The notes under the pieces: generated by a model
Databases searched by the model: none
What the model saw: the letters and a program-made list of their open reading frames with translations, nothing else
Told to the model about the DNA's origin: nothing
Origin: a phage
Sequence record: OZ346164.1
Length of the DNA: 64,000 nt
Reading direction: 5' to 3' (one strand)
Translations under genes and position numbers: made by a program
Part shown: piece by piece, positions 1-64,000 of the stretch
How positions within the stretch are numbered: the stretch's first letter is position 1
Layout: each line of letters starts with the position of its first letter

Positions 1-1224
1 CAGCAGAATATTCAATCTGATGGTGAAGCATTAAGAATCTACAGCAAGGCTCAGAATAATTCTTCTTACATTGTTGGTAAGAATACTGATAACACAAATA
101 AGTGGTTTATCGGTTGTGGTACTAATGGTTCTGGTACGGCATCATTCCATAACTACTTGACTGGTGCAAGAATTGATTTAGCTGACGAAATTCTTCTGTC
201 TAAATCTCTACAGATTACTGGACAGGTAAAACCTTCTGATTGGGGTAACTTGGATGCAAGGTACTTCACGCAGACAGCAGCTAACTCAAGATTCATGTTG
301 GCATCAAATACTGGTCAGTACACTGCTACAGACTGGAATGCTGTCCCTTGGGATGCTAAAACAGGGCTGTACAACATCATGAATGGTGGTGGTTCGCAGA
401 TGATTTTCCACATGTATCAAGCAGTTGGTTCATGTCGTTCTGCACAACTACGTTTTAACTACAAAAATGGTGGAATGTTTTACAGGTCGTCAAGGGATGG
501 TTTTGGTTTTGAAGCAGATTGGTCTAAGATTTATACAGAAGCACAGAAACCAACCCCTTCAGAGCTTGGTGCATACACTAAAGCTGAAACTGACCAGAAG
601 ATTGCACAGGCAGTAAGTGACTCTACAGACCTTAACAAAATCTATCCAGTGGGTATTGTGACGTGGTTTAACAGTAATGTTAACCCTAATACAGCACTGC
701 CTGGTCTAACTTGGACGTATCTGAACAATGGTGTTGGTAGAACTATCAGAATTGCAGCAGCAAACGGTTCAGATGTTGCTACAACTGGTGGTTCAGACTC
801 TGTGACGTTAGCTGTTGGGAACTTGCCTTCACACACTCACAGTTTTTCTGCGACTACCTCATCGTTTGACTACGGAACAAAAAACACTAACACGACTGGT
901 GCTCACACACACTCTGTAAGTGGCTCTACTTCATCTGCTGGTAACCACAACCATTCCATTTCGTGGATTGGTCAGAACTCTACACACTACTCTGGTGGTG
1001 GTGGTGGTAAAATCGGTACAGGTCCGGGTTACACTGATGCTGCTGGTGCGCACACCCACTCTGTAAGTGGTACTGCTGGTTCTGCTGGTAACCACGCTCA
1101 CAGTGTTGGTATTGGTGCTCACAGTCATACAGTTAGTGGTAACACTGGTGGTACAGGTTCTGGTTCCGCATTTAGTGTTACTAACCAGTTCTATAAGTTA
1201 ATGGCTTGGGTAAGAACTGCTTAA
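1..1224 (+). CDS. tail fiber protein, C-terminal part (5' end lies outside window)
   Basis: Reading frame open from nt 1; Gly/Ser/Thr-rich with repeated His boxes ([27 protein letters not shown]) as in T4-type distal tail fibers. Confidence 0.6.
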
Positions 1225-1303
1225 TCCCTTGTTGACTGATTGTTAAGATGGTGTTAATATTCTTTATGGGTATTCTCACCATCTTGGCTGATGAGGTGAT
1301 TAA

Positions 1304-1501
1304 ATGCCTACAATCCTAGCAATTCTTCTAAAAAATCTAGGTAGCTTCTTCTGGAAACTCATTTTATCCCTTCTAAGTGAATACATGATTGAGAAAGTGT
1401 TCTTTAAGCTTGCAAGATACCTTGCGAGTAAAACAGACACACCTATTGATGATGAGTTCGTAGATAACTTAGAAAAAGCTTTTAAGGGGGAGAATAAATG
1501 A
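1304..1501 (+). CDS. small hydrophobic protein
   Basis: 65 aa ORF with hydrophobic N-terminus, directly after tail fiber gene. Confidence 0.3.
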   Translation: MPTILAILLKNLGSFFWKLILSLLSEYMIEKVFFKLARYLASKTDTPIDDEFVDNLEKAFKGENK

Positions 1502-1869
1502 AGTGGCTAGAGGAAGCTTTTAAAAACAATATTGGTGCAATTGTTGTTGGTATTTTTAGTGTTATTGGGATGTATACCACTATGCAAGTTTCAAGTGGTA
1601 AGCAAGAAGTGTCTGTCACAACAAAGTTACAGCAGCTAGATAATTATTCCAAAAGTAACTATTCAGCTATTCGTGATTTACAGTCTGACATGAGACTGAT
1701 TCAGCTAGGGATGGAGAACCAGAAAGTTCAGTTAGAGAATGTTAAGGGTGAAAACGCAAAACTCACCAAAACTCTTGATAAATTCTCTGACAGTGTGAAC
1801 AATCTGGCTCAATCAGTATCAGCCCTCCAAGCTATTACTGAAAAGAACACAAAGAATACTGAAAAATAA
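1498..1869 (+). CDS. membrane-anchored coiled-coil protein
   Basis: One N-terminal TM segment then heptad-like helical region; followed by terminator. Confidence 0.35.
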   Translation: MKWLEEAFKNNIGAIVVGIFSVIGMYTTMQVSSGKQEVSVTTKLQQLDNYSKSNYSAIRDLQSDMRLIQLGMENQKVQLENVKGENAKLTKTLDKFSDSVNNLAQSVSALQAITEKNTKNTEK

Positions 1870-1876
1870 AGTTTAA

Positions 1877-1905
1877 GGCTCCTTTTTACGGGAGCCTTTT
1901 TTGTT
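1877..1905. terminator. bidirectional rho-independent terminator
   Basis: GGCTCC...GGAGCC hairpin followed by T-run, between convergent genes. Confidence 0.6.
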
Positions 1906-2805
1906 TTACTTACCTACTGACAAAGGTGCTTCAATCTTTCCTGCATGTTGGTAGTTGCTAATACCACCAATAAAATCACTTGCGGTAAGGTGTTTTAGGT
2001 CACTTAGTGTGTTAAGCTGCACACCAATCTCAAAAGTAGGTGCATGGAACTCTTTATTGTTCATCAGTTCATAAACCTGCTTCATATGGTTCTGATAAAT
2101 CTGAGTATCTCCAAAGACACCTATCAAGTATCGTGGAGTATACCCAGTCATCTTGCAAAGAACTTCCAGAATAAAGCCATAGGATGCAATGTTAAACGGA
2201 AGTCCTAAAAAGGTGTCTACAGAACGTTGATACCATTGTAAATCAACTTCACCCTCATTAGTAATGTAAATCTGAAACAGAACATGACAAGGTGCTAAAG
2301 CCATCGAGTTGGCTGCAATATCTGCTGCATTCCAAGCATTAACAAGCATGTAACGGTCTGTGATATCACCTTTCATCTTCGTTACTAAGGTCTCTAACTG
2401 GTCTACAACACAACCATTATGACCTTCAAAGTTTCTCCACTGAACCCCGTAGATTCTTCCACCTGCATCTTCTAACCAGTCTTGCTCAGAGGAATAGCTA
2501 GAGCTTAACCAGCGTTTAAAATCATCTGACCAGATAGTCCAACGTTCCCCATCATTTTCACCCCAAGTACGGTAACGGAGTTCACCAAGTTTATTCTCAC
2601 CGTTCAGGAACCATAAAGCTTCCCCAATAACTTGCCGTGTAAACACCTGTTTAGATGTTAAGAGTGGGAAACCAGTACGCATATCAAAACGAAATTTTGG
2701 TGGAGCAAAAGCAGAGATAACATCTCCAGTTCGTGTAGTACGCAGTTCACCAACTGATAAAACATGGTTCAGGATATTTTTGTAGCTTGTATCTGCTTGT
2801 GACAT
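1906..2805 (-). CDS. thyA: thymidylate synthase
   Basis: Active-site motif ALAPCHVLFQ and LGLPFNIASY conserved in ThyA family. Confidence 0.9.
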   Translation of the reverse strand: MSQADTSYKNILNHVLSVGELRTTRTGDVISAFAPPKFRFDMRTGFPLLTSKQVFTRQVIGEALWFLNGENKLGELRYRTWGENDGERWTIWSDDFKRWLSSSYSSEQDWLEDAGGRIYGVQWRNFEGHNGCVVDQLETLVTKMKGDITDRYMLVNAWNAADIAANSMALAPCHVLFQIYITNEGEVDLQWYQRSVDTFLGLPFNIASYGFILEVLCKMTGYTPRYLIGVFGDTQIYQNHMKQVYELMNNKEFHAPTFEIGVQLNTLSDLKHLTASDFIGGISNYQHAGKIEAPLSVGK

Positions 2806-2806
2806 A

Positions 2807-3352
2807 TTAAAAGTGCCCTTTTACTTGTGGAACATAAATTTCAAAGGTTGCTTTACCATCCTCTGATGGTTTTGACTGTACCTTTGTAAATACACGGTTA
2901 TCATACAGCTTCTCAAAGAAGTTTTCAAAAGGTAAATGCACAGTGGCCTCTTCAGTAACTTTATGGAAAACAGTATGGAACACCACACTAGCATATGGTA
3001 AAGCGTTGACAAGGATACCTGCACCACCAATTACAAAGATATCTTCATCAATAGAGCTATCAAGATACTTCAAAAATGCTCCAAATGACTCTTTACTGGC
3101 TTTAGCATACATTACATCATCTTTGCCAAAGTCTATGCCTAAGTATGGTACAGAATTTGTTAAGATGAGGTTTGCACGTTCTGGTAAAGGTTTACTACCC
3201 AGAGTCTTAAAAGTCTCATTACCCATGACTACTAAGTTATTTTTAGTGAGTCTCTTAAACTCTTGCATGTCCTGTTTATGTCGAGGCCACGGCATACCAG
3301 TCGGTGTACCAAATTCACCGTTTTCACCACTTGCAAATATTAGTTTAATCAT
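2807..3352 (-). CDS. folA: dihydrofolate reductase
   Basis: N-terminal MIKLIFA...GMPWP and VVMGNETFKTL motifs typical of DHFR; adjacent to thyA. Confidence 0.8.
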   Translation of the reverse strand: MIKLIFASGENGEFGTPTGMPWPRHKQDMQEFKRLTKNNLVVMGNETFKTLGSKPLPERANLILTNSVPYLGIDFGKDDVMYAKASKESFGAFLKYLDSSIDEDIFVIGGAGILVNALPYASVVFHTVFHKVTEEATVHLPFENFFEKLYDNRVFTKVQSKPSEDGKATFEIYVPQVKGHF

Positions 3353-3609
3353 TTTGTAAACCCTTTCTTAATGAACCAGTTGATGACACTCTTCACAAAT
3401 TTACTACGATGGTAGATAAAATGTGGAGAGGGTTGGTATGAACCATAAGCCCAGAAAGCGATAATTTCATTACACCCTGTGCATCGGGTACTTTCTTCAG
3501 CAATATGACCGTTGACTATTTCATTTACCTCACCTTGTAAGTCTGTACACCCACAATGTGGACAACGGATAGGTGTTCCATCAGACTCATAGCAGTGTTC
3601 AATTTTCAT
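3349..3609 (-). CDS. zinc-ribbon protein
   Basis: CPHCGC ... CTGCNE paired Cys motifs. Confidence 0.4.
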   Translation of the reverse strand: MKIEHCYESDGTPIRCPHCGCTDLQGEVNEIVNGHIAEESTRCTGCNEIIAFWAYGSYQPSPHFIYHRSKFVKSVINWFIKKGFTK

Positions 3610-4125
3610 CTATTTAACCTCAAAAACTGGCTCAAGAACCAATATAAAGTCTACACAGTCATCTTCTTCATCCAGAACACCATCAAAGTTCTTAGGAACG
3701 AAGTCGAAGAGGCTCATAACAAAACAGTCAGAAGTGACCCTGATAGTTCCTCCCATGTTCTCTACAGTTAACACTGTACGACTTTCTTTTACCTCCCTCA
3801 GAAGATTACCCACAAAGTCATCCAAGAAGTGCTTCATCAGTGACTTAAAACCTTTAGGGTAATCTGTACCAGAGTATGTTTCAATCTGGGGAACAAGCTT
3901 AACATTTATACTAGTCTTTGTTAAGAATGTATTAGAGAACATACTATCAGGTAACTTACAAACAGTCTTTCCAGTACCTTCATGTTCAATCTCAACAAAA
4001 CCAGCTTCATCGCCACATGTAACTATTTTAAAAGATGCTTCATTCTCATACTGTGAAGCCATAAACTTTTTAAGCATCACTTTAAGGAAGTCTGCATGAG
4101 CATCTTGTAAGAAGATATCAATCAT
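3610..4125 (-). CDS. hypothetical protein
   Basis: 171 aa ORF in minus-strand operon, no recognised motif. Confidence 0.4.
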   Translation of the reverse strand: MIDIFLQDAHADFLKVMLKKFMASQYENEASFKIVTCGDEAGFVEIEHEGTGKTVCKLPDSMFSNTFLTKTSINVKLVPQIETYSGTDYPKGFKSLMKHFLDDFVGNLLREVKESRTVLTVENMGGTIRVTSDCFVMSLFDFVPKNFDGVLDEEDDCVDFILVLEPVFEVK

Positions 4126-4138
4126 AGTTAATCACCTA

Positions 4139-4498
4139 TTATGGGAACAAGCACTTAATGTCATCGTTTTTGAAAACAAAACTTGTGTAGTTATGACCAT
4201 CAACATCCAGCCAAACAGCCTGAACATCTACACCATCAAGATTCTGGTAAAGTTCTTTGATGAAGTGGTCTTTCACAATCTGACTGCTAGTTGTTTCCAG
4301 CTTAATGTTCGAGATTGCTGAACCTACAGCCATATAGCCCATGACACGTTTCTTCTCAGTATGCTTAATCTTACCATCTTTGTAAGCCATAATGAGATTG
4401 GAAAGAATCTTTACACCATAATACTTTTCAAGGTGAGTAGGTACACCATAAAAGCCTAATGCGAAGTTTTCAGAGTGGATAATGTTTTCACGTTTCAT
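4139..4498 (-). CDS. hypothetical protein
   Basis: 119 aa ORF, tight spacing with neighbours. Confidence 0.4.
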   Translation of the reverse strand: MKRENIIHSENFALGFYGVPTHLEKYYGVKILSNLIMAYKDGKIKHTEKKRVMGYMAVGSAISNIKLETTSSQIVKDHFIKELYQNLDGVDVQAVWLDVDGHNYTSFVFKNDDIKCLFP

Positions 4499-4499
4499 A

Positions 4500-4829
4500 T
4501 TAATCTGCCAGCCTTAAATTAAAATTAACACCAAATTTTTCGCATACTTCCAACATATACTCAAGCGAGACATTACCAGTGAGGTGGACTATGTTGGATA
4601 CACGAGCTTGAGAGATACCACAAATTTTAGCAACTTGCTCTTGAGAAAGACCTCTGGATTTAATCTCTCTCTTAAAACGATGTGCAACGAAATCTCTCAT
4701 TTCGTCTACATCCATTGGACAAATATAACTCTCCATTTCAGCCTCTCTGTCAGCCTCCCAATCATCTTGTGGAGCATAAGGGTCAAAAACCTCATTCATC
4801 TTTCTTCTTCCGTTTGCGTGAAGTGTCAA
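4500..4829 (-). CDS. helix-turn-helix DNA-binding protein
   Basis: QEQVAKICGISQARVSNIV resembles XRE-type HTH. Confidence 0.5.
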   Translation of the reverse strand: MTLHANGRRKMNEVFDPYAPQDDWEADREAEMESYICPMDVDEMRDFVAHRFKREIKSRGLSQEQVAKICGISQARVSNIVHLTGNVSLEYMLEVCEKFGVNFNLRLAD

Positions 4830-5004
4830 TCAATGAATCTATGTTTGTAGCCCTAACCTTTTCACGTTCATCATTAAGATAATCGTCAAGAGCCTTTTCA
4901 ATCTGTGAATCATCTTGACAGATAACTGTAAAGACTGTAAAGCCATCTGTATCGTCAATTATCTTGCCATAACCACTTCTGGGATGTAACTTTTTAAGAG
5001 CCAT
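4792..5004 (-). CDS. hypothetical small protein
   Basis: 70 aa ORF overlapping upstream gene end; start uncertain. Confidence 0.25.
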   Translation of the reverse strand: MALKKLHPRSGYGKIIDDTDGFTVFTVICQDDSQIEKALDDYLNDEREKVRATNIDSLIDTSRKRKKKDE

Positions 5005-5005
5005 A

Positions 5006-5389
5006 TCAAATACCTGTGCAGCTTCTGTTTTCTAAGAAATACTCAACACCATACATAGCTTTTTGCATCAAATCCTCTTTAAACTGGATACGATGATTTA
5101 GCATAGCCTGTACATCAATATTATCAGGGTGCTTCTCTTTAATGTTTGCAGATTGCAAGAAATACTCTGCAAGAACACGATACTGATAGTCAGTTACTTT
5201 ATCAGTCATCTCTGTTAAAGACTCTTCAGAGATTGGTTTAAGTAACTCACCATTAGCCAGAGCAACACCTTTAACAATCTGACAAGTATCTTCTGGAACA
5301 CCTGATAAGTCCACATTTGGGAGTTCTGTTGCATTGACTGGTAAATTCATTGCCATAACCATTGCAGCAGCTAATAAAATCTTTTTCAT
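5006..5389 (-). CDS. secreted protein
   Basis: N-terminal signal peptide MKKILLAAAMVMAMNLPVNA. Confidence 0.45.
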   Translation of the reverse strand: MKKILLAAAMVMAMNLPVNATELPNVDLSGVPEDTCQIVKGVALANGELLKPISEESLTEMTDKVTDYQYRVLAEYFLQSANIKEKHPDNIDVQAMLNHRIQFKEDLMQKAMYGVEYFLENRSCTGI

Positions 5390-5822
5390 AATGACCTCAA
5401 AGTTATATTAAATTTTGTATTACATTGAGTATAAAAATAAGCTATAATACCTGACTTGTCAACAGATTTTATAGCTTATTTGGCAGATTTTTTATAAGGC
5501 TACTGCCATCCTTCCATACCAGACCACACCATGCCAAACCAGACTTCACATCACCTTACCGTGCAATACATTACTTAAAAACCCTCTTAAAAGGGTCTTA
5601 AGTGATGCTGGTGAGTACCCGTTGGTTTATGCTGCTCAGTATACTCACCAAATTTTCTATGTCAACAACTTTTTATATAAAAGTCCTGATAGCTATATGT
5701 GTTACAAAACAGAAGATTGTGAACAAGACACCCATTGCAAAGGATGTGTTCAAAAGCTTACTTGTGATGTAAGACAACACAAAGATAACTAATGCAAATA
5801 GTATGATTATGCTTAGCATAGT

Positions 5823-6926
5823 TTACTCATAATCCCTAATAACTAGCCCGACAGGGAACTGTAAAGAACCCTTACGAGTCATCTTCTGGAACTGAACCGT
5901 TAGAGGCTTCCCGATAAACTCTTCAGGATGCTCAGCAAGATACTGTTTCTTCTCATGAGTAGTCTTCCATGAGACATCTACAAAGACGTTAGGAAGAGTC
6001 TCTACAACGAACTTACCATGACCACGTTTATCAGTCTTTACACCAGTAACTTTAAACTCTTCAGTGTGCATCTTCTTGTGCTTAATCAAGAAGTATGAAC
6101 GGTGACCACACTCATAGAAAGATTCTTCAGAGATTGAACGGTACATTGCACCTTCAAACTTAGCTTCAACCCACTTATCATGAGCTTCATCAAATTCTTC
6201 CCAAGAATTTACACGACGAGACTTAACAGGAACAACTTTACAGCCATCTCTAAAGTCATTCAATGGTGAAGTCTCAATAATATCTCTACGCTCAGGCCAC
6301 GTCTTAGTGCTGTCACAGATATCGTACCAGTAAAACTTGAGTAAATGTCGGTCAGGATTGTCTTCATTTTTAATCATGGAGACAATATCTTCTAAGTCCC
6401 ACCCATGAGCATAAATCTCACCATCAAATTCATCAACATCTTTATGGAGCCTCAACATTGCCATAATGTCAGGTATTAGCTCAGTAGGAATTTTATAAAT
6501 AGTGTTCTCACGAGAATATGCTGTAAATACACTGCCAATACTCAAGTGTCTTGAAATTCTACAACGGACACCATCAAGTTTTGGTTGAGCATCAGCAGGG
6601 AACTTCAGATACTTTGCATGGCTAACCTTTGCAGCATCATGAGCAAGCTGTACACCTACCTTCTCAGTATTCTGTGCAGACTCTTTTGTGTAAGCATAAC
6701 CTTTGCGGTCTACTTGCTTTTTATACTTAGCAGCAACTTCAAAGAGAGCTTGCTGTTCAGCATTACGCTCATTCTTTTTACCGATGTTCTTAGGCTCTGC
6801 TGTGTACTCTTCAAACATCATCTTGCCATTTTCTTTACCATAGGTTGTAATAACTTTGTTACCTATAGCACCGCATGACCAGATGTTGAAGGAACCGTCT
6901 TTATTTTGTTTGTATAGTGTTGTCAT
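5823..6926 (-). CDS. ATP-dependent DNA ligase
   Basis: Adenylation motif I KLDGVRC and overall size of T7-type ligases. Confidence 0.8.
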   Translation of the reverse strand: MTTLYKQNKDGSFNIWSCGAIGNKVITTYGKENGKMMFEEYTAEPKNIGKKNERNAEQQALFEVAAKYKKQVDRKGYAYTKESAQNTEKVGVQLAHDAAKVSHAKYLKFPADAQPKLDGVRCRISRHLSIGSVFTAYSRENTIYKIPTELIPDIMAMLRLHKDVDEFDGEIYAHGWDLEDIVSMIKNEDNPDRHLLKFYWYDICDSTKTWPERRDIIETSPLNDFRDGCKVVPVKSRRVNSWEEFDEAHDKWVEAKFEGAMYRSISEESFYECGHRSYFLIKHKKMHTEEFKVTGVKTDKRGHGKFVVETLPNVFVDVSWKTTHEKKQYLAEHPEEFIGKPLTVQFQKMTRKGSLQFPVGLVIRDYE

Positions 6927-7228
6927 TTTCTCTTACCACCAATCTCTACGTCGATAACCTGAACATCACCAGCAACATCAAACTTATGAATGATGCTTTC
7001 CACAGTGTAAGTCCAACCATCAATGCGAACCAACTCACCTTCTCGTGGGACGATTGGATTACGTTGAGCTATGGTTGTAGTGGAGTGAACAACATCATAA
7101 CGATAGATATAGTTTACTAATACTTCCATCGTGAAAACCTCACTCAATAACCGTAGTATGTGATTGACCATTTTTGCCATAGCTATAAGATGTTGTTGTT
7201 TGAGAGTTTGGGCATCTGACAACAACAA
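6923..7228 (-). CDS. hypothetical protein (start uncertain)
   Basis: 101 aa ORF; 5' end overlaps lipoprotein gene so true start probably an internal Met. Confidence 0.3.
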   Translation of the reverse strand: MLLSDAQTLKQQHLIAMAKMVNHILRLLSEVFTMEVLVNYIYRYDVVHSTTTIAQRNPIVPREGELVRIDGWTYTVESIIHKFDVAGDVQVIDVEIGGKRK

Positions 7229-7397
7229 TATCTCTGCTTATAGCATCACCATTGAGTTTGTAGATTTTGCAGTCTTGCATCTCTGGAGGGAGGCTGTAAG
7301 AAGCATCTTTGTTTTCATAAGATGGGTTGCAGCCAGCCAGAAAAATTACTCCAAGTGCAACCATTGCTTTCACACAACTCTTAACCTTATTGTTCAC
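7140..7397 (-). CDS. lipoprotein
   Basis: Signal peptide with lipobox LAGC, small Cys-containing mature part. Confidence 0.5.
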   Translation of the reverse strand: MNNKVKSCVKAMVALGVIFLAGCNPSYENKDASYSLPPEMQDCKIYKLNGDAISRDIVVVRCPNSQTTTSYSYGKNGQSHTTVIE

Positions 7398-7529
7398 GAT
7401 AGTCTACCTCTCTGTATGTTTTTAAATAGTGAGTGATGAGTTCTGGTAATTCACTACGTTTAACGTTTGAACGAAGAAGTGTCCAGTCAAAACCCTTACC
7501 AACCCTTCCCCAGAGACTGTACATTTTCT

Positions 7530-7763
7530 TCATAGCAACTCCAGAATATCAATACGTTCGCCTTTGAGTACTCCAGTACGGTCTTTTGCAATCTTACCGT
7601 CAACGATAAGGATGTGTGTAGACCTTAAAGCGTCGTTGTTAAAGGTTTTTACGAACTTGCTAGGCATGACTACAATGGACATCTCCTGAATTAACTCTGG
7701 AGTGTAGCAGTTATCATGAAGTTGCTGAATAACGTCTGCAAGTGTCATTTTTGATGTCTCCAA
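7530..7763 (-). CDS. hypothetical protein
   Basis: 77 aa ORF. Confidence 0.3.
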   Translation of the reverse strand: METSKMTLADVIQQLHDNCYTPELIQEMSIVVMPSKFVKTFNNDALRSTHILIVDGKIAKDRTGVLKGERIDILELL

Positions 7764-7954
7764 TATTCAATATCTACAAGTTCTTGTGCAATGCTTTTCA
7801 GATTACCTTTCAAGAAAACCTTCTCAGAACCTGAAAGAGATGAATTGTCAATTAACCTGTTCATTCTCTCAAACAACTTCTGCTTACGATTTTTGATAGT
7901 CTCCTTTGAAGCACCTTTCATCATCGCTGCATGGGTTCTTCCACGATGGCTCAT
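7745..7954 (-). CDS. hypothetical basic protein
   Basis: 69 aa ORF, Lys/Arg-rich. Confidence 0.3.
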   Translation of the reverse strand: MSHRGRTHAAMMKGASKETIKNRKQKLFERMNRLIDNSSLSGSEKVFLKGNLKSIAQELVDIEYWRHQK

Positions 7955-8005
7955 AAGCCCTCCTATATAAGATATAGTATAAGGTACTCTTCCATGAGCA
8001 CCTTG

Positions 8006-8539
8006 TCAACTTAGTTTTGCAAACTCTCCGTGGAGTTTAATAGCAGCTTCACAGTAAGCTTTATGGGCTTCTTCAGGTGTGTCATGGTGACCTAAAAACA
8101 TCTTCTTACCTTTATAACTTATCTGTGCGACCCACTTACCAGACTTCTTCTTAAGACTTACACCCTTGTACCCAGATTTATTGGTGACCGGTTTACCTTT
8201 ATTCCAAGCACTTTGAAAATCATCTGCTTCCCTTAAGTTTACAATCCTGTTGTCAAGTGAGTCTCCGTTGATATGGTCAATGATACCTTTTGGCATCTTG
8301 CCATACACGTAAAGCCATGCGAGTCTGTGTGCTTTATGTGCTTTCTTGTCAAAATAGATACTAACCTGTTTATGACCACTTGAATCAGTCTGGATATTAC
8401 CTGCCACCTTTCCTGCATAATTACTGTTAAAAACACTAACAGCTCTTGATTTACCTTCTCTACGAAGCCAAGTAAAGACCCCTGTTTCGGGGTCATAGTG
8501 CAGCAGCTCCTTTAAACGTTTTTGTAAAATTAAATCCAT
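8006..8539 (-). CDS. HNH homing endonuclease with AP2 DNA-binding domain
   Basis: IDHINGDSLDNRIVNLR HNH_3-like motif and SGYKGVS...WVAQI AP2-like motif; paralog of 18378..18893 (shared YDPETGVFTW). Confidence 0.75.
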   Translation of the reverse strand: MDLILQKRLKELLHYDPETGVFTWLRREGKSRAVSVFNSNYAGKVAGNIQTDSSGHKQVSIYFDKKAHKAHRLAWLYVYGKMPKGIIDHINGDSLDNRIVNLREADDFQSAWNKGKPVTNKSGYKGVSLKKKSGKWVAQISYKGKKMFLGHHDTPEEAHKAYCEAAIKLHGEFAKLS

Positions 8540-8542
8540 TAA

Positions 8543-9097
8543 TCAATGTACCTCATACCAGCTCTTACCAACCTTTGCTGTACCAGTTACAAGTGTTTCT
8601 TTCCTCAAACCTAAGTTTTTTGAAGCTTGTCCATACATCCAGTCAGCAATTGCTTTCATATCATGTGTCATACCCTCTGGACATTCCCAACTATTTTCAT
8701 CGTGATATGCCAGAAGTAACCTTGCTCCGATAGCTGGTTTTCGAGCATTCAGTTTTGTCAGGCCATCTTCACAGGCTTTTCTTGCTGCTAGGTTGATGGC
8801 CTCATTCTGAATCTGTGCTTCCGAACTCATCAGGAGGTAGTTCAGTAGTTTATGTGGAGATTTGCACCATATCCATGCTCCAGCGACCCTGATATAACCA
8901 CCTTTAGCAATTGAAGAATTCTTCCCAAAAACCTCTTCCAGAGCCTTTTTAGACGCCTTAAAATCGGCTTCTAAGCTATCAAGTAACTTCTTAATCTTTG
9001 GCAGACGCATATAGTAAGTTTGTTTAGTCAATGCACCTTCTTCCGTAGATGATGCCTTGATAGTTTTTGCAAACTTCTCGTCTCCAGCCCCGAACAA
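8543..9097 (-). CDS. DNA polymerase (family A), exon 2
   Basis: Begins LFGAGDEKF (second half of motif B) and contains LLAYHDENSWE (motif C HDE). Confidence 0.7.
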   Translation of the reverse strand: MFGAGDEKFAKTIKASSTEEGALTKQTYYMRLPKIKKLLDSLEADFKASKKALEEVFGKNSSIAKGGYIRVAGAWIWCKSPHKLLNYLLMSSEAQIQNEAINLAARKACEDGLTKLNARKPAIGARLLLAYHDENSWECPEGMTHDMKAIADWMYGQASKNLGLRKETLVTGTAKVGKSWYEVH

Positions 9098-9326
9098 TAC
9101 ATCTGGTCAATACACTCGCAAGGTGTACCAGTTCTCTTATGAACTTCTCCGCATTTCTACGGAGTGTCGGACTATATCACGTAGCAGTGGTGCTACCGTT
9201 GCACTTGGGATGGTCATTAGCTTACCACCCTACTCTACTCAGTTCATACGTTAAGTATGCTTTTCGATAGTCTCTGAACGTTCCTCTTAAGAGGCTTCGC
9301 TGCTGATTACCATATCTTTACAGACT
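9098..9326 (-). other. group I-like intron in DNA polymerase gene
   Basis: Minus strand carries GTTCAGAGACTA (R-like) and GATATAGTCCG (S-like) core elements; splits motif B; no ORF. Confidence 0.6.
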
Positions 9327-11539
9327 TAGGCTTCCAGCAATTCACAACGTTTTACATGCGCCACTGACGCATAAATGCCATTTTTGGCTTTCTTACGACC
9401 TTTTGTAATCTCGTGGAGAAGTTCCTCATCCTGTGTCTCCCTACAACGAACAATGTCTTCTTCCTTGTTCAGACCAAAGTAAATACTATTCAGTGTATGT
9501 GCATCAGTACCTGTGTAGACTTCATAGAGGTCATTCTCAGCATCATAACGCAGATACTTGTCAGTTTCTGGGTTAAGATACTTGTCAAGATGCTTGCAGT
9601 AGTATCTACCATCATCTTGCTTAGTGAACTCAACTGACTCTTTACCCTCAGTTACCGCTTTAGTGAAGTCTTCATCACCCATAAAGTTACAAAGAAGAAC
9701 TAGCTGGGCTGAGTTTTGGTCTACAGAGACAACGTTAGTACCTTCTTCACAAATCCACACCTCCCTCATAGGTGCTCCATAGACAGCAGCACCAGACGGT
9801 ACGTTTACAATACCATATTGTGTCATACGTCCAGTTGAAGTACCAAACACCATTGCACCAGCACTAAGGCGACCATCAGGACGAATCTGGTTCAACCAAC
9901 CTTTTTCATCATCTTTTGAGTTCTCAATAGTTCTACGTCGGTGCATCAAAGTATAGTACTTAGCAATCTTCTGTCCAAGCTCACCTTCAATCGTATCATA
10001 AGATGATTCAGTAAGTTTTGGTGAAGTACGGATTAAGCAAGGCTCAAGCAAATCTGTGTATTTCTTCACAGACCAGTTATGCTCAATGTACTGGACACCT
10101 TCATGCTCAACATAGCTCAAACCACACCGCTCAACCATTTCCTGCCACTTAGGATGCTTTGTAATCATCTTTTTATTGTCTTTGAAACGACAAACTTTGA
10201 TAGGGCGACCATCTGAGTCTTTCTTGTAATTCCAGTCATCTGGAATCCAACCAACTGATTTCAAGTAGTCTTTAACAACTGCTACCTGAGTCATACGAGA
10301 AACTTCAAACTCAATTGGTGTATATGGTGCATCAATCAAACCTGTGTAGCGACTTGACTCAAGTTCAAAGTGGTTAACAACGTGGCTGTTATAGTACTTC
10401 ACAGTTTTGACTGTTTTTACTGGCTTCCAGTCTTTGCATTTCTTACCAATCTTTGCGTTCAACTCATTGCAAATTGCACGAGCATCCTTCATTGCTACAA
10501 AACCTTCCTTGTACTCTTCACCAGTTACAGAGTTGGTTGGTGTATAGCAATTCCTTTTTTCAATGTTAAAAATCTTTGTAGTTGGCTTACCAAATGGTTT
10601 GATTTCGTATGTCTGCATCTCACCATTACGTACCTGCTGACGATACTTTGTCTTAGGGTACTTGGTAATTCTTTTCAGTCCATCTGCATGACCAAATGTT
10701 TCAACATACTCATTCCAAGCTTTTGCAAACTCTTCTCCAGTGACTTTACCTTTGGTCTTAATAGTTGGAGGAAGATGTGGTTCAACCTCTGAAGCAAGCT
10801 CATTAGTCAACTTGTCAAGTTCCTTTACATGGAACTCCATAAGCTCTTTATCAGCTTTCCAACCATTAATAGCTTGTTGACTCATCCAGAAAGATGTTTC
10901 TTTAGCTCGCATGTAGGTTTCATAAGTGTCTATGCCACACTTCTTAAGCTTGAGATACTCATTATCAAGTGCCCGTTTAGTTTTGGCGTTAATACGGATA
11001 TCTTCTACAACACGAGTGAAGATTTCTGCATTCCACACACCCCAATGTTCAATCTCTGGTTTACGAACACCAACACGAGCACCCCATGCAGCCAAGCCAT
11101 GAGCACCTTTATAACCCTTTGGAGTTGGTCTATCCATCCACTGAACACGAGACTGGATAAGAGAATCCTGAAAGAAATTACTCCACGGCTTACACTTTGG
11201 ATTATCAAAGTTCCATAAATCCGGTGCAATGTGATTGAAAACCCACCAGTCATAACCTAGACCATTATGAATGCAAAGACGTTTTGCCTTTAACGCAAAC
11301 TCAACACCTTCACGTAAGCCACCCTTAATGTACTTGGTATACTTGTGACCGAGGATAGGCTCATCTGTAAAGACCCATACAGGCGGCTCTTTATCGTCAG
11401 ATTTATAGTCTGCGAAAGCCATTACGTGCACTTTAGTGAACTCAAGGAGTAAACCATCAGTTTCTGTATCACCAACTAAATGTAAGTTTTTAAAATCTAC
11501 GTTTTCCATTTTTACTCCCTCTAAAATCATTAACCTCAT
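9326..11539 (-). CDS. DNA polymerase (family A), exon 1 incl. 3'-5' exonuclease
   Basis: Exo I motif DTETDGL, motif A-like VSVDQNSAQLVLL, ends RKKAKNGIYA (first half of motif B); annotated stop probably lies in intron. Confidence 0.8.
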   Translation of the reverse strand: MRLMILEGVKMENVDFKNLHLVGDTETDGLLLEFTKVHVMAFADYKSDDKEPPVWVFTDEPILGHKYTKYIKGGLREGVEFALKAKRLCIHNGLGYDWWVFNHIAPDLWNFDNPKCKPWSNFFQDSLIQSRVQWMDRPTPKGYKGAHGLAAWGARVGVRKPEIEHWGVWNAEIFTRVVEDIRINAKTKRALDNEYLKLKKCGIDTYETYMRAKETSFWMSQQAINGWKADKELMEFHVKELDKLTNELASEVEPHLPPTIKTKGKVTGEEFAKAWNEYVETFGHADGLKRITKYPKTKYRQQVRNGEMQTYEIKPFGKPTTKIFNIEKRNCYTPTNSVTGEEYKEGFVAMKDARAICNELNAKIGKKCKDWKPVKTVKTVKYYNSHVVNHFELESSRYTGLIDAPYTPIEFEVSRMTQVAVVKDYLKSVGWIPDDWNYKKDSDGRPIKVCRFKDNKKMITKHPKWQEMVERCGLSYVEHEGVQYIEHNWSVKKYTDLLEPCLIRTSPKLTESSYDTIEGELGQKIAKYYTLMHRRRTIENSKDDEKGWLNQIRPDGRLSAGAMVFGTSTGRMTQYGIVNVPSGAAVYGAPMREVWICEEGTNVVSVDQNSAQLVLLCNFMGDEDFTKAVTEGKESVEFTKQDDGRYYCKHLDKYLNPETDKYLRYDAENDLYEVYTGTDAHTLNSIYFGLNKEEDIVRCRETQDEELLHEITKGRKKAKNGIYASVAHVKRCELLEA

Positions 11540-11569
11540 ACATTACTGCAAAAAATTATAAAAAGCAAG

Positions 11570-11598
11570 TTGACAATGCACTTGACAAGGTGTTAATC
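11570..11598 (+). promoter_or_regulatory. tandem TTGACA element (TTGACAATGCACTTGACAAGGTG)
   Basis: Two -35-like hexamers 6 bp apart; near-identical element at 56449. Confidence 0.4.
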
Positions 11599-11706
11599 TT
11601 TGCGAAGTGGGTTTTTACTTAAAAGGTTACTTAACAGTTTAACTATACAGATACTTTAAAACTCTTAAAAGATTATTTAATAGCTTTTAAAAAGCTTTAA
11701 AATATA

Positions 11707-11723
11707 ACGTATAGAATACGTTA
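11707..11723. promoter_or_regulatory. palindromic operator-like site
   Basis: Perfect 7-3-7 palindrome AACGTAT-AGA-ATACGTT in divergent intergenic region. Confidence 0.35.
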
Positions 11724-11766
11724 AGATAAAAGATTAAAACTTAATAGTTACTTAAAAGAGGCTTAC

Positions 11767-12189
11767 ATGCAGAAAATGTTTGTTCACCCAGACATAGCTG
11801 ACTTTGTTAGAGCTTTGCAGAAGTTGGAAGAACTTGACATTGCTGCTCAACGGGAATATGCTCACCATCACAGGAGAATGGTTGATATACAACATGAAAT
11901 AGAGTTGTCTGAAAACTATGAAGATGACTTAAAATGCTCTGTATTTGAGCATATGAAAGATGTTGCTACAGCTAGACGTAAAGCTAAAGACACAGTTGCT
12001 TTACTAGATTCTCTTAAAAAGAGGTTGCAAAGTGGTACAGACCTGTGTAATCTAGCGTCACTGATTAACGATGTTGAAACTTCTTGGGATAGGCACTATT
12101 ATCCACGTTCTGAAAAGACACTTGACTTTTCTTCATCAGAAAACTTAAAATGTTCTAGAAAGAAACTTAACCAACTGAGAGAGAAATAA
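11767..12189 (+). CDS. hypothetical protein
   Basis: 140 aa ORF, first gene after divergent promoter region. Confidence 0.4.
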   Translation: MQKMFVHPDIADFVRALQKLEELDIAAQREYAHHHRRMVDIQHEIELSENYEDDLKCSVFEHMKDVATARRKAKDTVALLDSLKKRLQSGTDLCNLASLINDVETSWDRHYYPRSEKTLDFSSSENLKCSRKKLNQLREK

Positions 12190-12190
12190 T

Positions 12191-12991
12191 ATGAATATCG
12201 ATGTAGAAAAGATGCTTGAAGAGAAAGGTATTGATGAAGCATTTTTAATCAATGCCGTAGAAAGCATGGCTATGATTCTTCGTGGCAACAACTACACAGA
12301 AAAGTTTATGCCTGCAAGCTATAACTTGCCTGAAGACAAGTCTGATAACGGTGCTTTTGCAGAACAGGTTAATATGATGTTGACAGACACTACACTTGCT
12401 CTGGCATCTATTGCGGTTGGTGTTGATGCACTTGCTGAGTTCATTTTTTATGAAATGCAAAAGAATGACTATATCAGGATGTCAGACGAAGATAAGGAAC
12501 TGTTGCTGACTAAGGACACTGATTTCATTATTGATACGCTTATCTCATCAACGAGTGCTGTTATGGCTGTTCTTGAGAAGCGTATGGAAGAGAAACTTTC
12601 ACGATATGAAAAACTTGATTGGGGCGTAGAAGAATTAAACCCACGAATCAAAGAGATTATCCAGCAAACTAAAGAGTCTTTGGAAGAAGCTGTTGAAAAT
12701 GACTCTGTAGCTGACATTGAACCACTTCAGGTGAAAGTTGCACTGATGATTCCAGCTATATCTACGATGATGAATATCGTTGCACTAATCCAACTGTCAC
12801 AGATGATGGGTGTGAGTATTGAGTTCATTGAGGAAATGACTGGTGGCGTTAGTATGCAAGCAATCAATGATGTTTTGGTGAACATTGGTGCTTCAATCAT
12901 TGAAGAGAAACTACGCATTAACTTCGGTGATGATTTTGTGAAGCAAATCTCAGCTATGGCTGAAAAAGAGTCTGCTGAGCAACTGCACTAA
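12191..12991 (+). CDS. hypothetical acidic protein
   Basis: 266 aa ORF, Glu/Asp-rich. Confidence 0.4.
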   Translation: MNIDVEKMLEEKGIDEAFLINAVESMAMILRGNNYTEKFMPASYNLPEDKSDNGAFAEQVNMMLTDTTLALASIAVGVDALAEFIFYEMQKNDYIRMSDEDKELLLTKDTDFIIDTLISSTSAVMAVLEKRMEEKLSRYEKLDWGVEELNPRIKEIIQQTKESLEEAVENDSVADIEPLQVKVALMIPAISTMMNIVALIQLSQMMGVSIEFIEEMTGGVSMQAINDVLVNIGASIIEEKLRINFGDDFVKQISAMAEKESAEQLH

Positions 12992-13052
12992 GTCTTTATA
13001 AATCTTACAAGCCTCCTTAGTTGGGGGCTTTTTAGTAATTAAGGGAGATAAA

Positions 13053-13796
13053 ATGAGTAATATTATCGCATTTACTGGAAAGGCACGTTCTGGAAAAGAC
13101 ACCTCATGTTCTATTGTGAAGAACATCTTAGAGGATGAGTATGGCTACAATGTTGCTGTAATGGCCTTTGCAGACAACCTTAAACTATCTGCATCAAAGA
13201 TATTTGACTTGACTTGGAATGACCTGTACGGTGAAACTAAAGAGACTCCGCAGGTATTTGACTTATCATATCATGAACTGATGTTTAAAGTTACGGAAGC
13301 TATGGAGTTCACCTTCAGGGATGAACGTTACCATATGGACTTCAAGCTTATGTCAGAGTTAACCGGACGATTAATCATGGAGCTTAAGAAGGTTGCTAAA
13401 CCGACTCTATTGACACGTCTGGGGTTTAGTAAAAAGTATAAATTCTCATCAAGACAAATTCAACAGATTTGGGGTACTGAAGTTGTCCGTAAAGTAATGG
13501 GCGACAAGTTCTGGTCTAAAGACCTTGAAAAAAGAATGGTTAGATTCCATGAAATGTGCTCACTTAGAAACCAATATGGTTTTGTCTTAATCAGTGATTT
13601 AAGATTTGACTCTGAAGCTGAATGGCTGAGTAGATTTGCACACCAAACTATTGAAGTAAAAAGAGACAATGTGGACAAAGTTTCATCACATGTTTCAGAA
13701 AATGGGATTTCTACAAAATATGAGCGTGACATTATTCATAATAATGGTACTCTTGCAGACCTTGAGAACAAGCTAAGAGCCATCATTAAAGTTTAA
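13053..13796 (+). CDS. deoxynucleoside monophosphate kinase
   Basis: N-terminal P-loop IAFTGKARSGKDT matches T4 gp1-type dNMP kinase start. Confidence 0.6.
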   Translation: MSNIIAFTGKARSGKDTSCSIVKNILEDEYGYNVAVMAFADNLKLSASKIFDLTWNDLYGETKETPQVFDLSYHELMFKVTEAMEFTFRDERYHMDFKLMSELTGRLIMELKKVAKPTLLTRLGFSKKYKFSSRQIQQIWGTEVVRKVMGDKFWSKDLEKRMVRFHEMCSLRNQYGFVLISDLRFDSEAEWLSRFAHQTIEVKRDNVDKVSSHVSENGISTKYERDIIHNNGTLADLENKLRAIIKV

Positions 13797-13804
13797 AAGA
13801 GAGA

Positions 13805-14005
13805 ATGAAGATGAGAGTAAAAGACAATTTTAAAGTTATTGACCACCGTTTAGTGGAACTCTCATCTCTTTCCAATGAGGTAATGATTGAACGTCTTAAG
13901 AGAGTTGAATCACGAAGGAAAGAGATTGCAGATGAAATTCATGAACTGGACAAGATTGAAAATGGATTGAAGGCAGAACTACAACGAAGAGGTGCTAATG
14001 TCTAA
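13805..14005 (+). CDS. hypothetical small protein
   Basis: 66 aa helical ORF. Confidence 0.3.
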   Translation: MKMRVKDNFKVIDHRLVELSSLSNEVMIERLKRVESRRKEIADEIHELDKIENGLKAELQRRGANV

Positions 14006-15983
14006 AGGTCGTAAATTGAAAGAGGCTGGTCAGTTTGTTGGTCATTGCGCATGTCCACGTTGTGGTTCATCAGATGCTGGTTCAATCTATCATCATGACG
14101 ATGATTCTTATTCAATGACTTGCTTTAGTTGTAACAAAGGTTTCCCAGAGTGGGATTTTGATAAAGGACAAATCGTGAGCACTTATTCTACTGGTTCAGA
14201 CAATAAAAACCGTACTTTCCGTGGAATGGATTTAGACGATGTAAAAGAAAACCTTGAAGCAATGGACTTAAAGGATAGGAAGATTCCTGCAAAAGTCCTT
14301 GAACGCTTAGGTATCAAGGTTGACATTGACAGTGACGGTGAAATTGATGCGCACTTCTATCCAACTTACAAACGTAATGAAGATGGTAAGCTAGAACATG
14401 TTGGCTACCGTGTTCGTCACCGTTACCCAGAAGACCATCCAAAAGAGCACCTACGTGGTAAGCTAAAAGACTTTTCTGGTGGTGTTGGAGACATTAAAGG
14501 TGAACTAGCAATGTTCGGTTCATGGATTGCTCCAGAAGGTGGTAACCGTCTATTCATCTGGGAAGGTGAGATGGAATGTGCGACAGCAATCTATATGACT
14601 TCTCTTGCGATTAAGGACAAGTCTCGTCGTAAGAATTACTGTCACGTATCTGTTCCATCAGGTGCAAACATTAAGTCTATCAAAGACAACTATCAGTACA
14701 TCACATCATTTGATGAGATTTACTTGTGCTTTGATAACGATGAAGCAGGTGCTAAAGCTACCAAAGAGGCTGCTGGTATCCTACCTATTGAGAAGGTTCG
14801 CTTATTCCAGTATCCAGAAGGCGTAAAAGACCTTAACGAGTGGTGGACAAAGTTCTATAAAGAGAAAGATACAGTTCTGGAAGGATTTAAGCAGCGTATC
14901 TACAATGCACCTCGTTACTGTCCTGCTGGTATCAAGAACTTTGCAGATGGTTTTGAGGCAATGAAGAATCGTGGTCAGATTCCATTGATTCCTTTCCCAG
15001 AATCTTTCGGAGATTTGAACAGGCTGACTTATGGTGGTTATGGTCTAGGTGAGATTACAACTATTGCAGCCCCATCTTCAGTAGGTAAGTCAGCTTACAC
15101 TCGTGAGATGATTTACTCAGCTTGGAAAGAAACTGATTATAATATCGGTGTAATTCCTGTAGAAGATACCTATGAAGAGTTGATGGAGATGCTCTGTGCA
15201 ATCCACTTAAGCAAGCAGATTTCTGAGATTCCTTATGATGAACGAGATTGGGATGAATTAAAGGGAGCACACGCCGAGCTTTCAAAAGGTCGTCGCATCA
15301 ATATCGTTGACCATCAAGGGGCAATTGACCAAGATAACCTGCTGGAGTTTGTTGACTATCTTGTTAATAGCTTAGACTGTAAGATTATCATTCTTGACCC
15401 TATTACGTTGGCTCTGTCACGTTCAGATACGGATGAAGAGGAAGTTTTATCTGAGCTATTGCGTCGTTGCAAACGCTACCAGTATGCACAGGTAAACGTC
15501 TGTCACGTTCGTAAGAGTGCAGGTGGTCAGAAAGCTAACTCTGAAGGTGGAGATATCTCTGAAGAGGACATTAAAGGTTCTGGTGCGTATTTCCAGATTT
15601 CCATGAACAACATTCTGTTAATGCGTAACAAGGTTGACCCAGACCCTGTTAAGAAAAACTTGACAAAAATTAAGTTAACTAAGTGTCGTCGTCATGGCAA
15701 GTCAACAGGTATTGCTGGTCATACTTGGTACAATCCAGACACAGGACGTCTTATCAAAGCTTCTGGATGTGGTGTTGACATTGATGGTGCAGCAGAAAAT
15801 ATTCGTCAACAGTTTGGTATTGGTGAAGCCGAAGACCATTATGACGACTCTTTGCCTCATTATGAGGATGAAGTGTTTGACCGTGAGACTGGTGAAGTCT
15901 ATACTGAAGAACAGCGTCAAAGCTCAACGATTCCACCTGTATTAAGTGAGGATGCAGATGACTGCCCGTTTGAAACTGAGTGA
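13992..15983 (+). CDS. DNA primase-helicase (T7 gp4-like)
   Basis: N-terminal Cys4 zinc motif CPRCG...CFSCN, central TOPRIM-like region, Walker A APSSVGKS. Confidence 0.85.
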   Translation: MLMSKGRKLKEAGQFVGHCACPRCGSSDAGSIYHHDDDSYSMTCFSCNKGFPEWDFDKGQIVSTYSTGSDNKNRTFRGMDLDDVKENLEAMDLKDRKIPAKVLERLGIKVDIDSDGEIDAHFYPTYKRNEDGKLEHVGYRVRHRYPEDHPKEHLRGKLKDFSGGVGDIKGELAMFGSWIAPEGGNRLFIWEGEMECATAIYMTSLAIKDKSRRKNYCHVSVPSGANIKSIKDNYQYITSFDEIYLCFDNDEAGAKATKEAAGILPIEKVRLFQYPEGVKDLNEWWTKFYKEKDTVLEGFKQRIYNAPRYCPAGIKNFADGFEAMKNRGQIPLIPFPESFGDLNRLTYGGYGLGEITTIAAPSSVGKSAYTREMIYSAWKETDYNIGVIPVEDTYEELMEMLCAIHLSKQISEIPYDERDWDELKGAHAELSKGRRINIVDHQGAIDQDNLLEFVDYLVNSLDCKIIILDPITLALSRSDTDEEEVLSELLRRCKRYQYAQVNVCHVRKSAGGQKANSEGGDISEEDIKGSGAYFQISMNNILLMRNKVDPDPVKKNLTKIKLTKCRRHGKSTGIAGHTWYNPDTGRLIKASGCGVDIDGAAENIRQQFGIGEAEDHYDDSLPHYEDEVFDRETGEVYTEEQRQSSTIPPVLSEDADDCPFETE

Positions 15984-16392
15984 TAGTTATAAAAGAGAGG
16001 GATTCATACCCTTCTTTCAAGAAAAAAGTTTAAATGAATTTCAGGAAGAGTGTTTGACAAAGATTGATAGGTTCTATAGAATGCTCTACATGAAATGTGA
16101 TGGAGGTGTTGAGGTAGAAGAAAAGTTCCATCATAGTATTATCACAGTCACTATTACTATACCTGAACATAATATTGGTTGGCTGTTTATAATGAAAGAA
16201 AATGTGTTTGAATATCAAGTATATCGGAGAATATCATGAAACACTCTAAAGCATTTGAAAAAGTTTTTGGGGATTCCTTAAAAGCCACTGCTGGAAAACC
16301 AGCAAAATACTATGAAGAGAAGCGTGTAAGAACTGGAAAAACTGCACGTAAAGCAGCTTCTAAAGATAAGCACAACTTCCAGTAATTAGTAT

Positions 16393-16421
16393 TTGACAAT
16401 AGAGTATCAACAAATTAGAAT
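16393..16421 (+). promoter_or_regulatory. sigma70-like promoter
   Basis: TTGACA, 17 bp spacer, TAGAAT. Confidence 0.5.
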
Positions 16422-16457
16422 TGGTACTCTTCATAAATTGAGATAGAGGTTTAAATA

Positions 16458-17315
16458 ATGTCTAAAGTTGTTAAAATGAAAGCTCCGGTAGAGAAGTACA
16501 ACGGTACTGAACGTCAAACTCTGCGTTACCTGCTGAAAGATGTCTGGTTTTATTACCTGAACACTTCACCACGTCCGGGAAAAGGTAAGTCTATTGATAA
16601 GAAATTCCCAGGAAAAGATTGTAACTACAGCGTATCAATTCTGGCAGAAGACGGTAACAAACTGTTTAAAGAGTTTACTAAGTCTAAGAAAAATCCAGAA
16701 GGCTGGGATAAAGTTACTACTGAAGCAGTTGATGCAGATGACTTCGAAGAGAAGTTTGGTTGTAAACCACCTTTTGAAGCAGACACTTACTACATCTTGA
16801 AAGTAAGTCGTGCAGCAGCTTATAAAGATGGTGCTGTATGGACAGCTAAACAGTCATTCCCTGTAATGCTGATTGAAGAAGTAAATGGTAAGCGTGTAGC
16901 TGTTAAGCAGCCGATGAAGAAAATCAAAGCTCAAGCATCTGATAAACATGAAGATGACAAGAACTATGATGTAATTCATCCAGATATTGCAGTTGGCAAC
17001 GGTTCTTTTGGTAGTGTGATTCTTTCTACTCACTTCTACACTTTTGAGAACAATGTTCTGACAAAACCTATTCAGGAACAGTTTATCATTGACACTCTTG
17101 TACCTTACACTGGTGGTAACGGTGCTAATGGTGAGCCTGAACTGGATGAAGATGAACTGGCTATGCTTGGTCTTGATGGTGTTGAAGATAACGGTGAAAT
17201 CACTGAAGAAGACGCAACAGACCATAAACCTTCGAATGCTTCTGATGATGGTGATGATGAAGATTTACCAGACCCAGATGACGAAGAAGATGAAGACTTC
17301 GATACAGAAGACTAA
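16458..17315 (+). CDS. single-stranded DNA-binding protein (putative)
   Basis: Position in replication module and strongly acidic C-terminal tail DDEEDEDFDTED as in T7 gp2.5-type SSB. Confidence 0.45.
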   Translation: MSKVVKMKAPVEKYNGTERQTLRYLLKDVWFYYLNTSPRPGKGKSIDKKFPGKDCNYSVSILAEDGNKLFKEFTKSKKNPEGWDKVTTEAVDADDFEEKFGCKPPFEADTYYILKVSRAAAYKDGAVWTAKQSFPVMLIEEVNGKRVAVKQPMKKIKAQASDKHEDDKNYDVIHPDIAVGNGSFGSVILSTHFYTFENNVLTKPIQEQFIIDTLVPYTGGNGANGEPELDEDELAMLGLDGVEDNGEITEEDATDHKPSNASDDGDDEDLPDPDDEEDEDFDTED

Positions 17316-17377
17316 TCTCTAAAAGTTACTTTAAAGCCCTGTACTTAGTATGGGGCTTTTTCATATGGAGAGCCATA

Positions 17378-18424
17378 ATGGAGAAGTACACATTAACAAA
17401 ACTTCCCGATTCAGTTACACATGTTTTTATTGACTCTGACAGTATTGCCTATAAAGGTGCTTGTGTAGTTGAGAAAGCAAAGTATAAATATGTCAATAAA
17501 CTCACAGCAGAAGAATCTGAACCATTTGATAATGCGAAAGATGCTGCAAGATGGTTAGCAGACCAGAGAATCCTTGTGGAAGAACTTGGCCTGACATTTG
17601 ATGAAGATGAATGGGAAAGACAGACTTGGAAAGAAGCTAAGAGTGAAAAAGAAGCTATCATGGCTACTCAACAGGTTCTTCAGGAATGGCTTAAGGTTGT
17701 TGGTAAAGAGAGAATTTGGGTAGGTTATCTAACAGAGAAAGGTGTGCATAAGCATAAAGACATTAAAGGTCTTGAGCACCAATATCAAGGTAACCGTAAA
17801 GATGCTGTCACACCAACACACTTAGTTGCTTGTCGTGAGTATCTTCTGTCAAGACCAGAGTTCAAACTAATTCTTGATGGATTTGAAGCCGATTCTATCG
17901 TTATTGCTAAAGCTGAAAAGATGGGTAAAAAGGCTGCCTTGATGAGTATTGATAAAGACCTTCGTCAAGCTGAAGGGACTTACTGCATTGATATGACCTA
18001 TGAAAAGTCACCTTTGATTTTCATTGCTGACAACAACGTAGGTGAAATTTGGGATTGCCCAATAAAATCGACACCAAAAGCTAAGAAGACAGTTGGGGTA
18101 GGTTTTAAATTTCTTTGTTACCAAGCTGTGGCTGGTGATAATGCTGATAATTATTTTGGTTTAAAGGGCGTTGGTAAGGCTACTGTAATGAAAGCACTTG
18201 AAGGTAAAACCACCTACAAAGAGTGTCTTGATGCAATTTATGAGCTTTATGCTAAGAAAGAGTCATACACTTATGTCTCGTGGGATGGTCAAACAATTAC
18301 CAGAACACCTTTAGAGTTAATGCAGCAACACTTTTTCTTAGCTTATCAGGAAAGAAACAAGAAAGACGATTTTACTTTTGATAAGTATGGGTGGACACCA
18401 AATGTTAACTCAACAAACTCTTAA
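17378..18424 (+). CDS. 5'-3' exonuclease / flap endonuclease
   Basis: N-terminal HVFIDSDSIAYKGA resembles FEN/T5 D15 nuclease catalytic region. Confidence 0.55.
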   Translation: MEKYTLTKLPDSVTHVFIDSDSIAYKGACVVEKAKYKYVNKLTAEESEPFDNAKDAARWLADQRILVEELGLTFDEDEWERQTWKEAKSEKEAIMATQQVLQEWLKVVGKERIWVGYLTEKGVHKHKDIKGLEHQYQGNRKDAVTPTHLVACREYLLSRPEFKLILDGFEADSIVIAKAEKMGKKAALMSIDKDLRQAEGTYCIDMTYEKSPLIFIADNNVGEIWDCPIKSTPKAKKTVGVGFKFLCYQAVAGDNADNYFGLKGVGKATVMKALEGKTTYKECLDAIYELYAKKESYTYVSWDGQTITRTPLELMQQHFFLAYQERNKKDDFTFDKYGWTPNVNSTNS

Positions 18425-18893
18425 AGAGTACCTACATTATGACCCCGAAACAGGGGTCTTTACTTGGATTAAGAAATCTGCTAGACACACAAAAATTGGC
18501 TCTGTTGCAGGTACAAACTTAAGAGGGTATACCAGAATTTATTTGTTTGGTAAGGGCTATTATGCACATACCCTAGCCGTTCTGTATATGGATGGATACC
18601 TACCTGAGTGTGTTGACCATAAAAATCATGTAACACTAGACAATCGCTGGGTAAATCTTAGGGCATGTACGTTATCAGAGAACCAATGTAATAGGTTGCT
18701 CAATAAGAACAATAAATCAGGTGTTAAAGGTGTGTACTACAAAAAACAGTATGGTAAGTGGTCTACACAGATAACTTTTAAGAAGAGGGTTTACTTCTTC
18801 GGCAACTATGACACTATTGATGAAGCAGCAGAGGTTGTAAATAGGGAACGTCAACGTTTACACAAAGAGTTTGCTAATAAAGGTGATGAATGA
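18378..18893 (+). CDS. HNH homing endonuclease with AP2 domain
   Basis: VDHKNHVTLDNRWVNLR and SGVKGVYY...KWSTQI motifs; overlaps 3' end of exonuclease gene. Confidence 0.75.
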   Translation: MISMGGHQMLTQQTLKEYLHYDPETGVFTWIKKSARHTKIGSVAGTNLRGYTRIYLFGKGYYAHTLAVLYMDGYLPECVDHKNHVTLDNRWVNLRACTLSENQCNRLLNKNNKSGVKGVYYKKQYGKWSTQITFKKRVYFFGNYDTIDEAAEVVNRERQRLHKEFANKGDE

Positions 18894-19390
18894 GAAAAAT
18901 AAAAGGTTTTGGCAATTGCCCTGAATATGGACATTGGGTTTCACTATGTGGTGAAGTTGACCCAGCAAAGCACTTTGGTTTTGTCTACCTAGTGTACTGC
19001 AAAAAGACTGGACAGTACTATTTGGGTAAAAAACAGCTTAACAGTGTGACCAAAAGAAAAGTTGCTGGGAAGACTCGGAAGAAGATAGTCACTAAGGAAA
19101 GTGATTGGATGACTTATGAGACTTCTTCTGAGTATATTAAAAAAGATATTGAAAGCTTTGGAAAAGAATTTTTTGACTTTTACATTATTCAGACCTACTA
19201 CACAAAAGGTGGCCTAGTCTATGGTGAAGCAAACCTTCAACATAAATTCGATGTAATGACAAAAAGGATTGACTCGAAGCTCAGACTCTTCTACAATGCC
19301 AATATTGCAGCAATTAAGTTTATTACTAAAGAAACTTATGAAGATGCTGAAAAAAGAATCCATAAGGTAATGAAAGCAAACTGTGCTTGA
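18890..19390 (+). CDS. GIY-YIG endonuclease-like protein
   Basis: GFVYLVYCKKTGQYYLGKK matches GIY...YIG motif spacing. Confidence 0.5.
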   Translation: MRKIKGFGNCPEYGHWVSLCGEVDPAKHFGFVYLVYCKKTGQYYLGKKQLNSVTKRKVAGKTRKKIVTKESDWMTYETSSEYIKKDIESFGKEFFDFYIIQTYYTKGGLVYGEANLQHKFDVMTKRIDSKLRLFYNANIAAIKFITKETYEDAEKRIHKVMKANCA

Positions 19391-19396
19391 TAACTA

Positions 19397-19642
19397 TTGA
19401 GAGAGAATAAAATGTTTAACAAAAGTAAAGCTGTGAGTCATGTAGCAAAGGTTGACAGCAAGATTGAAGAACTTGAGCGCATTCTTGCAAATGCCAGAGA
19501 GTCAATAATTAAAGAAGTTGAAGCTGTTGAATCTCAAATGCAACACCTAATGCTTAAACGTCAAGAGTTACGTGAGCATCTGGAATATATTGAAACACGA
19601 GAGCTAAAGGTTAACAGATTTTTAAGGAGTCCAAATGTTTAA
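19397..19642 (+). CDS. hypothetical small protein
   Basis: 81 aa ORF. Confidence 0.3.
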   Translation: MRENKMFNKSKAVSHVAKVDSKIEELERILANARESIIKEVEAVESQMQHLMLKRQELREHLEYIETRELKVNRFLRSPNV

Positions 19643-20390
19643 CTCAAGAGAAGCAGTAAAAAACTGGAATCTTCGTTGTGGAAACACTCAAAAGCAACCT
19701 TACAGTGATGAGTATTGGGAATCTTTAAAATCCCAGTCTCTGTGTATGCTTGAAGAAGCAAAAGAGCTTGTAAAAGCAATTGAAGAGAAAGACCCCATTG
19801 AGACACTGGATGCTCAGGCAGATTTGCAATATGTTCTTGATGGTCTGATTTATCTGTCACAACATGACCATAACGGTGCTATGAAAGCTGTTTGCCATAA
19901 TAATGACCTGAAATACACAGATAACTATGAAGAAGCTTTAAAACGTCTTGCAGATATTGAAAAGCGTACTGGTCAAGAGTGTATTATCAGAATGTCAGTA
20001 GTTGATGGTAAAGAGTGGTATGCAATTGTTCGTGCAGCAGATGGGAAGATTATGAAGCAATCAAATCTCCCTAAAGTACAGCTTGGTGAATACATTGTAG
20101 AACTTGAAAGCCAAGAACTTTTTGTGGTAGTATCTGAGACATGCGTTATCTGCAAAGGTATTGTATGTAGCTTAAAGGATTTGGGTGTAGATGGTTTTGT
20201 AGAAGTTAATCCAATTACCTCTAAAGCAGATAAAGATTTCTGTAAAGAGAATGGACTATGGATTGCAGATATTGTCTACTATGATGGTGAGCAGTTCCAT
20301 GTAACCTCATACCCGAAACTGAATTATGATGCTAATAACCTGAAGTGCTGGTTAAAAGGGGTTGGTTATAATGGATTCACAGAACATTAA
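19635..20390 (+). CDS. hypothetical protein
   Basis: 251 aa ORF. Confidence 0.4.
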   Translation: MFNSREAVKNWNLRCGNTQKQPYSDEYWESLKSQSLCMLEEAKELVKAIEEKDPIETLDAQADLQYVLDGLIYLSQHDHNGAMKAVCHNNDLKYTDNYEEALKRLADIEKRTGQECIIRMSVVDGKEWYAIVRAADGKIMKQSNLPKVQLGEYIVELESQELFVVVSETCVICKGIVCSLKDLGVDGFVEVNPITSKADKDFCKENGLWIADIVYYDGEQFHVTSYPKLNYDANNLKCWLKGVGYNGFTEH

Positions 20391-20694
20391 TAAAGAGGGT
20401 GTGGCTCAGAAGAGCCACTTCTCAAACTACAATATTTCTATGACGGTGTTTATGAATGACCCGTTACTAGAAAAATATGGTGAGACTCCAGATACACTTC
20501 TGGACAATGAACAAGTTTTAAAAGCAGTCCTGTACAAATATGGGATTGATATTGAGAAAGAGTATTCTTTTGAAATCTGCCAACACAGAAATACTTTTGG
20601 GAAAGTTGTAATGGCTCCACTCTTCATGGGTGTAGAAAGGACTGACTATGGTTGGTTATATCTAAAAAGAAACTTGGAGAAATACCGTGTCTAA
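20362..20694 (+). CDS. hypothetical protein
   Basis: 110 aa ORF. Confidence 0.3.
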   Translation: MVIMDSQNINKEGVAQKSHFSNYNISMTVFMNDPLLEKYGETPDTLLDNEQVLKAVLYKYGIDIEKEYSFEICQHRNTFGKVVMAPLFMGVERTDYGWLYLKRNLEKYRV

Positions 20695-21022
20695 AACAAA
20701 AAAGCTATCTTATGATGACATTATCTCAGGTGCTAAGTTAGGTGTTGACAGTATCGGACAAGATATCAAGCACGGAGACACAGTCATGTACTGTGATGAC
20801 CGAAGAGGAAGAAGTGCAATCTTGTTTGGAAGGATTGTTTGCAAGATGCGAGGTAATTACGTTGTTGCAGACATGGATGTGAACGTTACACAAAAACTTG
20901 AAACAATTATGGATGATAATACACCATCATGGTTCCTAAATTGTATGCACACCTCGTCAGTCACAAAAGTAAGTGATAAGTTTTACGATATGTGGCAGAA
21001 TGAGCAAATTTTCAAGATTTAA
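20687..21022 (+). CDS. hypothetical protein
   Basis: 111 aa ORF followed by terminator. Confidence 0.35.
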   Translation: MSKTKKLSYDDIISGAKLGVDSIGQDIKHGDTVMYCDDRRGRSAILFGRIVCKMRGNYVVADMDVNVTQKLETIMDDNTPSWFLNCMHTSSVTKVSDKFYDMWQNEQIFKI

Positions 21023-21025
21023 ACT

Positions 21026-21052
21026 ATGGAGCCTCTTCGGAGGCTCTTTTCA
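21026..21052 (+). terminator. rho-independent terminator
   Basis: GGAGCCTCTTCGGAGGCTC hairpin plus T-run. Confidence 0.6.
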
Positions 21053-21068
21053 TCTGTAGGATTCAAAA

Positions 21069-23303
21069 ATGATTAAGACAATTAAAAAATCAAACGGTAC
21101 AGTAGTAAGCTTTGACCCAGAAAGACTGAATAAGTGGGCATCATGGGCAGATAAACGTGGGATTATCTGGTCAGAAGTCACTATGGAAGCCATGAAACGT
21201 GTCTATGAGGGTTGCACTACAAAAGAGATGCACCAAGCCATGATTGATGTTTGTGTTGATAAACAAACTCAAGAGTACTCAGATATGGCTGGACGACTGC
21301 TTTTGGGTATTATCTACAAAGAAGCCTTTGGAGGCTTTACTAAGGTTCCTACGCTGGTTACCTTCGTTAAAAATATGGAGAGAGCAGGACTTTGGGAGAA
21401 GATGGACTATTCACAGGAAGAGCTTGAATATCTGCAAGGTTACATCGTACACTCAAAAGATATCTCTTACGGCTATGCAGTCTTGAAACAGTTCAGAGAC
21501 AAGTATGGTATCCGTGATATTAAAACTGGAAGACTTTTTGAGTCACCACAATTTATGTTTATGGGTATGGCTATGAAAGCCTTTGAGAAGCAACCAAAGC
21601 ACCGTAGACTGCAAGATGTTATCAAGCTGTACACTTACCTATCCGACCTGAAGATTAACGCTCCTACGCCTTATTTAAATGGTTTAAGAGCAACTAAATC
21701 AGGTTATGCGTCATGCTGTTTGATTAAGGCAAATGATACTGCTGAGTCTCTCGGTATTGCTGCAAAGGTTGCTTATGATATGACCACAAAGCAAGCTGGT
21801 ATTGGTATGCTGATGGAGACACGTACTATTGGTGATGGTATCCGTCAAAACACTATTGAGCACATGGGTAAACTACCTTATTACAAGCTTGTACGTTCAT
21901 CTGTAGAGGCAAACAAACAGAAGAGCCGTGGTGGTTCAGCTAATAACTTCTACACCGCTCTAGACCCGCAGATTGAAGACTTACTGCGTTTGAAGCACCC
22001 TACAACGGTTCCTTCTAAACGTATTAATGAGATGGACTACTCATTCGGCACAAACGATTATTTCTGGCAGTGTGTTCAGTATGATACAGATTGGTTGCTA
22101 TTCTCGTACAAAGATGCACCAAAACTCTATGACATGTTCTACACAGCATCTGCTGATGAGTTTGCTATGGCAGTTGGTCACGCAGTACACTCAGGAGTTA
22201 AGCACAGACGAGTTAAGGCTCGTGAAATTGCTAAGCTGTTTATTCAACAGCGTTATGCTACAGGACGTGTGTATCCATTCTTCACTAACAATGCAAACAC
22301 ACATACACCATTTAAAGAGCCTTTGAAGATGTCAAATCTTTGTATGGAAATTGTGTTGCCAGTGTATGGTTTTGAGAAAGAGACAGACCTTTACAGAGAC
22401 GATGCTGTGAAAGAGGATGGTGAGGTGGCTCTTTGCTTCCTAGCTAGTTTGGTTGCAGGGAGAATTTCAGAAGATGAATACGCTGACGTTGCTTATTATG
22501 CTCTTGCAATGGTTGACTCCGTTATTGACCTTATGGATTATCCGTATCCGTCGATGCGTAACCATGTTCAGAAGCGTCGTTCTGTTGGGATTGGCCTTAC
22601 AAATGTGGCTCATTACCTTGCGAAGAACTACGTGAACTACTCTTCACGAGCAGGTAAAACGAAACTTCATGAACTTGCAGAGATGCACTCTTACTATCTG
22701 CATGAAGCTTCTCTGAGACTTGCTAAAGAGCGTGGTGTTCCAGAGTACATGAAGTTCACTAAGTATCCTGAAGGCTGGGTTCCTCCAAAGACAGCTAACA
22801 AGAAGATTGATGAAAAGCATGATGCAAAACTACGATATGATTGGGATGACTTAGCACAACGTATCAAAGAAAATGGTGGAATCCGAAACTCTGTATTAGA
22901 AGCTTACATGCCTAATGAGAGTTCTTCACTAGCAACTAATACGACAAACGGCTTGTACCCAATTCGTGACTTTATTTTAACTAAAAAGTCTGCAACTGGT
23001 AACGTACTGTTTATTGTTCCAGATTATGAAGAGTTGAAGTATGTCTATGAAATTGCTTGGAATATTGACACCTTTGATATGATTGATTGTTATGCAATTG
23101 TTCAAAAGTTCACTGGTCAAGCTATCTCTTCAGACTTCTATGTTGACTATGCAAAGTCTAAGAAGGTATCATTGGCTCAAGCTCTGAAGTACATGATTTA
23201 TGCCAACTCGGTAGGTATGAAAACAATGTACTACCTTAACAGTCGCATTGGTGTAGGTAAATCTGCACTGCAAGATGCTTATTGCGAGGGTTGTGGTGTT
23301 TAG
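21069..23303 (+). CDS. nrdA: ribonucleotide reductase class Ia alpha subunit
   Basis: 744 aa, N-terminal ATP-cone-like region, C-terminal CEGC redox tail. Confidence 0.85.
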   Translation: MIKTIKKSNGTVVSFDPERLNKWASWADKRGIIWSEVTMEAMKRVYEGCTTKEMHQAMIDVCVDKQTQEYSDMAGRLLLGIIYKEAFGGFTKVPTLVTFVKNMERAGLWEKMDYSQEELEYLQGYIVHSKDISYGYAVLKQFRDKYGIRDIKTGRLFESPQFMFMGMAMKAFEKQPKHRRLQDVIKLYTYLSDLKINAPTPYLNGLRATKSGYASCCLIKANDTAESLGIAAKVAYDMTTKQAGIGMLMETRTIGDGIRQNTIEHMGKLPYYKLVRSSVEANKQKSRGGSANNFYTALDPQIEDLLRLKHPTTVPSKRINEMDYSFGTNDYFWQCVQYDTDWLLFSYKDAPKLYDMFYTASADEFAMAVGHAVHSGVKHRRVKAREIAKLFIQQRYATGRVYPFFTNNANTHTPFKEPLKMSNLCMEIVLPVYGFEKETDLYRDDAVKEDGEVALCFLASLVAGRISEDEYADVAYYALAMVDSVIDLMDYPYPSMRNHVQKRRSVGIGLTNVAHYLAKNYVNYSSRAGKTKLHELAEMHSYYLHEASLRLAKERGVPEYMKFTKYPEGWVPPKTANKKIDEKHDAKLRYDWDDLAQRIKENGGIRNSVLEAYMPNESSSLATNTTNGLYPIRDFILTKKSATGNVLFIVPDYEELKYVYEIAWNIDTFDMIDCYAIVQKFTGQAISSDFYVDYAKSKKVSLAQALKYMIYANSVGMKTMYYLNSRIGVGKSALQDAYCEGCGV

Positions 23304-23358
23304 TTTTAACAACTATGAGGGTCGTAAAAGACCCTCTAAAAATAACTTTGGAGAGACC

Positions 23359-23616
23359 ATGAAAGATTTAATAGAAAAACATGAGCGACCTATATACTTG
23401 CTCCACAAGCCTCGGAAAACGATGTACTATGTGAGTAGCACAGACATGATGATAAAACAAAATGATGACTCATGGGTTGCTGGTATCTCTTACATCTCTA
23501 CAGCAGATGGTAAAATCTATGCAAGACCTTATGAGATGTTTAACAAAGAAAATTGGGAAGTTTTAGACAGAAAACAAGCCTTAGAAATGATAAAGAAAGG
23601 AGAAATCACACTATGA
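23359..23616 (+). CDS. hypothetical small protein
   Basis: Internal Met with GGAGA upstream; lies between nrdA and nrdB. Confidence 0.3.
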   Translation: MKDLIEKHERPIYLLHKPRKTMYYVSSTDMMIKQNDDSWVAGISYISTADGKIYARPYEMFNKENWEVLDRKQALEMIKKGEITL

Positions 23617-24686
23617 TTAACCAGCACCCAATCTTTTTAGGTGGTGAGAGAAAAACTTTTGACTCACTTAATAAACACTACCCAAAAATCTTTGAGCTTT
23701 ATAAGCAACAAAAAGCACAAGACTGGTCAGAAGATGAGTTCCCTTTTGAACAATCACGTCTTGATTTTGAGAGTGTCCCAGCATCAATGTCAGGTGTAAT
23801 GCTTGAGATTCTTAAGTGGCAGTGGGAAGCAGATACCCAAGTTGCTAAGAGCTTGGCATTTGCCTTTGCACCATTTATCTCTGATGACATCTATGCAACT
23901 GCAATTATGAAGCAGTCTGAGATTGAAAACCTACATGCTCTTACTTACTCAGAGATTGTAAGGCAATGTATTAAAAACCCTGAAACAATCTTAGATGAGA
24001 TTAACCAGAATGTTGCTGTGCAAGACCGATTAAAAACTGTGAATCGTGTTCTTGAAGAATTACTGGATGAAGGTATAAACTATCGTCTGAATTATGTTCG
24101 TGATTCACTTCTGGACAAAGACCCTTTACACTTCCATAAAGTGATTCTGAAAGGGCTGTTTGCAGTGACTGCACTTGAAGGTATATCTTTTATGGCATCA
24201 TTTGCATGTACTTTTGCACTTGATGCTCAAGATAAATTTCAGGGTATTGCTCAAGCTGTCCAGAAAATTATGCTTGATGAAATCCTTCACACTAAAATTG
24301 ATATTGAAGTTTTAAAAGAAACTTTAAGAGATGATGAGTGGCAGAAAGCTTTTCAACAGATTCTTCCAGAGATTAAAGTAATCTTAGATGAAGTAGTTGA
24401 AAGTGAAGAGAAATGGTCGTATTATATCTTCTCCGAAGGACGTGCTGTAGTTGGCTTAAATACAAAGCTTCTTCATGAGTGGGTTTACTATAATGCTGCC
24501 CCACTGTATGATATGTTTGGCATTCCCAGAGATTTTGTAGCTCCTAAAGAACCACCTTTGAAGTACATGATTAAGAAGATGGAAATTGATAAAGAGCAGA
24601 ATGCTAATCAGGAGCAACAGAACGGTGCGTACCTATTGAATACTGTTGTAGATGATTTGAATAGTGGATTTTTAGAGGTTCCTTAA
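23613..24686 (+). CDS. nrdB: ribonucleotide reductase class Ia beta subunit
   Basis: Size and position after nrdA; start chosen at Met preceded by AAGGAG. Confidence 0.8.
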   Translation: MINQHPIFLGGERKTFDSLNKHYPKIFELYKQQKAQDWSEDEFPFEQSRLDFESVPASMSGVMLEILKWQWEADTQVAKSLAFAFAPFISDDIYATAIMKQSEIENLHALTYSEIVRQCIKNPETILDEINQNVAVQDRLKTVNRVLEELLDEGINYRLNYVRDSLLDKDPLHFHKVILKGLFAVTALEGISFMASFACTFALDAQDKFQGIAQAVQKIMLDEILHTKIDIEVLKETLRDDEWQKAFQQILPEIKVILDEVVESEEKWSYYIFSEGRAVVGLNTKLLHEWVYYNAAPLYDMFGIPRDFVAPKEPPLKYMIKKMEIDKEQNANQEQQNGAYLLNTVVDDLNSGFLEVP

Positions 24687-24928
24687 TGACTTATGTAATT
24701 TACTCCAAAACTGGATGCCCTCAGTGTGAGACTGCAAAGAATTTTGCAAAAGCTCGTGGTATTGACCATGTTGTGAGAATGTTAGGGCAGGATTATGAAC
24801 TGTCAGACCTGATGGATATTGCACAGATGCCAGTCCGTCAGATGCCATTCATCATGAAAACCGATGGACAAAACCTAAAACCTGTTGGGACGCTACAGAA
24901 TTTTATGGCAGAGGTGAATAATGCTTAA
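24686..24928 (+). CDS. glutaredoxin-like protein
   Basis: 80 aa with CPQC redox motif, adjacent to nrd genes. Confidence 0.6.
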   Translation: MTYVIYSKTGCPQCETAKNFAKARGIDHVVRMLGQDYELSDLMDIAQMPVRQMPFIMKTDGQNLKPVGTLQNFMAEVNNA

Positions 24929-25127
24929 ACGCATTTGGGAAGGTTTGGTTGTTGATGCACCAGCTATTGTGATTGGTATGCTTATTGTTAACCTATTTAC
25001 TGACTTTGAACAAGGTTCATTGTTTGGAGCCATGTTACTATGGGTTATCTTCGAAATATTAGAGATACAGCTAGGCATCACTGAAAAACTAAGAGAAATC
25101 TTTGCGAAGTTTTCTAAAAAGATTTAA
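24921..25127 (+). CDS. small membrane protein
   Basis: 68 aa, two hydrophobic segments. Confidence 0.3.
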   Translation: MLKRIWEGLVVDAPAIVIGMLIVNLFTDFEQGSLFGAMLLWVIFEILEIQLGITEKLREIFAKFSKKI

Positions 25128-25131
25128 AATG

Positions 25132-25158
25132 AAAGGGTCTCTTCGGAGACCTTTTTAG
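25132..25158 (+). terminator. rho-independent terminator
   Basis: AGGGTCTCTTCGGAGACCT hairpin plus T-run. Confidence 0.6.
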
Positions 25159-25175
25159 CATGTAAAGGGGCAATA

Positions 25176-26375
25176 ATGAACAAAGTACAGATTATTAAAA
25201 AGAATGGCTCACTTGAAGAACCTGATATCAAAAAAGTTTTAGCAGCAGTCACAAAGTCAGCTAACAGAGTTGGTTATAAAGAGCTTCCACCAGATGTTAC
25301 TCAAGCTCTTGAGTCAGCATTTATGAGGATTCTGGTAAAGTCCACTAAGCAGAATAATTTGCTAATTTCGGTAAATGATATTCACAGTATTGTTGAGGGT
25401 GCTTTGGCAGAAGTCAATCACGAGATTTATGAGTCTTACTCAACATATAGAAATTACCGTAAAGAGGTTGCTCAAAATTGGGATGAACTCTACCAGAAGA
25501 CCAAAGATACACTCTTCTTAGGCGACCGAGAAAACGCTAATTTTGACAGCAGTTTAATTTCTACAAAAGGCTCAATTATTCGTGGTTACCTGACTAAAGA
25601 AATCTTTAAACAGTACCATTTAACACCAGAGGAACTTGAAGCCATTGAAAAAGGATTTATCTATATCCATGATTTAAGAGACCTAATTTTTGGTGGTATC
25701 AACTGTTGCCTGTTTGACATTGGTAAAGTCCTGAAAGGTGGCTTTGAAATGTCTGGCATTGAATATTGTGAACCGAAGTCTGTGCTGTCAGCCTTACAGG
25801 TTATTGGTGATGTAGTTCTTTCAGCAACTGCACAGCAATTTGGTGGCTTTACTTTAGCAGAGATTGATAAGGTACTTGTACCGTATGCTAAGAAGTCTCT
25901 ACGTTACCATGCTGAAAAAGCAACAGCTTATGGTATTCCTAAAGAACATTACCACAACTATGTCATGGAGCAGCTACAGATTGAATTAACTCAAGGTTTT
26001 CAGTCTCTTGAAATGAAGCTCAATACTGTGCCTTGTAGCCGTGGTGATTTTGCATTCACAACTTTGACATTCGGGTTACTTGACTCAGATATGTCTAATG
26101 AAGATAACCGACTGCAATACATGATTGCGAGCACTCTCCTAGATGTTCGTATGAATGGACAAGGTAAGAGCAAGAAACCTGTTGTATTCCCTAAACTGGT
26201 TTATATTTATGACCAGAAGAGACACAATGAGAATATCTGTCAAGGCCACCTGTACAGTAAAGCTATTGAGTGTTGCTCTAAAGCTATGTATCCAGATTTC
26301 TTAAGTGTATCTGGACATGGTGCTGTAGCAGAGGCTTTTGAGCGTTCTGGCAAGGTAATTTCCCCGATGGGTTAA
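25176..26375 (+). CDS. nrdD: anaerobic ribonucleotide reductase, exon 1
   Basis: ATP-cone N-terminus; reading frame interrupted, resumes at 26678. Confidence 0.75.
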   Translation: MNKVQIIKKNGSLEEPDIKKVLAAVTKSANRVGYKELPPDVTQALESAFMRILVKSTKQNNLLISVNDIHSIVEGALAEVNHEIYESYSTYRNYRKEVAQNWDELYQKTKDTLFLGDRENANFDSSLISTKGSIIRGYLTKEIFKQYHLTPEELEAIEKGFIYIHDLRDLIFGGINCCLFDIGKVLKGGFEMSGIEYCEPKSVLSALQVIGDVVLSATAQQFGGFTLAEIDKVLVPYAKKSLRYHAEKATAYGIPKEHYHNYVMEQLQIELTQGFQSLEMKLNTVPCSRGDFAFTTLTFGLLDSDMSNEDNRLQYMIASTLLDVRMNGQGKSKKPVVFPKLVYIYDQKRHNENICQGHLYSKAIECCSKAMYPDFLSVSGHGAVAEAFERSGKVISPMG

Positions 26376-26677
26376 CAAGCTCTATAGCTCATCTAAAACG
26401 TGCCTAAACAGGGAAACTCTACAGATGTAGACAATCCTGTGCTAAATGATGTACGATGTAAGAAACTATACAACATAGGAGTCTTACATGCCAAATAACT
26501 TCGAATATGAGTTTGAATACATCTAAATGCCGAACGACTAACCGTGATGAATGTAGCGGTGTAGGGTCAAGCGACTCGAAATGGTACGCTACTTAGAAAT
26601 AAGTAGAAGATATAGTCTGGACTTACTGGCGACAGTAAGCAGCTTGAATAAAGCGGGGTAAGCTTAGCGAACTTACT
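26376..26677 (+). other. group I-like intron in nrdD
   Basis: About 300 nt without ORF, contains CAGGGAA/ATCCTGT (P4-like) and GACTAACC/AGATATAGTCT (P7 R/S-like) elements. Confidence 0.6.
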
Positions 26678-27636
26678 TGAACAACAAGTGTAGAGCATTT
26701 TTATCACCATACCATAACGAACATGGTGAAGAGTTTTATGTAGGTCGTGCTAACATTGGTGCTGTATCTTTGAACTTACCAATGATTTATCAGTACACCA
26801 AAGAGAATGGCTTAGATTTCTGGAAAGAGCTTGATAAGTACCTAGAAATGATTCGCAGCTTCCACAAGAAACGTTACGAAATGATTGCTAATATGCCAGC
26901 AAGTTCTAACCCTCTTGCATTCACACAGGGTGGTCTGTACAAAGGGAATAAGAAACCTACTGACAAGGTTGGCTGGGATATCGTGAAGTCCTTCACAGCT
27001 TCTTTTGGGGTTACTGCGCTTGATGAGCTATCTGTTCTTGCTGAAGGTAAACGACTCCATGAAGTTGGAAGCTGTAGTTTTGCATATGATGTTCTGGCAT
27101 ACATTAACATGAAAACTGAAGAGTTTAAGAACGAAGATGGCTTCTTGTATGCGGTATATGGCACTCCAGCAGAATCACTTTGTGGAACTCAGTTAAAACA
27201 GTTCAGAGATATGTTTGGCGTTATTAAAGGTGTCTCTGACAAGGAATACTTTACAAACAGTTTCCATATGAATGTTGCAGCAGACATCTCACCATTTGAG
27301 AAGCAGGACTTAGAAGAGCCATTCTTCCATATCTGTAGAGGTGGTAGAATCCAGTATGTAAGGGTAGCTAACCCAGAAAACTTAACAGCACTTAAAAGTT
27401 GTATTACAAGAGGGATGTTGAAAGGTTTCTATCAGGGGCTTAACTTTGACTTAGCAATCTGTGAACATTGTGGTAACAGACCAAAGGCTGATGTTGAAGA
27501 ATGTGAGGTTTGCCATTCACATGATATCTCTGTGATTAACAGGGTGTGCGGGTACTTGTCATTCACAAAAATTAAAGGTCAGTCTCGAATGAATGACGCT
27601 AAGATGGCAGAAATTAAGGATAGGGTTTCTATGTAA
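26678..27636 (+). CDS. nrdD: anaerobic ribonucleotide reductase, exon 2
   Basis: C-terminal glycyl-radical motif RVCGYLSF and Cys4 zinc site CEHCG...CEVCH. Confidence 0.8.
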
Positions 27637-27647
27637 AACTTGACAAG

Positions 27648-28034
27648 GTGGTGTGGGTCTTGATAGGCTTACATCACCTTTTTATTTGGAGTTACATTAT
27701 GGACTTGTGGCTTTATGTAGCAGTTTGTGGGATTGTATGTCTGATAATCTTATTTATTCTTGGAATAATGCGATTTAGAGACATCATACAGTCAGATTTT
27801 TTGCCTGAGTTTACCATGATAGTTGGAGTTATTACACTTTGTGTCTTGGCTGTGTTCTATTCATACAAAACTGTGATATGGATGGAGGCAAACAATTGTG
27901 TAAAAACTCATCAGCATCGTGAGGTTACTCATTCTGTGAGTGTACTTAGTGGTAGCACCACTATACTTGTCCCACAAACTTCTGTAGAGTATCTTTACAC
28001 ATGTGATAATGGTAAAACTATATGGTGGAATTAA
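27648..28034 (+). CDS. membrane protein
   Basis: 128 aa, several TM segments. Confidence 0.35.
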   Translation: MVWVLIGLHHLFIWSYIMDLWLYVAVCGIVCLIILFILGIMRFRDIIQSDFLPEFTMIVGVITLCVLAVFYSYKTVIWMEANNCVKTHQHREVTHSVSVLSGSTTILVPQTSVEYLYTCDNGKTIWWN

Positions 28035-28237
28035 CAATGACAACACTCTTAAAAGTATTGATACCCATACTACATATAGCAGTCTTCTTTTTTGGTGTTA
28101 GTGTTATGGTATGGGGATTTTCAGACCCACAATGGAGTTTCTCATATCATGGTCAGATGGATTTATGGTCATGCTTCAAACCATTTTTAGGGTTAGCTAT
28201 AGCATTCAGTGCATTACCAACTAAGGTGAAATTATGA
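28022..28237 (+). CDS. small membrane protein
   Basis: 71 aa, two TM segments. Confidence 0.3.
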   Translation: MVELTMTTLLKVLIPILHIAVFFFGVSVMVWGFSDPQWSFSYHGQMDLWSCFKPFLGLAIAFSALPTKVKL

Positions 28238-28629
28238 TTAAGTTGAACCAAAAACAGTTAGAGTGGCTTAAAGATTACGCCTCAGAGTGTGGCTCTTGCG
28301 AAAAGAATCACGTAAAATACTCAACATTCCATACAACCTTCACATTGTATATTGGCGACAACGTTCTAAGTGATTCCGTAGAAGATGGTGTACCGTTGCC
28401 TAATGAATTGCTTGACAAATTAGCTGTAGTCACTGGAACTTGGTCTGAAGAAGACGGTCATGAATTATCTGACAATGTTGTCTTCTACAGTCTTGAAAAT
28501 ATTATGAATCCAGAGTACATTATGCTAATGACTTGTGCACAAGATTGTGTGCCATTGCAAAACTTCATTAAAGAGCACTGTGAAGAATTTATTACTAAAC
28601 AGGTTCCCTGTCAGGTAGTGTTTGAATGA
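28234..28629 (+). CDS. hypothetical protein
   Basis: 131 aa ORF. Confidence 0.35.
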   Translation: MIKLNQKQLEWLKDYASECGSCEKNHVKYSTFHTTFTLYIGDNVLSDSVEDGVPLPNELLDKLAVVTGTWSEEDGHELSDNVVFYSLENIMNPEYIMLMTCAQDCVPLQNFIKEHCEEFITKQVPCQVVFE

Positions 28630-28688
28630 GTAAAACAATTCGAAGAAAAGGTTTAAAGAGCGATTAAATAAATTGGTGAGGTAACTAG

Positions 28689-29174
28689 ATGAATTACATG
28701 GAGATTAGACCATTCGATACATCTAATGGTGAAGGGGTTCGTGTAAGCCTCTTCGTAGCTGGTTGTAAGCATCACTGTGAAGGCTGCTTTAACAGGGAGT
28801 CTTGGAAGTTTAATGCTGGTAAAGTATTTACTTATGCAAACTTCTACGGCATCATTAAGTTAATGGATGATGATGCTGTCAGTGGGCTGTCAATACTTGG
28901 TGGAGAACCTCTGGATGATAGAAATATTCAAGAGGTTACCAACATATGCAAACGTATTAAAACCGTTTACCCAGAAAAATCTATCTGGCTCTGGACAGGT
29001 TTTCAGTTACACGAAAAAATTCACCTAGATGTGATGAAATATGTTGACGTGGTGATTGATGGTAAGTATGATTCATCTAAACCAACAGTTAAACCATATC
29101 GTGGTTCTGATAACCAAAACCTCTGGAGAAAAGAGTATGGATGGCAAGGCGATTGTCAATGGCGAGCAGAGTGA
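28689..29174 (+). CDS. nrdG: anaerobic ribonucleotide reductase activating protein
   Basis: Radical-SAM-like Cys cluster CKHHCEGC near N-terminus; follows nrdD. Confidence 0.7.
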   Translation: MNYMEIRPFDTSNGEGVRVSLFVAGCKHHCEGCFNRESWKFNAGKVFTYANFYGIIKLMDDDAVSGLSILGGEPLDDRNIQEVTNICKRIKTVYPEKSIWLWTGFQLHEKIHLDVMKYVDVVIDGKYDSSKPTVKPYRGSDNQNLWRKEYGWQGDCQWRAE

Positions 29175-29412
29175 TTATTCTGGCAAATGGACTTACGACA
29201 TCAACAAGTTAGATGCTTGGATGATTTATACGAGAGAAAAATTTGGTGCAAGTTCATTATGTGCTCTTGCAACGATGGTGAAGAACGTTACCTTTGACAT
29301 TCATGACTCAGATAAGTTTGGAGACTTCTACAGGATTCAAAACATCAGAGAAGGCATGACTCCAATTGGTATCACTGAAGAAGAACTTCATAAGTTCTGT
29401 ATTAAACTTTAA
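29137..29412 (+). CDS. hypothetical protein
   Basis: Start moved to internal Met with GGAG upstream to avoid nrdG overlap. Confidence 0.3.
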   Translation: MDGKAIVNGEQSDYSGKWTYDINKLDAWMIYTREKFGASSLCALATMVKNVTFDIHDSDKFGDFYRIQNIREGMTPIGITEEELHKFCIKL

Positions 29413-29693
29413 TGAGAGAGACTAAAATGGGAATTTTAGGTAATATGAAAGCTGGCTTCTTGAAGGCACTGGCAAAAGCAGCAGCAATCATTTCTATGAC
29501 TGGAAAGCAGGTTGGTGTAGATGCTTCAGCAGTTGCACAAGTTCTTACAAGCCAAATTGAACAGCAACCTTACATCTACGTAGGCCGTGGCAAAGGTGGT
29601 AAAAAACAAGCACATCGACCAACTGGTGCAGCAGCAATTAAACGTGCAGCTAAAAAAGCTCGTAACCGTAAACGTAATAAGAAGGCTAAATAA
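29412..29693 (+). CDS. hypothetical basic protein
   Basis: 93 aa, highly basic C-terminus. Confidence 0.35.
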   Translation: MRETKMGILGNMKAGFLKALAKAAAIISMTGKQVGVDASAVAQVLTSQIEQQPYIYVGRGKGGKKQAHRPTGAAAIKRAAKKARNRKRNKKAK

Positions 29694-29695
29694 TC

Positions 29696-30016
29696 ATGAG
29701 CAAAGTTTATAACACTCGCAAATTACAGATTTTCGTACTGTGCCAGTTTATGGCTAAAGAATACAACTTCTACTATTGCGGCACAGGTTTTATTAGCGAC
29801 GATGATGGTTCATACCTACCATTCAAAGAAGCTGTAAAACTCTTTAATGAAGAGAAAAGCTCTAAGAAAGATATTGAAAAGGTTAAGCTAACTTACAGTA
29901 AGAAAGATAAGAAGATTATCTGCCTAGATAACTTTGTAAAAGTTACTGGAGAAGCAAAAGAGTTTATGGATGAGAGTGAGATTTCATTCACAAGCATCTT
30001 GAAAGTAGCTCAGTAA
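29696..30016 (+). CDS. hypothetical protein
   Basis: 106 aa ORF followed by terminator. Confidence 0.35.
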   Translation: MSKVYNTRKLQIFVLCQFMAKEYNFYYCGTGFISDDDGSYLPFKEAVKLFNEEKSSKKDIEKVKLTYSKKDKKIICLDNFVKVTGEAKEFMDESEISFTSILKVAQ

Positions 30017-30027
30017 ACAGATACTAT

Positions 30028-30057
30028 AAGGGAACTGTAAAGGTTCCCTTTTTATTT
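30028..30057 (+). terminator. rho-independent terminator
   Basis: GGGAAC...GTTCCC hairpin plus T-run. Confidence 0.6.
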
Positions 30058-30180
30058 TGGAGATGATATGTATCTGTCAAACCTAAAACGTTCTGCTGCA
30101 ATGTCAGTGTTAAGACTTAGCTTTGAGGAACGTCAAGAGTTCATTGACTCCACCAATACGACCCCTCAAACTCCAATCAC

Positions 30181-30453
30181 ATGATTCTCTGGAATCGTGA
30201 AAGTACTCGTGAAAGAGTACTATTCCGTTATTACCCACACTACACTATAGATAACCTGTATGAATGTTTTGTTGTGAAGAACACCATTGCAGTGCTCAAT
30301 AAGCTTTGTAGATACACAGGTAGTCAATCCTTCACATTAGGCCACCACAAACCTGTTACAAAAGGTGGTGAACATCACTGTGCAAACTGGTTTATTCAGA
30401 CTAAAGCTGATAACCAGAAGCAAGGAGATAACCTTTTAAGTGCCCTAAGATGA
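30181..30453 (+). CDS. small HNH endonuclease
   Basis: GHHKPVTKGGEHHCANW...NQKQ matches HH..GG..N..N HNH pattern. Confidence 0.5.
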   Translation: MILWNRESTRERVLFRYYPHYTIDNLYECFVVKNTIAVLNKLCRYTGSQSFTLGHHKPVTKGGEHHCANWFIQTKADNQKQGDNLLSALR

Positions 30454-30573
30454 CCTATGAAGAGCAAGAGAGATATATCAAAAATAATATGCCAGATGTG
30501 CTTGACAACAACTATACAGATTTGGCAATATCTCTCCTGTTGAAGTTCGAGACAGTTTATAGGGCAACTTATA

Positions 30574-30852
30574 ATGGCTAAAGAAAAGTGGGAGATTTTA
30601 CCATTAGTCAGTGAAGGAGGTAATGGTTGTGAAATGTACATGATACGTGGTCATGTTCCAGAGCCAATTGCACTTGAGATGGTAAACAACTTTACAGATG
30701 GTTCTTACAAAGACTTAGGCGAACCAACTGTCAAGCAACAATGGGTTAAACCTGTACCAGACAGCACAGGTAACTGTAGTGTACTTTATCACGTTGTAGA
30801 CCCTGCAAAATGCAAATCTGCAATGGCAGTAACAAACGTAACTTTTGATTGA
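30574..30852 (+). CDS. hypothetical protein
   Basis: 92 aa ORF. Confidence 0.3.
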   Translation: MAKEKWEILPLVSEGGNGCEMYMIRGHVPEPIALEMVNNFTDGSYKDLGEPTVKQQWVKPVPDSTGNCSVLYHVVDPAKCKSAMAVTNVTFD

Positions 30853-31745
30853 GAGAGAAAACTATGAAAACTGTTATTGAAGCCGTCATCACCGCTCAAG
30901 AGAAATTCTTCCACACAGAAAAATTTAATATCATTCAATTCCCATCTGGAGAAATTGGTGGAAACTTCTCTGAAGATTTTGTTAAGTTTACTGAGCGTAA
31001 TGCCGGTAAGATTGATAATGTTATAATTACTGTACAGGGATATGACAAAGATACACTGTTTGCATTAGCTTTGGCTAAGGATGCCGTTGACAGTCTTGTT
31101 CCCCAGAAATCAGCGATGAAAACCGTTGTTTTCGGGTTCTTACCAAATGCTCGATATGACCGCCACATGTTCAAAGGTGATGCAGCAGCACTGAAAGTCT
31201 TTGCCAACCTAGTTAATGCAATGGGTTTTGATGCAGTATGTGCTCTTGACCCTCATAGTAATGTTGCAGAAAACTTATTTAAGTGCTTTCAAAGCATGAA
31301 GCAAAAAGATGTGGCAGTACACTTTGCAAGTGACCCACGCATTGATTTCTTGGTAGCCCCAGATGCAGGTGCAGCTAAGAAGACTGAAGATACCGCTAAA
31401 GAGGTGGATAAACCGTATATCACAATGTCTAAGGTGCGCAATCTTAAGACTGGAGAAATCACTGGTATGCGAATCCTAGACGATGTTGATTTGACCGATA
31501 AAACTGTCATGATTCTTGATGATATCTGTGATGGTGGTCGAACCTTCGTAGAGGCAGCTAAACACCTACGTGAAGCAGGTGCAAAACGTGTGGAACTCTA
31601 TGTAACTCATGGTATTTTCTCTAAAGGTGTTGAAAACTTACTTGACAACGGTATTGACCATATCTACACTACAAACACCTTAGGTGAAGCTAAAGACCGT
31701 GGCTTAACACATTACGCCCAAGTTACTGTAGCAACCATTGATTGA
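30849..31745 (+). CDS. ribose-phosphate pyrophosphokinase-like protein (candidate ADP-ribose pyrophosphate synthetase)
   Basis: PRTase motif ILDDICDGGRT and ALDPHS region typical of Prs family. Confidence 0.7.
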   Translation: MREKTMKTVIEAVITAQEKFFHTEKFNIIQFPSGEIGGNFSEDFVKFTERNAGKIDNVIITVQGYDKDTLFALALAKDAVDSLVPQKSAMKTVVFGFLPNARYDRHMFKGDAAALKVFANLVNAMGFDAVCALDPHSNVAENLFKCFQSMKQKDVAVHFASDPRIDFLVAPDAGAAKKTEDTAKEVDKPYITMSKVRNLKTGEITGMRILDDVDLTDKTVMILDDICDGGRTFVEAAKHLREAGAKRVELYVTHGIFSKGVENLLDNGIDHIYTTNTLGEAKDRGLTHYAQVTVATID

Positions 31746-31792
31746 AACTTTATATGGGCTTGAAAGCCCCACTTTGAGAGAGAGATTAAAAG

Positions 31793-33574
31793 ATGACTAA
31801 ATCACTTTACGCAGTACCAGCAGGTCTTAATGCAGATGCTTACAAGGCATCACATATATATCAGTATCCAGATGCTACGCAATATCTTATGTTGAACCTG
31901 ACACCACGTAGTGATAAATGGTTTAACAGCCCTTTGGCAATTGACGGTGTAGTGGCTTTTGGTATTCAACGTTTCGTTAAAGATTACTTGATAGACCACT
32001 GGAACGCCACTTTCTTTGAACGTGATAAAAAAGAAGCCATTGATGAAATCTTAGAAGTCATGAATGGTGTTCTGGGTAAAGATGCTATCGGTCGAGAGCA
32101 CTGGGAAGCACTTCACGACTTAGGTTATCTACCAGTTGAAGTATACGCTGTAGAAGAAGGTACAGTTGTCCCTATGCGCGTCCCAATGATTGTCTTCCAG
32201 AACACTGTTTCAGGCTTCCATTGGGTAGCGGGGTATCTGGAAGATGCTTTCTCTGCTGAGATTTGGAAGGCTTGTACCATTGCAACTATTGCATTGCACT
32301 ACAAACGTATCTGTAAGAAGTGGGCTGACCTTACTTGTGACAACGACTTGCATTTGCCTTATCAGTGCCATGACTTTGCTATGCGTGGTATGTCCGGCTT
32401 TACTGATGACGCATTTAACGCTGTAGGCCACTTAACCAGCTTTAAAGGAACTGATAGCTTCCCTGCTGTGTATACGGCTAAACGAATCTATGGACAGTCC
32501 TACCCAATCTCTGATATTGGTAGCTCTGTACCAGCCACTGAGCACTCTGTAATGTGTGCAAACATTGCTTGGGAAGGTGGTAATGAGTTGATTGAAGAAG
32601 AAAGACGCTTTAAAGGTGAGTTACAAACCTTCCGTCGTTTCTTAACAGAAACTTACCCAACTGGTATTGCAAGTGTTGTTTCAGACACTTATAACTTCTG
32701 GAGAACTGTGTCAGAAATTTTACCAGCACTTCGTAAAGAAATTATGGAACGTGATGGCAAACTGGTAATTCGTCCTGACTCTGGAGACCCTGTACATATT
32801 GTCACAGGTTATAAAGCAATCCACTTAGAATGTGCTAAAAAGGCTTATTACGAGCACCTAAGCAAGCTGGAAGCCAGTGACACAATGTTGAATGCTGTTC
32901 TGAACATGAAGCTTGAAAATATCAACTATGGTATTGCTGGATGGCTACTGTCAGAAGGCTACGAAATGGTTGTTGACAGAGAAGACTTTGAAGTTGCTGA
33001 TACAGTGATGTTGAAAAATGCTTATATGGTTGGTTCTGCAAACGTTGTAACACGTCCTGTAGCTGAGATTGATGGAGCTATTAAGACACTGTACAACATC
33101 TTCGGAGGGACTATTAACTCTAAAGGGTTTAAGGTACTGGATGAGCACATCGGCCTTATCTATGGTGACTCTATCACGCTGGAACGTGCAAACGAAATCC
33201 TGAAGCGTCTGTATGAAATGGGTTTTGCAAGCTCTAACGTAGTGTTTGGTGTAGGCTCTTACACTTACCAGTACATGACTCGTGACACCTTTGCATTTGC
33301 TGTCAAAGCAACTCTTGCAAGCATTGGTGGTAAAGAGATTATGCTTGCAAAAGACCCTAAAACAGATAGTGGTGTTAAGAAATCTGCCTTTGGTGGTGTA
33401 GCACCTATGTGGGATGGTGATAAGCTGAAAGCTGTAGATGGCTATGGATTCCAGAGTTTTGCAGATGTACTTGACCACCAAGCTTGTGCTTTACGTTTAG
33501 TCTTTAGCGACTCTGAGCAGTTCGGTTATACAACTCTTGGAGATATTCGAAATAATATTGACAAGCAGCTTTAA
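31793..33574 (+). CDS. nicotinamide phosphoribosyltransferase-like protein
   Basis: N-terminal NADAYKASHIYQYP resembles NAMPT/NadV signature. Confidence 0.7.
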   Translation: MTKSLYAVPAGLNADAYKASHIYQYPDATQYLMLNLTPRSDKWFNSPLAIDGVVAFGIQRFVKDYLIDHWNATFFERDKKEAIDEILEVMNGVLGKDAIGREHWEALHDLGYLPVEVYAVEEGTVVPMRVPMIVFQNTVSGFHWVAGYLEDAFSAEIWKACTIATIALHYKRICKKWADLTCDNDLHLPYQCHDFAMRGMSGFTDDAFNAVGHLTSFKGTDSFPAVYTAKRIYGQSYPISDIGSSVPATEHSVMCANIAWEGGNELIEEERRFKGELQTFRRFLTETYPTGIASVVSDTYNFWRTVSEILPALRKEIMERDGKLVIRPDSGDPVHIVTGYKAIHLECAKKAYYEHLSKLEASDTMLNAVLNMKLENINYGIAGWLLSEGYEMVVDREDFEVADTVMLKNAYMVGSANVVTRPVAEIDGAIKTLYNIFGGTINSKGFKVLDEHIGLIYGDSITLERANEILKRLYEMGFASSNVVFGVGSYTYQYMTRDTFAFAVKATLASIGGKEIMLAKDPKTDSGVKKSAFGGVAPMWDGDKLKAVDGYGFQSFADVLDHQACALRLVFSDSEQFGYTTLGDIRNNIDKQL

Positions 33575-33587
33575 AAGTATATGATAA

Positions 33588-33612
33588 GAGGCTCCTACGG
33601 GAGCCTTTTTAA
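33588..33612 (+). terminator. rho-independent terminator
   Basis: GGCTCCTACGGGAGCC hairpin plus T-run. Confidence 0.6.
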
Positions 33613-33627
33613 TTTCTGGAGAAGACT

Positions 33628-33963
33628 ATGAAAATCAAAGAAATGAACATCAACATTGTCTTAGAAGAACGTTGGGAGAACATCAAGAAGCCTGAAGATG
33701 GTAAAAAGTTCCTTAACAAAATTTTAGTAGCAGCTAAAGAAGAACTGACTGGCAAGATTGCAGCAGCAATCACAATAAAAATCTGTGTAAAAGGTCTTCC
33801 ACAACATCACCAATTTGCACTTGACGAGTTTAAAGAAAGCTTCTACAATCCAAACAAACAGATGCTTGAAAGTAACTTTGCAGTGTCTACAAGTATCGTC
33901 CATGACAGAAGCTTTATCCTTTACAAGAATATGAGAGGTGAGTCATGCAAGCATATTGGATAG
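33628..33963 (+). CDS. hypothetical protein
   Basis: 111 aa ORF. Confidence 0.35.
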   Translation: MKIKEMNINIVLEERWENIKKPEDGKKFLNKILVAAKEELTGKIAAAITIKICVKGLPQHHQFALDEFKESFYNPNKQMLESNFAVSTSIVHDRSFILYKNMRGESCKHIG

Positions 33964-34121
33964 AAATTTTACTGTCACTTGGTAGTGTAGCAGTATTTGT
34001 TTACCTTCTTTGCAAGTACTATGCAGAGCACAAGAAGTGTGATTACTGCAACGGGGAAGGGTACACAAGAGCAGGCTGTTGCCCTATGTGTGGTGGTTCT
34101 GGTAAAATGTTTAATAAGTAA
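33945..34121 (+). CDS. small membrane-anchored zinc-finger protein (not in ORF track)
   Basis: 58 aa: hydrophobic N-terminus then two CxxCxGxG repeats (CDYCNGEG, CPMCGGSG). Confidence 0.3.
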   Translation: MQAYWIEILLSLGSVAVFVYLLCKYYAEHKKCDYCNGEGYTRAGCCPMCGGSGKMFNK

Positions 34122-34149
34122 TTTAACAGTAAACTAAGAGGAAAGTATT

Positions 34150-36516
34150 ATGCGCATGGTAAATGACCACGCAGAAGTGATTAAGAGTTCAACTTCTTTA
34201 GAGACGTCTCAAGCACAGATTACAATGACACCTGAGATGTTCAGCCTTTTGAGTTCTGGTGTATACACCTTTAAAGAAAGGGCAGTGATTCGCGAACTGT
34301 CATGTAACGCAGTAGATGCTCAGAAAGAAGCTGGAAAAGAGAACATCCCATTCCATGTGCATTTACCTACTCGTTTTGAGCCTTACTTCGAAGTTCGTGA
34401 TTTTGGAACTGGATTGACTCATGATAAAGTTATGAGTTTGTACCTAAACTATGGAGCTTCTACGAAGAATGACTCTAATGACTACATTGGTGCAATGGGT
34501 ATCGGCTCAAAGTCACCATTTGCAATTGCTCAGTCATTCACAGTATCTAGCTATGTTGACGGTGTTGTTAATAAATACTCTGTTTATCTTGAGAATGGTA
34601 TCCCTCAAGTAACTAAGCTGACAACTAACCCAACAAAAGAACCTAATGGTTTGGCTGTACGTGTGGCAGTTGCTGACCACCGTATCTCAAAGTTCTTTGA
34701 AGAAGCTGGAAATGTGTACTCATACTTCACTGTAAAACCAGAAAGTAATATTGAGTACGACGATGTATTAGCAGATATGAACGTCATTGCCCGTGAAGAA
34801 GGTGTTTATGATGCCATGATTCATAAGCAAAGCTGGCGTTCTAGTGGTAACAGGACAGAGTTTAATGTGGTGATGGGTAATATTGCCTATCCAGTGAACA
34901 TGGAAGCATTACTTGGTGATGATTTCTTCAAAGTCTTGCCAGAGTTTTTCCGTAGGAGCGTAGACCTTGTAAACATCTACATGCCTATTGGTTCAGTTGC
35001 TATAGCAGCTTCTCGTGAAGCATTGCAGATGAATGATACGACAAAAAATGTTATCATCGAGGCTACCAAAAAGATAACTGAAGCAATTACAAAGGATGTT
35101 ATCAAGAAAGTTAATAGTCAACCTACACTTATGGATGCTGCACAGGCTTATGCTGAGTTACGTTTGAACTCACGAGAGATGTTTAATGCTGTGTGTCCAA
35201 AGCTAGAGTGGGGAGGCGTTAAGCTTGATTCTCTGGAAGAAGAATTACTAAACATTCGTCGTGGAATTATCTACGCAGAAGACGGCTCAGTCATTTATGA
35301 ACGTGACGGCAAAGGTAATATTAAGGTTGATAGGAATGGGAACAATATCCCTAAAGTAGATTATCTTTATGACCCAGTTGCTTATGTCAAGTTCAACTCT
35401 TTAGAGAGTAAGATTCGTGCAACATCACTTTCCTACACTCAAGAGGCAAGTATGTTCAATATCTTTGGCGCAATGCGTAAAAGCCAAATTGAACAGTTTT
35501 TGTTTGTTATAAATGACCGTCGAAATAAAAACGGTACTGAGAAGACTGTAGGACGCAACCAAATCTTGCGTGGTGCATGTCGAGACTATGCCAGTGAATC
35601 AAGTCTGTTTCACAGATACAATGGTATTGTCTTTGTATTCTCTACAGAGAAAGAGCTAGACGACTTAATCAATCTGCACAAACTTGATAAAAGCTTGTTA
35701 AAGATTGTGAAGATGTCTGATAAGGAACATCATTATCAGCGTAAAGAAGCTGTAAGAGGCGTTGTAAAACTTTGGAAAGCTGTTCCAGCAGAAGGTGTAG
35801 CTTCCTATAAAGAGGTTTCAGAGGACTTTGATACAATTGAAGAACCTCAGCTTTACATTAAGGCAGTCGGTGACACAGTTGATGGTGAATGTTTTTGCTC
35901 ATCTCCAGAAGATGTAGCTAAGTCAGTTGCTAATGTTACAGGTAAGACAGTCTATGTTTTCCGAAAAGCAAATTGGAAAAAGATACCAGAAGACTGGATT
36001 GAAGTAGATGAGAAACTCTTGAACGACAGCTTAACTGATGTTCATTGGATTAATCATAACAGGTATATGACACGTATCTATATGAATGGTGTCCTCGACC
36101 TTACAAGCAGTTGGATTATTGCCAGAAACTTTACGTTCAATAACAGGAAGATTTCTCGTGGCTATTGTTATTCACGGGATACAAACAAAACTATCTTCTT
36201 AGAAGGTAATGAAGATGCTGTAGAGGCAATGTTTGGTAAAATCCAATACGTTGCTGCGCCTTTTGCATACACTTACACTATTAGTGTGTTGCAAGATTTA
36301 AAAAGCTGTCTTGATAATGATACAAAGCTGTACAAGAAAATTAAGAAAGCTGGTGACCGTATGGTCATCAAGGTGACAAACTACCTTTCAAAAAGAAAAC
36401 AAGAAAACTTCTTGCTTTCTCATTTAGATTGGAATAAAGTGTCACCCATCGAAGTGAGTAAGTTCTTAGGCTTTGATGTGAAGTGTGTTCCAGAAGGGAC
36501 TACAATTTACGATTAA
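34150..36516 (+). CDS. rIIA: rIIA-like protein
   Basis: 788 aa; N-terminal ATPase-like region (NAVDA, DFGTGL, GIGSK motifs); followed by rIIB-sized gene. Confidence 0.7.
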   Translation: MRMVNDHAEVIKSSTSLETSQAQITMTPEMFSLLSSGVYTFKERAVIRELSCNAVDAQKEAGKENIPFHVHLPTRFEPYFEVRDFGTGLTHDKVMSLYLNYGASTKNDSNDYIGAMGIGSKSPFAIAQSFTVSSYVDGVVNKYSVYLENGIPQVTKLTTNPTKEPNGLAVRVAVADHRISKFFEEAGNVYSYFTVKPESNIEYDDVLADMNVIAREEGVYDAMIHKQSWRSSGNRTEFNVVMGNIAYPVNMEALLGDDFFKVLPEFFRRSVDLVNIYMPIGSVAIAASREALQMNDTTKNVIIEATKKITEAITKDVIKKVNSQPTLMDAAQAYAELRLNSREMFNAVCPKLEWGGVKLDSLEEELLNIRRGIIYAEDGSVIYERDGKGNIKVDRNGNNIPKVDYLYDPVAYVKFNSLESKIRATSLSYTQEASMFNIFGAMRKSQIEQFLFVINDRRNKNGTEKTVGRNQILRGACRDYASESSLFHRYNGIVFVFSTEKELDDLINLHKLDKSLLKIVKMSDKEHHYQRKEAVRGVVKLWKAVPAEGVASYKEVSEDFDTIEEPQLYIKAVGDTVDGECFCSSPEDVAKSVANVTGKTVYVFRKANWKKIPEDWIEVDEKLLNDSLTDVHWINHNRYMTRIYMNGVLDLTSSWIIARNFTFNNRKISRGYCYSRDTNKTIFLEGNEDAVEAMFGKIQYVAAPFAYTYTISVLQDLKSCLDNDTKLYKKIKKAGDRMVIKVTNYLSKRKQENFLLSHLDWNKVSPIEVSKFLGFDVKCVPEGTTIYD

Positions 36517-36521
36517 AGTGT

Positions 36522-36551
36522 TTGACAAGGGGCTTCAAAGCCCCTTAGAAT
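36522..36551 (+). promoter_or_regulatory. sigma70-like promoter with hairpin in spacer
   Basis: TTGACA, 18 bp spacer forming AGGGGCTTCAAAGCCCCT hairpin, TAGAAT. Confidence 0.45.
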
Positions 36552-36595
36552 AGCCTTACAAAATGATTTATTAACTAACAAGAGAGAGTAATAAG

Positions 36596-37705
36596 ATGAC
36601 TACTAAAACTAAAGCACAGATTGACGCAGAAATTTACGAACTGGTTAAAGAAGGTAAGCTGACTAAAACAGCTATTGCACAGAAGTTCAATACTTCAACC
36701 CGTTCAGTTGGTCGTGCTGTAGAGCGTCATGAAGCAACCTTAAAAGGTAAGAAGAAGGTGACTTCTACACCAGCTAAGAAGACCCTAAAGCAAGTTGCTA
36801 AGTCAGTTAAAAAGAAAGCTGGCAAACCAGTTGAAAAGGCCGTTAAAGATGCTGTACAGAAAGCCCCAGTAAATAAACTGCATGAAGCTATGCAGAAAGA
36901 TGACAAGATTGAGTACATGATTACTGGTGACTCTGTAATTATGACTTACGGTTCAGAATCTGAAATTGTTGAGTCTACTCATCCGAACTATCAAGAAATT
37001 GTAGTCCATGTTGTGAAAGGTGAGTTCAAGAAAGCATTTGAACTAATGAACATTCGTAAGTCTATCGAAAACTTCACTCAGGGTGCTATCACAATCAAAG
37101 GCGATAAGCTCTTCTACGGTGCTGTTGAGATGCGTTCTACTCTGGTTGACCGTATTCTTCACATGATGAAGACTGGAGATAAGGGTTTTGAACGCCTTGT
37201 GATGTTCTTCGAAAAACTGATGGAAAACCCATCTAAAGATTCTGTAGAACAACTTTGGGGATTCGTATCTCACCTTGATGTTGAAATTGATGAAGAAGGC
37301 TACATCATTGGTTGGAAGAAAGTCTCTACTCATGAAGGCAAGCTGGTTGACTCCCACACCTACAGAGTACCTAATGATTTGGGTAACATTGTAGAAATGC
37401 CACGTTGGATGGTTGATAATAACCGTAACGTGACTTGCTCTCAGGGTCTTCACGTTGGTGCTTGGGATTATGTTCGTTGCTTCTCAGGTGATACAATCCT
37501 GAAGGTTCGTGTCCATCCACGAGATGTTGTATCTGTTCCAACTGATTACAACGATATGAAGATGCGTTCGTCTCGTTATGAAGTTGCAGCAATCGTTGAT
37601 AATCAACGTAAAGTGCTGAAAGAATGGGATGGCAAGACTGAAGCTTTGCATGTCATCGTTGGCACTGCTGGTGAACTAATCTCCCAACGTAAACGTGAAA
37701 TCTAA
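36596..37705 (+). CDS. rIIB: rIIB-like protein
   Basis: 369 aa immediately downstream of rIIA-like gene; assignment by synteny. Confidence 0.55.
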   Translation: MTTKTKAQIDAEIYELVKEGKLTKTAIAQKFNTSTRSVGRAVERHEATLKGKKKVTSTPAKKTLKQVAKSVKKKAGKPVEKAVKDAVQKAPVNKLHEAMQKDDKIEYMITGDSVIMTYGSESEIVESTHPNYQEIVVHVVKGEFKKAFELMNIRKSIENFTQGAITIKGDKLFYGAVEMRSTLVDRILHMMKTGDKGFERLVMFFEKLMENPSKDSVEQLWGFVSHLDVEIDEEGYIIGWKKVSTHEGKLVDSHTYRVPNDLGNIVEMPRWMVDNNRNVTCSQGLHVGAWDYVRCFSGDTILKVRVHPRDVVSVPTDYNDMKMRSSRYEVAAIVDNQRKVLKEWDGKTEALHVIVGTAGELISQRKREI

Positions 37706-37719
37706 TAAGTAATTTCTTA

Positions 37720-37748
37720 AAAGGCTGCTTCGGCGGCCTTTTTTATTT
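37720..37748 (+). terminator. rho-independent terminator
   Basis: GC-rich hairpin AAGGCTGCTTCGGCGGCCTT plus T-run. Confidence 0.55.
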
Positions 37749-37805
37749 GTATTTTGTGCAGAGTGCTGTATAATTGTTGTCACGATAAACTAAACAGGAG
37801 AACCA

Positions 37806-38354
37806 ATGAAGAAATTGATTCTAGGTTTGTGCTTAATGTTTACAGCACACTTATCTTATGCAGTTGACTGCCCAGAGCTATCAATTAGCCAAAAAGTAAA
37901 CATGTTAAAAGCTTACCAGTATGGTGAGAATAACATGGGTAAAGGTTGGGGTATCACTCTAGCTGCTATAGCCTTACAAGAGTCAGAGTTAGGTCTGAAG
38001 GTAGAGAATAAAAAGACACATGACTATGGTATTTTCCAGAATCACTTGAAGACTGTTGTAAAGCGTAACAAAATCAGTCCTAATGTGGCTAAAAAGAAAC
38101 TCTTAAAAGATTTTGATTATGCTGCGAAGGAAACGCACAAAGAACTTGAGTTTTGGACAAAGGTGCATGGTCAGCCAAAGTCAAAGAAGGCTTTACAAAA
38201 AGTTTTAGCATCTTATAATGCTGGGTATTCGTACAGAATCCCTAAAGCTAAGAAATATTCTCAAGATGTCTATAACAATATGAAAGTAATTGCTCAATGT
38301 GAATTTGCAACAAACATTTCTAAGGTAAACCATGAAAAAATTAAGAAAGTCTGA
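37806..38354 (+). CDS. secreted protein, possible lytic transglycosylase
   Basis: Signal peptide; LQESELG...DYGIFQ resembles SLT catalytic region. Confidence 0.35.
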   Translation: MKKLILGLCLMFTAHLSYAVDCPELSISQKVNMLKAYQYGENNMGKGWGITLAAIALQESELGLKVENKKTHDYGIFQNHLKTVVKRNKISPNVAKKKLLKDFDYAAKETHKELEFWTKVHGQPKSKKALQKVLASYNAGYSYRIPKAKKYSQDVYNNMKVIAQCEFATNISKVNHEKIKKV

Positions 38355-39027
38355 TGAAGTACTGTGTCATGCTTATGACTTACATCCTCATGAGTTGGGT
38401 CTTGATTCCTGTGTATGGACTCCAGAACAGTGTAGAGACTTTGAAGACACCGCAAGAGAAGTTGTATGTTCACTTGAAGAGTTCCACACATCAGAACCAA
38501 TTGTGAACGTTGTGGACAAAGAGACTGGGCAATCCATAGGTGTAAAACGTGATAGCTTAGTCATAGTCAACAAAGACCTTGTAGAGAAAGGTAATCTTAT
38601 CTTAGCAGATATTGATGGAGTTCTTACAAATTTTAATCACGAAGATTGTTCAACGGAATTGACTGATGGTTCATTTTCACAGTACACTAATCTTCTTGAT
38701 TCTGTAAGAGCAAAACCAACGTATGTTTTCAATATCATTGATGCAATTGCTAATCATGCTGCCGTTGGACTCTTGACAGCGAGAGGCGAATCTCAGAGAA
38801 TACCCACTGAGATGTTTTTAAGGCATAACACAGAGCATAACTACATGCTTTTTATGCGTGGTTTTGGTACTAACTCTATAAGTGCAGAAAGTTTGAAAGT
38901 GAGGATGATTCAGTCTTGCATTCTGCCTTACTTTAATATAGTATGTTTTATAGAAGATACAGAGAAGAATGTGCAGAAGGTGAACAGAATCCTTCCACAC
39001 ATCAAAACCATGTTAGTTAAACATTGA
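38332..39027 (+). CDS. hypothetical protein
   Basis: 231 aa ORF. Confidence 0.35.
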   Translation: MKKLRKSDEVLCHAYDLHPHELGLDSCVWTPEQCRDFEDTAREVVCSLEEFHTSEPIVNVVDKETGQSIGVKRDSLVIVNKDLVEKGNLILADIDGVLTNFNHEDCSTELTDGSFSQYTNLLDSVRAKPTYVFNIIDAIANHAAVGLLTARGESQRIPTEMFLRHNTEHNYMLFMRGFGTNSISAESLKVRMIQSCILPYFNIVCFIEDTEKNVQKVNRILPHIKTMLVKH

Positions 39028-39037
39028 GAGAAAACTT

Positions 39038-39502
39038 ATGAACAATATCATTACGGTAGCACTGGACGTTACGGCAAACAAATCTGAAGTAGTTCGTAAC
39101 ATTATCAAGAGCAACTTTGAGGGTAAAATCTTCCGTGCTGTCAATGTAAAAGCAGACGGCAACATCCGAGAGTATCGTGCTCTTTTGAATGTTAAGAAAC
39201 ACGTAAAAGGTTCTGGTTCAACGACAGCACACAAAGAAAACCTGATGACCATCTATGATATGGGGATGGCTTCAGAATTAGGTGCTGAAGGTATCGTTAA
39301 AGAAGGTGCTCCGTATCGCTCTTTCAATCTGGAAACTGCTCTCATGCTTTCCTTTACAAGTGGTTCTAAAACAACTACTTATCTCTTTACTGATGCTGCA
39401 ACGGTATCTGCTATCAAGGATAGCACTGTCAAAGCTGGGGTAGCTGCTGCTGCAAAAGCTTCTTCGATGGCTGCAAATGTCCTTGCTAAAGTCCTCGGTT
39501 AA
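39038..39502 (+). CDS. hypothetical protein
   Basis: 154 aa ORF followed by terminator. Confidence 0.4.
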   Translation: MNNIITVALDVTANKSEVVRNIIKSNFEGKIFRAVNVKADGNIREYRALLNVKKHVKGSGSTTAHKENLMTIYDMGMASELGAEGIVKEGAPYRSFNLETALMLSFTSGSKTTTYLFTDAATVSAIKDSTVKAGVAAAAKASSMAANVLAKVLG

Positions 39503-39513
39503 GGTTAAGATAC

Positions 39514-39537
39514 AGGCTCCTTCGGGAGCCTTTTTCA
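39514..39537 (+). terminator. rho-independent terminator
   Basis: GGCTCCTTCGGGAGCC hairpin plus T-run. Confidence 0.6.
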
Positions 39538-39554
39538 TTTCAGGAGATTGTTAA

Positions 39555-39902
39555 ATGACATTTAAAGAGTTCTGTCAAGCTACTTTCATAATTGTTTTCT
39601 TAGTTGGGGCAGGTGTCTGGGGAGGATACTCTTACAGAGACTACCAAGTTGCTGAAGCTGAGTTAAGCAATGAGAAACTAATAAGTGTTGCTAAAGATGC
39701 TTATCAGGAAGGTTTAGCCACACTCAGCACCAATTACAAAAATGATTTGAAAGATGTGCTTGCTAAGAATAAGCATACAAAAGAGGTACTAACATATGAA
39801 AAAACTAAGCCAGAGTTTTATAATGTTTGTGTTACTGATAATTATGTCAGGGTGTTCAACCAACAAAGTGAACAGTACATTCAAAAACTCCCAAGTAAGT
39901 GA
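39555..39902 (+). CDS. inner-membrane spanin (Rz-like)
   Basis: N-terminal TM anchor then helical periplasmic domain; lipoprotein gene overlaps its 3' end in another frame. Confidence 0.5.
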   Translation: MTFKEFCQATFIIVFLVGAGVWGGYSYRDYQVAEAELSNEKLISVAKDAYQEGLATLSTNYKNDLKDVLAKNKHTKEVLTYEKTKPEFYNVCVTDNYVRVFNQQSEQYIQKLPSK

Positions 39903-40065
39903 GAGTGACAAGTACACTCAAGATGAGTCAAGATTCACTGTCAAAGGTAATACCGGTAGTGATGTGGCAGCAGCCCTTGAGTTTTACCGTGATGGATTCT
40001 ACCAGTGTACAATCAAAGCTAATAACCTTATTGATATGATTTTATTAGGAAACAAACAGCAATGA
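39796..40065 (+). CDS. outer-membrane lipoprotein spanin (Rz1-like)
   Basis: Lipobox IMSGC signal; ORF starts inside preceding gene in a different frame. Confidence 0.5.
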   Translation: MKKLSQSFIMFVLLIIMSGCSTNKVNSTFKNSQVSESDKYTQDESRFTVKGNTGSDVAAALEFYRDGFYQCTIKANNLIDMILLGNKQQ

Positions 40066-40331
40066 CAGAGAATGAAGATACTTTTTACGTAGAAGGTTAC
40101 TTACTGTTACCACGACCAAAAGAAACTTATATGCGGGTTGATTTCTCACCAACCATTATGGATAACGTGATGTGTCATATCTTTATGCAAGGTGTCACAG
40201 CACAGCTTAAGCACGTTGATAAAGAGTGCAAAATAAAGGTTGACACTCATCCAGAAATCAAAGAGAATCACTACACATGGTTCTTACCAGACTCTAAAGA
40301 AATCTTAGCAGTTCTTAAAACGAGGAAGTAA
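40062..40331 (+). CDS. hypothetical protein
   Basis: 89 aa ORF. Confidence 0.3.
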   Translation: MTENEDTFYVEGYLLLPRPKETYMRVDFSPTIMDNVMCHIFMQGVTAQLKHVDKECKIKVDTHPEIKENHYTWFLPDSKEILAVLKTRK

Positions 40332-40333
40332 CT

Positions 40334-40660
40334 ATGCAGATTAATGGAAGAGATTTTGTAGCCGTTTACTACGAGAAAGATAAAGAGGTTGGTGTAGCAC
40401 AAGTAACTTACGGCAATGGTAAGTGGCTATATGGAACAATCGCAGTAGTAGGAACAAGAAGTGATACAAAAACTTTTAAAGATTGTGTTGACCTTCTTGA
40501 AGAATCCATCCACAATCATTGGTGTCTGATATGGATGACTGACAATGAAGTGATGGAACGTTTCAAAAAGATTGATATCAACATAGACAGCATTGAGCAT
40601 GTTGACTTGTATGAACTGACTGAGAAGGTAAATTATGAAAGTAATTCTAGCCAGAGATAA
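40334..40660 (+). CDS. hypothetical protein
   Basis: 108 aa ORF. Confidence 0.3.
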   Translation: MQINGRDFVAVYYEKDKEVGVAQVTYGNGKWLYGTIAVVGTRSDTKTFKDCVDLLEESIHNHWCLIWMTDNEVMERFKKIDINIDSIEHVDLYELTEKVNYESNSSQR

Positions 40661-40862
40661 AAAGACACGGAAAATTATCCGGTCAGCAGTATTTATTGGA
40701 AGAAATGAAGTGATTCCTTTTACAGCAAATGATGTGATAGTCTACAGGAAAAAATTAGCATTCAGTTATTGCTTACGTGGCTTTATCTCCCAGCCATTAG
40801 AAGATTTTAAAAATCGTTGTGGTAAAGGCATCATCATTCAAGAGGCAATTATTCATGGCTGA
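40635..40862 (+). CDS. hypothetical protein
   Basis: 75 aa ORF. Confidence 0.3.
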   Translation: MKVILARDKKTRKIIRSAVFIGRNEVIPFTANDVIVYRKKLAFSYCLRGFISQPLEDFKNRCGKGIIIQEAIIHG

Positions 40863-41055
40863 CTTCTGTAAAGATTGTTCTATCGAAATGTTCGGACGTG
40901 ATACAGGTGACTTAAAAGGTCTTATCACTGAAGATGACTTTAAAGCTGGTTATGCAATGCCAGTAATCTGTGAAGGTTGTGGGTGCATCTGGGTAGACCA
41001 CGAAGGGCAGCGTGTAAAACCTTCAGAAGATAAAGAATCTTGGGAGAGATGTTAA
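40819..41055 (+). CDS. Cys-rich small protein
   Basis: CKDC ... CEGCGC motifs. Confidence 0.3.
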   Translation: MVKASSFKRQLFMADFCKDCSIEMFGRDTGDLKGLITEDDFKAGYAMPVICEGCGCIWVDHEGQRVKPSEDKESWERC

Positions 41056-41841
41056 ATGGGTATTGTAAAAATCATCAATGGCGATATCTTTGCCGCATTT
41101 GATAAAGGTAAGTTTGACATTATTGGTCACGGTTGCAACTGTATGAATTTAATGGGTGCAGGTATCGCTGACAAGATTTCTAAACTTTACCCAAAAGCAT
41201 ATGAGACAGATACAGAAGTCTATCTATATGCAGGTGGCATAGGTCACAAACCCTGTGAAAATTTACTGGGTAATTTCTCTGTAGCACGTTTAAAACAAGG
41301 TCGTATAGCTAACCTTTACACTCAGCTTAAGACTGGTAAAGATGCCCGATACAGTGCTTTAGAGTCATCTTTGAAGCAACTTAACAGATACTGTGAAGTT
41401 AATCAGTTGAAGAAAGTTGGTTTACCTATGATTGGTGCAGGTATCGGTGGACTTGACCCTCAAGCCGTCACAGTTATCATCAATCAGGTGATGAAGAGCG
41501 TAGATGTTTATCTATATGTCTATGAAGGAGAGATGTACCATAAGTTACTCTCAGGTTGGAAGAACTACTGTGAACCAGAATACTTTGCAGGTGTAGCAGT
41601 GTTCACAGATAACGCAGTTACCCTCTTCAGACGAAGAAAAGGTAAGATACATCAAAGTAACCCTCCGGTTGAAAAGATGTCTCTAAGTAACGCTCTAGTT
41701 ACCCACCTGTCAAAGAGCAATCACAGAATTGCTGTAACATTTGGTAGTGATGCAGAAGCTTATATCTATGCAAGAACTGATGAGGATATTGAGGCAATCT
41801 TCTCTTCACCAGAAGTTACCTTCTTAGACGCAAAGAACTAA
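41056..41841 (+). CDS. macro-domain-like protein
   Basis: N-terminal INGDIF...GHGCNCMNLMGAGIA resembles macro (ADP-ribose binding) fold signature. Confidence 0.4.
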   Translation: MGIVKIINGDIFAAFDKGKFDIIGHGCNCMNLMGAGIADKISKLYPKAYETDTEVYLYAGGIGHKPCENLLGNFSVARLKQGRIANLYTQLKTGKDARYSALESSLKQLNRYCEVNQLKKVGLPMIGAGIGGLDPQAVTVIINQVMKSVDVYLYVYEGEMYHKLLSGWKNYCEPEYFAGVAVFTDNAVTLFRRRKGKIHQSNPPVEKMSLSNALVTHLSKSNHRIAVTFGSDAEAYIYARTDEDIEAIFSSPEVTFLDAKN

Positions 41842-41910
41842 GAAACTCTGTAGGATATTCACAATAGACTAAGCCTTTCTTATCTGGTAAATTTTTCAGG
41901 TAAGGAGGGC

Positions 41911-42093
41911 TTTTTCATTTCAGATTTGTGCAGGTAGAGTTCTGTAGAGAAATCTATAGAGAAAATTTTGAACTCCAAAGAGAAAATTCATTCTCAAACT
42001 GTGCAGGTAATCTCCAAAGAGCTTTTTCATTTTCAAAACGTGCAGACCCCGCTCAGGTCGGGCAAGAAAAATCATTTTAGAATTGTGCAGGTA
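41911..42093 (+). repeat. four direct repeats TTTTCATTTT-N-TGTGCAGGTA
   Basis: Copies at about 41911, 41983, 42022 and 42066, each ending in (T)GTGCAG(GTA). Confidence 0.6.
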
Positions 42094-42107
42094 GGTTTTT
42101 ATAGACA

Positions 42108-42150
42108 GCCAGCCCAACCCCTCTCCCCCTCTTACTCCCCCTCTCCCCAA
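42108..42150. repeat. C-rich tract (G-rich on minus strand)
   Basis: CCAGCCCAACCCCTCTCCCCCTCTTACTCCCCCTCTCCCC; five or more G-runs on complement. Confidence 0.6.
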
Positions 42151-42269
42151 AAGTCAAGAGAAAAATTTGTAGCGGATTGAAAAATAATTCTTGATTTGCG
42201 TTCTGTTTTGTGGTAGTCGTGCGCACCCGTTTCATTACAGTTTTGCCAAAAATATTTTTAAAATTTTTA

Positions 42270-42364
42270 TTGACTCTTTGAACGTGGTTATCTAATATTT
42301 GCATCAACGGAGAGGGAATAACCTTCCCCACTAAATAACTAACCTTAAACTAGGAGACTCTAAA
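42270..42364 (+). promoter_or_regulatory. type-A cassette: promoter + hairpin leader + RBS
   Basis: TTGACT-17-TAATAT then GAGAGGGAATAACCTTCCCC hairpin, ACTAAAT, TAAACTAGGAGA, ATG. Confidence 0.55.
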
Positions 42365-42745
42365 ATGGCATATCGTGCACCTAAATTCATCAATAAAGAC
42401 AACTTTCGCAACGCACTGGAGAAGGCACTTGATGAGAATTTCAAAGGTAACGTTATCGTTGTTCACTCGTTCAATTTCAAGTATGATATCAACGGGAACA
42501 AAATCAACCACTACACTGCAACCATGCTAGATGGTACACTATCAAGTGAAAAAGCCGTACTGAATGCACTAGCAGGACGCGGAAAAGTATTAGTAAGATG
42601 TGATAAGAGACGTTATCAAGGCGGCGCATATGGTTACGACGATGCTATTTATCATCTTGAAAATATGGGCTATCAAGTAGAAAAAGCTGGGGTATCACAA
42701 ATCATCGGTAGTGATGGCTACGTGACAATCTTCAAAATTAAATAA
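42365..42745 (+). CDS. small early-type protein
   Basis: 126 aa, behind type-A cassette. Confidence 0.5.
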   Translation: MAYRAPKFINKDNFRNALEKALDENFKGNVIVVHSFNFKYDINGNKINHYTATMLDGTLSSEKAVLNALAGRGKVLVRCDKRRYQGGAYGYDDAIYHLENMGYQVEKAGVSQIIGSDGYVTIFKIK

Positions 42746-42833
42746 AAAGTACTTTACAAGGGGCTTATAGTTCGATAAAGTAAGCCCCAGATAAAGAGCT
42801 TTACCACTAAATCCTAAATTGGAGAACTTAAAA
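42746..42833 (+). repeat. type-B cassette: GC hairpin + conserved leader + RBS
   Basis: AAAGTACTTTACAAGGGGCTTATAGTTCGATAAAGTAAGCCCCAGATAAAGAGCTTTACCACTAAATCC...GGAGA. Confidence 0.55.
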
Positions 42834-43124
42834 ATGGCTACTATCAAAAACGTTGTAATTCCTGCAAAAACTCGTGATGACGCTCGCATTATGGCTAAAA
42901 AGTTAGGCGGGAAAGTGGTTGACAACGGAAAACAATCTGCTGTAAGATGGGGCGTGAAGACTGATAGACAGTTGAAGTTAAAAAATTCACCAATAAACCT
43001 TTTTACATGTGTAAACACTATCGGGAAGACAAATGTATACACGAAAAAGGCATATATTAGACGCGTAGCCTTAACATCCCCCATTCGTACAATGAGAGGT
43101 TATGCAAAACTGAAAATTAACTGA
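42834..43124 (+). CDS. small early-type protein
   Basis: Start placed at conserved ATG after cassette RBS rather than track start 42819. Confidence 0.5.
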   Translation: MATIKNVVIPAKTRDDARIMAKKLGGKVVDNGKQSAVRWGVKTDRQLKLKNSPINLFTCVNTIGKTNVYTKKAYIRRVALTSPIRTMRGYAKLKIN

Positions 43125-43212
43125 TAAAGTACTTTACAGGGGGCTTAAAAGTTGGTATCTTAAGCCCCAGATAAAGAGCTTTACCACTAAATCCTAAACT
43201 GGAGATTCAAAA
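43125..43212 (+). repeat. type-B cassette
   Basis: Near-identical copy of 42746..42833. Confidence 0.55.
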
Positions 43213-43725
43213 ATGAAAACTGTAGACGCTACCTTTGAAGTTGTAAAAGAAAAATTCACCATTATCTATGAAGCGGTAAATTGCTACGAAGCAAGCCATA
43301 ACCTTGATAATTGGAAGTTTACAGATGACCATCAAGGCGGCGTGACTGTTAAAAATCCTAACTATCAGCATAATGCATTTAAATATGCAATCCCTTTGCA
43401 TTACAGCCTTAAACAGCTTTCAAGTGACTATGCAAAACAAGGCCGGGAAAATCCATCGAAAGAGGCTTACACCAGCTTACAGAAAGAACTAGAAAGAGAT
43501 TTAGAGGCTTCAGAATACAACCTTGCCGCGAAAGTTGTGGATGCAAACGGTAACACGGTTTTAGAAAGTTTTTATCTTGGTTATGCTTTCGATTGGTGCT
43601 ATCGTGACGGCGATGATTTAGAGGATAGACTAAAAGAAGAGGTGAACAATTCAGACGCAGAAACTGAAGTATTAGAACGTTTGGAATCGTTGAAAGACTC
43701 AGTGATGAATATCTTTAAGAACTAA
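43213..43725 (+). CDS. small early-type protein
   Basis: 170 aa behind type-B cassette. Confidence 0.5.
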   Translation: MKTVDATFEVVKEKFTIIYEAVNCYEASHNLDNWKFTDDHQGGVTVKNPNYQHNAFKYAIPLHYSLKQLSSDYAKQGRENPSKEAYTSLQKELERDLEASEYNLAAKVVDANGNTVLESFYLGYAFDWCYRDGDDLEDRLKEEVNNSDAETEVLERLESLKDSVMNIFKN

Positions 43726-43817
43726 ATAGCTTTCTTTACACGGGGTTATCAAGCTGGTAGGATAGCCCCAGATAAAGAGATTTATCAAATAAAGCCCTTA
43801 AACTAGGAGATTCTAAA
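43726..43817 (+). repeat. type-B cassette (variant)
   Basis: GGGGTTATCAAGCTGGTAGGATAGCCCC hairpin then conserved leader. Confidence 0.5.
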
Positions 43818-44114
43818 ATGAAATTATCAAATCAAGTGCGTGAAAATCTGAGCAAATTACTCAACAAAATTGATTTCATTGAAACATCAAGGAATAGTCA
43901 TGATGTTATGGAATGGTTACACGGCAAAATAAAAGGCCGTCGTGTAGTGATTTGCTTATGGAATAGTTGCAGGGAATATAAAAAACCTGTATTGCAAGTT
44001 AATATTTATGATGATACTTTTAAAAGTCCTGTAAAGTCTAAAAGCGATTTATTAGAATCCTATGAGATAACTGTAAATGGCAAAGTATCACGTAAAGAGG
44101 AAACACCATGTTAA
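43818..44114 (+). CDS. small early-type protein
   Basis: 98 aa. Confidence 0.45.
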   Translation: MKLSNQVRENLSKLLNKIDFIETSRNSHDVMEWLHGKIKGRRVVICLWNSCREYKKPVLQVNIYDDTFKSPVKSKSDLLESYEITVNGKVSRKEETPC

Positions 44115-44440
44115 TGACTGGTATCACTGCAATCATTGCCATTTTCGCGCTATATAAGGCATATAAAGCCTATAATCTAGCAAATAAGGCAATCACACAG
44201 CAGGTCAGCAATAACCTTGTAGAGAGCTTTCTAGGGCGTCTCAGTGATGAGCAAATAAAGCGGCTAGAGATGAGCTTCAGATACAAAGCGAAAACCTATC
44301 AGATAAGTGACATCTTCAAAGATGATTTTCAGTTAATCGATGATTATAATTCACTAATAAATGCTTTAAATATCAGTGACTTAAAAGACTACTACGCTGT
44401 AATTGTTCAAGAATTGAGCAAACGAAAACAAAACTGTTGA
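44108..44440 (+). CDS. small membrane protein
   Basis: 110 aa, N-terminal TM helix; overlaps previous gene end. Confidence 0.4.
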   Translation: MLMTGITAIIAIFALYKAYKAYNLANKAITQQVSNNLVESFLGRLSDEQIKRLEMSFRYKAKTYQISDIFKDDFQLIDDYNSLINALNISDLKDYYAVIVQELSKRKQNC

Positions 44441-44530
44441 CACTGGTTTTTAGATAGATTAAATTACACATCAACGGGGAGGGAATGACCTTCCCCACTA
44501 AATAAAGTCCTTAAACTAGGAGATTCTAAA
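44436..44530 (+). promoter_or_regulatory. type-A cassette
   Basis: TTGACA-17-TAAATT then GGGGAGGGAATGACCTTCCCC hairpin leader and AGGAG. Confidence 0.55.
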
Positions 44531-44803
44531 ATGTATACTACTAACAACGGTCGCACTTTAAATGTCACACTACGTCACTATGTAGATGGTGTCATGCACT
44601 TTGAAGACTTACAAGCTGAGCAACATATCTTAGATTGGCAAGTAGCAGGACTCCAAAAAACTGCTACGGGATACGGTAAAAAGATTCCAACCAGTTGGAA
44701 AGTACACTACGAAGGACGTTTGCGCAGAATTTATCAGGATGTGCAAAGCAATAGCGCATCGAGTTACATTATAGTAAAAGGCAAAAAACTGCATTTAATG
44801 TAA
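44531..44803 (+). CDS. small early-type protein
   Basis: 90 aa. Confidence 0.45.
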   Translation: MYTTNNGRTLNVTLRHYVDGVMHFEDLQAEQHILDWQVAGLQKTATGYGKKIPTSWKVHYEGRLRRIYQDVQSNSASSYIIVKGKKLHLM

Positions 44804-44889
44804 AGTACTTTACATGGGGCTTGGAAGTTGATATCTTAAGCCCCAGATAAAGAGCTTTACCACTCAATCCTAAATTGGAGAACTTAAAA
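44804..44889 (+). repeat. type-B cassette
   Basis: GGGGCTTGGAAGTTGATATCTTAAGCCCC hairpin then conserved leader. Confidence 0.55.
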
Positions 44890-45294
44890 ATGGCTATTAA
44901 TAACCGTGAATTATCAATGTTAAAAGCACGTTTGACCGTTAATCGAATCAACATTATGACATCATCAGCGCCTGATGAGACATTGCACAACATTATCGGA
45001 AAGATTCAAAGCGTTATTTTAGACGTTGAAAACGTAAAAAGTTCATTGGCTGACGTTGCAGCAGGTATCACGCTAGACGGTGCGCAATATGAAATGTCCG
45101 ACATGTTAGGCAAATCAAAGGTAATGAATAAAGAGCTTGATTTAAAGATGTTCCGATTTGCTGTTAAAGTATGGCTATCCGTCGAGTATGACGCTAATTT
45201 TGCAATCGCTGATTTCTTTGCCACTTGGTTACAACGTAATTTGACAAATCACGATTTTCGTGATGTCTGTGATGCAATTTATGCAGAACTCTAA
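44890..45294 (+). CDS. small early-type protein
   Basis: Start at conserved ATG (MAINNREL) rather than track start 44875. Confidence 0.5.
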   Translation: MAINNRELSMLKARLTVNRINIMTSSAPDETLHNIIGKIQSVILDVENVKSSLADVAAGITLDGAQYEMSDMLGKSKVMNKELDLKMFRFAVKVWLSVEYDANFAIADFFATWLQRNLTNHDFRDVCDAIYAEL

Positions 45295-45303
45295 AAAATT
45301 TTG

Positions 45304-45395
45304 TTGACACTGGTTTTTAGATAGATTAAATTACACATCAACGGGGAGGGAATGACCTTCCCCACTAAATAAAGTCCTAAACTGGAGATTCTAAA
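45304..45395 (+). promoter_or_regulatory. type-A cassette
   Basis: Identical to 44436..44530 over about 85 nt. Confidence 0.55.
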
Positions 45396-45599
45396 ATGGC
45401 TATTATTAACGGTTTAACCATTGAAACTACACACATCAAAGATATCAAAGTTGGCGATATAGTCCTTTCCCACGGCGTAGAAAAAACTGTCACTGCAAAG
45501 GATATCAAAGAGGATTCTTTCATGGGTAGGACTCTTTTCGGTGATTCTTATTGCTTAGGTTACCTTGCAGTTTTAAAAGTTGTCAAAAATAACAAATAA
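45396..45599 (+). CDS. small early-type protein
   Basis: 67 aa. Confidence 0.45.
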   Translation: MAIINGLTIETTHIKDIKVGDIVLSHGVEKTVTAKDIKEDSFMGRTLFGDSYCLGYLAVLKVVKNNK

Positions 45600-45683
45600 A
45601 GTACTTTACATGGGGCTTATAGTTCGATAAAGTAAGCCCCAGATAAAGAGCTTTACACAATCCTTAAACTAGGAGATTAAAAA
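45600..45683 (+). repeat. type-B cassette
   Basis: GGGGCTTATAGTTCGATAAAGTAAGCCCC hairpin. Confidence 0.55.
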
Positions 45684-45932
45684 ATGATGAATTATTTCAA
45701 TATCCCTGATACCTGCCGACTGTTGACACGAGAAGAAAACTTGGGTAAACCTTTTCTTTACCACATGCCAGATAACACACCAAAAACTTATAGTTACAAT
45801 GTCAACCGTTTTACCGCATACGCTGCAAAGAACGGTTATAAGTTGGTCACTCAAAAAGTAATGCTGGTTACAATCGCTGACGAGGTTCCTACGGTTGCAG
45901 TTAAACTAATTTTCTCAAAGAAAGTTAAATAA
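45684..45932 (+). CDS. small early-type protein
   Basis: 82 aa. Confidence 0.45.
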   Translation: MMNYFNIPDTCRLLTREENLGKPFLYHMPDNTPKTYSYNVNRFTAYAAKNGYKLVTQKVMLVTIADEVPTVAVKLIFSKKVK

Positions 45933-46016
45933 AGTACTTTACAAGGGGCTTATAGTTCGATAAAGTAAGCCCCAGATAAAGAGCTTTACACAATCCTTAA
46001 ACTAGGAGATTCAAAA
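45933..46016 (+). repeat. type-B cassette
   Basis: Identical hairpin and leader to 45600..45683. Confidence 0.55.
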
Positions 46017-46559
46017 ATGAAATGCTATCACGGAACTACTCAAGAAAATTTCCTCAACCTGATTAATAACGGTGATAAACCATCAGGCGCATGGAATTGT
46101 TCGGATATGGACGGCAATTTTTACGTGTATCCAGAAAATAAAATCTATGGCGACGATGAGGAAGAAATAGCATCAGAGGGCATTCAGCAAGCTCTAGGCA
46201 ATGCCACTATCACCGCAGCTTTTCAGATGAAGACTCAAAATATTGTTATCTTAGAACTCGATATTCCAGAGGATGAGCTAAATGATGATTATTCTTGTGA
46301 TAATATGTCGAGTGTAGCAAGTTTTACAGAGTACTTTGATGTAAATTGGATTAAAAAGGTCTATACAACAGAGTTTAACGCTATGTATTCACCTTTTTGT
46401 CTTCCTTCATTGGATAACCCAAATTTAAACTATCTTGATGAGCCTCTGGAGCTTCTTGCTAAAAGTGTCCAACAGTCGGACAGTATTCAGGTTTTTTGTG
46501 ACATCATGGACACACTAACGGGAAACATCGCAGAAGAGGATTTAAAGAGCTTTTTCTAA
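46017..46559 (+). CDS. small early-type protein
   Basis: 180 aa acidic protein. Confidence 0.45.
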   Translation: MKCYHGTTQENFLNLINNGDKPSGAWNCSDMDGNFYVYPENKIYGDDEEEIASEGIQQALGNATITAAFQMKTQNIVILELDIPEDELNDDYSCDNMSSVASFTEYFDVNWIKKVYTTEFNAMYSPFCLPSLDNPNLNYLDEPLELLAKSVQQSDSIQVFCDIMDTLTGNIAEEDLKSFF

Positions 46560-46591
46560 AAACCTATGCAATCGCCTTATAAACACTGATT

Positions 46592-46612
46592 AGCCCCTCA
46601 CAGGGGCTTTTA
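46592..46612 (+). terminator. terminator-like hairpin
   Basis: AGCCCCTCACAGGGGCT followed by TTT. Confidence 0.4.
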
Positions 46613-46625
46613 AGAGGCTTAAATC

Positions 46626-46859
46626 ATGCTTACAACCGTTTATCTTATCCTTTCTATTTGTAATGGTCATTCATGTGATTTTAAAGGGCTTGATGAGTTT
46701 ACAGGAAGTAAAGAAAATGCTGTTCAGGTCTGTCAGATAGCAAGGCAAGACTACCCCGCCAGTGATGACATACAATGTTACTTTAAGACAGAAGATGAAG
46801 ATGGTATCTATTTCGATAGTGTAGACGGTCAATATGAAATAATTATAGAAAAAGACTAG
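46626..46859 (+). CDS. small Cys-containing protein
   Basis: 77 aa. Confidence 0.4.
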   Translation: MLTTVYLILSICNGHSCDFKGLDEFTGSKENAVQVCQIARQDYPASDDIQCYFKTEDEDGIYFDSVDGQYEIIIEKD

Positions 46860-46948
46860 ACAAGCCTGATAAAAATCTGTAAATTACTAATCAACGGGGA
46901 GGGAATGACCTTCCCCACTAAACAAAATCCTAAACTGGAGATTCAAAA
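46857..46948 (+). promoter_or_regulatory. type-A cassette
   Basis: TAGACA-17-TAAATT then GGGGAGGGAATGACCTTCCCC hairpin leader. Confidence 0.5.
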
Positions 46949-47290
46949 ATGGCTTATGTAACCGTAATTACCGATAAAGCTGGCGCATCTTGGTCAACTC
47001 AGGTTAGTGATAAGATGTCGCCTATGCAGTGCCTAAAATACTTTGAACAGTGGAACAAAGGCGAGGACACAAGCCCCTTTCACGTAATGCAGATTATTCA
47101 TGTAGACAATGAAGGGAAGAAAACAACCCTGAATAGTGAGTACTACGCAAGCCGTTTTGAAACGAGAAGTAAAGCAATGAAGCTCTTACGTGAGGCCGGA
47201 TATGGTCACATTGCCGCGATAATCTGGGATGACCTTCTAAAAAGTCAACGTATCAGCTATGTAAAGCCTGAAAAAATATTCATCAGTTAA
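46949..47290 (+). CDS. small early-type protein
   Basis: 113 aa. Confidence 0.45.
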   Translation: MAYVTVITDKAGASWSTQVSDKMSPMQCLKYFEQWNKGEDTSPFHVMQIIHVDNEGKKTTLNSEYYASRFETRSKAMKLLREAGYGHIAAIIWDDLLKSQRISYVKPEKIFIS

Positions 47291-47419
47291 TCAATAACTT
47301 ACAAAAAACTTTTAAAAAAGTGTTGACAATACCCCTTGACATTGGTAACTTTGTTCGAGGGGGTTTATCTAAAAGGGATTCACTTAAAAGATTCTTTATA
47401 GATAAGCTTAAAAAATTGC

Positions 47420-47509
47420 TTGCAATCAGCTATCAAAACAAGTAAATTACTAATCAACGGGAGGGATGACCTCCCCACTAAATAAAATCCTTAAACTAGG
47501 AGAGTCAAA
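47420..47509 (+). promoter_or_regulatory. type-A cassette
   Basis: TTGCAA-17-TAAATT then GGGAGGGATGACCTCCCC hairpin leader. Confidence 0.5.
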
Positions 47510-48040
47510 ATGAACAAGTTTAAAGCTATCAACTTCATTCGTTCAAATGCTGTAATGTCAAAACCTGTAAAAGACACATACGAATTTCGCTGCAATGGGG
47601 TACACTTTGCAACCATCACTAAGTCAGAAAACGGGGCTTATTACGTACATCGTCGTAATGTTGCAACCGTTGTAGTCTCTCACTTTATGCAAGCTGTAGC
47701 GGAGTTATTACCGTTATTCTTAGAGATTTATCTAGGTGAGTGTAAAAACGTTCGTAACCACGTTAAAAACCTTTTAAACGGTTATAAAATGGCTTATGAA
47801 CGTTCTATCAAGTCCTTGAACAAGTTCTATAAAGCCCCTGTAAATACTGTTTCAATGGCTTACAGTGTAAGCGGTGAGTTGGTTAGCCTCTTCGAAGTAG
47901 AAGAAATTGAACTATATGACTCACGTCCTAGCGGTTACTCTAAGACACTGGGAGAAGGATTATCTTTCAATATCAAGAACTTAGAAAAAACTTTAAAAGA
48001 TATTGAAAAAGATATTGACGAAACAATAAAAAGTCTGTAA
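47510..48040 (+). CDS. small early-type protein
   Basis: 176 aa. Confidence 0.45.
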   Translation: MNKFKAINFIRSNAVMSKPVKDTYEFRCNGVHFATITKSENGAYYVHRRNVATVVVSHFMQAVAELLPLFLEIYLGECKNVRNHVKNLLNGYKMAYERSIKSLNKFYKAPVNTVSMAYSVSGELVSLFEVEEIELYDSRPSGYSKTLGEGLSFNIKNLEKTLKDIEKDIDETIKSL

Positions 48041-48108
48041 ATTACTAATCAACGGGGAGGGAATGACCTTCCCCACTAAATAAAACCCTTAAACTAGGAG
48101 ATTCAAAA
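48014..48108 (+). promoter_or_regulatory. type-A cassette
   Basis: TTGACG-17-TAAATT (inside end of previous gene) then hairpin leader. Confidence 0.5.
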
Positions 48109-48357
48109 ATGGCAACTATCCGCGCTACTGTTAACGAGTTCGGTTTTTCCTCTCTGGATGTTAAATTTGACATTGTAGGCACTGATAACGCCTTTGAAAT
48201 GGTGAAAGGTCTTATCAGTCAGACCATCAAAGGCTATAATCCTTCTAATGAGTTCTGGGAGGAAACAAAACAGGAAGTTCTTAAAGAGGGTTATTCTTTT
48301 CACTATTGGGGTGAAAAAATTGTCTCCCTGTACTACGACAAAGAAGGCACTAACTAA
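48109..48357 (+). CDS. small early-type protein
   Basis: 82 aa, last gene of array. Confidence 0.45.
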   Translation: MATIRATVNEFGFSSLDVKFDIVGTDNAFEMVKGLISQTIKGYNPSNEFWEETKQEVLKEGYSFHYWGEKIVSLYYDKEGTN

Positions 48358-48395
48358 TCCACGCAGCGGGGCTAAATAGCCCCAGATACCTTTAC

Positions 48396-48423
48396 AGCCC
48401 CTTTCCCATAGGGGCTTTTTTAC
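48396..48423 (+). terminator. rho-independent terminator
   Basis: AGCCCCTTTCCCATAGGGGCT hairpin plus T-run; ends small-gene array. Confidence 0.6.
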
Positions 48424-48425
48424 GT

Positions 48426-49398
48426 CTATCCAATCCTCATACAACCCCTTTCCCTTTCCTTTCCAGAATCTTATCAGACCTTAAAAAGCAATAACTTTAC
48501 AGCCTTTTACTAAGTCAATTAATTGGCCTTATTAATAAGCCCTTAAACATAAGCCAATAACCCCAGAAAGGGGGCAACCCATTTAAACGCCATATAAAGC
48601 CCTATAACGGCCTTTTTAACCTAACTTAAGGGATTGCATTACCTCACCCTTAAAAGCCCTTTATAAAGCTTCACAGAGCCTTAAAAGAATCTTATAAGGG
48701 TGTGTTAAGACTTTTGAAGATTTGTTAAGAGCTTGAGAGAGTTGTTAAGAAATTGTTAAGGATATTTTAAAATTTTGCAAAGTACTTGTAAGGGAGCTGT
48801 TAAGGGCTACCAAGCAGATATACATCTTCTACAGATATTTTTCAGTTCCTTCAAAGACCCTAAAAAATGACTTGATAGTCCTATTTTATAAAAATTTTAA
48901 GATTCTGAATAATTACCTAGACAGTCTTTTAAAAATACAGGTAATAACAGGCTTATAAGATACCTTGTTAGTACCGTGTTAGACCTTGTGAGATAAGGTC
49001 TGTAAAGATATTCCTGTTAAGTTTGTTAAAACAGTCTATATAGAGGCTTAGTAATACCTAGTGAACACCTATAGAGGGTATCATAGCTAACCTAGAGATT
49101 AAGAGGTGTATAGGAGCTTCTAAGAGGGTATAGAGAGATGGTTAAGGTGATTGTATAGGTTGTTAAGAAGGCTTGTTAGAGGGCTTGTTAGAAGGGTTAT
49201 ACAGAGGGCTATTAAGACCACTAGATAGTTACTAAGATACTATATAGTACTATATAACTATATAGAGAGTAAGATTAAGAGGGTTGTTAAGAAGGATAGA
49301 TATTTTGTTCACATATGCTGGTGACCCAGAGGTTGGGACAACCGATGGAATTTTATAAAAATTAAAAAGCCCCCAATTAAGGAGGCTCTTAAGATATT
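48426..49398. repeat. about 1 kb non-coding region with dense short direct repeats
   Basis: No ORF of 60 aa or more on either strand; many copies of CCTTAAAAG-like, TGTTAAGA-like and TATAGAG-like units. Confidence 0.7.
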
Positions 49399-50004
49399 TT
49401 AAATCAGACTTTCTAAAACTGTTTTTAGTGATGACTTGGTTGTCTGATAAAAATGAGTGAATCCGTTGTTGTTATCGAATATCTGCATCATAACAGCATC
49501 TCCCTTGATTGGGTACACTCGGATATCATAGTGAAACCCATTAAAGACAGCAGAACCATTACAGAATACACTAAAATCACTTGCTGAGATATACTCTTCA
49601 TGACCTGTGATTTTTATACAGACACCTTTACTCGGTCTCTTAGGGTTGATATCTTCCATAATAGACATACTCTGTCCACCAAGAGATACCATAGTGACCA
49701 CTTTACGGTTCTTCTGTCTGAAGTACATTTTAACCTTCTGCAAGGTGTCTTCATAGAACGGATAAGACTTCTCTACAAAGATTCCTTCAAGTGGCTCTTT
49801 ACCGTTTACAATACCTCTGGTATGGCGTACTGAGAAGATAAGTTGCTCTAGCAGGTCAAGGCTTTCTTCGGATAGTGCTTCCCGAATATCGCTCCAGTCA
49901 AGTACTAGGTAGTTACCTTCAACTTCTTTTAAGTTATCTTTTTCCATAGCTATCACACCATTATCGTAAAACTTGGTAGGCTGGTACTGCAAACTTGTTG
50001 CCAT
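49399..50004 (-). CDS. hypothetical protein
   Basis: 201 aa ORF. Confidence 0.4.
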   Translation of the reverse strand: MATSLQYQPTKFYDNGVIAMEKDNLKEVEGNYLVLDWSDIREALSEESLDLLEQLIFSVRHTRGIVNGKEPLEGIFVEKSYPFYEDTLQKVKMYFRQKNRKVVTMVSLGGQSMSIMEDINPKRPSKGVCIKITGHEEYISASDFSVFCNGSAVFNGFHYDIRVYPIKGDAVMMQIFDNNNGFTHFYQTTKSSLKTVLESLI

Positions 50005-50425
50005 TGTTCTTAATAAGGTCTTCTTCTGTTACTAAGAATGTAATCCCACATAAGTGCGTATAGTGGCTATCATACTCAAATATTTTAAGTAAGTATTTAC
50101 CATCATGATAAACAGATTCTACTACACCTTTTGCAACAATCTTTCCAGTCTTGAAATCTTTAAGAGGGTATGTATTACCGACTCTAGGGACTGTTTTCAT
50201 CTCAGGCTCTTTTAGCTTATCACCAGCTTCTACATCACCTAGCAAGTGAGAACTTTCAAAAGCTACATATTGCATATAAGCCTCTGAGCATTCCCAGATA
50301 AAACAATGTACAAGAGCCTTAGCAGCATGTCTTGAACAATTCAACTTATCACAAATCTCTTTGTACATTTCATCTTTAGTTGAGTTGTCAAGCATTGCTT
50401 TTTGAACGACTTCTTTAATTTTCAT
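49961..50425 (-). CDS. hypothetical protein
   Basis: 154 aa ORF. Confidence 0.4.
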   Translation of the reverse strand: MKIKEVVQKAMLDNSTKDEMYKEICDKLNCSRHAAKALVHCFIWECSEAYMQYVAFESSHLLGDVEAGDKLKEPEMKTVPRVGNTYPLKDFKTGKIVAKGVVESVYHDGKYLLKIFEYDSHYTHLCGITFLVTEEDLIKNNGNKFAVPAYQVLR

Positions 50426-50477
50426 TTCGCTACCTTCTAAGTTTCTACAAAGGGGCTATCAAGTAACCCCTAAGTTA

Positions 50478-50702
50478 TTACTCAGACTTTTCAGTCTTCT
50501 TGTCGGATTTCTTACTAGTCTTCTTCTCAGCTTTCTGTTCAGGCTCCTTCTCAGAAGTTGCCTTAATAACCATATCAAGAAGCTCTGATAAGTCACTCTT
50601 CAGCAAAGTAACAGGCTGCTCGTTGTAGAAGTTTTTGTCAAGATAAACTTTGAACTCTTCTATAGAAGGAAATCCAAAAATTGGTACAGGTGTCTTAATC
50701 AT
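50478..50702 (-). CDS. hypothetical small protein
   Basis: 74 aa, Lys-rich C-terminus. Confidence 0.3.
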   Translation of the reverse strand: MIKTPVPIFGFPSIEEFKVYLDKNFYNEQPVTLLKSDLSELLDMVIKATSEKEPEQKAEKKTSKKSDKKTEKSE

Positions 50703-50778
50703 TGTTTAGTCTCTCCATAGGCATCTTTTAAGATTGCCTTGTTAATCATTTCAGCGATTGCAAAACGAACACATACAG

Positions 50779-51312
50779 CTATAATTGTAGGTTGCATTCT
50801 TTACTTACCTCTTCAAGTTTAACTTCAGAGTCCTTAAGTCGTTTCTTATGAACTCTGAATCTTAGTAGTGAGATTATGATACCAGCTAAAGGAACAGCAT
50901 ACAAGTACCAAACATCATATACCTTTGCAGTAATCTGTGTAATAGTCAAGTCTTGAGCTATGTAGCTGATTGCTGATACGGCTAGTAATGTTGCTAAGAA
51001 GAAAACCAGTATCATGGCAATATTCAGACAACCTCTGGCATGGTATTCATGCTTAATGCACTTATTCTTCTCTTCAACAACACTGTTGTAGTCATTTGTA
51101 AAGTCTCTGTAGAAAGCTTTCAAGTATTCTTGAGTGTAGCCTTCAAAGCAACCTGTACCGTACCAGTAATCACCACCAAAATGTGCTATGATACCGGTAT
51201 CTCCATTTGGTTTTGTTACTCTTAGGGAGACATGATGACCAGTCTTCTGGTAATCTATTTTGTATCTTTCTTCGTAAATCATTTCCCAACCCCTCTCAAT
51301 CGTTTGTTCCAT
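50779..51312 (-). CDS. membrane protein
   Basis: 177 aa with two C-terminal TM segments. Confidence 0.4.
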   Translation of the reverse strand: MEQTIERGWEMIYEERYKIDYQKTGHHVSLRVTKPNGDTGIIAHFGGDYWYGTGCFEGYTQEYLKAFYRDFTNDYNSVVEEKNKCIKHEYHARGCLNIAMILVFFLATLLAVSAISYIAQDLTITQITAKVYDVWYLYAVPLAGIIISLLRFRVHKKRLKDSEVKLEEVSKECNLQL

Positions 51313-51497
51313 TCAAGGTCAACAAATCTTTGCAGAACTTTCCCTCTAGGTGTTACGCCTTTTAAATCTGCATCATAGCAATGGTAAAAATCGCCTTCAG
51401 CGTACTTACCATAGCATTTTCTGATATTCTGGCTTCTGCGATACTGTTCTAACAGGGAAAGTTTGTAGTAATCTTCAACTGTAGTTAACTTTTTCAT
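51279..51497 (-). CDS. hypothetical small protein
   Basis: 72 aa. Confidence 0.3.
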   Translation of the reverse strand: MKKLTTVEDYYKLSLLEQYRRSQNIRKCYGKYAEGDFYHCYDADLKGVTPRGKVLQRFVDLEWNKRLRGVGK

Positions 51498-51580
51498 TCT
51501 TTTACCATGTCTCTTCTCTAGAAACTAAAAAGGGAACTACCTCTCGATAGCTCCCATCATAATCAGTTTTGTATACTCGG

Positions 51581-52162
51581 TCAAGAGTATTTTTTAGGCA
51601 GTAATGCACTGCGCTTGTTACTCTCTTCACTCAATAGTGCAATGAAATCATCACTTTTACCTTTCCACGGGCTGAATGAAGGGATGTGTTCACGGATAGC
51701 ATCAATCACTGTTTTAAGTGCTGTGTTCTTCATCCACCAATCAGAATCTGCTGATGCTACCACGTAGTATCCACCATCATCAGTTAAAATTGGCTCTGAA
51801 ATACATGGTGAAATCAAAGTGGTGATGATTGAACCATTGTTCATGTAATATGTGCGCTTAATAACCTTTTCAAGAAGCTTGTGAAGGTCACCAAACAGTG
51901 TTACAAGTTCTTTGTGGTCGATGTCTTTTTCTAGGCTTGCTCGGTACTTCAATAGTGCAGCATCAACCTCTCTGTCATTAAACTTGAAGTACTGGACTTC
52001 ATCAACAAGGCAGACACTAATGTTATTAACATTCATAGTCAACTTGCAAACTTTTGCAGGGGAATTGATACTCGGTTGAAAAAGTGCAACACACCCTTCA
52101 ATGTTTCCAAAATGTTGGACTAATGTTACTTGTGGAATGATATCCTGTTGCTCTTCGGACAT
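51581..52162 (-). CDS. hypothetical protein
   Basis: 193 aa ORF. Confidence 0.4.
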   Translation of the reverse strand: MSEEQQDIIPQVTLVQHFGNIEGCVALFQPSINSPAKVCKLTMNVNNISVCLVDEVQYFKFNDREVDAALLKYRASLEKDIDHKELVTLFGDLHKLLEKVIKRTYYMNNGSIITTLISPCISEPILTDDGGYYVVASADSDWWMKNTALKTVIDAIREHIPSFSPWKGKSDDFIALLSEESNKRSALLPKKYS

Positions 52163-52506
52163 TACAGTTTCCTCATTAAATACTTTTTAAGTTGTGTGTT
52201 AGGTTTCTCAAAAACTTCTATAGAAGATATCTTGACAGCTTCACCACGCATACCTGTATGTTTGAATATGTAATACTCTAACATCCCTATGTACTTTGCT
52301 GGTAAGTCATATTTGACATACACCGTCACAGAATCTTCAAACTCAACAACCTTTGTACCATCTTTGTAGTTGAACTCTTTAGGATGGTTGTAGTTGTCTA
52401 TATCGTACATTAAAAAGAGTCTTTTACGTTGTAAGTCAAGCTTATTTGTTAAAGACTCTTTGATATCTGAGAAGTTTTTGTACACTGTGACATGGAGCTT
52501 ACTCAT
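52162..52506 (-). CDS. hypothetical protein
   Basis: 114 aa ORF. Confidence 0.35.
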   Translation of the reverse strand: MSKLHVTVYKNFSDIKESLTNKLDLQRKRLFLMYDIDNYNHPKEFNYKDGTKVVEFEDSVTVYVKYDLPAKYIGMLEYYIFKHTGMRGEAVKISSIEVFEKPNTQLKKYLMRKL

Positions 52507-52792
52507 CGTTAAACTCTCTGACGAAGAAATAGTTGACTTTATTATTACCTACCATAAGGTCAAAGCAGGTATTTTCAAAAGGCTTGTTGTAGGCATCGTA
52601 TGCAGTGTACGTATCAGCTACTTGTTTAGTGTTGAGCTTTTTACTTGATGGGTTTAAGAGGCCACCATACAGCTTCTTGATAGCCTCTTCTACAACAGAC
52701 CAGATGATTTCGTCAGTAATTTCTTCGTACAGGTCAAGTTCACGCTCTAGTGAGAAGTCACAAATAGGGAAAACAACCTGTACTTTACTCAT
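52499..52792 (-). CDS. hypothetical protein
   Basis: 97 aa ORF. Confidence 0.35.
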   Translation of the reverse strand: MSKVQVVFPICDFSLERELDLYEEITDEIIWSVVEEAIKKLYGGLLNPSSKKLNTKQVADTYTAYDAYNKPFENTCFDLMVGNNKVNYFFVREFNDE

Positions 52793-53181
52793 TAACGAAT
52801 AACCTGTGAGACTTGAATTGCTTCAGTTACAGACAAATCACCAACTTTCTCTTCTTTGATAAAAGTGAAGGTGAGTTCAACAGGCTCTTGCTCTTCTTGC
52901 TCAACTGGAATACCGTTAAGCTCATCACGGATTGATTGAGTTGTCCAATCTTCCCCACCATCTGGATAATGGATTGCATAAAGTGGGAACTCCATGTCAT
53001 ACCAACCAAATACAGGGCAGCCATCTGCATCATCTCGCATCCTACGTAGTGTGCTACCTGAGCCTGTAAAACGAAGGCTGATATTACCATTACACTCAAA
53101 AATTACTGCATCAGCAAGACCAGCGTCTTCACGGCCATCATGGCCAAAAGTGTCAACTTTTACTTGAATCTCTTTATTCAT
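52792..53181 (-). CDS. hypothetical protein
   Basis: 129 aa ORF. Confidence 0.35.
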   Translation of the reverse strand: MNKEIQVKVDTFGHDGREDAGLADAVIFECNGNISLRFTGSGSTLRRMRDDADGCPVFGWYDMEFPLYAIHYPDGGEDWTTQSIRDELNGIPVEQEEQEPVELTFTFIKEEKVGDLSVTEAIQVSQVIR

Positions 53182-53572
53182 AGAAACCTCTCTCTGCTTG
53201 TTCGATTTTTGCTCTTAAAGCTTCGCAATGTTGTAAATGATAGTTAGCTTCTTGTTCATGTGTTGCTAACTGCCTTTCCAGAACAGTTTTATAATAACTT
53301 GCAAGTTGCTCTTTTGTCAATGGGTGCTCTGAAATAATATCAAGTCCACTTTCACCGAGAGGGTTGAATTGTCCATGTTCGTTGACATTGTAAGTCTCAA
53401 ACTTGAACAGGCCATTGTTCACAGACTCAATAGGTGACAGTTCAACAAGCTCTACAGTAAACCGTGTATATACCTTGTCACCTCTTGAAACCACATTGTT
53501 CCCGACAATGCGTACAAGCGAGCCATTACGAGTGTACTTAAAAGTCCCAAAGTCACTAGCCCAAAGTTTCAT
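53174..53572 (-). CDS. hypothetical protein
   Basis: 132 aa ORF. Confidence 0.35.
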   Translation of the reverse strand: MKLWASDFGTFKYTRNGSLVRIVGNNVVSRGDKVYTRFTVELVELSPIESVNNGLFKFETYNVNEHGQFNPLGESGLDIISEHPLTKEQLASYYKTVLERQLATHEQEANYHLQHCEALRAKIEQAERGFYE

Positions 53573-53587
53573 AGTTTTCTCCTTAGA

Positions 53588-53613
53588 AAATAAAAAAGGC
53601 TCCCGAAGGAGCC
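53588..53613 (-). terminator. rho-independent terminator (minus strand)
   Basis: GGCTCCTTCGGGAGCC hairpin followed by T-run on minus strand, after lysozyme gene. Confidence 0.55.
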
Positions 53614-53623
53614 TATGAAGATA

Positions 53624-54088
53624 TTACTTTGGGTATACACTGTCAAGATAAATGTCAGCTTCCATTCTACGTCTGTTTTTCAGTCCGTTTGAAGTGACCT
53701 TCTTACCTTTGACTGTAACCTTGTTCCACCACTGCATAGCTTCTGCACAACCCACCTTATTACCAGCATTGTGGCGCTTGATAAATGTGGAATCCTGCAT
53801 AGCTGTGATACCAATGTTGTATGTTTCACTTACAAGTGCGTCAAACTCATTCTGAGAAGTTGGAACATTGACGGCTTTGTTCACTGCTGCAACAAACTTT
53901 TCAACATCTGCGAGAAGATACTGTTCAGCTTGTTCAGCGGTAATCTTCATACCCATCTTAACAGGTTTTCCGTCAATACGGATTGTCCCATACCCGATTG
54001 TTGGGATTCCGGCAGAATCTTCGTAAGCCTCTAACTTCAGACCTTCAAAGAACTTAATAGCTTCTAAACCTTTTCTTGAGAGTTGCAT
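53624..54088 (-). CDS. endolysin, T4-type lysozyme
   Basis: EGLKLEAYEDSAGIPTIGYG carries Glu/Asp/Thr catalytic arrangement of T4 lysozyme family. Confidence 0.8.
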   Translation of the reverse strand: MQLSRKGLEAIKFFEGLKLEAYEDSAGIPTIGYGTIRIDGKPVKMGMKITAEQAEQYLLADVEKFVAAVNKAVNVPTSQNEFDALVSETYNIGITAMQDSTFIKRHNAGNKVGCAEAMQWWNKVTVKGKKVTSNGLKNRRRMEADIYLDSVYPK

Positions 54089-54972
54089 TATGCCTCCCCT
54101 GCTGGATTAACTGTAACTGTTGCTGCATTAGATGTTACAGAGCCACCTGCGCCAGTAACTACACAGGTGTAGCTTCCTGAATCAGCAGCGGTTGCTCCTT
54201 CTTTGGTGTAGGTTGCAGTAGTTGCATCGAGGATGTCTTCCTCATCTTTCTTCCACTGATAACCTGTTGCACCTGTTGCCACAACATTCAACGTTAAGGT
54301 CTCACCTTCATTGATTTCTTGATTGGTTGGCTGTTGAGTGATGACAGGAAGTGCATTCACAGTCACTGTTGCTGCATCTGAGGTAACACTTGTTCCACCC
54401 TCTCCAGATACAACACAAGTGTATGAACCAGCATCAGAAGGTGCTACTGACTGTTTTGTGTAAGTTGCAGAATTGGCACTAGGGATGTCCTCACCATCCT
54501 TCTTCCACTGATATCCAGTGGCGTTAGTTGCTAGAATGCTTAGAGTAAGTGTGCCACCCTCATTGACTGTTTGACCTGTCGGTTGCTGAGTAATTGCTGG
54601 TGGCTTAATAGCATCCTTCAACTTAGCATTCAACATTGAGAACGGCTTAACTCTTGCCAACCATTCACAGTAAATTGTGTCAACATCTTTACCATTGATG
54701 ATTGCATACTGCAAATCCATGAAGAAATCAGCAGTTCTCATCTGTGCACCAACACTGTAAAGCAATTCATCACTAAATGGAACTTTGTAGTCTGGTTTGT
54801 AGTCAAACTTCTCAACTTCTGCAATATCAGCTTCAGGCCAATATGAACTATAGGTAAGTGGTAAAATAGCCTCTTGATATGTTCTAAAATCATACCTCTT
54901 ACCAGCCTTTACATTTGCAATGAAACCCTTCACAAACTCTTTGAAGTCTGGGTAAGTCTTTGCTTTAATCAT
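54088..54972 (-). CDS. protein with two tandem Ig-like domains
   Basis: Two repeats of ITQQPT..EG.TLTL...ATGYQWKKD...SGSYTCVV..G; N-terminal domain paralogous to next gene. Confidence 0.5.
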   Translation of the reverse strand: MIKAKTYPDFKEFVKGFIANVKAGKRYDFRTYQEAILPLTYSSYWPEADIAEVEKFDYKPDYKVPFSDELLYSVGAQMRTADFFMDLQYAIINGKDVDTIYCEWLARVKPFSMLNAKLKDAIKPPAITQQPTGQTVNEGGTLTLSILATNATGYQWKKDGEDIPSANSATYTKQSVAPSDAGSYTCVVSGEGGTSVTSDAATVTVNALPVITQQPTNQEINEGETLTLNVVATGATGYQWKKDEEDILDATTATYTKEGATAADSGSYTCVVTGAGGSVTSNAATVTVNPAGEA

Positions 54973-55340
54973 TTCTTTTTAGCCTCTAAATGTGCGTTTA
55001 GTCTAAAATAACCTTTGTGATGCGGAGATACATCACCAACAACAATACCTTTAACCTTATAGCCTTTACCAATTACATACTGGATATCCATAAGGAATCT
55101 TCCAAGTCCAACAATATGGAACATTGGATATAATAGGTTCTCAGAATCTGGAATATTGATTTCAGGTTTGTAGGTGCATTGTTCGATTGTTGGTGTAATA
55201 TCTTCTTCAGGCCATTTGCTGAGTCTCCATGTCAAAGGTGTTGGGATAACATCATTAAGGTTGTACCTTTCACCATTTTGCACGGAATTGATATAGGATT
55301 GTAGGAAGCAATAAAAGTCTTTTGCACTCTTAGCTTTCAT
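54969..55340 (-). CDS. hypothetical protein (paralog of N-terminus of 54088..54972)
   Basis: Shared pattern KAK..Y.F...Y...V..G.RY...WPE.DI...YKP...LY...F.MD.QY.I..GK. Confidence 0.4.
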   Translation of the reverse strand: MKAKSAKDFYCFLQSYINSVQNGERYNLNDVIPTPLTWRLSKWPEEDITPTIEQCTYKPEINIPDSENLLYPMFHIVGLGRFLMDIQYVIGKGYKVKGIVVGDVSPHHKGYFRLNAHLEAKKK

Positions 55341-55387
55341 TAAATATCCTTATAAATAGTTAAAGGGGCATCAGCCCCTATTCACAC

Positions 55388-55978
55388 TTAAGCTTTGGTC
55401 TTAAGTAGGTTCTTAAGTTTTTTAAGATTCATACTCTCATCAAACTTAAAACCAAATCCATTGACATAATCAATGAACTCGGATTTCTTACTAAGTGACA
55501 ATGCGTAACTCATATCAAAGTTCTTACTTGTTTCTGCGTCTGGACTAGAGTTCACATCAAATGAAATTTCTGTAGGCTCTTGCTTACTTTTTCTCATATT
55601 ATCAACCAACAAACATGTATAGTTTGCTGGATAGAAGTTTACACTACCATCAACGTAGCTGTACTTATTATTATGGATAAGGTTGGAAAATACCTTAAGG
55701 AATGTTTCTGAGTCGTGGCAAACAAGTTTGAATTGGCTGCTCTCTCCAAGCGCAACTAATGAGTACGGACTTTCACTATCAAAGTCATAATTTAGATTCG
55801 ATGCCGTCACTGTTACACGCATCAAGTTATTAGCAATAGTCTTCTGTTTAAAAGAATTTTGAACATAGTGAAGACCTCTATCACACTGATTGACTAGCTC
55901 TTTAAGCAGGTCATTTGCATATGGTGAATTAATTGATACAGAGCCATCACTATTGTAATTAAAACTTACTGTTAACAT
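55388..55978 (-). CDS. hypothetical protein
   Basis: 196 aa ORF. Confidence 0.4.
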   Translation of the reverse strand: MLTVSFNYNSDGSVSINSPYANDLLKELVNQCDRGLHYVQNSFKQKTIANNLMRVTVTASNLNYDFDSESPYSLVALGESSQFKLVCHDSETFLKVFSNLIHNNKYSYVDGSVNFYPANYTCLLVDNMRKSKQEPTEISFDVNSSPDAETSKNFDMSYALSLSKKSEFIDYVNGFGFKFDESMNLKKLKNLLKTKA

Positions 55979-56205
55979 TTTTCAGTTCTCCTGCGATTTA
56001 TAATTTTGCTGCAATAGAGAAACGAAGTAAACTCACTGGAAGAAACTACTAAGTGTTGTTCACTAGATTGAGCCATTGCCCTGAAATACATTCCAGTCAA
56101 AGCATCATAGTGACTATTCTTTCCAATTGAGGTTATATAGCCATGACTCTTTGCAGTTTGATATAAATCTATAATATCTGCGATTTCTAATTGGGAACTA
56201 CACAT
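55972..56205 (-). CDS. hypothetical small protein
   Basis: 77 aa. Confidence 0.3.
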   Translation of the reverse strand: MCSSQLEIADIIDLYQTAKSHGYITSIGKNSHYDALTGMYFRAMAQSSEQHLVVSSSEFTSFLYCSKIINRRRTEKC

Positions 56206-56369
56206 AGATAATCCTCTTGTCTTCTGTAATTTTGAAAGAACAGGTACAGACCAATTTCAGAGGATGAATAGTAGAGTAACTCTACCCTTTTTGATTCCTT
56301 ACAGTGATTGGTATTTTTACCTTTCTTCGGGTTGTTTGATTTTCTCATTAAGTCTCCTTTGTAGAACAA
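56187..56369 (-). CDS. hypothetical small basic protein
   Basis: 60 aa, first gene of minus-strand operon. Confidence 0.25.
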   Translation of the reverse strand: MFYKGDLMRKSNNPKKGKNTNHCKESKRVELLYYSSSEIGLYLFFQNYRRQEDYLCVVPN

Positions 56370-56448
56370 GGCAGACCTACAGCTTTAAGTAAGATGGTAC
56401 AGTAATCCATACAACAAGTCAAGAACTATTGCAAGTTAAAAAAGTTGT

Positions 56449-56477
56449 TGACAAAGTACTTGACAAGGTGTAGGCTT
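56449..56477 (+). promoter_or_regulatory. tandem TTGACA element (TTGACAAAGTACTTGACAAGGTG)
   Basis: Near-identical to element at 11570; divergent intergenic region. Confidence 0.4.
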
Positions 56478-56597
56478 ATAAATACTTAGAAGATAACTTA
56501 AAAGGTTCCTCTAAAAAGGCTATTTAAACAGATATCTTTCTGGATATCTATCTTTTATCTTAAAAGCCTTTTAAGAGGTCTTATAAGAGGCATACCA

Positions 56598-56969
56598 ATG
56601 AAAAACAGAACAAACAAAGGCCAGTTTAAAAAAGGCCAGTCTGGAAACCCATCTGGAAGACCAAAAGGCTCTCGTAACAAAAGTTCACTCGTAAAAGCTC
56701 AACTGACCATTGATAATTCTGCTGAGTTCGCTGCAAAGCTGTTTGAGGCGATTGTTACAAGGGACGCGGCTAAGCTTGCAGAGTTCGGGTTAAACACAGA
56801 TGACGTAACCATCAAGAGTATGATTGAGGTCGGTAAAACTATCTTTACTCACTCAGCAGGTGAGATGAAAGCACTTGCAGCAGACACTAAGAAGACTCCT
56901 GATAATGGTGGTCAACAACAGACAGATAACAAACCAACGTTCTCTGCTGTAGCGACTCTCAAAAAATAA
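56598..56969 (+). CDS. hypothetical protein with basic N-terminus
   Basis: 123 aa; KGQSGNPSGRPKGSRNK motif. Confidence 0.4.
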   Translation: MKNRTNKGQFKKGQSGNPSGRPKGSRNKSSLVKAQLTIDNSAEFAAKLFEAIVTRDAAKLAEFGLNTDDVTIKSMIEVGKTIFTHSAGEMKALAADTKKTPDNGGQQQTDNKPTFSAVATLKK

Positions 56970-57050
56970 TCTTAAAAGATGTTGACAGACTCTACAAAGT
57001 TGCTCTAAAGTCTGTCACATCAAACAACAAATGAGAGAAGAGAGTAAAAT

Positions 57051-58466
57051 ATGAGCGAGTTATTTAAACATGCGCACCTTCATGCAGGTCGAACTGAAAA
57101 TGGTGCTGTAAACCATACTTCATCAATGTCTGCTCTGGTAGACTTCTACAAAGCCGCTGGCTCAAGCCGTAGCAATGTAGAAGTCTTACCAGACCTGTTC
57201 TACAAAGCTTTGCGTGAGGATGTTGATGTTGCAGTTCGTATTTTACTGCATATGCGAGATGTACGAGAGGGTATGGGTGAGCGTAAAGCCTTCCGAACTG
57301 TTTTACTTCAAGCAATTGAAGATAAGGTTTTAGAACCTACACAGGTTCTTCGCATTATGGATAAGATTGCAGAACTTGGTCGTTTTGATGACTTCAAAAT
57401 CTTCGTAGGTACTCGTTTTGAGACAGATGCCTTCAAACATTTAGAAGCAGCATTACTAGACCCTGCAACAGCAGGTTTGGCAGCTAAGTGGTTACCACGA
57501 GTCAAACCACGTCATAAGCAGTTTGTAAAACGTTTCTGCAAGTTTGCCAACTTGAGTGAGAAAGAGTACCGCACACTGTTGTCTGCACTATCTGATACAG
57601 TTGAGCAAAAAATCTCTGCTAATGAGTTTGGTAAGATTGACTACAGTAAGATTCCTTCACTTGCTGCTGCACGTTACCAAAAACTGTTTAACCGTAAAGA
57701 TGGAGAGCGTTACAAAGCTTACATCGAGTCCTTATCAAAAGGTGAGACTAAGATTAACGCTGGTGCTGTTTACCCATACGATGTGATTAAATCTGTCAAG
57801 TATGGTAATGCAGATGTTGCTAATGAGCAGTGGAAAGCACTACCAAACTGGATGGCAGAAGGTGAAAACATCTTGTGTATGTCTGATGTATCAAGTTCAA
57901 TGTCTTGGGTGAATTTTGGCTCCATTACTGCTCTGGATATTGGTGTATCACTTGCCTTGTATGTAGCAGAACGCAATACAGGTTGCTTTAAGAATGAGTT
58001 AATGGTTTATTCAACAAACCCTCACTTCATCGAACTGAGTGGTGATTTACGAAACCGTCATCGTCAGGTGATGCGACACGTTGAATATGGCTCAACTAAC
58101 TTACAAGCAGCTTTTGACCGCATTCTTGAAACAGGTAAAAGAAACAACTTGACTCAGAAAGATATGCCAAGTAAGCTTATCATCTTCTCCGATATGGAGT
58201 TCAATCAGGTTGATGGAGCTAACGGTCGTACAAACTTTGAAGCAATTCAGAGTAAGTACAAAAAAGCTGGATATGAGATGCCACAACTGGTATTCTGGTA
58301 CTTAGCAAACCGTAATGGTACTTGCGAAGTATCTGTTAAGGATAACGGTGTAGCAATGTTATCAGGGTTCTCTCCAGCCACTTTAAAAGCTCTGCTTGGT
58401 GGTGAGAAGTTTGACCCAATCAGTGTAATGCTCAAAGCAGTAATGATTGACCGTTATATCTGGTAA
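57051..58466 (+). CDS. von Willebrand factor A domain protein
   Basis: MIDAS-like DVSSSMS motif in C-terminal half; 471 aa. Confidence 0.5.
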   Translation: MSELFKHAHLHAGRTENGAVNHTSSMSALVDFYKAAGSSRSNVEVLPDLFYKALREDVDVAVRILLHMRDVREGMGERKAFRTVLLQAIEDKVLEPTQVLRIMDKIAELGRFDDFKIFVGTRFETDAFKHLEAALLDPATAGLAAKWLPRVKPRHKQFVKRFCKFANLSEKEYRTLLSALSDTVEQKISANEFGKIDYSKIPSLAAARYQKLFNRKDGERYKAYIESLSKGETKINAGAVYPYDVIKSVKYGNADVANEQWKALPNWMAEGENILCMSDVSSSMSWVNFGSITALDIGVSLALYVAERNTGCFKNELMVYSTNPHFIELSGDLRNRHRQVMRHVEYGSTNLQAAFDRILETGKRNNLTQKDMPSKLIIFSDMEFNQVDGANGRTNFEAIQSKYKKAGYEMPQLVFWYLANRNGTCEVSVKDNGVAMLSGFSPATLKALLGGEKFDPISVMLKAVMIDRYIW

Positions 58467-58484
58467 AAAGTTTTAAAAAGGGTA

Positions 58485-58513
58485 TTGACAATGTGTTTAA
58501 TACCCTTTAATAT
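58485..58513 (+). promoter_or_regulatory. sigma70-like promoter upstream of tRNA cluster
   Basis: TTGACA-17-TAATAT, flanked by AAGGGTATT/AATACCCTT inverted repeat. Confidence 0.5.
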
Positions 58514-58630
58514 GTTCTACATAGTAGCGAAATGAGAGCTTTTCTAAGATACTGAAAAATATTTTAAAAAAGTTCTTGACAATCACTAAAAAATAATGTT
58601 AAAGTGGTTACATAGAGTTTGAAAAGTTTA

Positions 58631-58708
58631 TCTCTGTTTAGCTCAGCTTGGTAGAGCGTTCCGTTTGGGGCGGTAAGGCCGGAGGTTCAAGTCCTCCAAC
58701 AGAGACCA
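58631..58708 (+). tRNA. tRNA-Pro (anticodon UGG)
   Basis: 7 bp acceptor, D stem GCTC/GAGC, loop TTTGGGG, T arm GGAGG-TTCAAGT-CCTCC. Confidence 0.75.
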
Positions 58709-58715
58709 AATTAAT

Positions 58716-58793
58716 GTTCCAGTAGACAAAATGGTATAGTCACCACTCTTTCAAAGTGGATATCTGAGGGTTCAAATCCCTTCTGGAACGCCA
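58716..58793 (+). tRNA. tRNA-Glu (anticodon UUC)
   Basis: Acceptor GTTCCAG/CTGGAAC, anticodon stem CCACT/AGTGG, loop CTTTCAA, encoded CCA. Confidence 0.75.
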
Positions 58794-58883
58794 GTTTTGA
58801 CAGAAGACCAATTACAGCAAACTTAATCTACTCATCTGAAAGTTAATCGGACAAAGAAGATATTTGGTCTGGTCATTAAGAAT

Positions 58884-58960
58884 TGCGGGTATAGAGAAAG
58901 GGCGTCTCACATGTCTCATTAGCATGGTATCGGCAGGTTCGACTCCTGCACCCGCCTCCA
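58884..58960 (+). tRNA. tRNA with anticodon CAU (Met or Ile2), 1-72 mismatch
   Basis: Loop CTCATTA, T arm GCAGG-TTCGACT-CCTGC, acceptor pairs 2-7 only. Confidence 0.6.
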
Positions 58961-59042
58961 AATTTACAGAAGACCGTTTACAGCAATATTTATTAAATTT
59001 TTAGCGGAAAAATTGAAAGATACGGTCTGGTAATACTAAATA

Positions 59043-59120
59043 TGGTTAGGAAGCACATAAGGTATGTGCGGTCGCCTGTTAAGCGAATGGCACAGGGTTC
59101 GAATCCCTGACTAACCGCAA
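59043..59120 (+). tRNA. tRNA-Asn (anticodon GUU)
   Basis: D stem GCAC/GTGC, loop CTGTTAA, T arm CAGGG-TTCGAAT-CCCTG. Confidence 0.7.
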
Positions 59121-59128
59121 AATTAAAT

Positions 59129-59216
59129 GTGTCGTTATCCCGTAGATGGTAGCGGTGGGGACTGTAAATCCCTTGTCATTGAGACTCGGTAGGTTCGACT
59201 CCTACACGGCACACCA
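59129..59216 (+). tRNA. tRNA-Tyr (anticodon GUA), long variable arm
   Basis: Acceptor GTGTCGT/ACGGCAC, loop CTGTAAA, about 15 nt variable arm, encoded CCA. Confidence 0.75.
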
Positions 59217-59221
59217 ATAAA

Positions 59222-59298
59222 GGCTATGTAGTTTAACTGGAGAAAATACTCCCCTGTCACGGGAGATGATGTGAGTTCAAGTCTCATCGTAGCCGCCA
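59222..59298 (+). tRNA. tRNA-Asp (anticodon GUC)
   Basis: Acceptor GGCTATG/CGTAGCC, stem CTCCC/GGGAG, loop CTGTCAC, encoded CCA. Confidence 0.75.
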
Positions 59299-59499
59299 AT
59301 TTTGAGAGGGCTATTTAGCCCCTCCCTTAAAGAGTTCTTACGAGTATTCTTTAAAGGAGCAGAAGACCAAATACAGCAAGAATGTATGATATTTTCAAGC
59401 CAATTCAATTTTGAAAAATTTAAAACTTGGTCTGGCTCAACAAATTTACAGAAGACCGTTTACAGCAAAACTTAAACAATCTATTTCTCGGTAAAGAAA

Positions 59500-59540
59500 A
59501 GGCGAAGGTTCGATTCCTTCACTCGGCAGAGGTCGAGTTG
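59500..59540 (+). ncRNA. tRNA-like T-arm plus acceptor minihelix (not a full tRNA)
   Basis: GAAGG-TTCGATT-CCTTC T-arm-like hairpin directly followed by ACTCGGC-AGAG-GTCGAGT hairpin and D-loop-like GTTGGTGTAATGGTAG. Confidence 0.4.
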
Positions 59541-59730
59541 GTGTAATGGTAGCACTTAAGATGATAAACAACGGTCTGGTAATTATCTTTGCAGTAGCTT
59601 ATGTGGCTAATTATGTCGTCCCATGAGTGCCGATGAATTTCCTTAGCATGATTCTAGATTAGCTTAATAGGAAATGACTCTACAGACCCTTTAGCAAGGT
59701 CTGCGTAGGTTACTGCAAAGATGATTTAAT

Positions 59731-59806
59731 GGAAGTGTAGCAGAATGGTGATGCGGCAGACTTTTAATCTGACAGGCGATGGGTTCGAATCCCTCCACTT
59801 CTACCA
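59731..59806 (+). tRNA. tRNA-Lys (anticodon UUU)
   Basis: Acceptor GGAAGTG/CACTTCT, loop CTTTTAA, TTCGAAT T-loop, encoded CCA. Confidence 0.65.
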
Positions 59807-59811
59807 AAAAT

Positions 59812-59888
59812 GGTTCAGTCGCAGATAAGGTAATGCAAGGGTTTCATAAGCCCTATGAATGTGGGTTCGATTCCCATCTGAACCTCCA
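59812..59888 (+). tRNA. tRNA-Met (anticodon CAU)
   Basis: Acceptor GGTTCAG/CTGAACC, stem AGGGT/GCCCT, loop TTCATAA, encoded CCA. Confidence 0.7.
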
Positions 59889-59890
59889 AT

Positions 59891-59966
59891 GCTGTGAAAG
59901 CACATATGGATGTGCATTCGGCTGATAACCGAAAGGCAGAAGGTTCGAATCCTTCTCACAGTACCA
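59891..59966 (+). tRNA. tRNA-Ile (anticodon GAU)
   Basis: Stem TTCGG/CCGAA, loop CTGATAA, T arm GAAGG-TTCGAAT-CCTTC, encoded CCA. Confidence 0.75.
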
Positions 59967-59982
59967 ATTTCAATAAAGTTGT

Positions 59983-60010
59983 TGACATTAAGATGTGACT
60001 ACTTTATAGT
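59983..60010 (+). promoter_or_regulatory. sigma70-like internal promoter in tRNA cluster
   Basis: TTGACA, 16-17 bp spacer, TATAGT. Confidence 0.5.
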
Positions 60011-60214
60011 AACCTTAGTTTTCGTTGCGTAGCGTCTATTTTGCAAATTTAAAATAAATGCAAACGACAATGTTTTTCTGGCAGTAGCTTGATAGGCTAA
60101 ACACCAGTGAGGTCTTCCAATCCCTCATCAAAGAATTTGGCGTACTCGCCCACGGTATGATTAATAAGGTGGGCATCTTTAAGGGCTTTCTAATAGAGTC
60201 TTTAAAGATAATTA

Positions 60215-60296
60215 CGGGGCGTATCTCAGCGGTCTTCTAAACCGCCGTTAACCGAGTAAGTGGAGTATGCGGGTTCGAGTCCTGCCGCCTCGACCA
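60215..60296 (+). tRNA. atypical tRNA-like gene, possible anticodon UCU (Arg)
   Basis: Good T arm and acceptor (CGGGGCG/CGCCTCG, CCA encoded) and GCGGT-CTTCTAA-ACCGC anticodon-like hairpin, but D-arm spacing non-canonical. Confidence 0.35.
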
Positions 60297-60439
60297 ATTT
60301 AGTTAGCAGATTACTTAGACGACCTAAGCGGGTCTTCCTGTAGGGAGGTGGTCTGTATCTCATGTTTTCCAGAACATGTAAATAATCTGAGAAGGGGCTT
60401 TACAGTGTTGAGATAATACGGTAAGCTTCGAATTATAGT

Positions 60440-60522
60440 ATGGGACGATGTTAAGACTCTAAGGCATGAGCAACGGCCTCCAAAACCGTTTCAAAGGGGT
60501 TCAACTCCTCCGTCCCATGCCA
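60440..60522 (+). tRNA. tRNA-Trp (anticodon CCA), enlarged D region
   Basis: Acceptor ATGGGAC/GTCCCAT, loop CTCCAAA, TTCAACT T-loop, CCA encoded; about 7 extra nt in D region. Confidence 0.5.
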
Positions 60523-60535
60523 AAGTCTTATTAGG

Positions 60536-60623
60536 GGTAGGTAGCGGCTAATGGCAGCCAAACAGTCTTGAAAACTGTTGCCACTGTAGAGATACGGTGA
60601 GGGTTCGACTCCTTTACTTACCG
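60536..60623 (+). tRNA. tRNA-Ser (anticodon UGA), long variable arm
   Basis: Acceptor GGTAGGT/ACTTACC, stem ACAGT/ACTGT, loop CTTGAAA, about 20 nt variable arm. Confidence 0.7.
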
Positions 60624-60881
60624 CCTAATAAGATTTTAAAGCCAAGCTTCATTCGGATGTCGCTTTGGTATCCCTCGTGTATTGTCGTACACACTGATAA
60701 AACACCTAGTAGGTGTCACGGAGAAGAGATAATATCAAGCTCTCCAAAGGTTCTAGTCACCGGATTAAACAAGACTATGCAAAGACCTTTTTAGGTCTTT
60801 TTAGAGGGCTTCTAAGGTTATTACAGCTTGTTGTGGAACCTTGTTGCTTAGGTTCTTAGAAGTTCTCTAAAAAGATTTAAT

Positions 60882-60958
60882 GCACCTATAGCCCAACTGG
60901 TAGAGGCAGCAGACTTAGAATCTGCTCAGTGTGAGTTCGAATCTCTCTAGGTGTACCA
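60882..60958 (+). tRNA. tRNA with Leu anticodon UAG but short variable arm
   Basis: Stem GCAGA/TCTGC, loop CTTAGAA, discriminator A, CCA encoded; only 5 nt variable loop. Confidence 0.55.
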
Positions 60959-60965
60959 AATTAAT

Positions 60966-61041
60966 GCAGGTGTAGCAAAATGGTTATGCGGCTGACCCTT
61001 AATCAGTAAGACGATGGGTTCAATTCCCTCCACCTGTACCA
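60966..61041 (+). tRNA. tRNA-Lys (anticodon CUU), tentative
   Basis: Acceptor GCAGGTG/CACCTGT, loop CCCTTAA (C at position 33), CCA encoded. Confidence 0.5.
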
Positions 61042-61047
61042 AACAAT

Positions 61048-61123
61048 GGGGTCATAGTTTATATGGTTAAAATTCGAGTTTTGCAAACTTGGGAACTGAG
61101 TTCAATTCTCAGTGACTCCACCA
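61048..61123 (+). tRNA. tRNA-Ala (anticodon UGC)
   Basis: Acceptor GGGGTCA/TGACTCC, loop TTTGCAA, T arm CTGAG-TTCAATT-CTCAG, CCA encoded. Confidence 0.7.
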
Positions 61124-61129
61124 ATTAGT

Positions 61130-61204
61130 GCATCCATAGTTTAAACGGGAAAATTACAGTCTTCCAAACTGAGGTTGAGGGTTCGATTCCCTCTGGATGC
61201 TCCA
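61130..61204 (+). tRNA. tRNA-Gly (anticodon UCC)
   Basis: Perfect acceptor GCATCCA/TGGATGC, loop CTTCCAA, T arm GAGGG-TTCGATT-CCCTC. Confidence 0.8.
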
Positions 61205-61211
61205 AATTAAT

Positions 61212-61287
61212 GCTCCTATCGTATAATTGGTTATTACGGTTGCCTTGTAAGCAACTTATCAGGGTTCGAGTCCTTGTGGGAGCACCA
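61212..61287 (+). tRNA. tRNA-Thr (anticodon UGU)
   Basis: Stem GTTGC/GCAAC, loop CTTGTAA, TTCGAGT T-loop, CCA encoded. Confidence 0.8.
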
Positions 61288-61290
61288 ATT

Positions 61291-61380
61291 CAGAGGTCAA
61301 GTGAAAGACCGCTTTGAGTCAACTGAAGACCGTAACAAATTCCACGAAGTTGAGTTAGCGGCACAACTTCAGACCTCTTT
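61291..61380 (+). ncRNA. long structured hairpin element between tRNAs
   Basis: CAGAGGTC ... GACCTCTT closing stem around about 75 nt containing GAAGACCG motifs; no T-loop. Confidence 0.35.
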
Positions 61381-61383
61381 CAT

Positions 61384-61458
61384 ACTCGCTTAGTTTATAT
61401 GGTAAAACATCACCCTTACAAGATGAAGAAAAAGGTTCAAGTCCTTTAGTGAGTACCA
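61384..61458 (+). tRNA. tRNA-Val (anticodon UAC)
   Basis: D stem GTTT/AAAC, loop CTTACAA, T arm AAAGG-TTCAAGT-CCTTT, CCA encoded. Confidence 0.7.
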
Positions 61459-61459
61459 T

Positions 61460-61537
61460 GTTCCAGTATCCCAATTGGCAGAGGATGCAAGCTCAAACCT
61501 TGTATTAGTGACGGTTCGAATCCGTCTTGGAACACCA
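61460..61537 (+). tRNA. tRNA with Leu anticodon CAA but short variable arm
   Basis: Stem GCAAG/CTTGT, loop CTCAAAC, T arm GACGG-TTCGAAT-CCGTC, discriminator A, CCA encoded. Confidence 0.55.
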
Positions 61538-61542
61538 ATTTT

Positions 61543-61618
61543 GCAGGATTAGTTCAAATGGATAGAGCAACAGTCTACGAAGCTGCTAATAGGGGTTCGA
61601 ATCCCTTATCCTGCGCCA
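61543..61618 (+). tRNA. tRNA-Arg (anticodon ACG)
   Basis: Perfect acceptor GCAGGAT/ATCCTGC, D stem GTTC/GAGC, loop CTACGAA, CCA encoded. Confidence 0.8.
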
Positions 61619-61637
61619 ATTTAAAGAGGCTATTTAG

Positions 61638-62195
61638 ATGAGATATTTGAAGTATGCTTCATGGATTTTCTTAGCTTTGTTAGAGCCATTTGCAGCAATC
61701 TTAGCAGTTATCTTAGCACCTTTTGTAGTTCCATTCTACAGTGAGAAGAAAGGGCACTTACCTTTCGGGTTCAGATGGATGGAGACATATGACAACCCAA
61801 TTGATGGTGATGAAGGTCACGTTAAAAGATGGGCTAATATTAGATGGATTGGTAAACTAGGTGTCTACATGCAAAGAGTCGGATGGCTCTGGAGAAACAA
61901 AGCTTATAACTTCTCTTACCATGTATTAGGAAGAGATGTAAGAGATGTTACTAAGTGGAAAGGTAATATCAACGTAAGTTCTGACCCCGAAGATAATCAG
62001 ACAGGTTATCTCCTAATGTGGAACAGTAATGCTTGGGGATTATTCGCTTTTATCCCATCAATTAAAATCTTTGGTAAACAATTTTACTGGAGAATTTATA
62101 TTGGATGGAAACTAAAAAGTGTTGTCCCAGAAGAAAGAGCATTCTCAAGGGAAAGAGTTATGTTGGCATTCTTTATTCATCCACTGAGAAAGTAA
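61638..62195 (+). CDS. membrane protein encoded inside tRNA cluster
   Basis: 185 aa, hydrophobic N-terminus, Trp-rich. Confidence 0.45.
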   Translation: MRYLKYASWIFLALLEPFAAILAVILAPFVVPFYSEKKGHLPFGFRWMETYDNPIDGDEGHVKRWANIRWIGKLGVYMQRVGWLWRNKAYNFSYHVLGRDVRDVTKWKGNINVSSDPEDNQTGYLLMWNSNAWGLFAFIPSIKIFGKQFYWRIYIGWKLKSVVPEERAFSRERVMLAFFIHPLRK

Positions 62196-62203
62196 AGATT
62201 TAA

Positions 62204-62279
62204 AGGGGATTAGTTTACAAGGTTAAAACCTCGGTCTTTGAAATCGAAGAAGTTGGTTCAATTCCAACATCCCCCGCCA
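62204..62279 (+). tRNA. tRNA-Gln (anticodon UUG)
   Basis: D stem GTTT/AAAC, stem TCGGT/ATCGA, loop CTTTGAA, T arm GTTGG-TTCAATT-CCAAC. Confidence 0.7.
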
Positions 62280-62281
62280 AT

Positions 62282-62360
62282 GCTCCATTACTCCAATTGG
62301 CAGAGAGGCCAGACTTAAAATCTGTGTTATGTATCGGTTCGAATCCGATATGGAGTACCA
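62282..62360 (+). tRNA. tRNA with Leu anticodon UAA but short variable arm
   Basis: Loop CTTAAAA, T arm ATCGG-TTCGAAT-CCGAT, discriminator A, CCA encoded. Confidence 0.5.
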
Positions 62361-62365
62361 AATTT

Positions 62366-62441
62366 AGCGGTATAGCATAACTGGCAATGCAGCAGCCTCT
62401 GAAGCTGTCCTATTAAGGTTCAAATCCTTATGCCGCTGCCA
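62366..62441 (+). tRNA. tRNA-Gln (anticodon CUG)
   Basis: D stem GCAT/ATGC, stem GCAGC/GCTGT, loop CTCTGAA, T arm TAAGG-TTCAAAT-CCTTA. Confidence 0.65.
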
Positions 62442-62472
62442 CTTCTAAGGATTCTTGCGAGAGTCCTTAAAT

Positions 62473-62548
62473 GTGGCCTTATCATAAACGGTAATGACCC
62501 ATGCTGTGAACATGGTCTATACGGGTTCAAATCCCGTAGGTCACCCCA
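62473..62548 (+). tRNA. tRNA-His (anticodon GUG)
   Basis: D stem TCAT/ATGA, stem CCATG/CATGG, loop CTGTGAA, T arm ACGGG-TTCAAAT-CCCGT. Confidence 0.8.
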
Positions 62549-62553
62549 ATTTA

Positions 62554-62630
62554 TAGTCCAAGTAGCTTATATGGTTAAAGCGCGTGTCTGAAAAACATGA
62601 GAAGAGAGTTCAAATCCCACTGGACTACCA
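62554..62630 (+). tRNA. tRNA-Phe (anticodon GAA)
   Basis: Acceptor TAGTCCA/TGGACTA, stem CGTGT/ACATG, loop CTGAAAA; T stem weak. Confidence 0.6.
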
Positions 62631-62646
62631 ATTTCAAAGGTGCTTA

Positions 62647-63381
62647 ATGAAAGAGATGACAGAACAAGGTAAGGAGATTTTTAATCTCTTAAAAACTGGT
62701 AAAGGGTTCTCTAACCCGCTTATTACTGGTGCAGCAGTTCTCGGTGGAACCGTAGCTGCCTCTACATCACTTGTAAGCTCTATTAGTTCTGTAACAGACC
62801 CTACAATGAAGGAGAAGCTTGTTGCTGCTGGACTTACAACAGTCCTTCTAAACAGCTTTACAACAAGCCTGACAAGCACTACAGCAACCACTAAGACCCT
62901 AACAGACTATGGTCAAAAGTCTATTGATGAGTTTTCATCACGTATGCAGGTAGCAAAGGGATACTCCAATGTTATGGGTGCAGCAGGAGAACAAGTTGGT
63001 TGTACACCATTCAGTGGTATTATGGGTGTTGCTACAGAATATGGTCAAAAAGCTATTGATACGATTAACAGTACACTAGAGAGTGTTAATGGTGTGTTAA
63101 GTGACTTACAAGATGCTATTGATAAGGGTCTTGATACTGTTTCTGATTTAGCTAATCAGGCTGTTAGTAAGATTAATGAAGGTATTTCAAAGATTACAGC
63201 TTATGCAGATGAAGTTGTGCAGATGATTGAAGAAGAAGCTGCCCTTATTGCAGAGTACCTTAAAACGAATATCAATGGGTTCTTAGCAGGTATCTTACCA
63301 GACTGGTTTGATGATGCTTGTAAAACTGGTGTAATCGACACTATTGCAACACCAGAAATGAAGAACGCATTGCAGAAATAA
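62647..63381 (+). CDS. hypothetical protein encoded inside tRNA cluster
   Basis: Start moved to Met after tRNA-Phe (track start 62584 overlaps the tRNA); Ser/Thr/Ala-rich helical protein. Confidence 0.45.
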   Translation: MKEMTEQGKEIFNLLKTGKGFSNPLITGAAVLGGTVAASTSLVSSISSVTDPTMKEKLVAAGLTTVLLNSFTTSLTSTTATTKTLTDYGQKSIDEFSSRMQVAKGYSNVMGAAGEQVGCTPFSGIMGVATEYGQKAIDTINSTLESVNGVLSDLQDAIDKGLDTVSDLANQAVSKINEGISKITAYADEVVQMIEEEAALIAEYLKTNINGFLAGILPDWFDDACKTGVIDTIATPEMKNALQK

Positions 63382-63382
63382 T

Positions 63383-63475
63383 GGAAGATTAACCCTAAAA
63401 GGTAAGGGAGCAGTTTGCTAAACTGCCAGTAGCTGAGAAATCGGTGTACCAGTTCAAGTCTGGTATCTTCCTCCA
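63383..63475 (+). tRNA. tRNA-Ser (anticodon GCU), long variable arm
   Basis: Perfect acceptor GGAAGAT/ATCTTCC, stem GCAGT/ACTGC, loop TTGCTAA, long extra arm. Confidence 0.75.
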
Positions 63476-63480
63476 ATTTT

Positions 63481-63555
63481 GAATCCGTGACAGAAATGGA
63501 TATGTGCCTGTCTGCAAAACAGGTTTATAAGGGTTCAAGTCCCTTCGGATTCTCC
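63481..63555 (+). tRNA. tRNA-Cys (anticodon GCA)
   Basis: Perfect acceptor GAATCCG/CGGATTC, stem CCTGT/ACAGG, loop CTGCAAA, CCA encoded. Confidence 0.8.
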
Positions 63556-63593
63556 AAGTTATTTTACTCTCTCTCAATTAAAATAATAATAAT

Positions 63594-63658
63594 GCCCTGC
63601 TATAAGTATTCTTCCTTTCGCTACCGAAGAGTATTTTTAGACAGGGCTTTTTTACAGA
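63594..63658 (+). terminator. rho-independent terminator closing tRNA cluster
   Basis: Long GCCCTG...CAGGGC hairpin followed by TTTTTT. Confidence 0.55.
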
Positions 63659-63778
63659 GTTATACTTTATAAGAAGGCTTATACAGTATGTCTCTGACGT
63701 ACATTGTGGTTTCTCCTTGACGGTCTCTGTGCCGTCTTTTTTAAGGAGAAACATGGTTAATTATTTGGAGAAAACATA

Positions 63779-63979
63779 ATGAGTGAGACCGTTTATAAAG
63801 AACTTTATGAAGCTAACAAAAAGCTAGAATTTATGCAGAACACTATCATGGCAATTGCAGATAGATTATCTGTAGCAACAGGTATTGATATCAAAGAAGC
63901 CTCTATGGATGCACTTCTTGATGCTGTTGATGCAAAGTTCGAAGTTAAGAAAGAAGAGACTGCTACAGACTCTGAATAA
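63779..63979 (+). CDS. hypothetical small acidic protein
   Basis: 66 aa ORF with AGGAGA-like RBS region upstream. Confidence 0.35.
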   Translation: MSETVYKELYEANKKLEFMQNTIMAIADRLSVATGIDIKEASMDALLDAVDAKFEVKKEETATDSE

Positions 63980-64000
63980 TTCTATTTGCGGAGGTGCTTA

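Follow-up and report, generated by a model that had tools for sequence, protein, structure and literature searches.

Why should a gene for a protein with tandem Ig-like domains lie directly beside an endolysin gene? The question was raised by a first-pass annotation of the window, a 64,000-nucleotide stretch of phage DNA (record OZ346164.1). It took a position next to a lysozyme as unexpected for a virion protein and suggested that the Ig-domain protein and an adjacent paralogue might be carbohydrate-binding or cell-wall-targeting accessories. The window comes from a Felixounavirus: its DNA is 98.9% identical to that of Escherichia phage ekra, and almost all of 248 related records belong to the same genus. 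The explanation that we propose, and hold as a whole to be highly probable, is that the 294-aa Ig-domain protein is the Ounavirinae hexamer-centre decoration protein, that the 123-aa protein is a duplicate of its capsid-binding domain (CapBD), and that both are encoded in a small unit of conserved order.

Gene order around the endolysin

Both open reading frames are present on the minus strand. The 294-aa gene, hereafter the Hex-Dec gene after its orthologue in phage Bas63, spans 54088..54972, and the 123-aa paralogue (Felix O1 ORF37, Bas63 gene 125, phrog_4463) spans 54969..55340. Their neighbour is indeed a T4-type lysozyme, a 154-aa endolysin (53624..54088, minus strand) that matches PF00959 with an E value of 7e-41. 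The three genes form one compact minus-strand unit, of which the endolysin is the final gene, and their stop and start codons overlap: the stop codon of the paralogue overlaps the Hex-Dec start, and the endolysin ATG overlaps the Hex-Dec stop codon (TAATG).

Direct reading of the sequence showed a GC-rich hairpin, GGGGC-TGAT-GCCCC followed by TTTAAC (55365..55378, minus strand), between an upstream 196-aa gene and the paralogue. Table 2 of the Felix O1 study (PMC3185647) includes the same hairpin sequence among its predicted rho-independent terminators. An AAGGA ribosome-binding site is readable at 55347-55351. At the other end, a terminator scan found an intrinsic terminator 3' of the endolysin, AGGCTCC-TTCG-GGAGCCT followed by TTTTTTATTTT (53597..53614, minus strand), which is likewise annotated in phages Barry and Michonne. 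A sigma-70 promoter scan gave 7 sites against 9.5 expected, with no excess over chance, and therefore allows no statement on promoters.

The last codons of the paralogue read GCT AAA AAG AAA TGA, the ATG of Hex-Dec lies in the -1 frame, and we considered whether a programmed -1 frameshift fuses the two proteins. This was rejected because the AAAAAG motif is absent in Mooglevirus (GCT AAG AAA TGA) and because Suspvirus EcSzw-2 has an 8-nt overlap, with Hex-Dec in the +1 frame. The arrangement is one of ordinary translational coupling.

The order paralogue, Hex-Dec, endolysin is common to Felixounavirus, Mooglevirus and Suspvirus, and was found in Barry, VpaE1, Felix O1, UAB_Phi87, Pr103Blw, Bas63, Sf17, Michonne and EcSzw-2. 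In Kolesnikvirus and a Hafnia phage, a single CapBD-Ig gene adjoins the endolysin. The window follows this pattern: at the conserved locus, the 294-aa gene directly precedes the endolysin gene and lies outside the structural module, from which it is separated by ~10 kb. This placement is an oddity already remarked on for Felix O1 and for Bas63, where over 10 kb separate the Hex-Dec gene from that module (PMC3185647, PMC12609058). The Hex-Dec gene would thus adjoin the endolysin through membership of a small unit whose order is conserved in the subfamily, and not through a role in lysis.

The 294-aa protein and its predicted place on the capsid

A phmmer search against the PDB matched the 294-aa protein to chain 9ncf_S, the Hex-Dec of Bas63, with an E value of 5.8e-248, and to 9c2d_S, gp20 of phage Sf14, with an E value of 7.4e-165. 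Residues 1-290 align to residues 1-290 of 9ncf_S (domain E 8.6e-170), and the first 124 residues are nearly identical. On these alignments, the protein is the direct orthologue of Bas63 Hex-Dec (PDB 9NCF), Sf14 gp20 (PDB 9C2D) and Felix O1 Gp36. It is predicted by orthology to lie on the capsid surface as a decoration protein, and to be neither a lysis accessory nor a tail protein. Felix O1-type phages are already known to carry this protein as a Hoc-like decoration of the capsid.

The orthologues are well placed in the virion. Felix O1 Gp36 was detected in CsCl-purified virions by 14 peptides at 44% coverage (PMC3185647). Sf14 gp20 was found in particles by mass spectrometry and modelled by cryo-EM at hexamer centres, in pentamer-proximal hexamers only; capsid binding is the task of its first 118 aa, in which Arg79 and Arg107 form salt bridges to Asp221 of the major capsid protein gp34 (PMC11821841). 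Cryo-EM of Bas63 likewise showed Hex-Dec, described as Hoc-like and built of a CapBD and Ig domains, at facet-edge hexamers only (PMC12609058). In both phages the protein is monomeric, with its CapBD centred in the 60 pentamer-proximal hexamers of a T=9 capsid, and both papers report no density on the remaining hexamers (PMC12609058, PMC11821841). The lysozyme neighbour that had been read as speaking against a virion role is thus shared by proteins of the capsid surface.

In the window protein, the N-terminal CapBD (54601..54972, minus strand) is nearly identical to the domains modelled in Bas63 and Sf14. Because this domain is ~97% identical to the orthologous domain of close relatives with demonstrated capsid binding, and both arginines are conserved, we infer that the protein of this phage would bind its capsid in the same way. 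As in the close orthologues, one monomer would occupy each of the 60 pentamer-proximal hexamers, with the N-terminal ~120-aa CapBD seated in the central depression and, as in Sf14, anchored by Arg79 and Arg107 to Asp221. The 20 hexamers on the true three-fold axes would remain empty of Hex-Dec, and two I-set Ig domains would project from the head as a flexible string. The two arginines are invariant in the CapBD alignment, and the dN/dS of the domain is 0.042. AlphaFold2 modelled this part of the protein poorly (pLDDT 30-50). A word-indexed protein search with the CapBD returned close relatives only, and an exhaustive profile search returned just 14 clusters; therefore, there is no wider CapBD family to exploit.

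The remainder of the protein consists of two tandem Ig-like domains, which match Pfam Ig_3 (E 3.5e-23), Ig_2 (E 4e-18) and I-set (E 3.4e-16) in two stretches each. Domain 1 (aa 125-208; 54349..54600, minus strand; Ig_3 and I-set) carries the motifs GYQWKKDGED...AGSYTCVV, and domain 2 (aa 209-294; 54091..54348, minus strand; Ig_2 and I-set) carries GYQWKKDEED...SGSYTCVV. Pairwise alignment of the two domains gives 66% identity for the protein and 67% for the DNA; the latter value is under the threshold of Tandem Repeats Finder, which accordingly missed the repeat at the DNA level. Structure prediction, which had been proposed as a check on the Ig assignment, bore it out: AlphaFold2 gives both domains an all-beta fold at pLDDT ~95, and Foldseek against the PDB matched tandem I-set Ig structures such as Robo2 Ig2-3 (E 6e-15) and titin I67-I69.

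Bas63 Hex-Dec, Sf14 gp20 (PDB 9C2D, 9C3A) and Felix O1 Gp36 share with the window protein the same CapBD, Arg79 and Arg107, the I-set repeats, and the position downstream of the 123-aa paralogue and upstream of the endolysin. Only the number of Ig domains differs, with two in the window and Felix O1, three in Sf14 and four in Bas63. Domain 1 has its orthologue in the first Ig domain of every relative, at 88-100% identity in Felixounavirus. Domain 2 is 92% identical to Bas63 Ig4 and 99% to VpaE1_ev78 Ig3, and only 65-70% to the middle domains. It therefore corresponds to the last Ig domain of the versions with three and four domains, so that the middle repeats are gained or lost in register.

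Comparison with better-known decoration proteins shows where the likeness ends. Like T4 Hoc, Hex-Dec is a non-essential monomer at the hexamer centre with an outward string of Ig-like domains and a proposed role in adhesion or aggregation. However, the capsid-binding domain is C-terminal in Hoc and N-terminal in the 294-aa protein; according to the Bas63 authors, the Hex-Dec CapBD is larger than that of Hoc, topologically distinct and pseudo-two-fold symmetric (PMC12609058). Unlike Hoc, Hex-Dec occupies only a subset of hexamers. The PHROG "Hoc-like head decoration" families match the Ig region only (residues 120-292, E 5e-29), no sequence likeness to Hoc was detected outside the Ig domains, and no Hoc chain is among the 60 of 97 PDB matches listed (E up to 0.01). 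The protein works like Hoc, yet it is no Hoc homologue outside its Ig domains. T5 pb10 (PDB 5LXK, 8ZVI) also shares an Ig domain (E 2e-12), but the match spans only residues 129-207 with no detected similarity in the capsid-binding domain, and pb10 has one Ig domain and sits on a T=13 capsid. A distant member of the CapBD family is gp38 of Kolesnikvirus phiEa21-4, a "conserved structural protein" with 37% identity over residues 24-119 that is also encoded directly upstream of the endolysin. In its case, a Big_2-type Ig-like domain (GenBank annotation note) takes the place of the I-set domains, and the genome has no separate CapBD-only paralogue.

Two other accounts of the 294-aa protein have to be set against these data. 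Most database records of relatives call the orthologues a "putative tail protein" or "major tail protein", and phrog_3995, which the protein matches over its full length (E 1e-171), is placed in the category "tail". The label goes back to 2010, when Felix O1 Gp36 was named "major tail protein" from homology and its presence in the virion, and the Ig region does match PHROG "major tail protein" families. The likeness to tail proteins is limited to the promiscuous Ig domains, residues ~120-290, and the models of two independent cryo-EM studies put the orthologue on hexamers of the capsid and not in the tail. PDB 9NCF and 9C2D refute a tail location for the orthologues, and we regard it as almost certainly wrong for this phage. 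It is also very improbable that the pair assists the endolysin, with Ig domains that attach to peptidoglycan or LPS from the inside, as the suggestion of a cell-wall-targeting accessory would have it. Adjacency to the lysozyme gene and the overlapping stop and start codons are conserved across the subfamily, as such a role would lead one to expect. However, the orthologues are structural components of the capsid; in Felix O1, lysin transcription peaks at 25 min and that of ORFs 36 and 37 at 60 min (PMC3185647); a terminator separates the CapBD-Ig gene from the endolysin gene in phiEa21-4; and signal peptides, transmembrane segments and matches to wall-binding domains are absent from both proteins. 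The accessory suggestion thus found no support.

By analogy with T4 Hoc, the Ig string of the decoration protein would most likely let the particle adhere weakly and multivalently to glycans or cell surfaces, or would control particle aggregation, and we favour the idea that the Ig domains bind carbohydrates or surfaces. Hex-Dec is non-essential on laboratory hosts; fitness scores for Bas63 genes 124 and 125 are near zero, with gene 124 more needed on S17-1.

The 123-aa paralogue

The N-terminal paralogy noted in the first-pass annotation was borne out by BLASTP, in which residues 2-100 of the longer protein and 1-99 of the shorter one align at 38% identity (E 5e-17). The PHROG families of the two proteins cross-match (E 1e-15 to 1e-17), and phmmer aligns residues 2-117 of the paralogue to 9ncf_S (E 3e-12). 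A joint alignment of paralogues and CapBDs has 29 invariant columns, and the paralogue is homologous to the CapBD along its full length; it matches no Pfam family. The gene is a duplicate of the CapBD alone that dates back to the common ancestor of Felixounavirus, Mooglevirus and Suspvirus, and across these genera the protein is 72-99% identical. The anchor arginines have been lost: the aligned positions are G78, which falls in a VGLG motif nearly invariant among paralogues, and H108, next to which a basic K109 is retained. The AlphaFold2 model (mean pLDDT 58) is too poor for fold comparison and gave no Foldseek match with E <0.5.

The dN/dS of the paralogue is 0.145, ~3.5 times that of the CapBD, and the protein is under purifying selection. 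The gene is missing in ~8% of relatives, including Z31 and CECAV_041. In SP3_SHan-2021, the first ~48 residues of the paralogue are joined to the remainder of Hex-Dec; this chimaera hints that the two are still partly interchangeable. Expression, the other check proposed at the outset, is documented for Felix O1, where ORFs 36 and 37 are both transcribed, maximally at 60 min and together with the morphogenesis genes, and Gp36 reaches the virion (PMC3185647). Gp37 is missing from the Felix O1 structural list, which demanded at least 25% coverage (PMC3185647). The paralogue is not in Table 1 of the Sf14 study, which gives assigned structural proteins only (PMC11821841), and it is unmodelled in the cryo-EM of both Bas63 and Sf14 (PMC12609058, PMC11821841). 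We found no discussion of the 123-aa protein in the literature on relatives. It is a real, constrained, dispensable protein, transcribed late in Felix O1, and as a conserved, dispensable copy of the CapBD it is the sole unreported detail of this locus.

What might such a copy do? Our best guess, offered tentatively, is that it acts in head morphogenesis on hexamer centres or on Hex-Dec itself, perhaps tuning the sites or the timing of Hex-Dec binding. That it takes part in capsid decoration as an Ig-less hexamer plug, which would fill the 20 three-fold hexamers, transiently cap hexamer centres or escort Hex-Dec, seems to us unlikely, although if true, Felix O1-type phages would pattern their capsid surface by a two-paralogue system. 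We are more doubtful of a minor, Ig-less decoration protein that sits, for instance, on the 20 hexamers of the true three-fold axes and has escaped notice through low copy number or symmetry averaging. The paralogue is homologous to a capsid-binding domain and transcribed late with the head genes, and its stop/start overlap with Hex-Dec suggests co-ordinated synthesis. Furthermore, the three-fold hexamers differ precisely at the Asp221 contacts and the paralogue precisely at the Arg anchors; icosahedral averaging would blur a monomer on a three-fold axis; and the coverage cut-off of the Felix O1 list is consistent with a scarce protein. Against this, both cryo-EM papers see no density on the other hexamers, the paralogue is not among the Felix O1 or Sf14 virion proteins listed, and it evolves faster than the CapBD.

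We think it similarly doubtful that the paralogue now has a non-structural task in the conflict of phage and host, such as that of decoy, counter or trigger towards a host defence that senses capsid-associated proteins. Bas63 gp125 was among the 16 genes (candidate counters or triggers) taken to clonal validation in the PhageMaP defence screen, with insert primers listed, and a dispensable, variably present protein that evolves faster than its parent domain would suit such a role. However, the PhageMaP paper does not discuss gp125, which is not among the reported validated hits; just 2 of 6 candidate triggers were confirmed; and a dN/dS of 0.145 is no sign of an arms race.

Implications for Felix O1-type phages

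The main feature of this locus is already known, and the analysis adds little new matter to it. For this genome, it corrects the widespread "tail protein" misannotation and explains the Ig-domain gene beside the endolysin as a structural gene located at a distance from the structural module. The paralogue is a cheap and well-defined target for further work. Practical interest in Hoc-like proteins centres on their use as non-essential platforms for display and on their possible part in determining whether phages are retained on mucosal or cell surfaces, and the in-register gain or loss of Ig repeats, from 1 to 4, among near-identical therapeutic Felixounaviruses provides a natural series in which the retention idea may be tested.

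The three-gene unit and its surroundings

Three ORFs lie head to tail on the minus strand of the window, encoding proteins of 123, 294 and 154 aa, in that order. The 123-aa ORF (54969–55340) has a GC hairpin (55365–55378) and an AAGGA ribosome-binding site on its 5' side and overlaps the 294-aa ORF (54088–54972) through a stop/start ATGA. The 294-aa ORF overlaps the 154-aa ORF (53624–54088) through TAATG. This last gene encodes an endolysin (PF00959 phage lysozyme, E 7e-41), and a strong intrinsic terminator (53597–53614) lies on its 3' side. PhageMaP reported that the Bas63 orthologue of the endolysin, g123, triggers the Ec67 retron defence, with toxicity seen only when the retron is present. 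The region is 94–99% identical to dozens of Felixounavirus genomes, the best being Escherichia phage ekra at 98.9%. A Felix O1-type locus with ~99% protein identity to enterobacterial phages is also found in the record "Staphylococcus phage SA1", whose host label looks at odds with the rest of the group.

Divergent from this block, a 123-aa DUF5681 protein is encoded on the plus strand at 56598–56969. The PhageMaP tables give its Bas63 orthologue, gene 129, strongly negative fitness (−1.5 to −3.5), so this small protein appears important. A 471-aa DUF2828 + DUF7788 protein (57051–58466, plus strand) lies directly upstream of an array of 25 tRNA genes (58632–63556). It is annotated as an "RNA-binding protein" in some relatives and occupies two ORFs in phage Barry. 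Its Bas63 orthologue, gp130, is described as Ro60-like and as countering the "ppl" defence system (PhageMaP).

Assignment of the 294-aa protein to the Hex-Dec family

Felixounavirus records usually label the 294-aa gene a "putative tail protein," and the first-pass annotation assumed a non-virion role linked to lysis. Cryo-EM and proteomic data from orthologues contradict both readings. A PDB sequence search returned 9ncf_S ("Immunoglobulin-like domain protein," 460 aa) with E 5.8e-248 and 9c2d_S/9c3a ("putative tail protein," 372 aa) with E 7.4e-165, and the 294-aa protein is nearly identical to both cryo-EM orthologues over its first ~124 residues. In phage Bas63, this hexamer-centre decoration protein, Hex-Dec, is bound only at facet-edge hexamers of the T=9 capsid; its capsid-binding domain (CapBD) is followed by one to four Ig-like domains, which were not resolved in the Bas63 structure (PMC12609058). 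Its counterpart gp20 was found in Sf14 particles by mass spectrometry and binds only pentamer-proximal hexamers; the contact is made by the N-terminal 118 residues, in which Arg79 and Arg107 form salt bridges with the major capsid protein at Asp221 (PMC11821841). Furthermore, CsCl-purified Felix O1 virions contain Gp36 (14 peptides, 44% coverage; PMC3185647), which is the product of ORF36 and the orthologue of our 294-aa protein. Both arginines are present in the window protein. Given this orthology and the retained arginines, we assign the 294-aa protein to the Hex-Dec family with high confidence, and we infer by orthology that it would be located on the capsid.

The position beside the lysozyme is shared widely. 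The order paralogue (the 123-aa gene), Hex-Dec, endolysin was observed in Felixounavirus (Barry, VpaE1, Felix O1, UAB_Phi87, Pr103Blw and Bas63), Mooglevirus (Sf17 and Michonne) and Suspvirus (EcSzw-2), and in more distant phages (Kolesnikvirus phiEa21-4 and a Hafnia phage) one CapBD-Ig gene stands upstream of the endolysin. In Bas63, the Hex-Dec gene is >10 kb outside the structural module (PMC12609058). By RT-PCR, Felix O1 ORFs 36 and 37 are of the late class, with a maximum at 60 min alongside the morphogenesis genes, whereas the lysin gene, ORF35, has its peak at 25 min (PMC3185647). With gene order conserved and timing different, the proximity to the lysozyme is a conserved peculiarity of how these genomes are organised. 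The 294-aa protein has no signal peptide, transmembrane segment or wall-binding domain, and nothing ties it to lysis.

Surface binding by the Ig-bearing protein is nevertheless plausible. The Bas63 authors drew a functional comparison with T4 Hoc (PMC12609058), and the best-supported reading is that the Ig string may have a Hoc-like role in adhesion or aggregation. In the PhageMaP knockout map, Bas63 gene 124 (Hex-Dec) has a fitness of ~0 on laboratory hosts and is required more on E. coli S17-1; an adherence role was offered by those authors as speculation.

Ig-like domains and their copy number

The first-pass annotation was right in every particular of what it observed, as seen from the ORFs, the Pfam Ig and lysozyme matches and the N-terminal alignment. 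Pfam matched two stretches of the 294-aa protein (Ig_3 3.5e-23, Ig_2 4e-18, I-set 3.4e-16). AlphaFold2 with a 15-sequence alignment modelled residues ~125–290 as two all-beta domains at pLDDT ~95, and the N-terminal domain was poorly modelled in the same run. The top Foldseek matches in the PDB were tandem I-set structures, such as Robo2 Ig2-3 (E 6e-15), MALT1 and titin. Ig1 and Ig2 share 66% identity at the protein level and 67% at the DNA level, a divergence too great for Tandem Repeats Finder, which did not report the repeat.

Copy number varies, as already described for Bas63 (PMC12609058) and Sf14 (PMC11821841). There is one Ig domain in EcSzw-2, CECAV_041 and many 210-aa metagenomic proteins, two in the window, Felix O1, VpaE1 and Sf17, three in UAB_Phi87, Pr103Blw, VpaE1_ev78 and Sf14, and four in Bas63. 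Our Ig1 corresponds to the first Ig domain in all relatives compared and our Ig2 to the terminal domain of longer versions (92% to Bas63 Ig4, 99% to ev78 Ig3); therefore, middle repeats have been gained or lost in register. VpaE1_ev78 (LR597663.1) has a three-Ig protein of 377 aa and VpaE1 (KM657822.1) a two-Ig protein of 294 aa. The first Ig domain of VpaE1_ev78 is 100% identical to that of the window and the terminal one 99%, which suggests that the Hex-Dec locus may recombine among closely related phages.

The 123-aa paralogue of the capsid-binding domain

The 123-aa protein matched no Pfam family, and it aligns with residues 2–100 of the 294-aa protein at 38% identity (E 5e-17). A −1 frameshift fusing the two was considered and rejected, as the slippery AAAAAG is missing in Mooglevirus and the frame relation is different in Suspvirus. 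The paralogue is 72–99% identical across Felixounavirus, Mooglevirus and Suspvirus. Of the 253 matching phage records, 233 have it in full length together with Hex-Dec; about 19 cross-match Hex-Dec alone, with no paralogue match. Median pairwise dN/dS is 0.145 for the paralogue, compared with 0.042 (CapBD), 0.109 (Ig1) and 0.067 (lysozyme): a genuine gene under purifying selection, with a faster rate of evolution than its parent domain. In the Erwinia and Hafnia phages, the single CapBD-Ig gene occurs alone and is detected only with the Hex-Dec CapBD as query; therefore, the 123-aa gene is a derived copy, and its distribution places the duplication in the ancestor of the three genera. When 1.8 billion representative proteins were searched exhaustively with a profile, only 14 clusters of the family were found, all either CapBD-only proteins or CapBD with varied beta-rich or low-complexity tails.

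The locus is also subject to loss and rearrangement. In the Felixounaviruses Shigella phage Z31 and Salmonella phage vB_CECAV_041, the 123-aa gene is entirely absent, leaving a 186-nt gap; Hex-Dec is broken into 134-aa and 55-aa pieces in Z31 and is a one-Ig version in CECAV_041. Evidently, both genes can be lost in isolated phages. Salmonella phage SP3_SHan-2021 (MW296865.1) has a single chimaeric gene at 2001–2879 and no separate paralogue gene. Residues 1–~48 are paralogue-derived (34/37 identical) and the remainder Hex-Dec-derived, with the crossover at a WPE[AE]DI motif common to both. This looks like a product of unequal recombination between the tandem paralogues.

At the capsid-anchoring arginine positions, the paralogue has G78 and H108, and the basic K109 is retained; its AlphaFold model was of too low quality to compare folds. 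The fitness of Bas63 gene 125, its counterpart, is noisy and around zero (PhageMaP). These features fit a late, non-essential protein still interacting with hexamer centres or with Hex-Dec. A minor virion component is equally allowed: the paralogue is absent from the Felix O1 structural-protein list, for which at least 25% coverage was required, though it is late-transcribed (PMC3185647). So is a new role in phage-host conflict, as Bas63 gp125 was among the 16 candidates for countering or triggering defence that PhageMaP cloned for secondary validation, and it is neither discussed there nor among the reported validated genes. The paralogue is unmentioned in both the Bas63 and Sf14 cryo-EM papers, and our literature search found no use of the name Hex-Dec beyond the Bas63 paper. 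Proteomics has documented the Hex-Dec-type protein itself since 2010, and structures have done so since 2025; its CapBD-only paralogue is apparently a previously unreported, minor detail of these phages.

What the first reader, a model, noticed from the sequence alone, without database searches (positions are those of the whole stretch)
57051..58466. vWA/MIDAS protein immediately upstream of the tRNA and tRNA-like RNA cluster
The 471 aa protein has a MIDAS-like DVSSSMS motif in its C-terminal half and an uncharacterised helical N-terminal part. A helical module followed by a vWA domain is the architecture of Ro60/Rsr proteins, which bind tRNA-like Y RNAs that are usually encoded next to them; here tRNA-like non-tRNA elements lie just downstream. 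This is a weak structural analogy and not a demonstrated homology.
Basis: inference. Interest (0 to 1): 0.4.

Follow-up and report, generated by a model that had tools for sequence, protein, structure and literature searches.

The report
Phage Ro60-like protein with Y-like RNAs
This Felix O1-like phage gene encodes a highly diverged relative of the Ro60 RNA-binding ring protein, and four copies of a previously uncatalogued small RNA that accompanies this gene family in many phages (one copy with a built-in tRNA mimic) lie between the tRNA genes just downstream, so the pair probably forms a phage Ro/Y-RNA particle that could be tested in E. coli.

Summary

Just downstream, between tRNA genes, lie four copies of one RNA element: a closing stem, then UUA-CAGCAA, a variable interior and the 3' arm. 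The fourth copy carries a V/T-arm/closed-acceptor/D-arm module, the YrlA-type tRNA mimic.

A covariance model of the short form finds 151 matches in 163 homologous loci from phages and bacterial assemblies. All 151 are on the gene's strand, the median distance is about 200 nt, and none lies inside the gene. It finds nothing near a canonical TROVE phage gene, and no Rfam family matches.

This is best read as a divergent phage Ro60/Y-RNA system with its own RNA signature. Binding and function remain inferred.

The parts
57051..58466 (+). Ro60-like protein of 471 aa. The N-terminal helical ring of about 265 residues is the Pfam DUF2828 region, and the C-terminal vWA domain with a complete MIDAS motif is Pfam DUF7788.
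56982..57011 (+). Sigma-70-like promoter candidate upstream of the Ro60-like gene (TTGACA-18-TAAAGT).
   Evidence: Consensus scan, 10 of 12 positions. This is a pattern match only.
58485..58605 (+). Two sigma-70-like promoter candidates (58485-58513 and 58576-58605) between the gene and the first tRNA. They probably drive the tRNA/Y-like RNA array.
   Evidence: Consensus scan, 10 of 12 positions each, the second with a TG extension. The two share a 28-nt direct repeat (D10). Pattern match only.
58797..58878 (+). Y-like RNA element E1 (short form). It has an outer 4-bp stem, an AGA bulge, a 7-bp stem AGACCAA/UUGGUCU, the linker and motif UUA-CAGCAA, and a variable interior. It fills the gap between tRNA-Glu (ends 58793) and tRNA-Met (starts 58884).
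   Evidence: Motif search, fold, model R1 43.3 bits and E 2.5e-8 (this copy was in the seed).
58963..59036 (+). Y-like RNA element E2 (short form), stem AGACCGU/ACGGUCU. It fills the gap between tRNA-Met (ends 58960) and tRNA-Asn (starts 59044).
   Evidence: R1 51.5 bits, E 1.8e-10 (seed member).
59356..59441 (+). Y-like RNA element E3 (short form), stem AGACCAA/UUGGUCU with outer stem GAGC/GCUC.
   Evidence: R1 25.3 bits, E 0.0011, and this copy was not in the seed.
59445..59585 (+). Y-like RNA element E4 (long, YrlA-type). It has the same closing stem and CAGCAA motif. The interior holds, in order, a V hairpin, a T-arm (GAAGG-UUCGAUU-CCUUC), a closed acceptor-like hairpin (ACUCGGC-AGAG-GUCGAGU) and a D-arm (GUGU-AAUGGUA-GCAC).
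   Evidence: Sequence and fold. The same module order is seen in Moogle, mycobacteriophage BigCheese and six metagenomic elements from five contigs. The layout matches the YrlA description in PMC4201824. The R1 5' part scores E 0.039 and this copy was not in the seed.
59681..59709 (+). Possible stripped-down fifth copy: hairpin CAGACC-CUUUAGCAA-GGUCUG.
   Evidence: Read from the sequence. The fold is weak, z -1.07. The motif is UAGCAA rather than CAGCAA, so this is tentative.

Best explanation
The gene encodes a strongly diverged member of the Ro60 (TROVE ring + vWA/MIDAS) structural family. The four stem-UUACAGCAA RNAs just downstream are its cognate Y-like RNAs. The array is probably transcribed with the phage tRNAs from the promoters at 58485-58605. 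Each element is then freed by the tRNA-processing enzymes that cut the flanking tRNAs, because E1 and E2 fill their inter-tRNA gaps almost exactly.

I infer that the protein binds the conserved 5' side of each RNA, meaning the A-G-R start of the stem plus the single-stranded UUACAGCAA. This parallels canonical Ro60, which mainly contacts the 5' strand of the Y RNA stem. E4 additionally presents a tRNA-shaped module (V, T, closed acceptor, D), like bacterial YrlA.

By analogy with Deinococcus, Salmonella and Thermus-phage Ro60/Y RNPs, the particle would use the RNA as a tether or gate. That would connect the ring to a host exoribonuclease such as PNPase, or to tRNA-handling enzymes. The effect would be either surveillance of misfolded or damaged structured RNAs (phage tRNAs are the obvious clients) or modulation of host RNA decay during infection.

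**Shown here:** the fold, the vWA homology, the RNA family, and its strict linkage and co-orientation with the gene family.
**Inferred:** binding, processing, the partner enzyme and the biological role.
For: **Protein**
- The AF2 model is confident: pLDDT 88.6, pTM 0.88.
- Foldseek's top eight matches are all Ro60/TROVE.
- hhalign of the family against 24 canonical TROVE proteins gives 81% probability and E 1.2e-5. It aligns DVSGSM, GSTN/GGTD, SDMEF/TDNET and VSGFS/VSGFD.
- The MIDAS residues are invariant.
- The protein is a full-length homologue of 'Ro-like RNA binding protein' genes of mycobacteriophages.
- An independent HHpred result links the Listeria phage homologue CKA15_055 to Rsr (PMC12282133).

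**RNA**
- Four motif copies occur against 0.05 expected, and all share one fold.
- In the whole window, searched unfiltered on both strands, the four best R1 hits are exactly these elements. The next best hit has E 0.85.
- In 83 phage/viral loci there are 75 hits at E <= 0.05. All 75 are on the gene's strand, in 45 loci, at a median of 189 nt from the gene, with none inside it.
- In 80 independent GTDB genome loci there are 76 hits, all 76 on the gene's strand, in 51 loci, at a median of 214 nt.
- A regex scan gives 0.554 elements per kb near the gene on the same strand, against 0.047 per kb on the opposite strand.
- Features the scan did not impose are conserved: G at stem position 2 in 90% of elements, the UUA linker, and a G after the 3' arm.
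- The inner stem pairs take all four Watson-Crick types.
- T-loop hairpins occur in 12 of 28 long elements and 0 of 52 short ones. The order T-AS-D recurs with unrelated but always complementary AS sequences.
- The YrlA layout and 5'-strand recognition are described in PMC4201824.
Against: - No experiment shows that this protein binds these RNAs, or that the RNAs accumulate in Felix O1-like infections.
- Sequence methods never connect the N-terminal half to TROVE. Pfam fails even at E <= 10 on five family members. phmmer and hmmsearch against the PDB find nothing. hhalign covers only the vWA domain.
- The conserved RNA motif CAGCAA differs from the GNCGAAN0-1G / CGAA motif of published bacterial and phage Y RNAs, so the binding mode cannot simply be transferred.
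- About 40% of homologous loci show no element at E <= 0.05 within the flanks examined. Vibrio phage ValKK3 is one example.
- The seed for model R1 was selected by requiring a paired stem, so the pair statistics are partly circular. The strand and position statistics are not.
- The Listeria homologue was detected in purified virions, which would be unusual for a purely cytoplasmic RNA-surveillance factor.
- The abundant Listeria RNA named by coordinates in that study (26,236-26,727) is not one of my three elements.
Confidence: 0.72

Rival explanations
1. The protein has a Ro60-like fold but is not an RNA-binding partner of the neighbouring elements. It would act through its MIDAS site as a protein-protein adaptor or a virion-associated/ejected protein. 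The CAGCAA stem-loops would be independent features of the transcription unit, such as processing or spacer signals for RNase E/P/Z, stabilisers or attenuators.
For: The Listeria phage homologue CKA15_055 was found in purified virions by mass spectrometry, with 20 peptides and 57% coverage. vWA/MIDAS domains are typically protein-interaction modules, and the vWA-only structural matches include Rea1/midasin, NorD and integrins. The N-terminal half has no detectable sequence similarity to TROVE. E1 and E2 sit exactly in inter-tRNA gaps, where processing signals would be expected.
Confidence: 0.15
2. Element E4 is the tRNA-like (acceptor) part of a circularly permuted two-piece tmRNA, and the coding part is the tag-like RNA at 60017-60214 (ANDNVFLAVA**). 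On this reading the locus encodes a phage trans-translation RNA rather than a Y RNA.
For: ARAGORN calls a permuted tmRNA in Citrobacter phage Moogle (L003 8382-9130, tag ANDNVFLAVA**), combining the E4 orthologue with the tag-like stretch. The tag-like stretch and its promoter are nearly invariant in four phages and show compensatory changes in one hairpin. That RNA is strongly structured, z -3.51. Rfam tmRNA models give weak sub-threshold hits at 15.8 and 22 bits.
Against: ARAGORN makes no such call in the window, in five close relatives or in H12. It also makes none at the T-AS-D modules of seven other loci. The Moogle call spans three bona fide tRNA genes and depends on a GCCA in the hairpin loop that the window lacks, where the loop is AGAG. 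The E4 acceptor hairpin has no G3:U70 pair and no CCA, so the alanine identity a tmRNA needs is absent (the identity rule is from established knowledge). The same closing stem and CAGCAA motif are shared with E1-E3 and with about 150 elements elsewhere that have no tag-like neighbour.
Confidence: 0.04
3. The resemblance is convergent or an artefact. The AlphaFold model would be biased toward a Ro60-like arrangement, the protein would be an unrelated helical-repeat + vWA protein, and the RNA elements would be a selfish or repeat sequence that happens to travel with the gene.
For: Sequence identity to Ro60 in the structural alignments is only 9-16%. There is no Pfam TROVE match. The model is a prediction and not an experimental structure.
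Against: No templates were used, and all five models agree, with pLDDT 85-89. The vWA domain is linked to the Ro60 vWA by sequence profiles, including the unusual C-terminal VSGF(D/S) motif. Domain order and relative arrangement match three independently solved Ro60 structures. The elements show no terminal repeats or coding capacity, and their stems covary instead of being conserved in sequence. That pattern indicates selection on RNA structure and not a DNA repeat.
Confidence: 0.05

Closest known systems
Bacterial and phage Ro60 (Rsr) / Y RNA ribonucleoproteins, in particular the YrlA-type Y RNAs (Chen et al. 2014, PMC4201824) and Thermus phage phiLo Ro60 with Yrl1/Yrl2 (PMC12135203; PDB 9KOP, 9L5Y)
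   Different: The protein is not recognised by Pfam TROVE or vWA_Ro60. It belongs instead to DUF2828 + DUF7788. A canonical phage Ro60, McGee gp233, scores TROVE 9.4e-50 and vWA_Ro60 4.3e-54. The protein is shorter, at 471 aa against about 530-550. The conserved RNA motif is UUA-CAGCAA next to an A-G-R...Y-C-U stem, not GNCGAAN0-1G / CGAA. The CAGCAA RNA model finds nothing in 28 kb around the canonical phage gene. In this phage the RNAs are interleaved with about 25 tRNA genes.
Mycobacteriophage 'Ro-like RNA binding protein' genes of the DUF2828 type (e.g. BigCheese gp55) and PHROG 850 'RNA-binding protein'
   Same: These are direct full-length homologues at 33% identity and E ~1e-76, with the same Pfam architecture. 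BigCheese has three CAGCAA elements immediately downstream, and the middle one carries a T-AS-D module.
   Different: The host range and genome context differ: BigCheese has no tRNA array. To my knowledge from the searchable library, only the protein label exists for these genes. I found no description of their RNA partners.
Listeria phage P100-like CKA15_055 and its neighbouring abundant non-coding RNAs (PMC12282133)
   Same: It is a homologous DUF2828 protein. That study's HHpred best match was Deinococcus Rsr, and its authors speculated that abundant unannotated RNAs near the tRNA genes are Y RNAs. Three CAGCAA elements lie 71-278 nt upstream of the gene in the P100-like phage LMSP-25.
   Different: The only abundant region the paper gives by coordinates (26,236-26,727) maps about 0.6-1.1 kb further upstream, to a different ~490-nt RNA and not to the CAGCAA elements. 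The protein was found in virions, which has not been examined for Felix O1-like phages.
tmRNA, including permuted two-piece tmRNA
   Same: Both involve a permuted order of T-arm, acceptor and D-like elements. A tag-like reading frame, ANDNVFLAVA**, lies nearby.
   Different: E4 has no G3:U70, no CCA and no attached coding region. ARAGORN makes the call in only one relative.

Membership tests
Ro60 / Rsr (TROVE + vWA) proteins | N-terminal HEAT-like helical repeats forming the TROVE ring | tested here: met
Ro60 / Rsr (TROVE + vWA) proteins | Sequence membership of the TROVE domain family (Pfam PF05731) | tested here: not met
   There is no TROVE hit at E <= 1 for the window protein, nor at E <= 10 for four distant homologues. 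hhalign against 24 canonical TROVE proteins does not align the N-terminal half. The positive control, McGee gp233, scores 9.4e-50.
Ro60 / Rsr (TROVE + vWA) proteins | C-terminal vWA domain with MIDAS, homologous to the Ro60 vWA | tested here: met
   DxSxS...T...D is invariant as D279, S281, S283, T349 and D381. hhalign gives 81% probability and E 1.2e-5 over 193 columns to the Ro60 vWA, with shared motifs. Pfam assigns the region to DUF7788 rather than vWA_Ro60.
Ro60 / Rsr (TROVE + vWA) proteins | Binds Y RNA on the outer ring surface and misfolded RNA 3' ends in the central cavity | not testable with these tools
   This needs EMSA, CLIP or a structure of the complex. Only genomic linkage to candidate RNAs is shown.
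Y RNA (bacterial YrlA type) | Encoded close to, and on the same strand as, the Ro60 gene | tested here: met
   E1-E4 lie 331-1119 nt downstream on the + strand. Across 163 other loci, all 151 model hits are on the gene's strand, at a median of 189 and 214 nt from the gene.
Y RNA (bacterial YrlA type) | The 5' and 3' ends pair to form a closing stem, with a large internal region | tested here: met
   All four elements fold this way. A 7-bp stem is 98.9% paired in 38 elements, and the inner pairs take all Watson-Crick types. The seed was chosen for pairing, so this is partly circular. Non-seed hits E3 and Moogle E2 also fit.
Y RNA (bacterial YrlA type) | tRNA-like domain with T-arm, closed acceptor-like stem and D-arm in the order (V)-T-AS-D | tested here: met
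   E4 has a V hairpin, then GAAGG-UUCGAUU-CCUUC, then ACUCGGC-AGAG-GUCGAGU, then GUGU-AAUGGUA-GCAC. The same order appears in eight other elements from seven phages or contigs. The definition is from PMC4201824. E1-E3 lack the module and are comparable to YrlB-type short RNAs.
Y RNA (bacterial YrlA type) | Conserved Ro-binding motif GNCGAAN0-1G (bacteria) or GGUCCGA (metazoa) near the 5' end | tested here: not met
   None of E1-E4 contains it. The conserved motif is UUA-CAGCAA after an A-G-R stem start.
Y RNA (bacterial YrlA type) | Match to a curated RNA family model | tested here: inconclusive
   There is no Rfam 15 hit at E <= 1 in the window region or at gathering score in six related loci. 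Rfam also reports nothing in the DUF2828-type mycobacteriophage locus, which carries the same elements. Rfam was not run on the canonical TROVE locus (McGee), so no positive control exists and its silence is uninformative.
tmRNA (permuted) | Alanine identity (G3:U70, A73) and a CCA end on the tRNA-like domain, linked to a tag-coding region | tested here: not met
   The E4 acceptor hairpin pairs G1-C72, U2-G71, C3-G70 and so on, and its loop is AGAG with no CCA. ARAGORN makes no tmRNA call in the window.

The most novel reading that the evidence does not exclude
DUF2828/DUF7788 proteins together with the stem-UUACAGCAA RNAs would form a second, previously unrecognised branch of Ro60/Y-RNA particles. 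This branch would have its own RNA recognition code and would be spread across hundreds of phage lineages infecting Proteobacteria, Firmicutes, Actinobacteria and Campylobacterota, as well as their prophages. In tRNA-rich lytic phages such as Felix O1, the particle would be a dedicated guardian of the phage tRNA pool. It could, for example, present a tRNA decoy (E4) to host anticodon nucleases or tRNA-targeting defence systems, or triage damaged tRNAs for repair or decay. The conserved tag-like RNA next door (ANDNVFLAVA**) could belong to the same translation-rescue toolkit.
Probability: 0.2. Interest if true: 0.8.

Novelty: new variant of a known kind. Interest (0 to 1): 0.6.

Why it matters
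Ro60/Y-RNA particles are conserved from bacteria to humans, yet their roles in bacteria and phages are still poorly understood. Published surveys started from genes annotated as TROVE, so the DUF2828-type family was outside their scope. This family is large: 710 phage records in one collection, and more than 2,400 protein clusters among the 8,000 candidates scored.

Recognising that this family has the Ro60 fold, and that it travels with its own RNA family, has three consequences.

1. It enlarges the known distribution of Ro/Y systems.
2. It supplies a new conserved RNA motif with which to probe how Ro-like rings recognise RNA.
3. It places a testable example in Felix O1-like phages that grow on E. 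coli K-12 and Salmonella, where knock-outs, pull-downs and small-RNA sequencing are routine.

It would also correct annotations. The four elements are currently unannotated, or overlapped by spurious small ORFs such as vB_EcoM_H12 CDS0024/0025.

Tried and rejected
- **Sequence searches for Ro60.** phmmer and hmmsearch of the protein, its family profile and each half against PDB sequences found no Ro60. Pfam found no TROVE in five family members. I did not read this as absence of relationship, because the fold searches and the vWA profile-profile alignment are positive.
- **Rfam.** Searches at permissive and gathering thresholds found no Y RNA family. I treated this as uninformative, because I had no positive control in which an Rfam family detects a published phage Y RNA.
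- **Alignment of the long elements.** MAFFT on the T-AS-D elements could not keep the arms in register. I therefore dropped an alignment-based covariation count for the tRNA-like module and relied on the per-sequence folds.
- **Link to the Listeria transcriptome.** I tested whether my three Listeria elements were the abundant RNA region reported for phage CKA15. They are not, and lie about 0.6 kb away, so I do not claim expression evidence.
- **tmRNA reading of E4.** ARAGORN prompted this idea in Moogle, and I rejected it on identity elements and lack of replication.
- **RNA ligase partner.** I looked in a fully annotated Felixounavirus. Only a polynucleotide kinase and a phosphatase are annotated, so an Rtc-like repair module is not supported for this phage. 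RtcB and Rnl2 genes do lie near the homologue in Listeria and Aeromonas phages.
- **Literature.** Searches for DUF2828, for Felix O1 with Ro60/Y RNA/TROVE, for Ro-like phage proteins and for TROVE with RtcB and vWA found no prior description of this RNA family.
Full report
**Observation.**

The ORF at 57051-58466 (+) is real and encodes 471 aa. The window belongs to a Felix O1-like myovirus. The 4.5 kb around the gene is 80-99% identical to 278 phage records, mostly Escherichia, Salmonella and Shigella Felixounavirus. The motif DVSSSMS occupies residues 279-285. In a 40-sequence alignment reaching down to 40% identity, D279, S281, S283, T349 and D381 are invariant, which is a complete MIDAS signature. 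ARAGORN finds 25 tRNA genes on the same strand, beginning 166 nt after the stop codon.

**What the protein is.**

Pfam assigns DUF2828 (2.6e-29) and DUF7788 (5.6e-43). PHROGs assigns family 850, labelled 'RNA-binding protein' (2e-183). GenBank records call it 'vWFA protein', 'RNA-binding protein', 'DUF2828 family protein' or hypothetical.

Sequence searches do not reach Ro60. This holds for phmmer of the protein or of either half, and for an HMM of the family, all against PDB sequences. No family member matches Pfam TROVE, even at E <= 10.

The fold is nonetheless unambiguous. An AlphaFold2 model built from the 40-sequence alignment is confident (pLDDT 88.6, pTM 0.88, five concordant models, no templates).

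- **Foldseek:** the eight best PDB matches are all Ro60/TROVE proteins aligned end to end (E 7e-9 to 1e-6). Isolated vWA domains follow only at E >= 2e-3.

To test homology by sequence I fetched a canonical phage Ro60, mycobacteriophage McGee gp233, which scores TROVE 9.4e-50 and vWA_Ro60 4.3e-54. I built a 24-sequence profile from its relatives. hhalign between the two family profiles gives 81% probability and E 1.2e-5 over 193 columns covering the vWA domain. It lines up DVSGSM, GSTN/GGTD, SDMEF/TDNET and the distinctive VSGFS/VSGFD. The N-terminal ring is not aligned.

The vWA halves are therefore homologous at sequence level. The ring is linked by fold and by conserved domain order only.

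Two further results agree with this. The protein is 33% identical over its full length (E ~1e-76) to mycobacteriophage genes that SEA-PHAGES annotators label 'Ro-like RNA binding protein'. A 2025 study of Listeria phage CKA15 reported Deinococcus Rsr as the best HHpred match of the homologue CKA15_055.

**What lies downstream.**

Reading the sequence showed a repeated motif, AGAAGACCnnWTACAGCAA. It occurs four times in the 64-kb window, all on the + strand between 58802 and 59468, against 0.05 expected by chance.

Each copy folds into the same frame: a 4-bp outer stem, an AGA bulge, and a 7-8 bp stem AGACCnn/nnGGUCU. The two variable pairs change in a compensatory way between copies (AA/UU versus GU/AC). 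After the 5' arm comes single-stranded UUA-CAGCAA, then a variable interior.

E1 (58797-58878) and E2 (58963-59036) fill the gaps between tRNA-Glu and tRNA-Met, and between tRNA-Met and tRNA-Asn, almost exactly. Cleavage by the tRNA-processing enzymes would therefore release them as RNAs of about 75-85 nt. This is an inference.

E4 (59445-59585) is longer. Inside the same frame it has, in order:
- a small hairpin;
- a T-arm, GAAGG-UUCGAUU-CCUUC;
- a 7-bp hairpin closed by a tetraloop, ACUCGGC-AGAG-GUCGAGU;
- a D-arm, GUGU-AAUGGUA-GCAC.

This is the V-T-AS-D permutation that Chen et al. described for YrlA, the tRNA-mimicking Y RNA encoded next to bacterial Ro60 genes (PMC4201824).

**Is the RNA tied to the protein?**

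I fetched homologous loci from annotated phages. These were Yersinia P778, Citrobacter Moogle, Mycobacterium BigCheese, Vibrio ValKK3, Listeria LMSP-25, Campylobacter NCTC12673, Aeromonas 4_4572 and a Staphylococcus phage. The same architecture was visible by eye next to the gene in BigCheese and P778.

*Regex scan.* The scan required only CAGCAA, a 1-4 nt linker and a >=7-bp stem closing within 150 nt. I ran it over 88 loci, including 80 IMG/VR contigs. It found 0.554 elements per kb on the gene's strand within 1 kb of the gene. The comparison values were 0.047 per kb on the opposite strand, 0.072 and 0.031 per kb further away, and 0.057 per kb inside the gene. 57 loci had at least one same-strand element near the gene, against 8 with an opposite-strand one.

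Features the scan did not impose are also conserved: G at the second stem position (90%), an A-G-R...Y-C-U stem base, the UUA linker (62%, 85% and 67% at its three positions), an A-rich tract before the 3' arm, and a G after it.

*Covariance model.* 38 short elements aligned in register. The stem is 98.9% paired, and the four inner pairs take all four Watson-Crick types, while the outer A-U and G-C pairs are conserved. The seed was chosen for pairing, so that count is partly circular. I built covariance model R1 from this alignment.

- **Window** (unfiltered, both strands): the four best hits are exactly E2, E1, E3 and E4. E3 (E 0.0011) and E4 (E 0.039) were not in the seed. The next hit has E 0.85.
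- **83 phage/viral loci** (734 kb): 75 hits at E <= 0.05, all on the gene's strand, in 45 loci. The median distance from the gene is 189 nt, 69 lie within 1 kb and none is inside the gene.
- **Replication set** of 80 loci from GTDB species genomes, none used for the model: 76 hits, again all on the gene's strand, in 51 loci, at a median of 214 nt.
- **Negative control:** the model finds nothing (E <= 10, unfiltered) in 28 kb around the canonical TROVE gene of phage McGee.

No Rfam 15 family matches the elements in the window or in seven related loci.

**The tRNA-like module is a recurrent option.**

Among elements found by the closing-stem scan, 12 of 28 long ones (>= 85 nt) contain a T-loop hairpin, against 0 of 52 short ones. 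The order T-arm, closed hairpin, D-arm recurs in the window, Moogle, BigCheese and six metagenomic elements from five contigs. The middle hairpin has a different sequence each time yet always pairs. In one contig the CAGCAA stem encloses a complete tRNA-Thr.

**Context.**

tRNA genes occur in the flanks of 30 of 83 loci, and all 183 tRNAs are co-oriented with the gene. An RtcB-type ligase lies about 1.3 kb from the Listeria homologue, and Rnl2 about 3.7 kb from the Aeromonas one. A fully annotated Felixounavirus has a polynucleotide kinase and a phosphatase but no RNA ligase.

**Mechanism.**

The best-supported reading is a phage Ro60-like ring protein with cognate Y-like RNAs. The protein probably recognises the conserved 5' side of the RNA, as canonical Ro60 does. 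The RNA probably acts as a tether or gate toward a host nuclease or toward tRNA-handling enzymes. The precedents are Deinococcus and Salmonella RYPER, and Thermus phage phiLo, whose Ro60-Yrl complexes bind host PNPase and attenuate it. Binding, processing and the biological role are inferred, not shown.

**Rivals.**

1. *A MIDAS-based protein adaptor or virion protein, with the RNAs as unrelated processing signals.* The virion detection of the Listeria homologue supports this. The linkage statistics and the tRNA-mimic module argue against it.
2. *E4 as part of a permuted tmRNA.* ARAGORN makes this call only in Moogle. E4 lacks G3:U70 and CCA, and no such call is made in the window, in six close relatives or at seven other T-AS-D modules.
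3. *Convergence or a modelling artefact.* The sequence-level vWA homology and the agreement with three solved Ro60 structures argue against this.

**Comparison with what is known.**

Phage Ro60 with Y RNAs is established. Examples are cluster C mycobacteriophages such as ET08, CcrColossus, phage G and phiLo. This system differs in three ways.
- The protein belongs to a separate sequence family, DUF2828/DUF7788.
- The conserved RNA motif is UUA-CAGCAA, not GNCGAA.
- In this phage the RNAs are embedded in a tRNA array.

Chen et al. searched only genomes annotated with a TROVE protein. In the searchable library I found no description of these RNAs, nor of a Ro/Y system in Felix O1-like phages. 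The protein label 'RNA-binding / Ro-like' already exists in databases. I therefore rate the finding as a new variant of a known kind.

**Limits.**

- About 40% of homologous loci show no element in the flanks at E <= 0.05.
- The attempted link to published Listeria transcript data did not hold. The named abundant region is a different RNA.
- All structural statements rest on a predicted model.

Noticed in passing
window 59982-60214 (+): A near-consensus promoter (TTGACA-17-TATAGT, 11 of 12 positions) is followed by a ~200-nt strongly structured RNA (MFE -56.1 kcal/mol, z -3.51). The RNA contains GCAAACGACAAUGUUUUUCUGGCAGUAGCUUGAUAG, which reads ANDNVFLAVA followed by two stop codons and resembles a tmRNA tag (E. 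coli ANDENYALAA, from memory). It is nearly invariant in Moogle, H12 and garuso, with compensatory changes in one hairpin. ARAGORN reports the same tag in Moogle as a permuted tmRNA, and Rfam tmRNA scores are below threshold. It has no obvious tRNA-like domain of its own.
   Followed up: partly
window 60215-60296 (+): A tRNA-like element has acceptor stem CGGGGCG/CGCCUCG with a G3:U70 pair, A73 and an encoded CCA. It has an anticodon loop CU-UCU-AA, no D stem and a long variable region. It occupies the position where Moogle and H12 have an ordinary tRNA-Arg(UCU). It scores 31.7 bits on Rfam tRNA and is not called by ARAGORN.
   Followed up: partly
window 60441-60530 (+): This is a degenerate tRNA-like sequence with a T-arm-like GGGGUUCAACUCCUC and an acceptor-like GGGACG/CGUCCC. 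Its only match is a weak Rfam tRNA-Sec hit (23 bits, E 0.57). It is probably a decayed tRNA gene.
   Followed up: partly
window 59681-59709 (+): A short hairpin, CAGACC-CUUUAGCAA-GGUCUG, looks like a minimal or decayed fifth copy of the Y-like element. It has the same stem sequence, UAGCAA instead of CAGCAA, and no interior.
   Followed up: partly
window 56598-56969 (+): A 123-aa DUF5681 protein (Pfam 2.3e-14; PHROG 4114, unknown function) has a basic GNPxGRPKG-type N-terminus. It is encoded directly upstream of the Ro60-like gene here and at the same position in garuso, Moogle, H12 and Yersinia phage P778. It may be a functional partner.
   Followed up: no
L006 3447-3938 (Listeria phage LMSP-25; corresponds to CKA15 26,236-26,727): This unannotated ~490-nt region has its own promoter-like sequence and corresponds to the most highly transcribed region reported for Listeria phage CKA15. 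It has no Rfam match and lies about 1 kb upstream of the DUF2828 gene. A 'drum' RNA (RF02958, 50.2 bits) lies in the same tRNA cluster at L006 941-1039.
   Followed up: partly
L049 3734-3833 and L031 257-707: In one viral contig the CAGCAA closing stem encloses a complete tRNA-Thr(UGU) gene (3753-3824). Another contig carrying the gene and a YrlA-type element also has a separate permuted tmRNA with tag ANTNFALAA.
   Followed up: no
L001 6406-7051 (phage garuso), compared with window 59806-59891: Garuso has an HNH endonuclease gene inserted between tRNA-Met and tRNA-Ile in the array, and the window lacks it. Copy number of the Y-like elements also varies among close relatives, from two to four by the strict scan. 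The array is therefore a hotspot of rearrangement.
   Followed up: no
L003 (Citrobacter phage Moogle, NC_027293): In the locus view of this RefSeq record the tRNA features appear on the strand opposite the Ro-like gene. Rfam and ARAGORN place all of them on the gene's strand, so this is probably a strand error, either in the record or in the table.
   Followed up: no

What the first reader, a model, noticed from the sequence alone, without database searches (positions are those of the whole stretch)
58801..59579. Repeated structured spacer units and a tRNA-like minihelix inside the tRNA cluster
Four spacers between tRNA genes share the same boundaries, CAGAAGACC(N3)TACAGCAA at the 5' side and GGTCTGG at the 3' side, enclosing 50-110 nt of variable sequence (58801-58872, 58967-59030, 59360-59435, 59449-59579). 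The fourth contains a T-arm-like hairpin GAAGG-TTCGATT-CCTTC immediately followed by a 7 bp hairpin and a D-loop-like GTTGGTGTAATGGTAG, but no complete tRNA. A further long hairpin with GAAGACCG motifs sits at 61291..61380. These could be small stable RNAs co-transcribed with the tRNAs (as T4 encodes in its tRNA region) or processing signals; the tRNA-like module is reminiscent of Y-RNA-type mimics.
Basis: seen in the sequence. Interest (0 to 1): 0.6.

Follow-up and report, generated by a model that had tools for sequence, protein, structure and literature searches.

The report
Phage Y-RNA-like genes beside Ro60-like protein
The four repeated "spacers" in this Felix O1-type phage tRNA cluster are unannotated genes for small structured RNAs, one of them a rearranged tRNA look-alike, and they belong to a widespread, apparently undescribed RNA family that always sits beside a phage protein shaped like the human Ro60 autoantigen.

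Summary
CAGAAGACC-N3-TACAGCAA occurs exactly four times (0.03 expected), and each copy pairs with a downstream GGTCT arm to close a 7-bp stem.

The window is a Felixounavirus. The ORF just upstream (57051-58466; Pfam DUF2828+DUF7788) has a confident Ro60 fold and is the ortholog of Bas63 gp130, a published counter of the Ppl defence.

The same "handle" recurs on the gene strand next to homologs of this protein. It consists of a variable but always complementary stem, then one nucleotide, then U-A/U-CAGCAA, with a G after the 3' arm. Hosts of the phages carrying it include Escherichia, Yersinia, Campylobacter, Listeria, Staphylococcus, Enterococcus and Mycobacterium. There are 61 different arm sequences.

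Unit 4 carries a T arm, a closed 7-bp acceptor-like stem and a D arm, in the order found in bacterial YrlA Y RNAs. Once circularly permuted, it is called a tRNA. A covariance model built only from Felix-like copies finds full-length relatives in unrelated phages.

Best reading: these are Y-RNA-like partner RNAs of a divergent Ro60-like protein, with a new recognition motif. Expression, binding and function are inferred and have not been shown. The 61291-61380 hairpin is a separate element.

The parts
57051..58466 (+). Gene for a 471-aa Ro60-fold protein (helical ring-type N-terminal part plus vWA domain with a MIDAS site). It is the ortholog of Bas63 gp130 and the proposed protein partner of the RNAs.
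   Evidence: Pfam gives DUF2828+DUF7788 and no TROVE match. PHROG 850 is annotated 'RNA-binding protein'. The AF2 model has pLDDT 89.6 and pTM 0.88. In Foldseek against PDB the top 11 hits are all Ro60/TROVE over the full length (E 2e-7, TM up to 0.66), and the next hits match only the vWA domain at E>=3e-3. MIDAS residues D279-x-S281-x-S283, T349 and D381 are present. It is 97.5% identical to bas63_0130.
58485..58605 (+). Two sigma-70-like promoters (TTGACA-17-TAATAT at 58485-58513; TTGACA-18-TAAAGT at 58576-58605) ahead of the first tRNA. They are the presumed start of the tRNA and small-RNA transcript.
   Evidence: Consensus scan, 10 of 12 matches each. No + strand terminator-like site lies between 58600 and 59600. 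These are consensus matches only.
58801..58872 (+). Unit 1, a short handle RNA. Stem P1 is 58805-58811 / 58864-58870 (AGACCAA/TTGGTCT), the octamer UACAGCAA is 58813-58820, and the 3' G is 58871. It lies 7 nt after tRNA-Glu and 11 nt before tRNA-Met.
   Evidence: It is conserved in Felixounavirus, Suspvirus and Mooglevirus. Model R1 scores it at 30.6 bits.
58967..59030 (+). Unit 2, a short handle RNA. P1 is 58971-58977 / 59022-59028 (AGACCGT/ACGGTCT) and the octamer is 58979-58986. It lies 6 nt after tRNA-Met and 13 nt before tRNA-Asn.
   Evidence: (z = -2.1). Model R1 scores it at 39.3 bits.
59360..59435 (+). Unit 3, a short handle RNA. P1 is 59364-59370 / 59427-59433 (AGACCAA/TTGGTCT) and the octamer is 59372-59379. 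It has an internal hairpin, UUUUCAA...UUUUGAAAA.
59449..59579 (+). Unit 4, a long handle RNA with a permuted tRNA-like domain. P1 is 59453-59459 / 59571-59577 and the octamer is 59461-59468. There is a weak junction helix, ATCT 59479-59482 / AGAT 59559-59562. The V hairpin is 59484-59499, the T arm 59504-59520, the closed 7-bp acceptor-like hairpin 59521-59538 and the D arm 59541-59555.
   Evidence: tRNA invariants are present: U8, A14, G18G19, A21, G53:C61 and a TTCGA T-loop. On Ounavirinae orthologs 92% of cells are paired and 11 pairs covary. ARAGORN calls a tRNA only after permutation at the hairpin loop, and 0 of 532 control sequences are called. Model R1 finds distant full-length homologs, and on that alignment 28 of 32 pairs covary.

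Best explanation
The four units are genes for small non-coding RNAs of one family. They are the Y-RNA-like partners of the phage's Ro60-fold protein, which is encoded immediately upstream (57051-58466).

Each RNA has a common 'handle' and a variable interior. In the handle, the 5' and 3' ends pair into a stem of at least 7 bp (5'-A/U-G-N5 ... N5-C-U/A-3'). The 5' arm is followed by one nucleotide and the single-stranded octamer U-A/U-CAGCAA. The 3' arm is followed by a G. The interior is the cargo. In units 1-3 the cargo is a small A/U-rich hairpin. In unit 4 it is a tRNA-like domain (variable hairpin, T arm, closed 7-bp acceptor-like stem, D arm) with the handle in the place of the anticodon loop, as in bacterial YrlA.

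Proposed mechanism:
1. The RNAs are transcribed with the tRNAs from the promoters at 58485 and 58576.
2. They are released by the enzymes that process the flanking tRNAs, RNase P at the downstream tRNA 5' ends and 3' trimming of the upstream tRNA.
3. The Ro60-like protein binds the handle.
4. The cargo then either tethers the protein to other factors, as Y RNAs tether Ro60 to PNPase, or presents a tRNA decoy.

Shown here: the motif, the stem covariation, the tRNA-like fold, the Ro60 fold and the conserved co-location on the same strand. Inferred: transcription and processing, protein binding, and the downstream function.
For: Motif and stem:
- The motif occurs 4 times against 0.03 expected.
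- In 75 distant loci holding homologs of the protein (38-47% identity), TACAGCAA occurs 76 times on the gene strand against 19 on the other strand (about 13 expected per strand), mostly within 700 nt of the gene.
- 64 of 103 octamer sites have a perfect 7-bp partner for the upstream arm, against 2 of 103 with shuffled arms.
- A descriptor scan with the exact octamer gives 50 hits against 1, 1 and 2 in three control strands.
- Family-wide there are 107 units against about 8 per control, 72 of them within 500 nt of the gene. There are 81 distinct units with 61 different arms, and the 3' G is 95% conserved.

Distribution:
- Units are present beside the gene in Yersinia, Campylobacter, Listeria, Staphylococcus, Enterococcus and Mycobacterium phages, and in three Ounavirinae genera in conserved order.

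Protein:
- Ro60 fold with a MIDAS site.
- Bas63 gp130 was noted as Ro60-like by others.

tRNA-like cargo:
- 11 covarying pairs in Ounavirinae orthologs, with 0 of 500 shuffles reaching that number.
- 5 of 8 permuted units are called tRNA, against 0 of 532 controls.
- T-arm hairpins occur in 9 of 39 long units against 0.2 expected.
- The Ounavirinae-only model finds Enterococcus (68.7 bits), L027 (64.7), L073 (57.3) and Mycobacterium (51.6) members, all on the gene strand. On that alignment 94.8% of cells are paired and 28 of 32 pairs covary.
- There are sub-threshold Rfam YrlA hits on distant members.

Link between motif and protein:
- Small handles end 1-6 nt before the gene's own Shine-Dalgarno sequence in at least 8 loci, and one overlaps the AUG in Vibrio phage ValKK3.

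Expression support from a relative:
- Three very abundant non-coding RNAs lie within 2 kb upstream of the Rsr-like gene of Listeria phage CKA15 (PMC12282133).
Against: - There are no expression or binding data for this phage or for any member of the family.
- gp130 alone, from a plasmid or inserted into T7, rescues T7 from the Ppl defence. That activity therefore does not need the phage's own RNAs.
- The octamer differs from the known Ro60-binding motifs (GNCGAAN0-1G, GGUCCGA), and the protein is not a Pfam TROVE member. Binding rests on co-location and analogy.
- Rfam YrlA does not match the window's unit 4 even at E<=10.
- Under the strict 7-bp rule, only 51 of 82 distant loci show a unit within 1.5 kb.
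- The most abundant CKA15 RNA maps to a different, non-handle region. Whether the handle units are the other two abundant regions could not be checked.
- Single-sequence folding z-scores of units 1 and 3 are unremarkable (-1.1 and -1.5).
- The junction helix of unit 4 is weakly supported (74-80% paired).
- The A5 alignment is fitted to the model's structure.
Confidence: 0.72

Rival explanations
1. The RNA family is real, but its partner is not the Ro60-like protein. The handle would be bound by a host factor or another phage protein. Alternatively, the copies would act only as regulatory operators or decoys controlling expression of the neighbouring gene, and co-location would reflect co-regulation rather than a stable RNP.
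For: Binding is untested. gp130 works against Ppl without the RNAs. The mini-handles at the ribosome-binding site fit a purely regulatory role. The octamer differs from known Ro60 motifs.
Against: The association with this one gene family holds across phages of Gram-positive, Gram-negative and actinobacterial hosts, which share few other genes. The units lie up- or downstream in equal numbers, 42 and 42, often in tandem and with elaborate cargo. An operator role does not need either feature. The Y RNA/Ro60 precedent has the same gene-RNA arrangement.
Confidence: 0.15
2. The units are cis-acting processing or stability elements of the tRNA operon, for example RNase entry sites or spacers that help tRNA maturation, with no function once they are released.
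For: Units 1 and 2 are tightly flanked by tRNAs, 6-13 nt away. 26 of 82 related loci have tRNAs within 2 kb, always on the same strand.
Against: Many loci have units but no tRNAs nearby (L009, L010, L064, L076, BigCheese, the Staphylococcus phage). The conserved single-stranded octamer, the covarying stem and the tRNA-like cargo exceed what a cleavage site needs. The association is with the Ro60-like gene and not with tRNAs as such.
Confidence: 0.07
3. The units are DNA-level repeats: inverted-repeat miniature mobile elements, recombination sites or homing-endonuclease targets within a mosaic tRNA region.
For: The units have repeated boundaries with inverted-repeat arms. There is an HNH endonuclease insertion polymorphism in the same region of Felix O1-like genomes.
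Against: Arm sequences differ between copies and between phages but stay complementary, with 61 different arms. G-U pairs are tolerated. The motif is strictly strand-specific relative to the gene, with 50 hits against 1-2 and all model hits on the gene strand. The internal helices covary. These are signatures of selection on RNA and not on DNA.
Confidence: 0.03
4. The units are decayed tRNA genes (pseudogenes) left in the cluster.
For: Unit 4 contains T-arm and D-arm sequences.
Against: The order T arm, closed acceptor stem, D arm is a circular permutation and cannot arise by simple decay. It is conserved with compensatory changes from Enterobacteria phages to Mycobacterium and Enterococcus phages. 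Units 1-3 have no tRNA features.
Confidence: 0.02

Closest known systems
Bacterial YrlA Y RNAs (Rfam RF02553; Chen et al. 2014, PMC4201824), partners of the Ro60 ortholog Rsr
   Same: Both are encoded within about 1 kb of a Ro60-fold protein gene, on the same strand. Both have a terminal stem formed by the 5' and 3' ends and a conserved motif just after the 5' strand. Both have a tRNA-like domain in the order V, T arm, closed acceptor stem, D arm. A short partner RNA without a full tRNA domain accompanies the long one, as YrlB accompanies YrlA. Distant members hit RF02553 over its full length at 45.2, 34.3 and 21.7 bits.
   Different: The protein-proximal motif is U-A/U-CAGCAA and not GNCGAAN0-1G. 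The outer YrlA stems are not matched in the Rfam alignments. All scores are below the 69-bit threshold, and the window's unit 4 gets no hit at all. The protein partner is DUF2828+DUF7788 and not Pfam TROVE. There are up to four RNAs per locus, here interleaved with functional tRNA genes. The cargo is very diverse.
Phage Ro60-Y RNA systems with canonical TROVE proteins: Thermus phage phiLo phiRo60 with Yrl1/Yrl2 (PMC12135203), and mycobacteriophage ET08 YrlA (PMC4201824)
   Same: A phage-encoded Ro60-fold protein has adjacent small RNAs. phiLo Ro60 is among the top structural matches of this protein (9l5y and 9kop, E 2.5e-7). In vitro, phiLo Ro60 and its Yrl RNAs form a complex with host PNPase, which is a plausible model for function here.
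   Different: Those RNAs were recognised by a CGAA motif in a large internal bulge, and the proteins are annotated TROVE. The family described here has a different sequence motif and a different Pfam family, and no biochemical data.
Bas63 gp130 (PhageMaP preprint, 10.1101/2024.10.10.617714)
   Same: It is the same protein (97.5% identity) at the same locus, directly upstream of tRNA-Pro/Glu/Met/Asn/Tyr/Asp. The authors noted the Ro60 similarity and guessed that Y RNAs exist nearby.
   Different: They proposed that some of the annotated tRNA genes might be Y RNAs. The candidates found here are instead the unannotated spacers. In Bas63, units 3 and 4 are partly covered by a spurious minus-strand CDS, bas63_0137. 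No RNA motif or structure was described there.
T4 small stable RNAs rnaC and rnaD (species 1 and 2) in the T4 tRNA region
   Same: They are small RNAs encoded next to the phage tRNA genes on the same strand, by established knowledge co-transcribed and processed with them. rnaC ends in a T-arm-like CCGGG-TTCGAAT-CCCGG.
   Different: Neither has a terminal stem with the octamer placed next to its 5' arm. rnaD contains only CACAGCAG, near its 3' end. The comparison is an analogy of context and not one of family.
Circularly permuted tRNA genes and other tRNA mimics (tmRNA, viral tRNA-like structures)
   Same: The acceptor/T minihelix and the D arm are conserved with tRNA invariants. ARAGORN calls a tRNA after permutation.
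   Different: The acceptor stem is closed by a loop, so there is no free CCA end unless the RNA is cleaved. The anticodon loop is replaced by the handle. No mRNA-like part is present.

Membership tests
YrlA / bacterial Y RNA (RF02553) | Encoded within about 4 kb of a Ro60 ortholog, on the same strand | tested here: met
   The units lie 335-1113 nt downstream of the Ro60-fold ORF on the + strand. The same holds in distant loci, with 72 units within 500 nt of the gene.
YrlA / bacterial Y RNA (RF02553) | tRNA-like domain with V, T arm, closed acceptor stem and D arm, in that order | tested here: met
   Met for unit 4 only. Units 1-3 lack the domain, which makes them YrlB-like at most.
YrlA / bacterial Y RNA (RF02553) | GNCGAAN0-1G motif near the 5' end (the putative Ro60-binding site) | tested here: not met
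   The conserved motif is U-A/U-CAGCAA. In the Rfam alignments the outer YrlA stems are not matched.
YrlA / bacterial Y RNA (RF02553) | Score at or above the Rfam gathering threshold (69 bits) | tested here: not met
   The window's unit 4 gives no hit at E<=10. Distant members score 45.2, 34.3 and 21.7 bits.
YrlA / bacterial Y RNA (RF02553) | Bound by the Ro60 ortholog in vivo; carries tRNA-type modifications | not testable with these tools
   This needs RIP/CLIP and modification mapping.
Ro60 / TROVE proteins | Sequence membership in the Pfam TROVE domain family | tested here: not met
   Pfam gives DUF2828+DUF7788 only. PDB profile hits to Ro60 have E 0.6-2.
Ro60 / TROVE proteins | HEAT-repeat ring plus C-terminal vWA domain fold | tested here: met
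   The Foldseek top 11 hits are all Ro60/TROVE over the full length, with E 2e-7 and TM up to 0.66, on a model with pLDDT 89.6.
Ro60 / TROVE proteins | MIDAS motif (DxSxS ... T ... D) in the vWA domain | tested here: met
   D279, S281, S283, T349 and D381 are invariant in 40 homologs.
tRNA | Cloverleaf in natural order, detectable by tRNA finders | tested here: not met
   ARAGORN and Rfam tRNA find nothing in the native units. A tRNA is called only after circular permutation.
T4 rnaC/rnaD-type small stable RNAs | Sequence or structural similarity to T4 species 1 and 2 RNAs | tested here: not met
   There is no handle architecture in T4 rnaC or rnaD. Model R1 gives only a 22-bit match at E 0.05 over T4 tRNA genes.

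The most novel reading that the evidence does not exclude
A large, overlooked class of phage ribonucleoproteins. A Ro60-shaped protein (DUF2828 family, found in 710 phage records) would recognise a universal RNA 'handle', a covarying stem plus UACAGCAA. The handle would display interchangeable RNA cargoes, including permuted tRNA mimics whose anticodon loop is replaced by the protein-bound handle. The cargoes would act as decoys or tethers against host RNA- or tRNA-targeting defences, or for quality control of the phage's own tRNAs. This would be a new protein-RNA recognition code and a modular RNA-display system used by model phages such as Felix O1, P100/A511, the KVP40 group and Bas63.
Probability: 0.35. 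Interest if true: 0.9.

Novelty: new variant of a known kind. Interest (0 to 1): 0.78.

Why it matters
Ro60 and its Y RNAs are a long-studied RNP, known as an autoantigen in lupus and Sjögren's syndrome and as an RNA quality-control factor in bacteria. Only a few bacterial and phage examples have identified RNAs, however.

Homologs of this window's protein are found in 710 phage records, including widely used typing, biocontrol and model phages. One ortholog has a proven anti-defence phenotype. Until now its RNA partners were only guessed at.

The present analysis supplies concrete candidates, with exact coordinates, a simple searchable signature and a testable recognition motif that differs from the canonical one. 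It also shows that genome annotations routinely miss these genes or cover them with spurious small ORFs. In addition, it links phage tRNA clusters to tRNA mimicry. That makes several questions directly testable:
- What does a phage Ro60-like RNP do during infection?
- Why is it so often placed beside the tRNA genes?
- How did Ro60-type proteins diversify their RNA recognition?

Tried and rejected
1. Rfam at gathering threshold on the window and on 12 loci returned only tRNA, tmRNA and group I introns. Permissive scans of the window gave no YrlA or Y_RNA hit on the units.
2. A sequence search of the protein against PDB gave nothing significant. The profile search gave only sub-threshold Ro60 hits, so a fold search was needed.
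3. The MAFFT alignment of 22 short units (A2) put the 3' arms out of register. I therefore built no covariance model for the short class and used a descriptor scan with strand and reversal controls instead.
4. I did not use pair counts on units selected for perfect pairing, because that is circular. The unbiased test selects sites by the octamer alone.
5. My first 'anticodon-like' helix, CTTAA/TTAAG, was poorly supported (74% paired). I replaced it with the ATCT/AGAT helix that ARAGORN draws, which is still weak (80%).
6. I mapped the most abundant RNA of Listeria phage CKA15 (26,236-26,727) onto my locus. It is a separate ~550-nt non-coding region and not a set of handle units. Coordinates of the other two abundant regions are not in the text.
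7. Supplements of Chen 2014 and of PhageMaP are not held. The phage list and the per-gene scores for bas63_0137 could therefore not be read.
8. A literature search for the motif string returned only unrelated siRNA and primer hits. 'Felix O1' with 'Y RNA' gave no papers, and DUF2828 gave only plant and tardigrade papers.
9. T4 rnaC and rnaD were checked and rejected as relatives.
10. The 61288-61383 hairpin was tested as a fifth unit and rejected.
Full report
**1. Checking the observation**

The window is a Felix O1-like phage. The 1.6 kb around the finding matches 265 phage records at 80-99% identity, mostly Escherichia, Salmonella and Shigella Felixounavirus. ARAGORN finds 25 tRNA genes between 58632 and 63556, all on the + strand.

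The pattern CAGAAGACCNNNTACAGCAA occurs exactly at 58801, 58967, 59360 and 59449, and nowhere else even with two mismatches. The expectation is 0.03. All four units end in GGTCTGG.

The two boundaries are complementary. AGACC-NN pairs with NN-GGTCT, and the two variable positions covary between copies (AA/TT in units 1 and 3, GT/AC in units 2 and 4). Each unit is therefore closed by a 7-bp stem that leaves TACAGCAA single-stranded next to its 5' arm.

No tRNA finder calls a tRNA there.

**2. The neighbouring gene**

The ORF directly upstream (57051-58466, 471 aa) matches Pfam DUF2828 and DUF7788, not TROVE. It belongs to PHROG 850, 'RNA-binding protein'. It has no significant sequence match in PDB. 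A profile of 40 homologs gives only sub-threshold hits, four of the five being Ro60/TROVE chains aligned at the vWA MIDAS site.

An AlphaFold2 model built on that alignment is confident, with pLDDT 89.6 and pTM 0.88. In Foldseek against PDB, the first eleven hits are all Ro60 proteins aligned over the full length. They include Xenopus and human Ro60, Thermus phage phiLo Ro60 and Deinococcus Rsr, at E about 2e-7 and TM up to 0.66. The next hits are vWA-only proteins at E>=3e-3. The MIDAS residues D279-x-S281-x-S283, T349 and D381 are invariant.

The protein is 97.5% identical to bas63_0130, which has the same position before the same tRNAs.

**3. A conserved RNA handle next to this gene family**

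I fetched 80 IMG/VR loci that encode homologs; 75 of them are 38-47% identical.

- Octamer count. The octamer TACAGCAA occurs 76 times on the gene strand and 19 times on the other strand, with about 13 expected per strand. Most copies lie within 700 nt of the gene and are often in tandem.
- Arm test. I selected sites by the octamer alone. In 64 of 103 sites, the 7 nt ending one base before the octamer have a perfect complement 20-260 nt downstream. With shuffled arms the figure is 2 of 103.
- Descriptor scan. A scan for the exact octamer plus a 7-bp stem finds 50 sites on the gene strand, against 1, 1 and 2 on the reverse-complement, reversed and complemented sequences. The variant TTCAGCAA is also enriched.
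- Pooled figures, excluding close relatives of the window:
  - 107 units, against about 8 per control.
  - 72 units lie within 500 nt of the gene, split equally upstream and downstream.
  - There are 81 distinct units with 61 different arm sequences.
  - The consensus is WWWA-[A/U]G-R-N-U-N-N-N-U[A/U]CAGCAA ... N-N-A-N-Y-C[U/A]-G, with the final G at 95%.

The same arrangement is present in named phages of very different hosts:

| Phage | Handle units |
|---|---|
| Yersinia P778 | 2 |
| Campylobacter NCTC12673 | 2 |
| Listeria WIL-1 | 3 |
| Staphylococcus S-CoN_Ph16 | 3 |
| Enterococcus EfV12-phi1 | 3 |
| Mycobacterium BigCheese | 3 |

In BigCheese the protein is annotated 'Ro-like RNA binding protein' but is also DUF2828+DUF7788. 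In total, tblastn finds the protein in 710 phage records.

Within Ounavirinae, all four units are conserved in order in Felixounavirus, Suspvirus and Mooglevirus. A 47%-identical relative (L006) has units with other arms in the spacers of its own 22-tRNA cluster. None of the GenBank records annotate the units, and several cover them with tiny spurious ORFs.

**4. The tRNA-like cargo**

Read in tRNA numbering, unit 4 has these elements:
- a 7-bp acceptor-like stem (GTCGAGT = positions 1-7, ACTCGGC = 66-72) closed by the loop AGAG;
- U8;
- a D arm with A14, R15, G18, G19 and A21;
- a T arm with G53:C61 and a TTCGATT loop;
- a variable hairpin.

The handle sits where the anticodon loop would be. 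This is the order that Chen et al. 2014 describe for YrlA: 5' strand, V, T, closed 'acceptor stem', D.

Evidence for the fold:
- Ounavirinae orthologs. The closed stem changes completely yet stays paired: ACTCGGC/GTCGAGT, then ACACGT/GCGTGT, then ACCCTTC/GAAGGGT. Overall 92% of cells pair, against 36-51% when partners are slid. Eleven pairs change on both sides, against 2-6 slid and 3.2 shuffled, and 0 of 500 shuffles reach the observed number.
- Permutation test. ARAGORN finds no tRNA in any native unit. After circular permutation at the closed-hairpin loop, it calls a tRNA with an 'intron' (the handle) in 5 of 8 units: this window, Citrobacter phage HP1, Mycobacterium phage BigCheese, Enterococcus phage EfV12-phi1 and metagenomic locus L053. 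None of 124 other rotations, 400 shuffles or 8 reversed sequences is called.
- T-arm frequency. T-arm hairpins occur in 9 of 39 long units, against 0.2 expected.
- Covariance model. A model built only from seven Ounavirinae unit-4 sequences finds full-length matches in unrelated phages, every one on the gene strand: EfV12-phi1 68.7 bits, L027 64.7, L073 57.3, BigCheese 51.6, L019 46.1, L053 46.0, L026 40.8 and L006 32.9. It also finds units 2 and 1 of the window through the handle alone.
- Covariation in distant members. On the model-guided alignment of 15 such matches, 94.8% of cells pair (36-46% slid). 28 of 32 pairs change on both sides (12-17 slid). The terminal stem and the closed acceptor-like stem covary at all seven pairs each, while the last two T-stem pairs stay G:C, as in tRNAs. 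The caveat is that this alignment is fitted to the model.

Other long units carry different recurrent inserts. One handle in L045 encloses a non-permuted tRNA-like sequence that scores 52.9 bits with the tRNA model but forms only 5 of 7 acceptor pairs.

**5. Relation to known families**

Rfam 15 contains YrlA (RF02553, threshold 69 bits). It does not match the window's unit 4 at E<=10. It does match the Enterococcus phage units at 45.2 and 34.3 bits and the BigCheese unit at 21.7 bits, over the full length of the model. Those matches run through the T/acceptor/D core, and the outer YrlA stems that carry the GNCGAA motif are not matched.

So the tRNA-like core is shared with YrlA, while the protein-proximal part is different.

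Chen et al. restricted their search to genomes annotated with a TROVE protein, and their phage example is ET08. The phiLo study identified Yrl RNAs through a CGAA motif.

[quoted passage not shown] It identified no RNA.

The CKA15 study reported three very abundant non-coding regions within 2 kb upstream of the Rsr-like gene of a P100-like Listeria phage and raised the Y RNA idea. It also found the protein in virions.

T4 rnaC and rnaD share only the context. I found no description of the handle motif. The held library is incomplete, so prior description elsewhere cannot be excluded.

**6. How it most likely works**

Sigma-70-like promoters lie at 58485-58513 and 58576-58605, and no + strand terminator-like site lies within the unit region. 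Units 1 and 2 are 6-13 nt from the flanking tRNAs. RNase P and 3' trimming of the tRNAs would therefore release them; this step is inferred.

The Ro60-like protein is proposed to bind the stem plus octamer. That proposal rests on the following:
- co-location on the same strand across phages that otherwise share little;
- the Ro60/Y RNA precedent;
- small handles that end 1-6 nt before the gene's own Shine-Dalgarno sequence in at least eight loci, and one that overlaps the AUG in Vibrio phage ValKK3, an operator-like layout.

The cargo would then tether partners or act as a tRNA decoy, which is speculative. Two context observations bear on this. First, 26 of 82 distant loci have tRNAs within 2 kb, and all 216 tRNAs found are on the gene strand. 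Second, a Listeria phage has an RtcB-type ligase nearby.

One caution is that gp130 alone protects T7 from Ppl, so that activity does not need the RNAs.

**7. Verdict**

These are unannotated genes for a Y-RNA/YrlA-like family with a new handle motif, partnered with a divergent Ro60-fold protein family that is widespread in phages. This is a new variant of a known kind. Expression, binding and function still need experiments. The 61288-61383 hairpin is a separate conserved structure of unknown role.

Noticed in passing
window 61288-61383 (+): A stable hairpin between tRNA-Thr and tRNA-Val (z = -3.3). It is conserved in Felixounavirus and has one compensatory A:U to G:C change in the helix GAAGTTG/CAACTTC. 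It has no octamer and is not part of the handle family.
   Followed up: partly
window 59580-59730, 60170-60214 and 60787-60885 (+): Other tRNA-cluster spacers fold into very stable long hairpins; 59580-59730 reaches -54.9 kcal/mol. A repeat, GCAGTAGCTTnnnnGGCTAA, occurs at 59591 and 60082. These may be further structured RNAs.
   Followed up: no
window 60215-60293 and 60442-60516 (+): Two atypical tRNA-like sequences that ARAGORN does not call. The first scores 31.7 bits with the Rfam tRNA model. The second matches only the tRNA-Sec model, at 23 bits.
   Followed up: no
window 9147-9429 (-) and 26258-26639 (+): Two group I introns pass the Rfam threshold, at 61.7 and 54.6 bits.
   Followed up: no
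window 61638-62195 and 62641-63381 (+): Two protein genes of unknown function (DUF7338 and DUF7217) are embedded inside the tRNA cluster.
   Followed up: no
L089 (Listeria phage WIL-1) about 1420-1960 (+): A ~550-nt non-coding stretch with its own promoter lies 1 kb upstream of the Ro60-like gene. It corresponds to the most highly transcribed region of the related phage CKA15 (26,236-26,727) and is not of the handle type.
   Followed up: partly
L007, L012, L027, L032, L052, L065, L071, L075; L087 2965-3005: Small handle hairpins end 1-6 nt before the Shine-Dalgarno sequence of the Ro60-like gene. In Vibrio phage ValKK3 the 3' arm covers the start codon. This suggests translational autoregulation.
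   Followed up: partly
L045 5734-5833: A handle encloses a non-permuted tRNA-Thr-like sequence that scores 52.9 bits with the Rfam tRNA model but forms only 5 of 7 acceptor pairs. This is a second topology of tRNA-like cargo.
   Followed up: partly
L026 1353-1676; L089 5808-7019: A permuted tmRNA (71.7 bits) lies upstream of the Ro60-like gene in L026. In the Listeria phage an RtcB-type 'tRNA splicing ligase' lies downstream, together with HD and NADAR genes, which echoes bacterial rsr-rtcB operons.
   Followed up: no
L092 (Bas63) 3730-3882; L084; L089: GenBank records place spurious small 'hypothetical protein' CDS over the handle RNAs, for example bas63_0137 over unit 4. Gene-level knockout screens may therefore have hit the RNAs unknowingly.
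   Followed up: partly
between tRNA-Asp and unit 3 (window 59299-59359) in Felix O1, FO1a and garuso: Some relatives have an HNH endonuclease gene inserted here. The alignments split into 3-4 pieces, and the spacing between units 2 and 3 varies from about 300 to about 850 nt.
   Followed up: no
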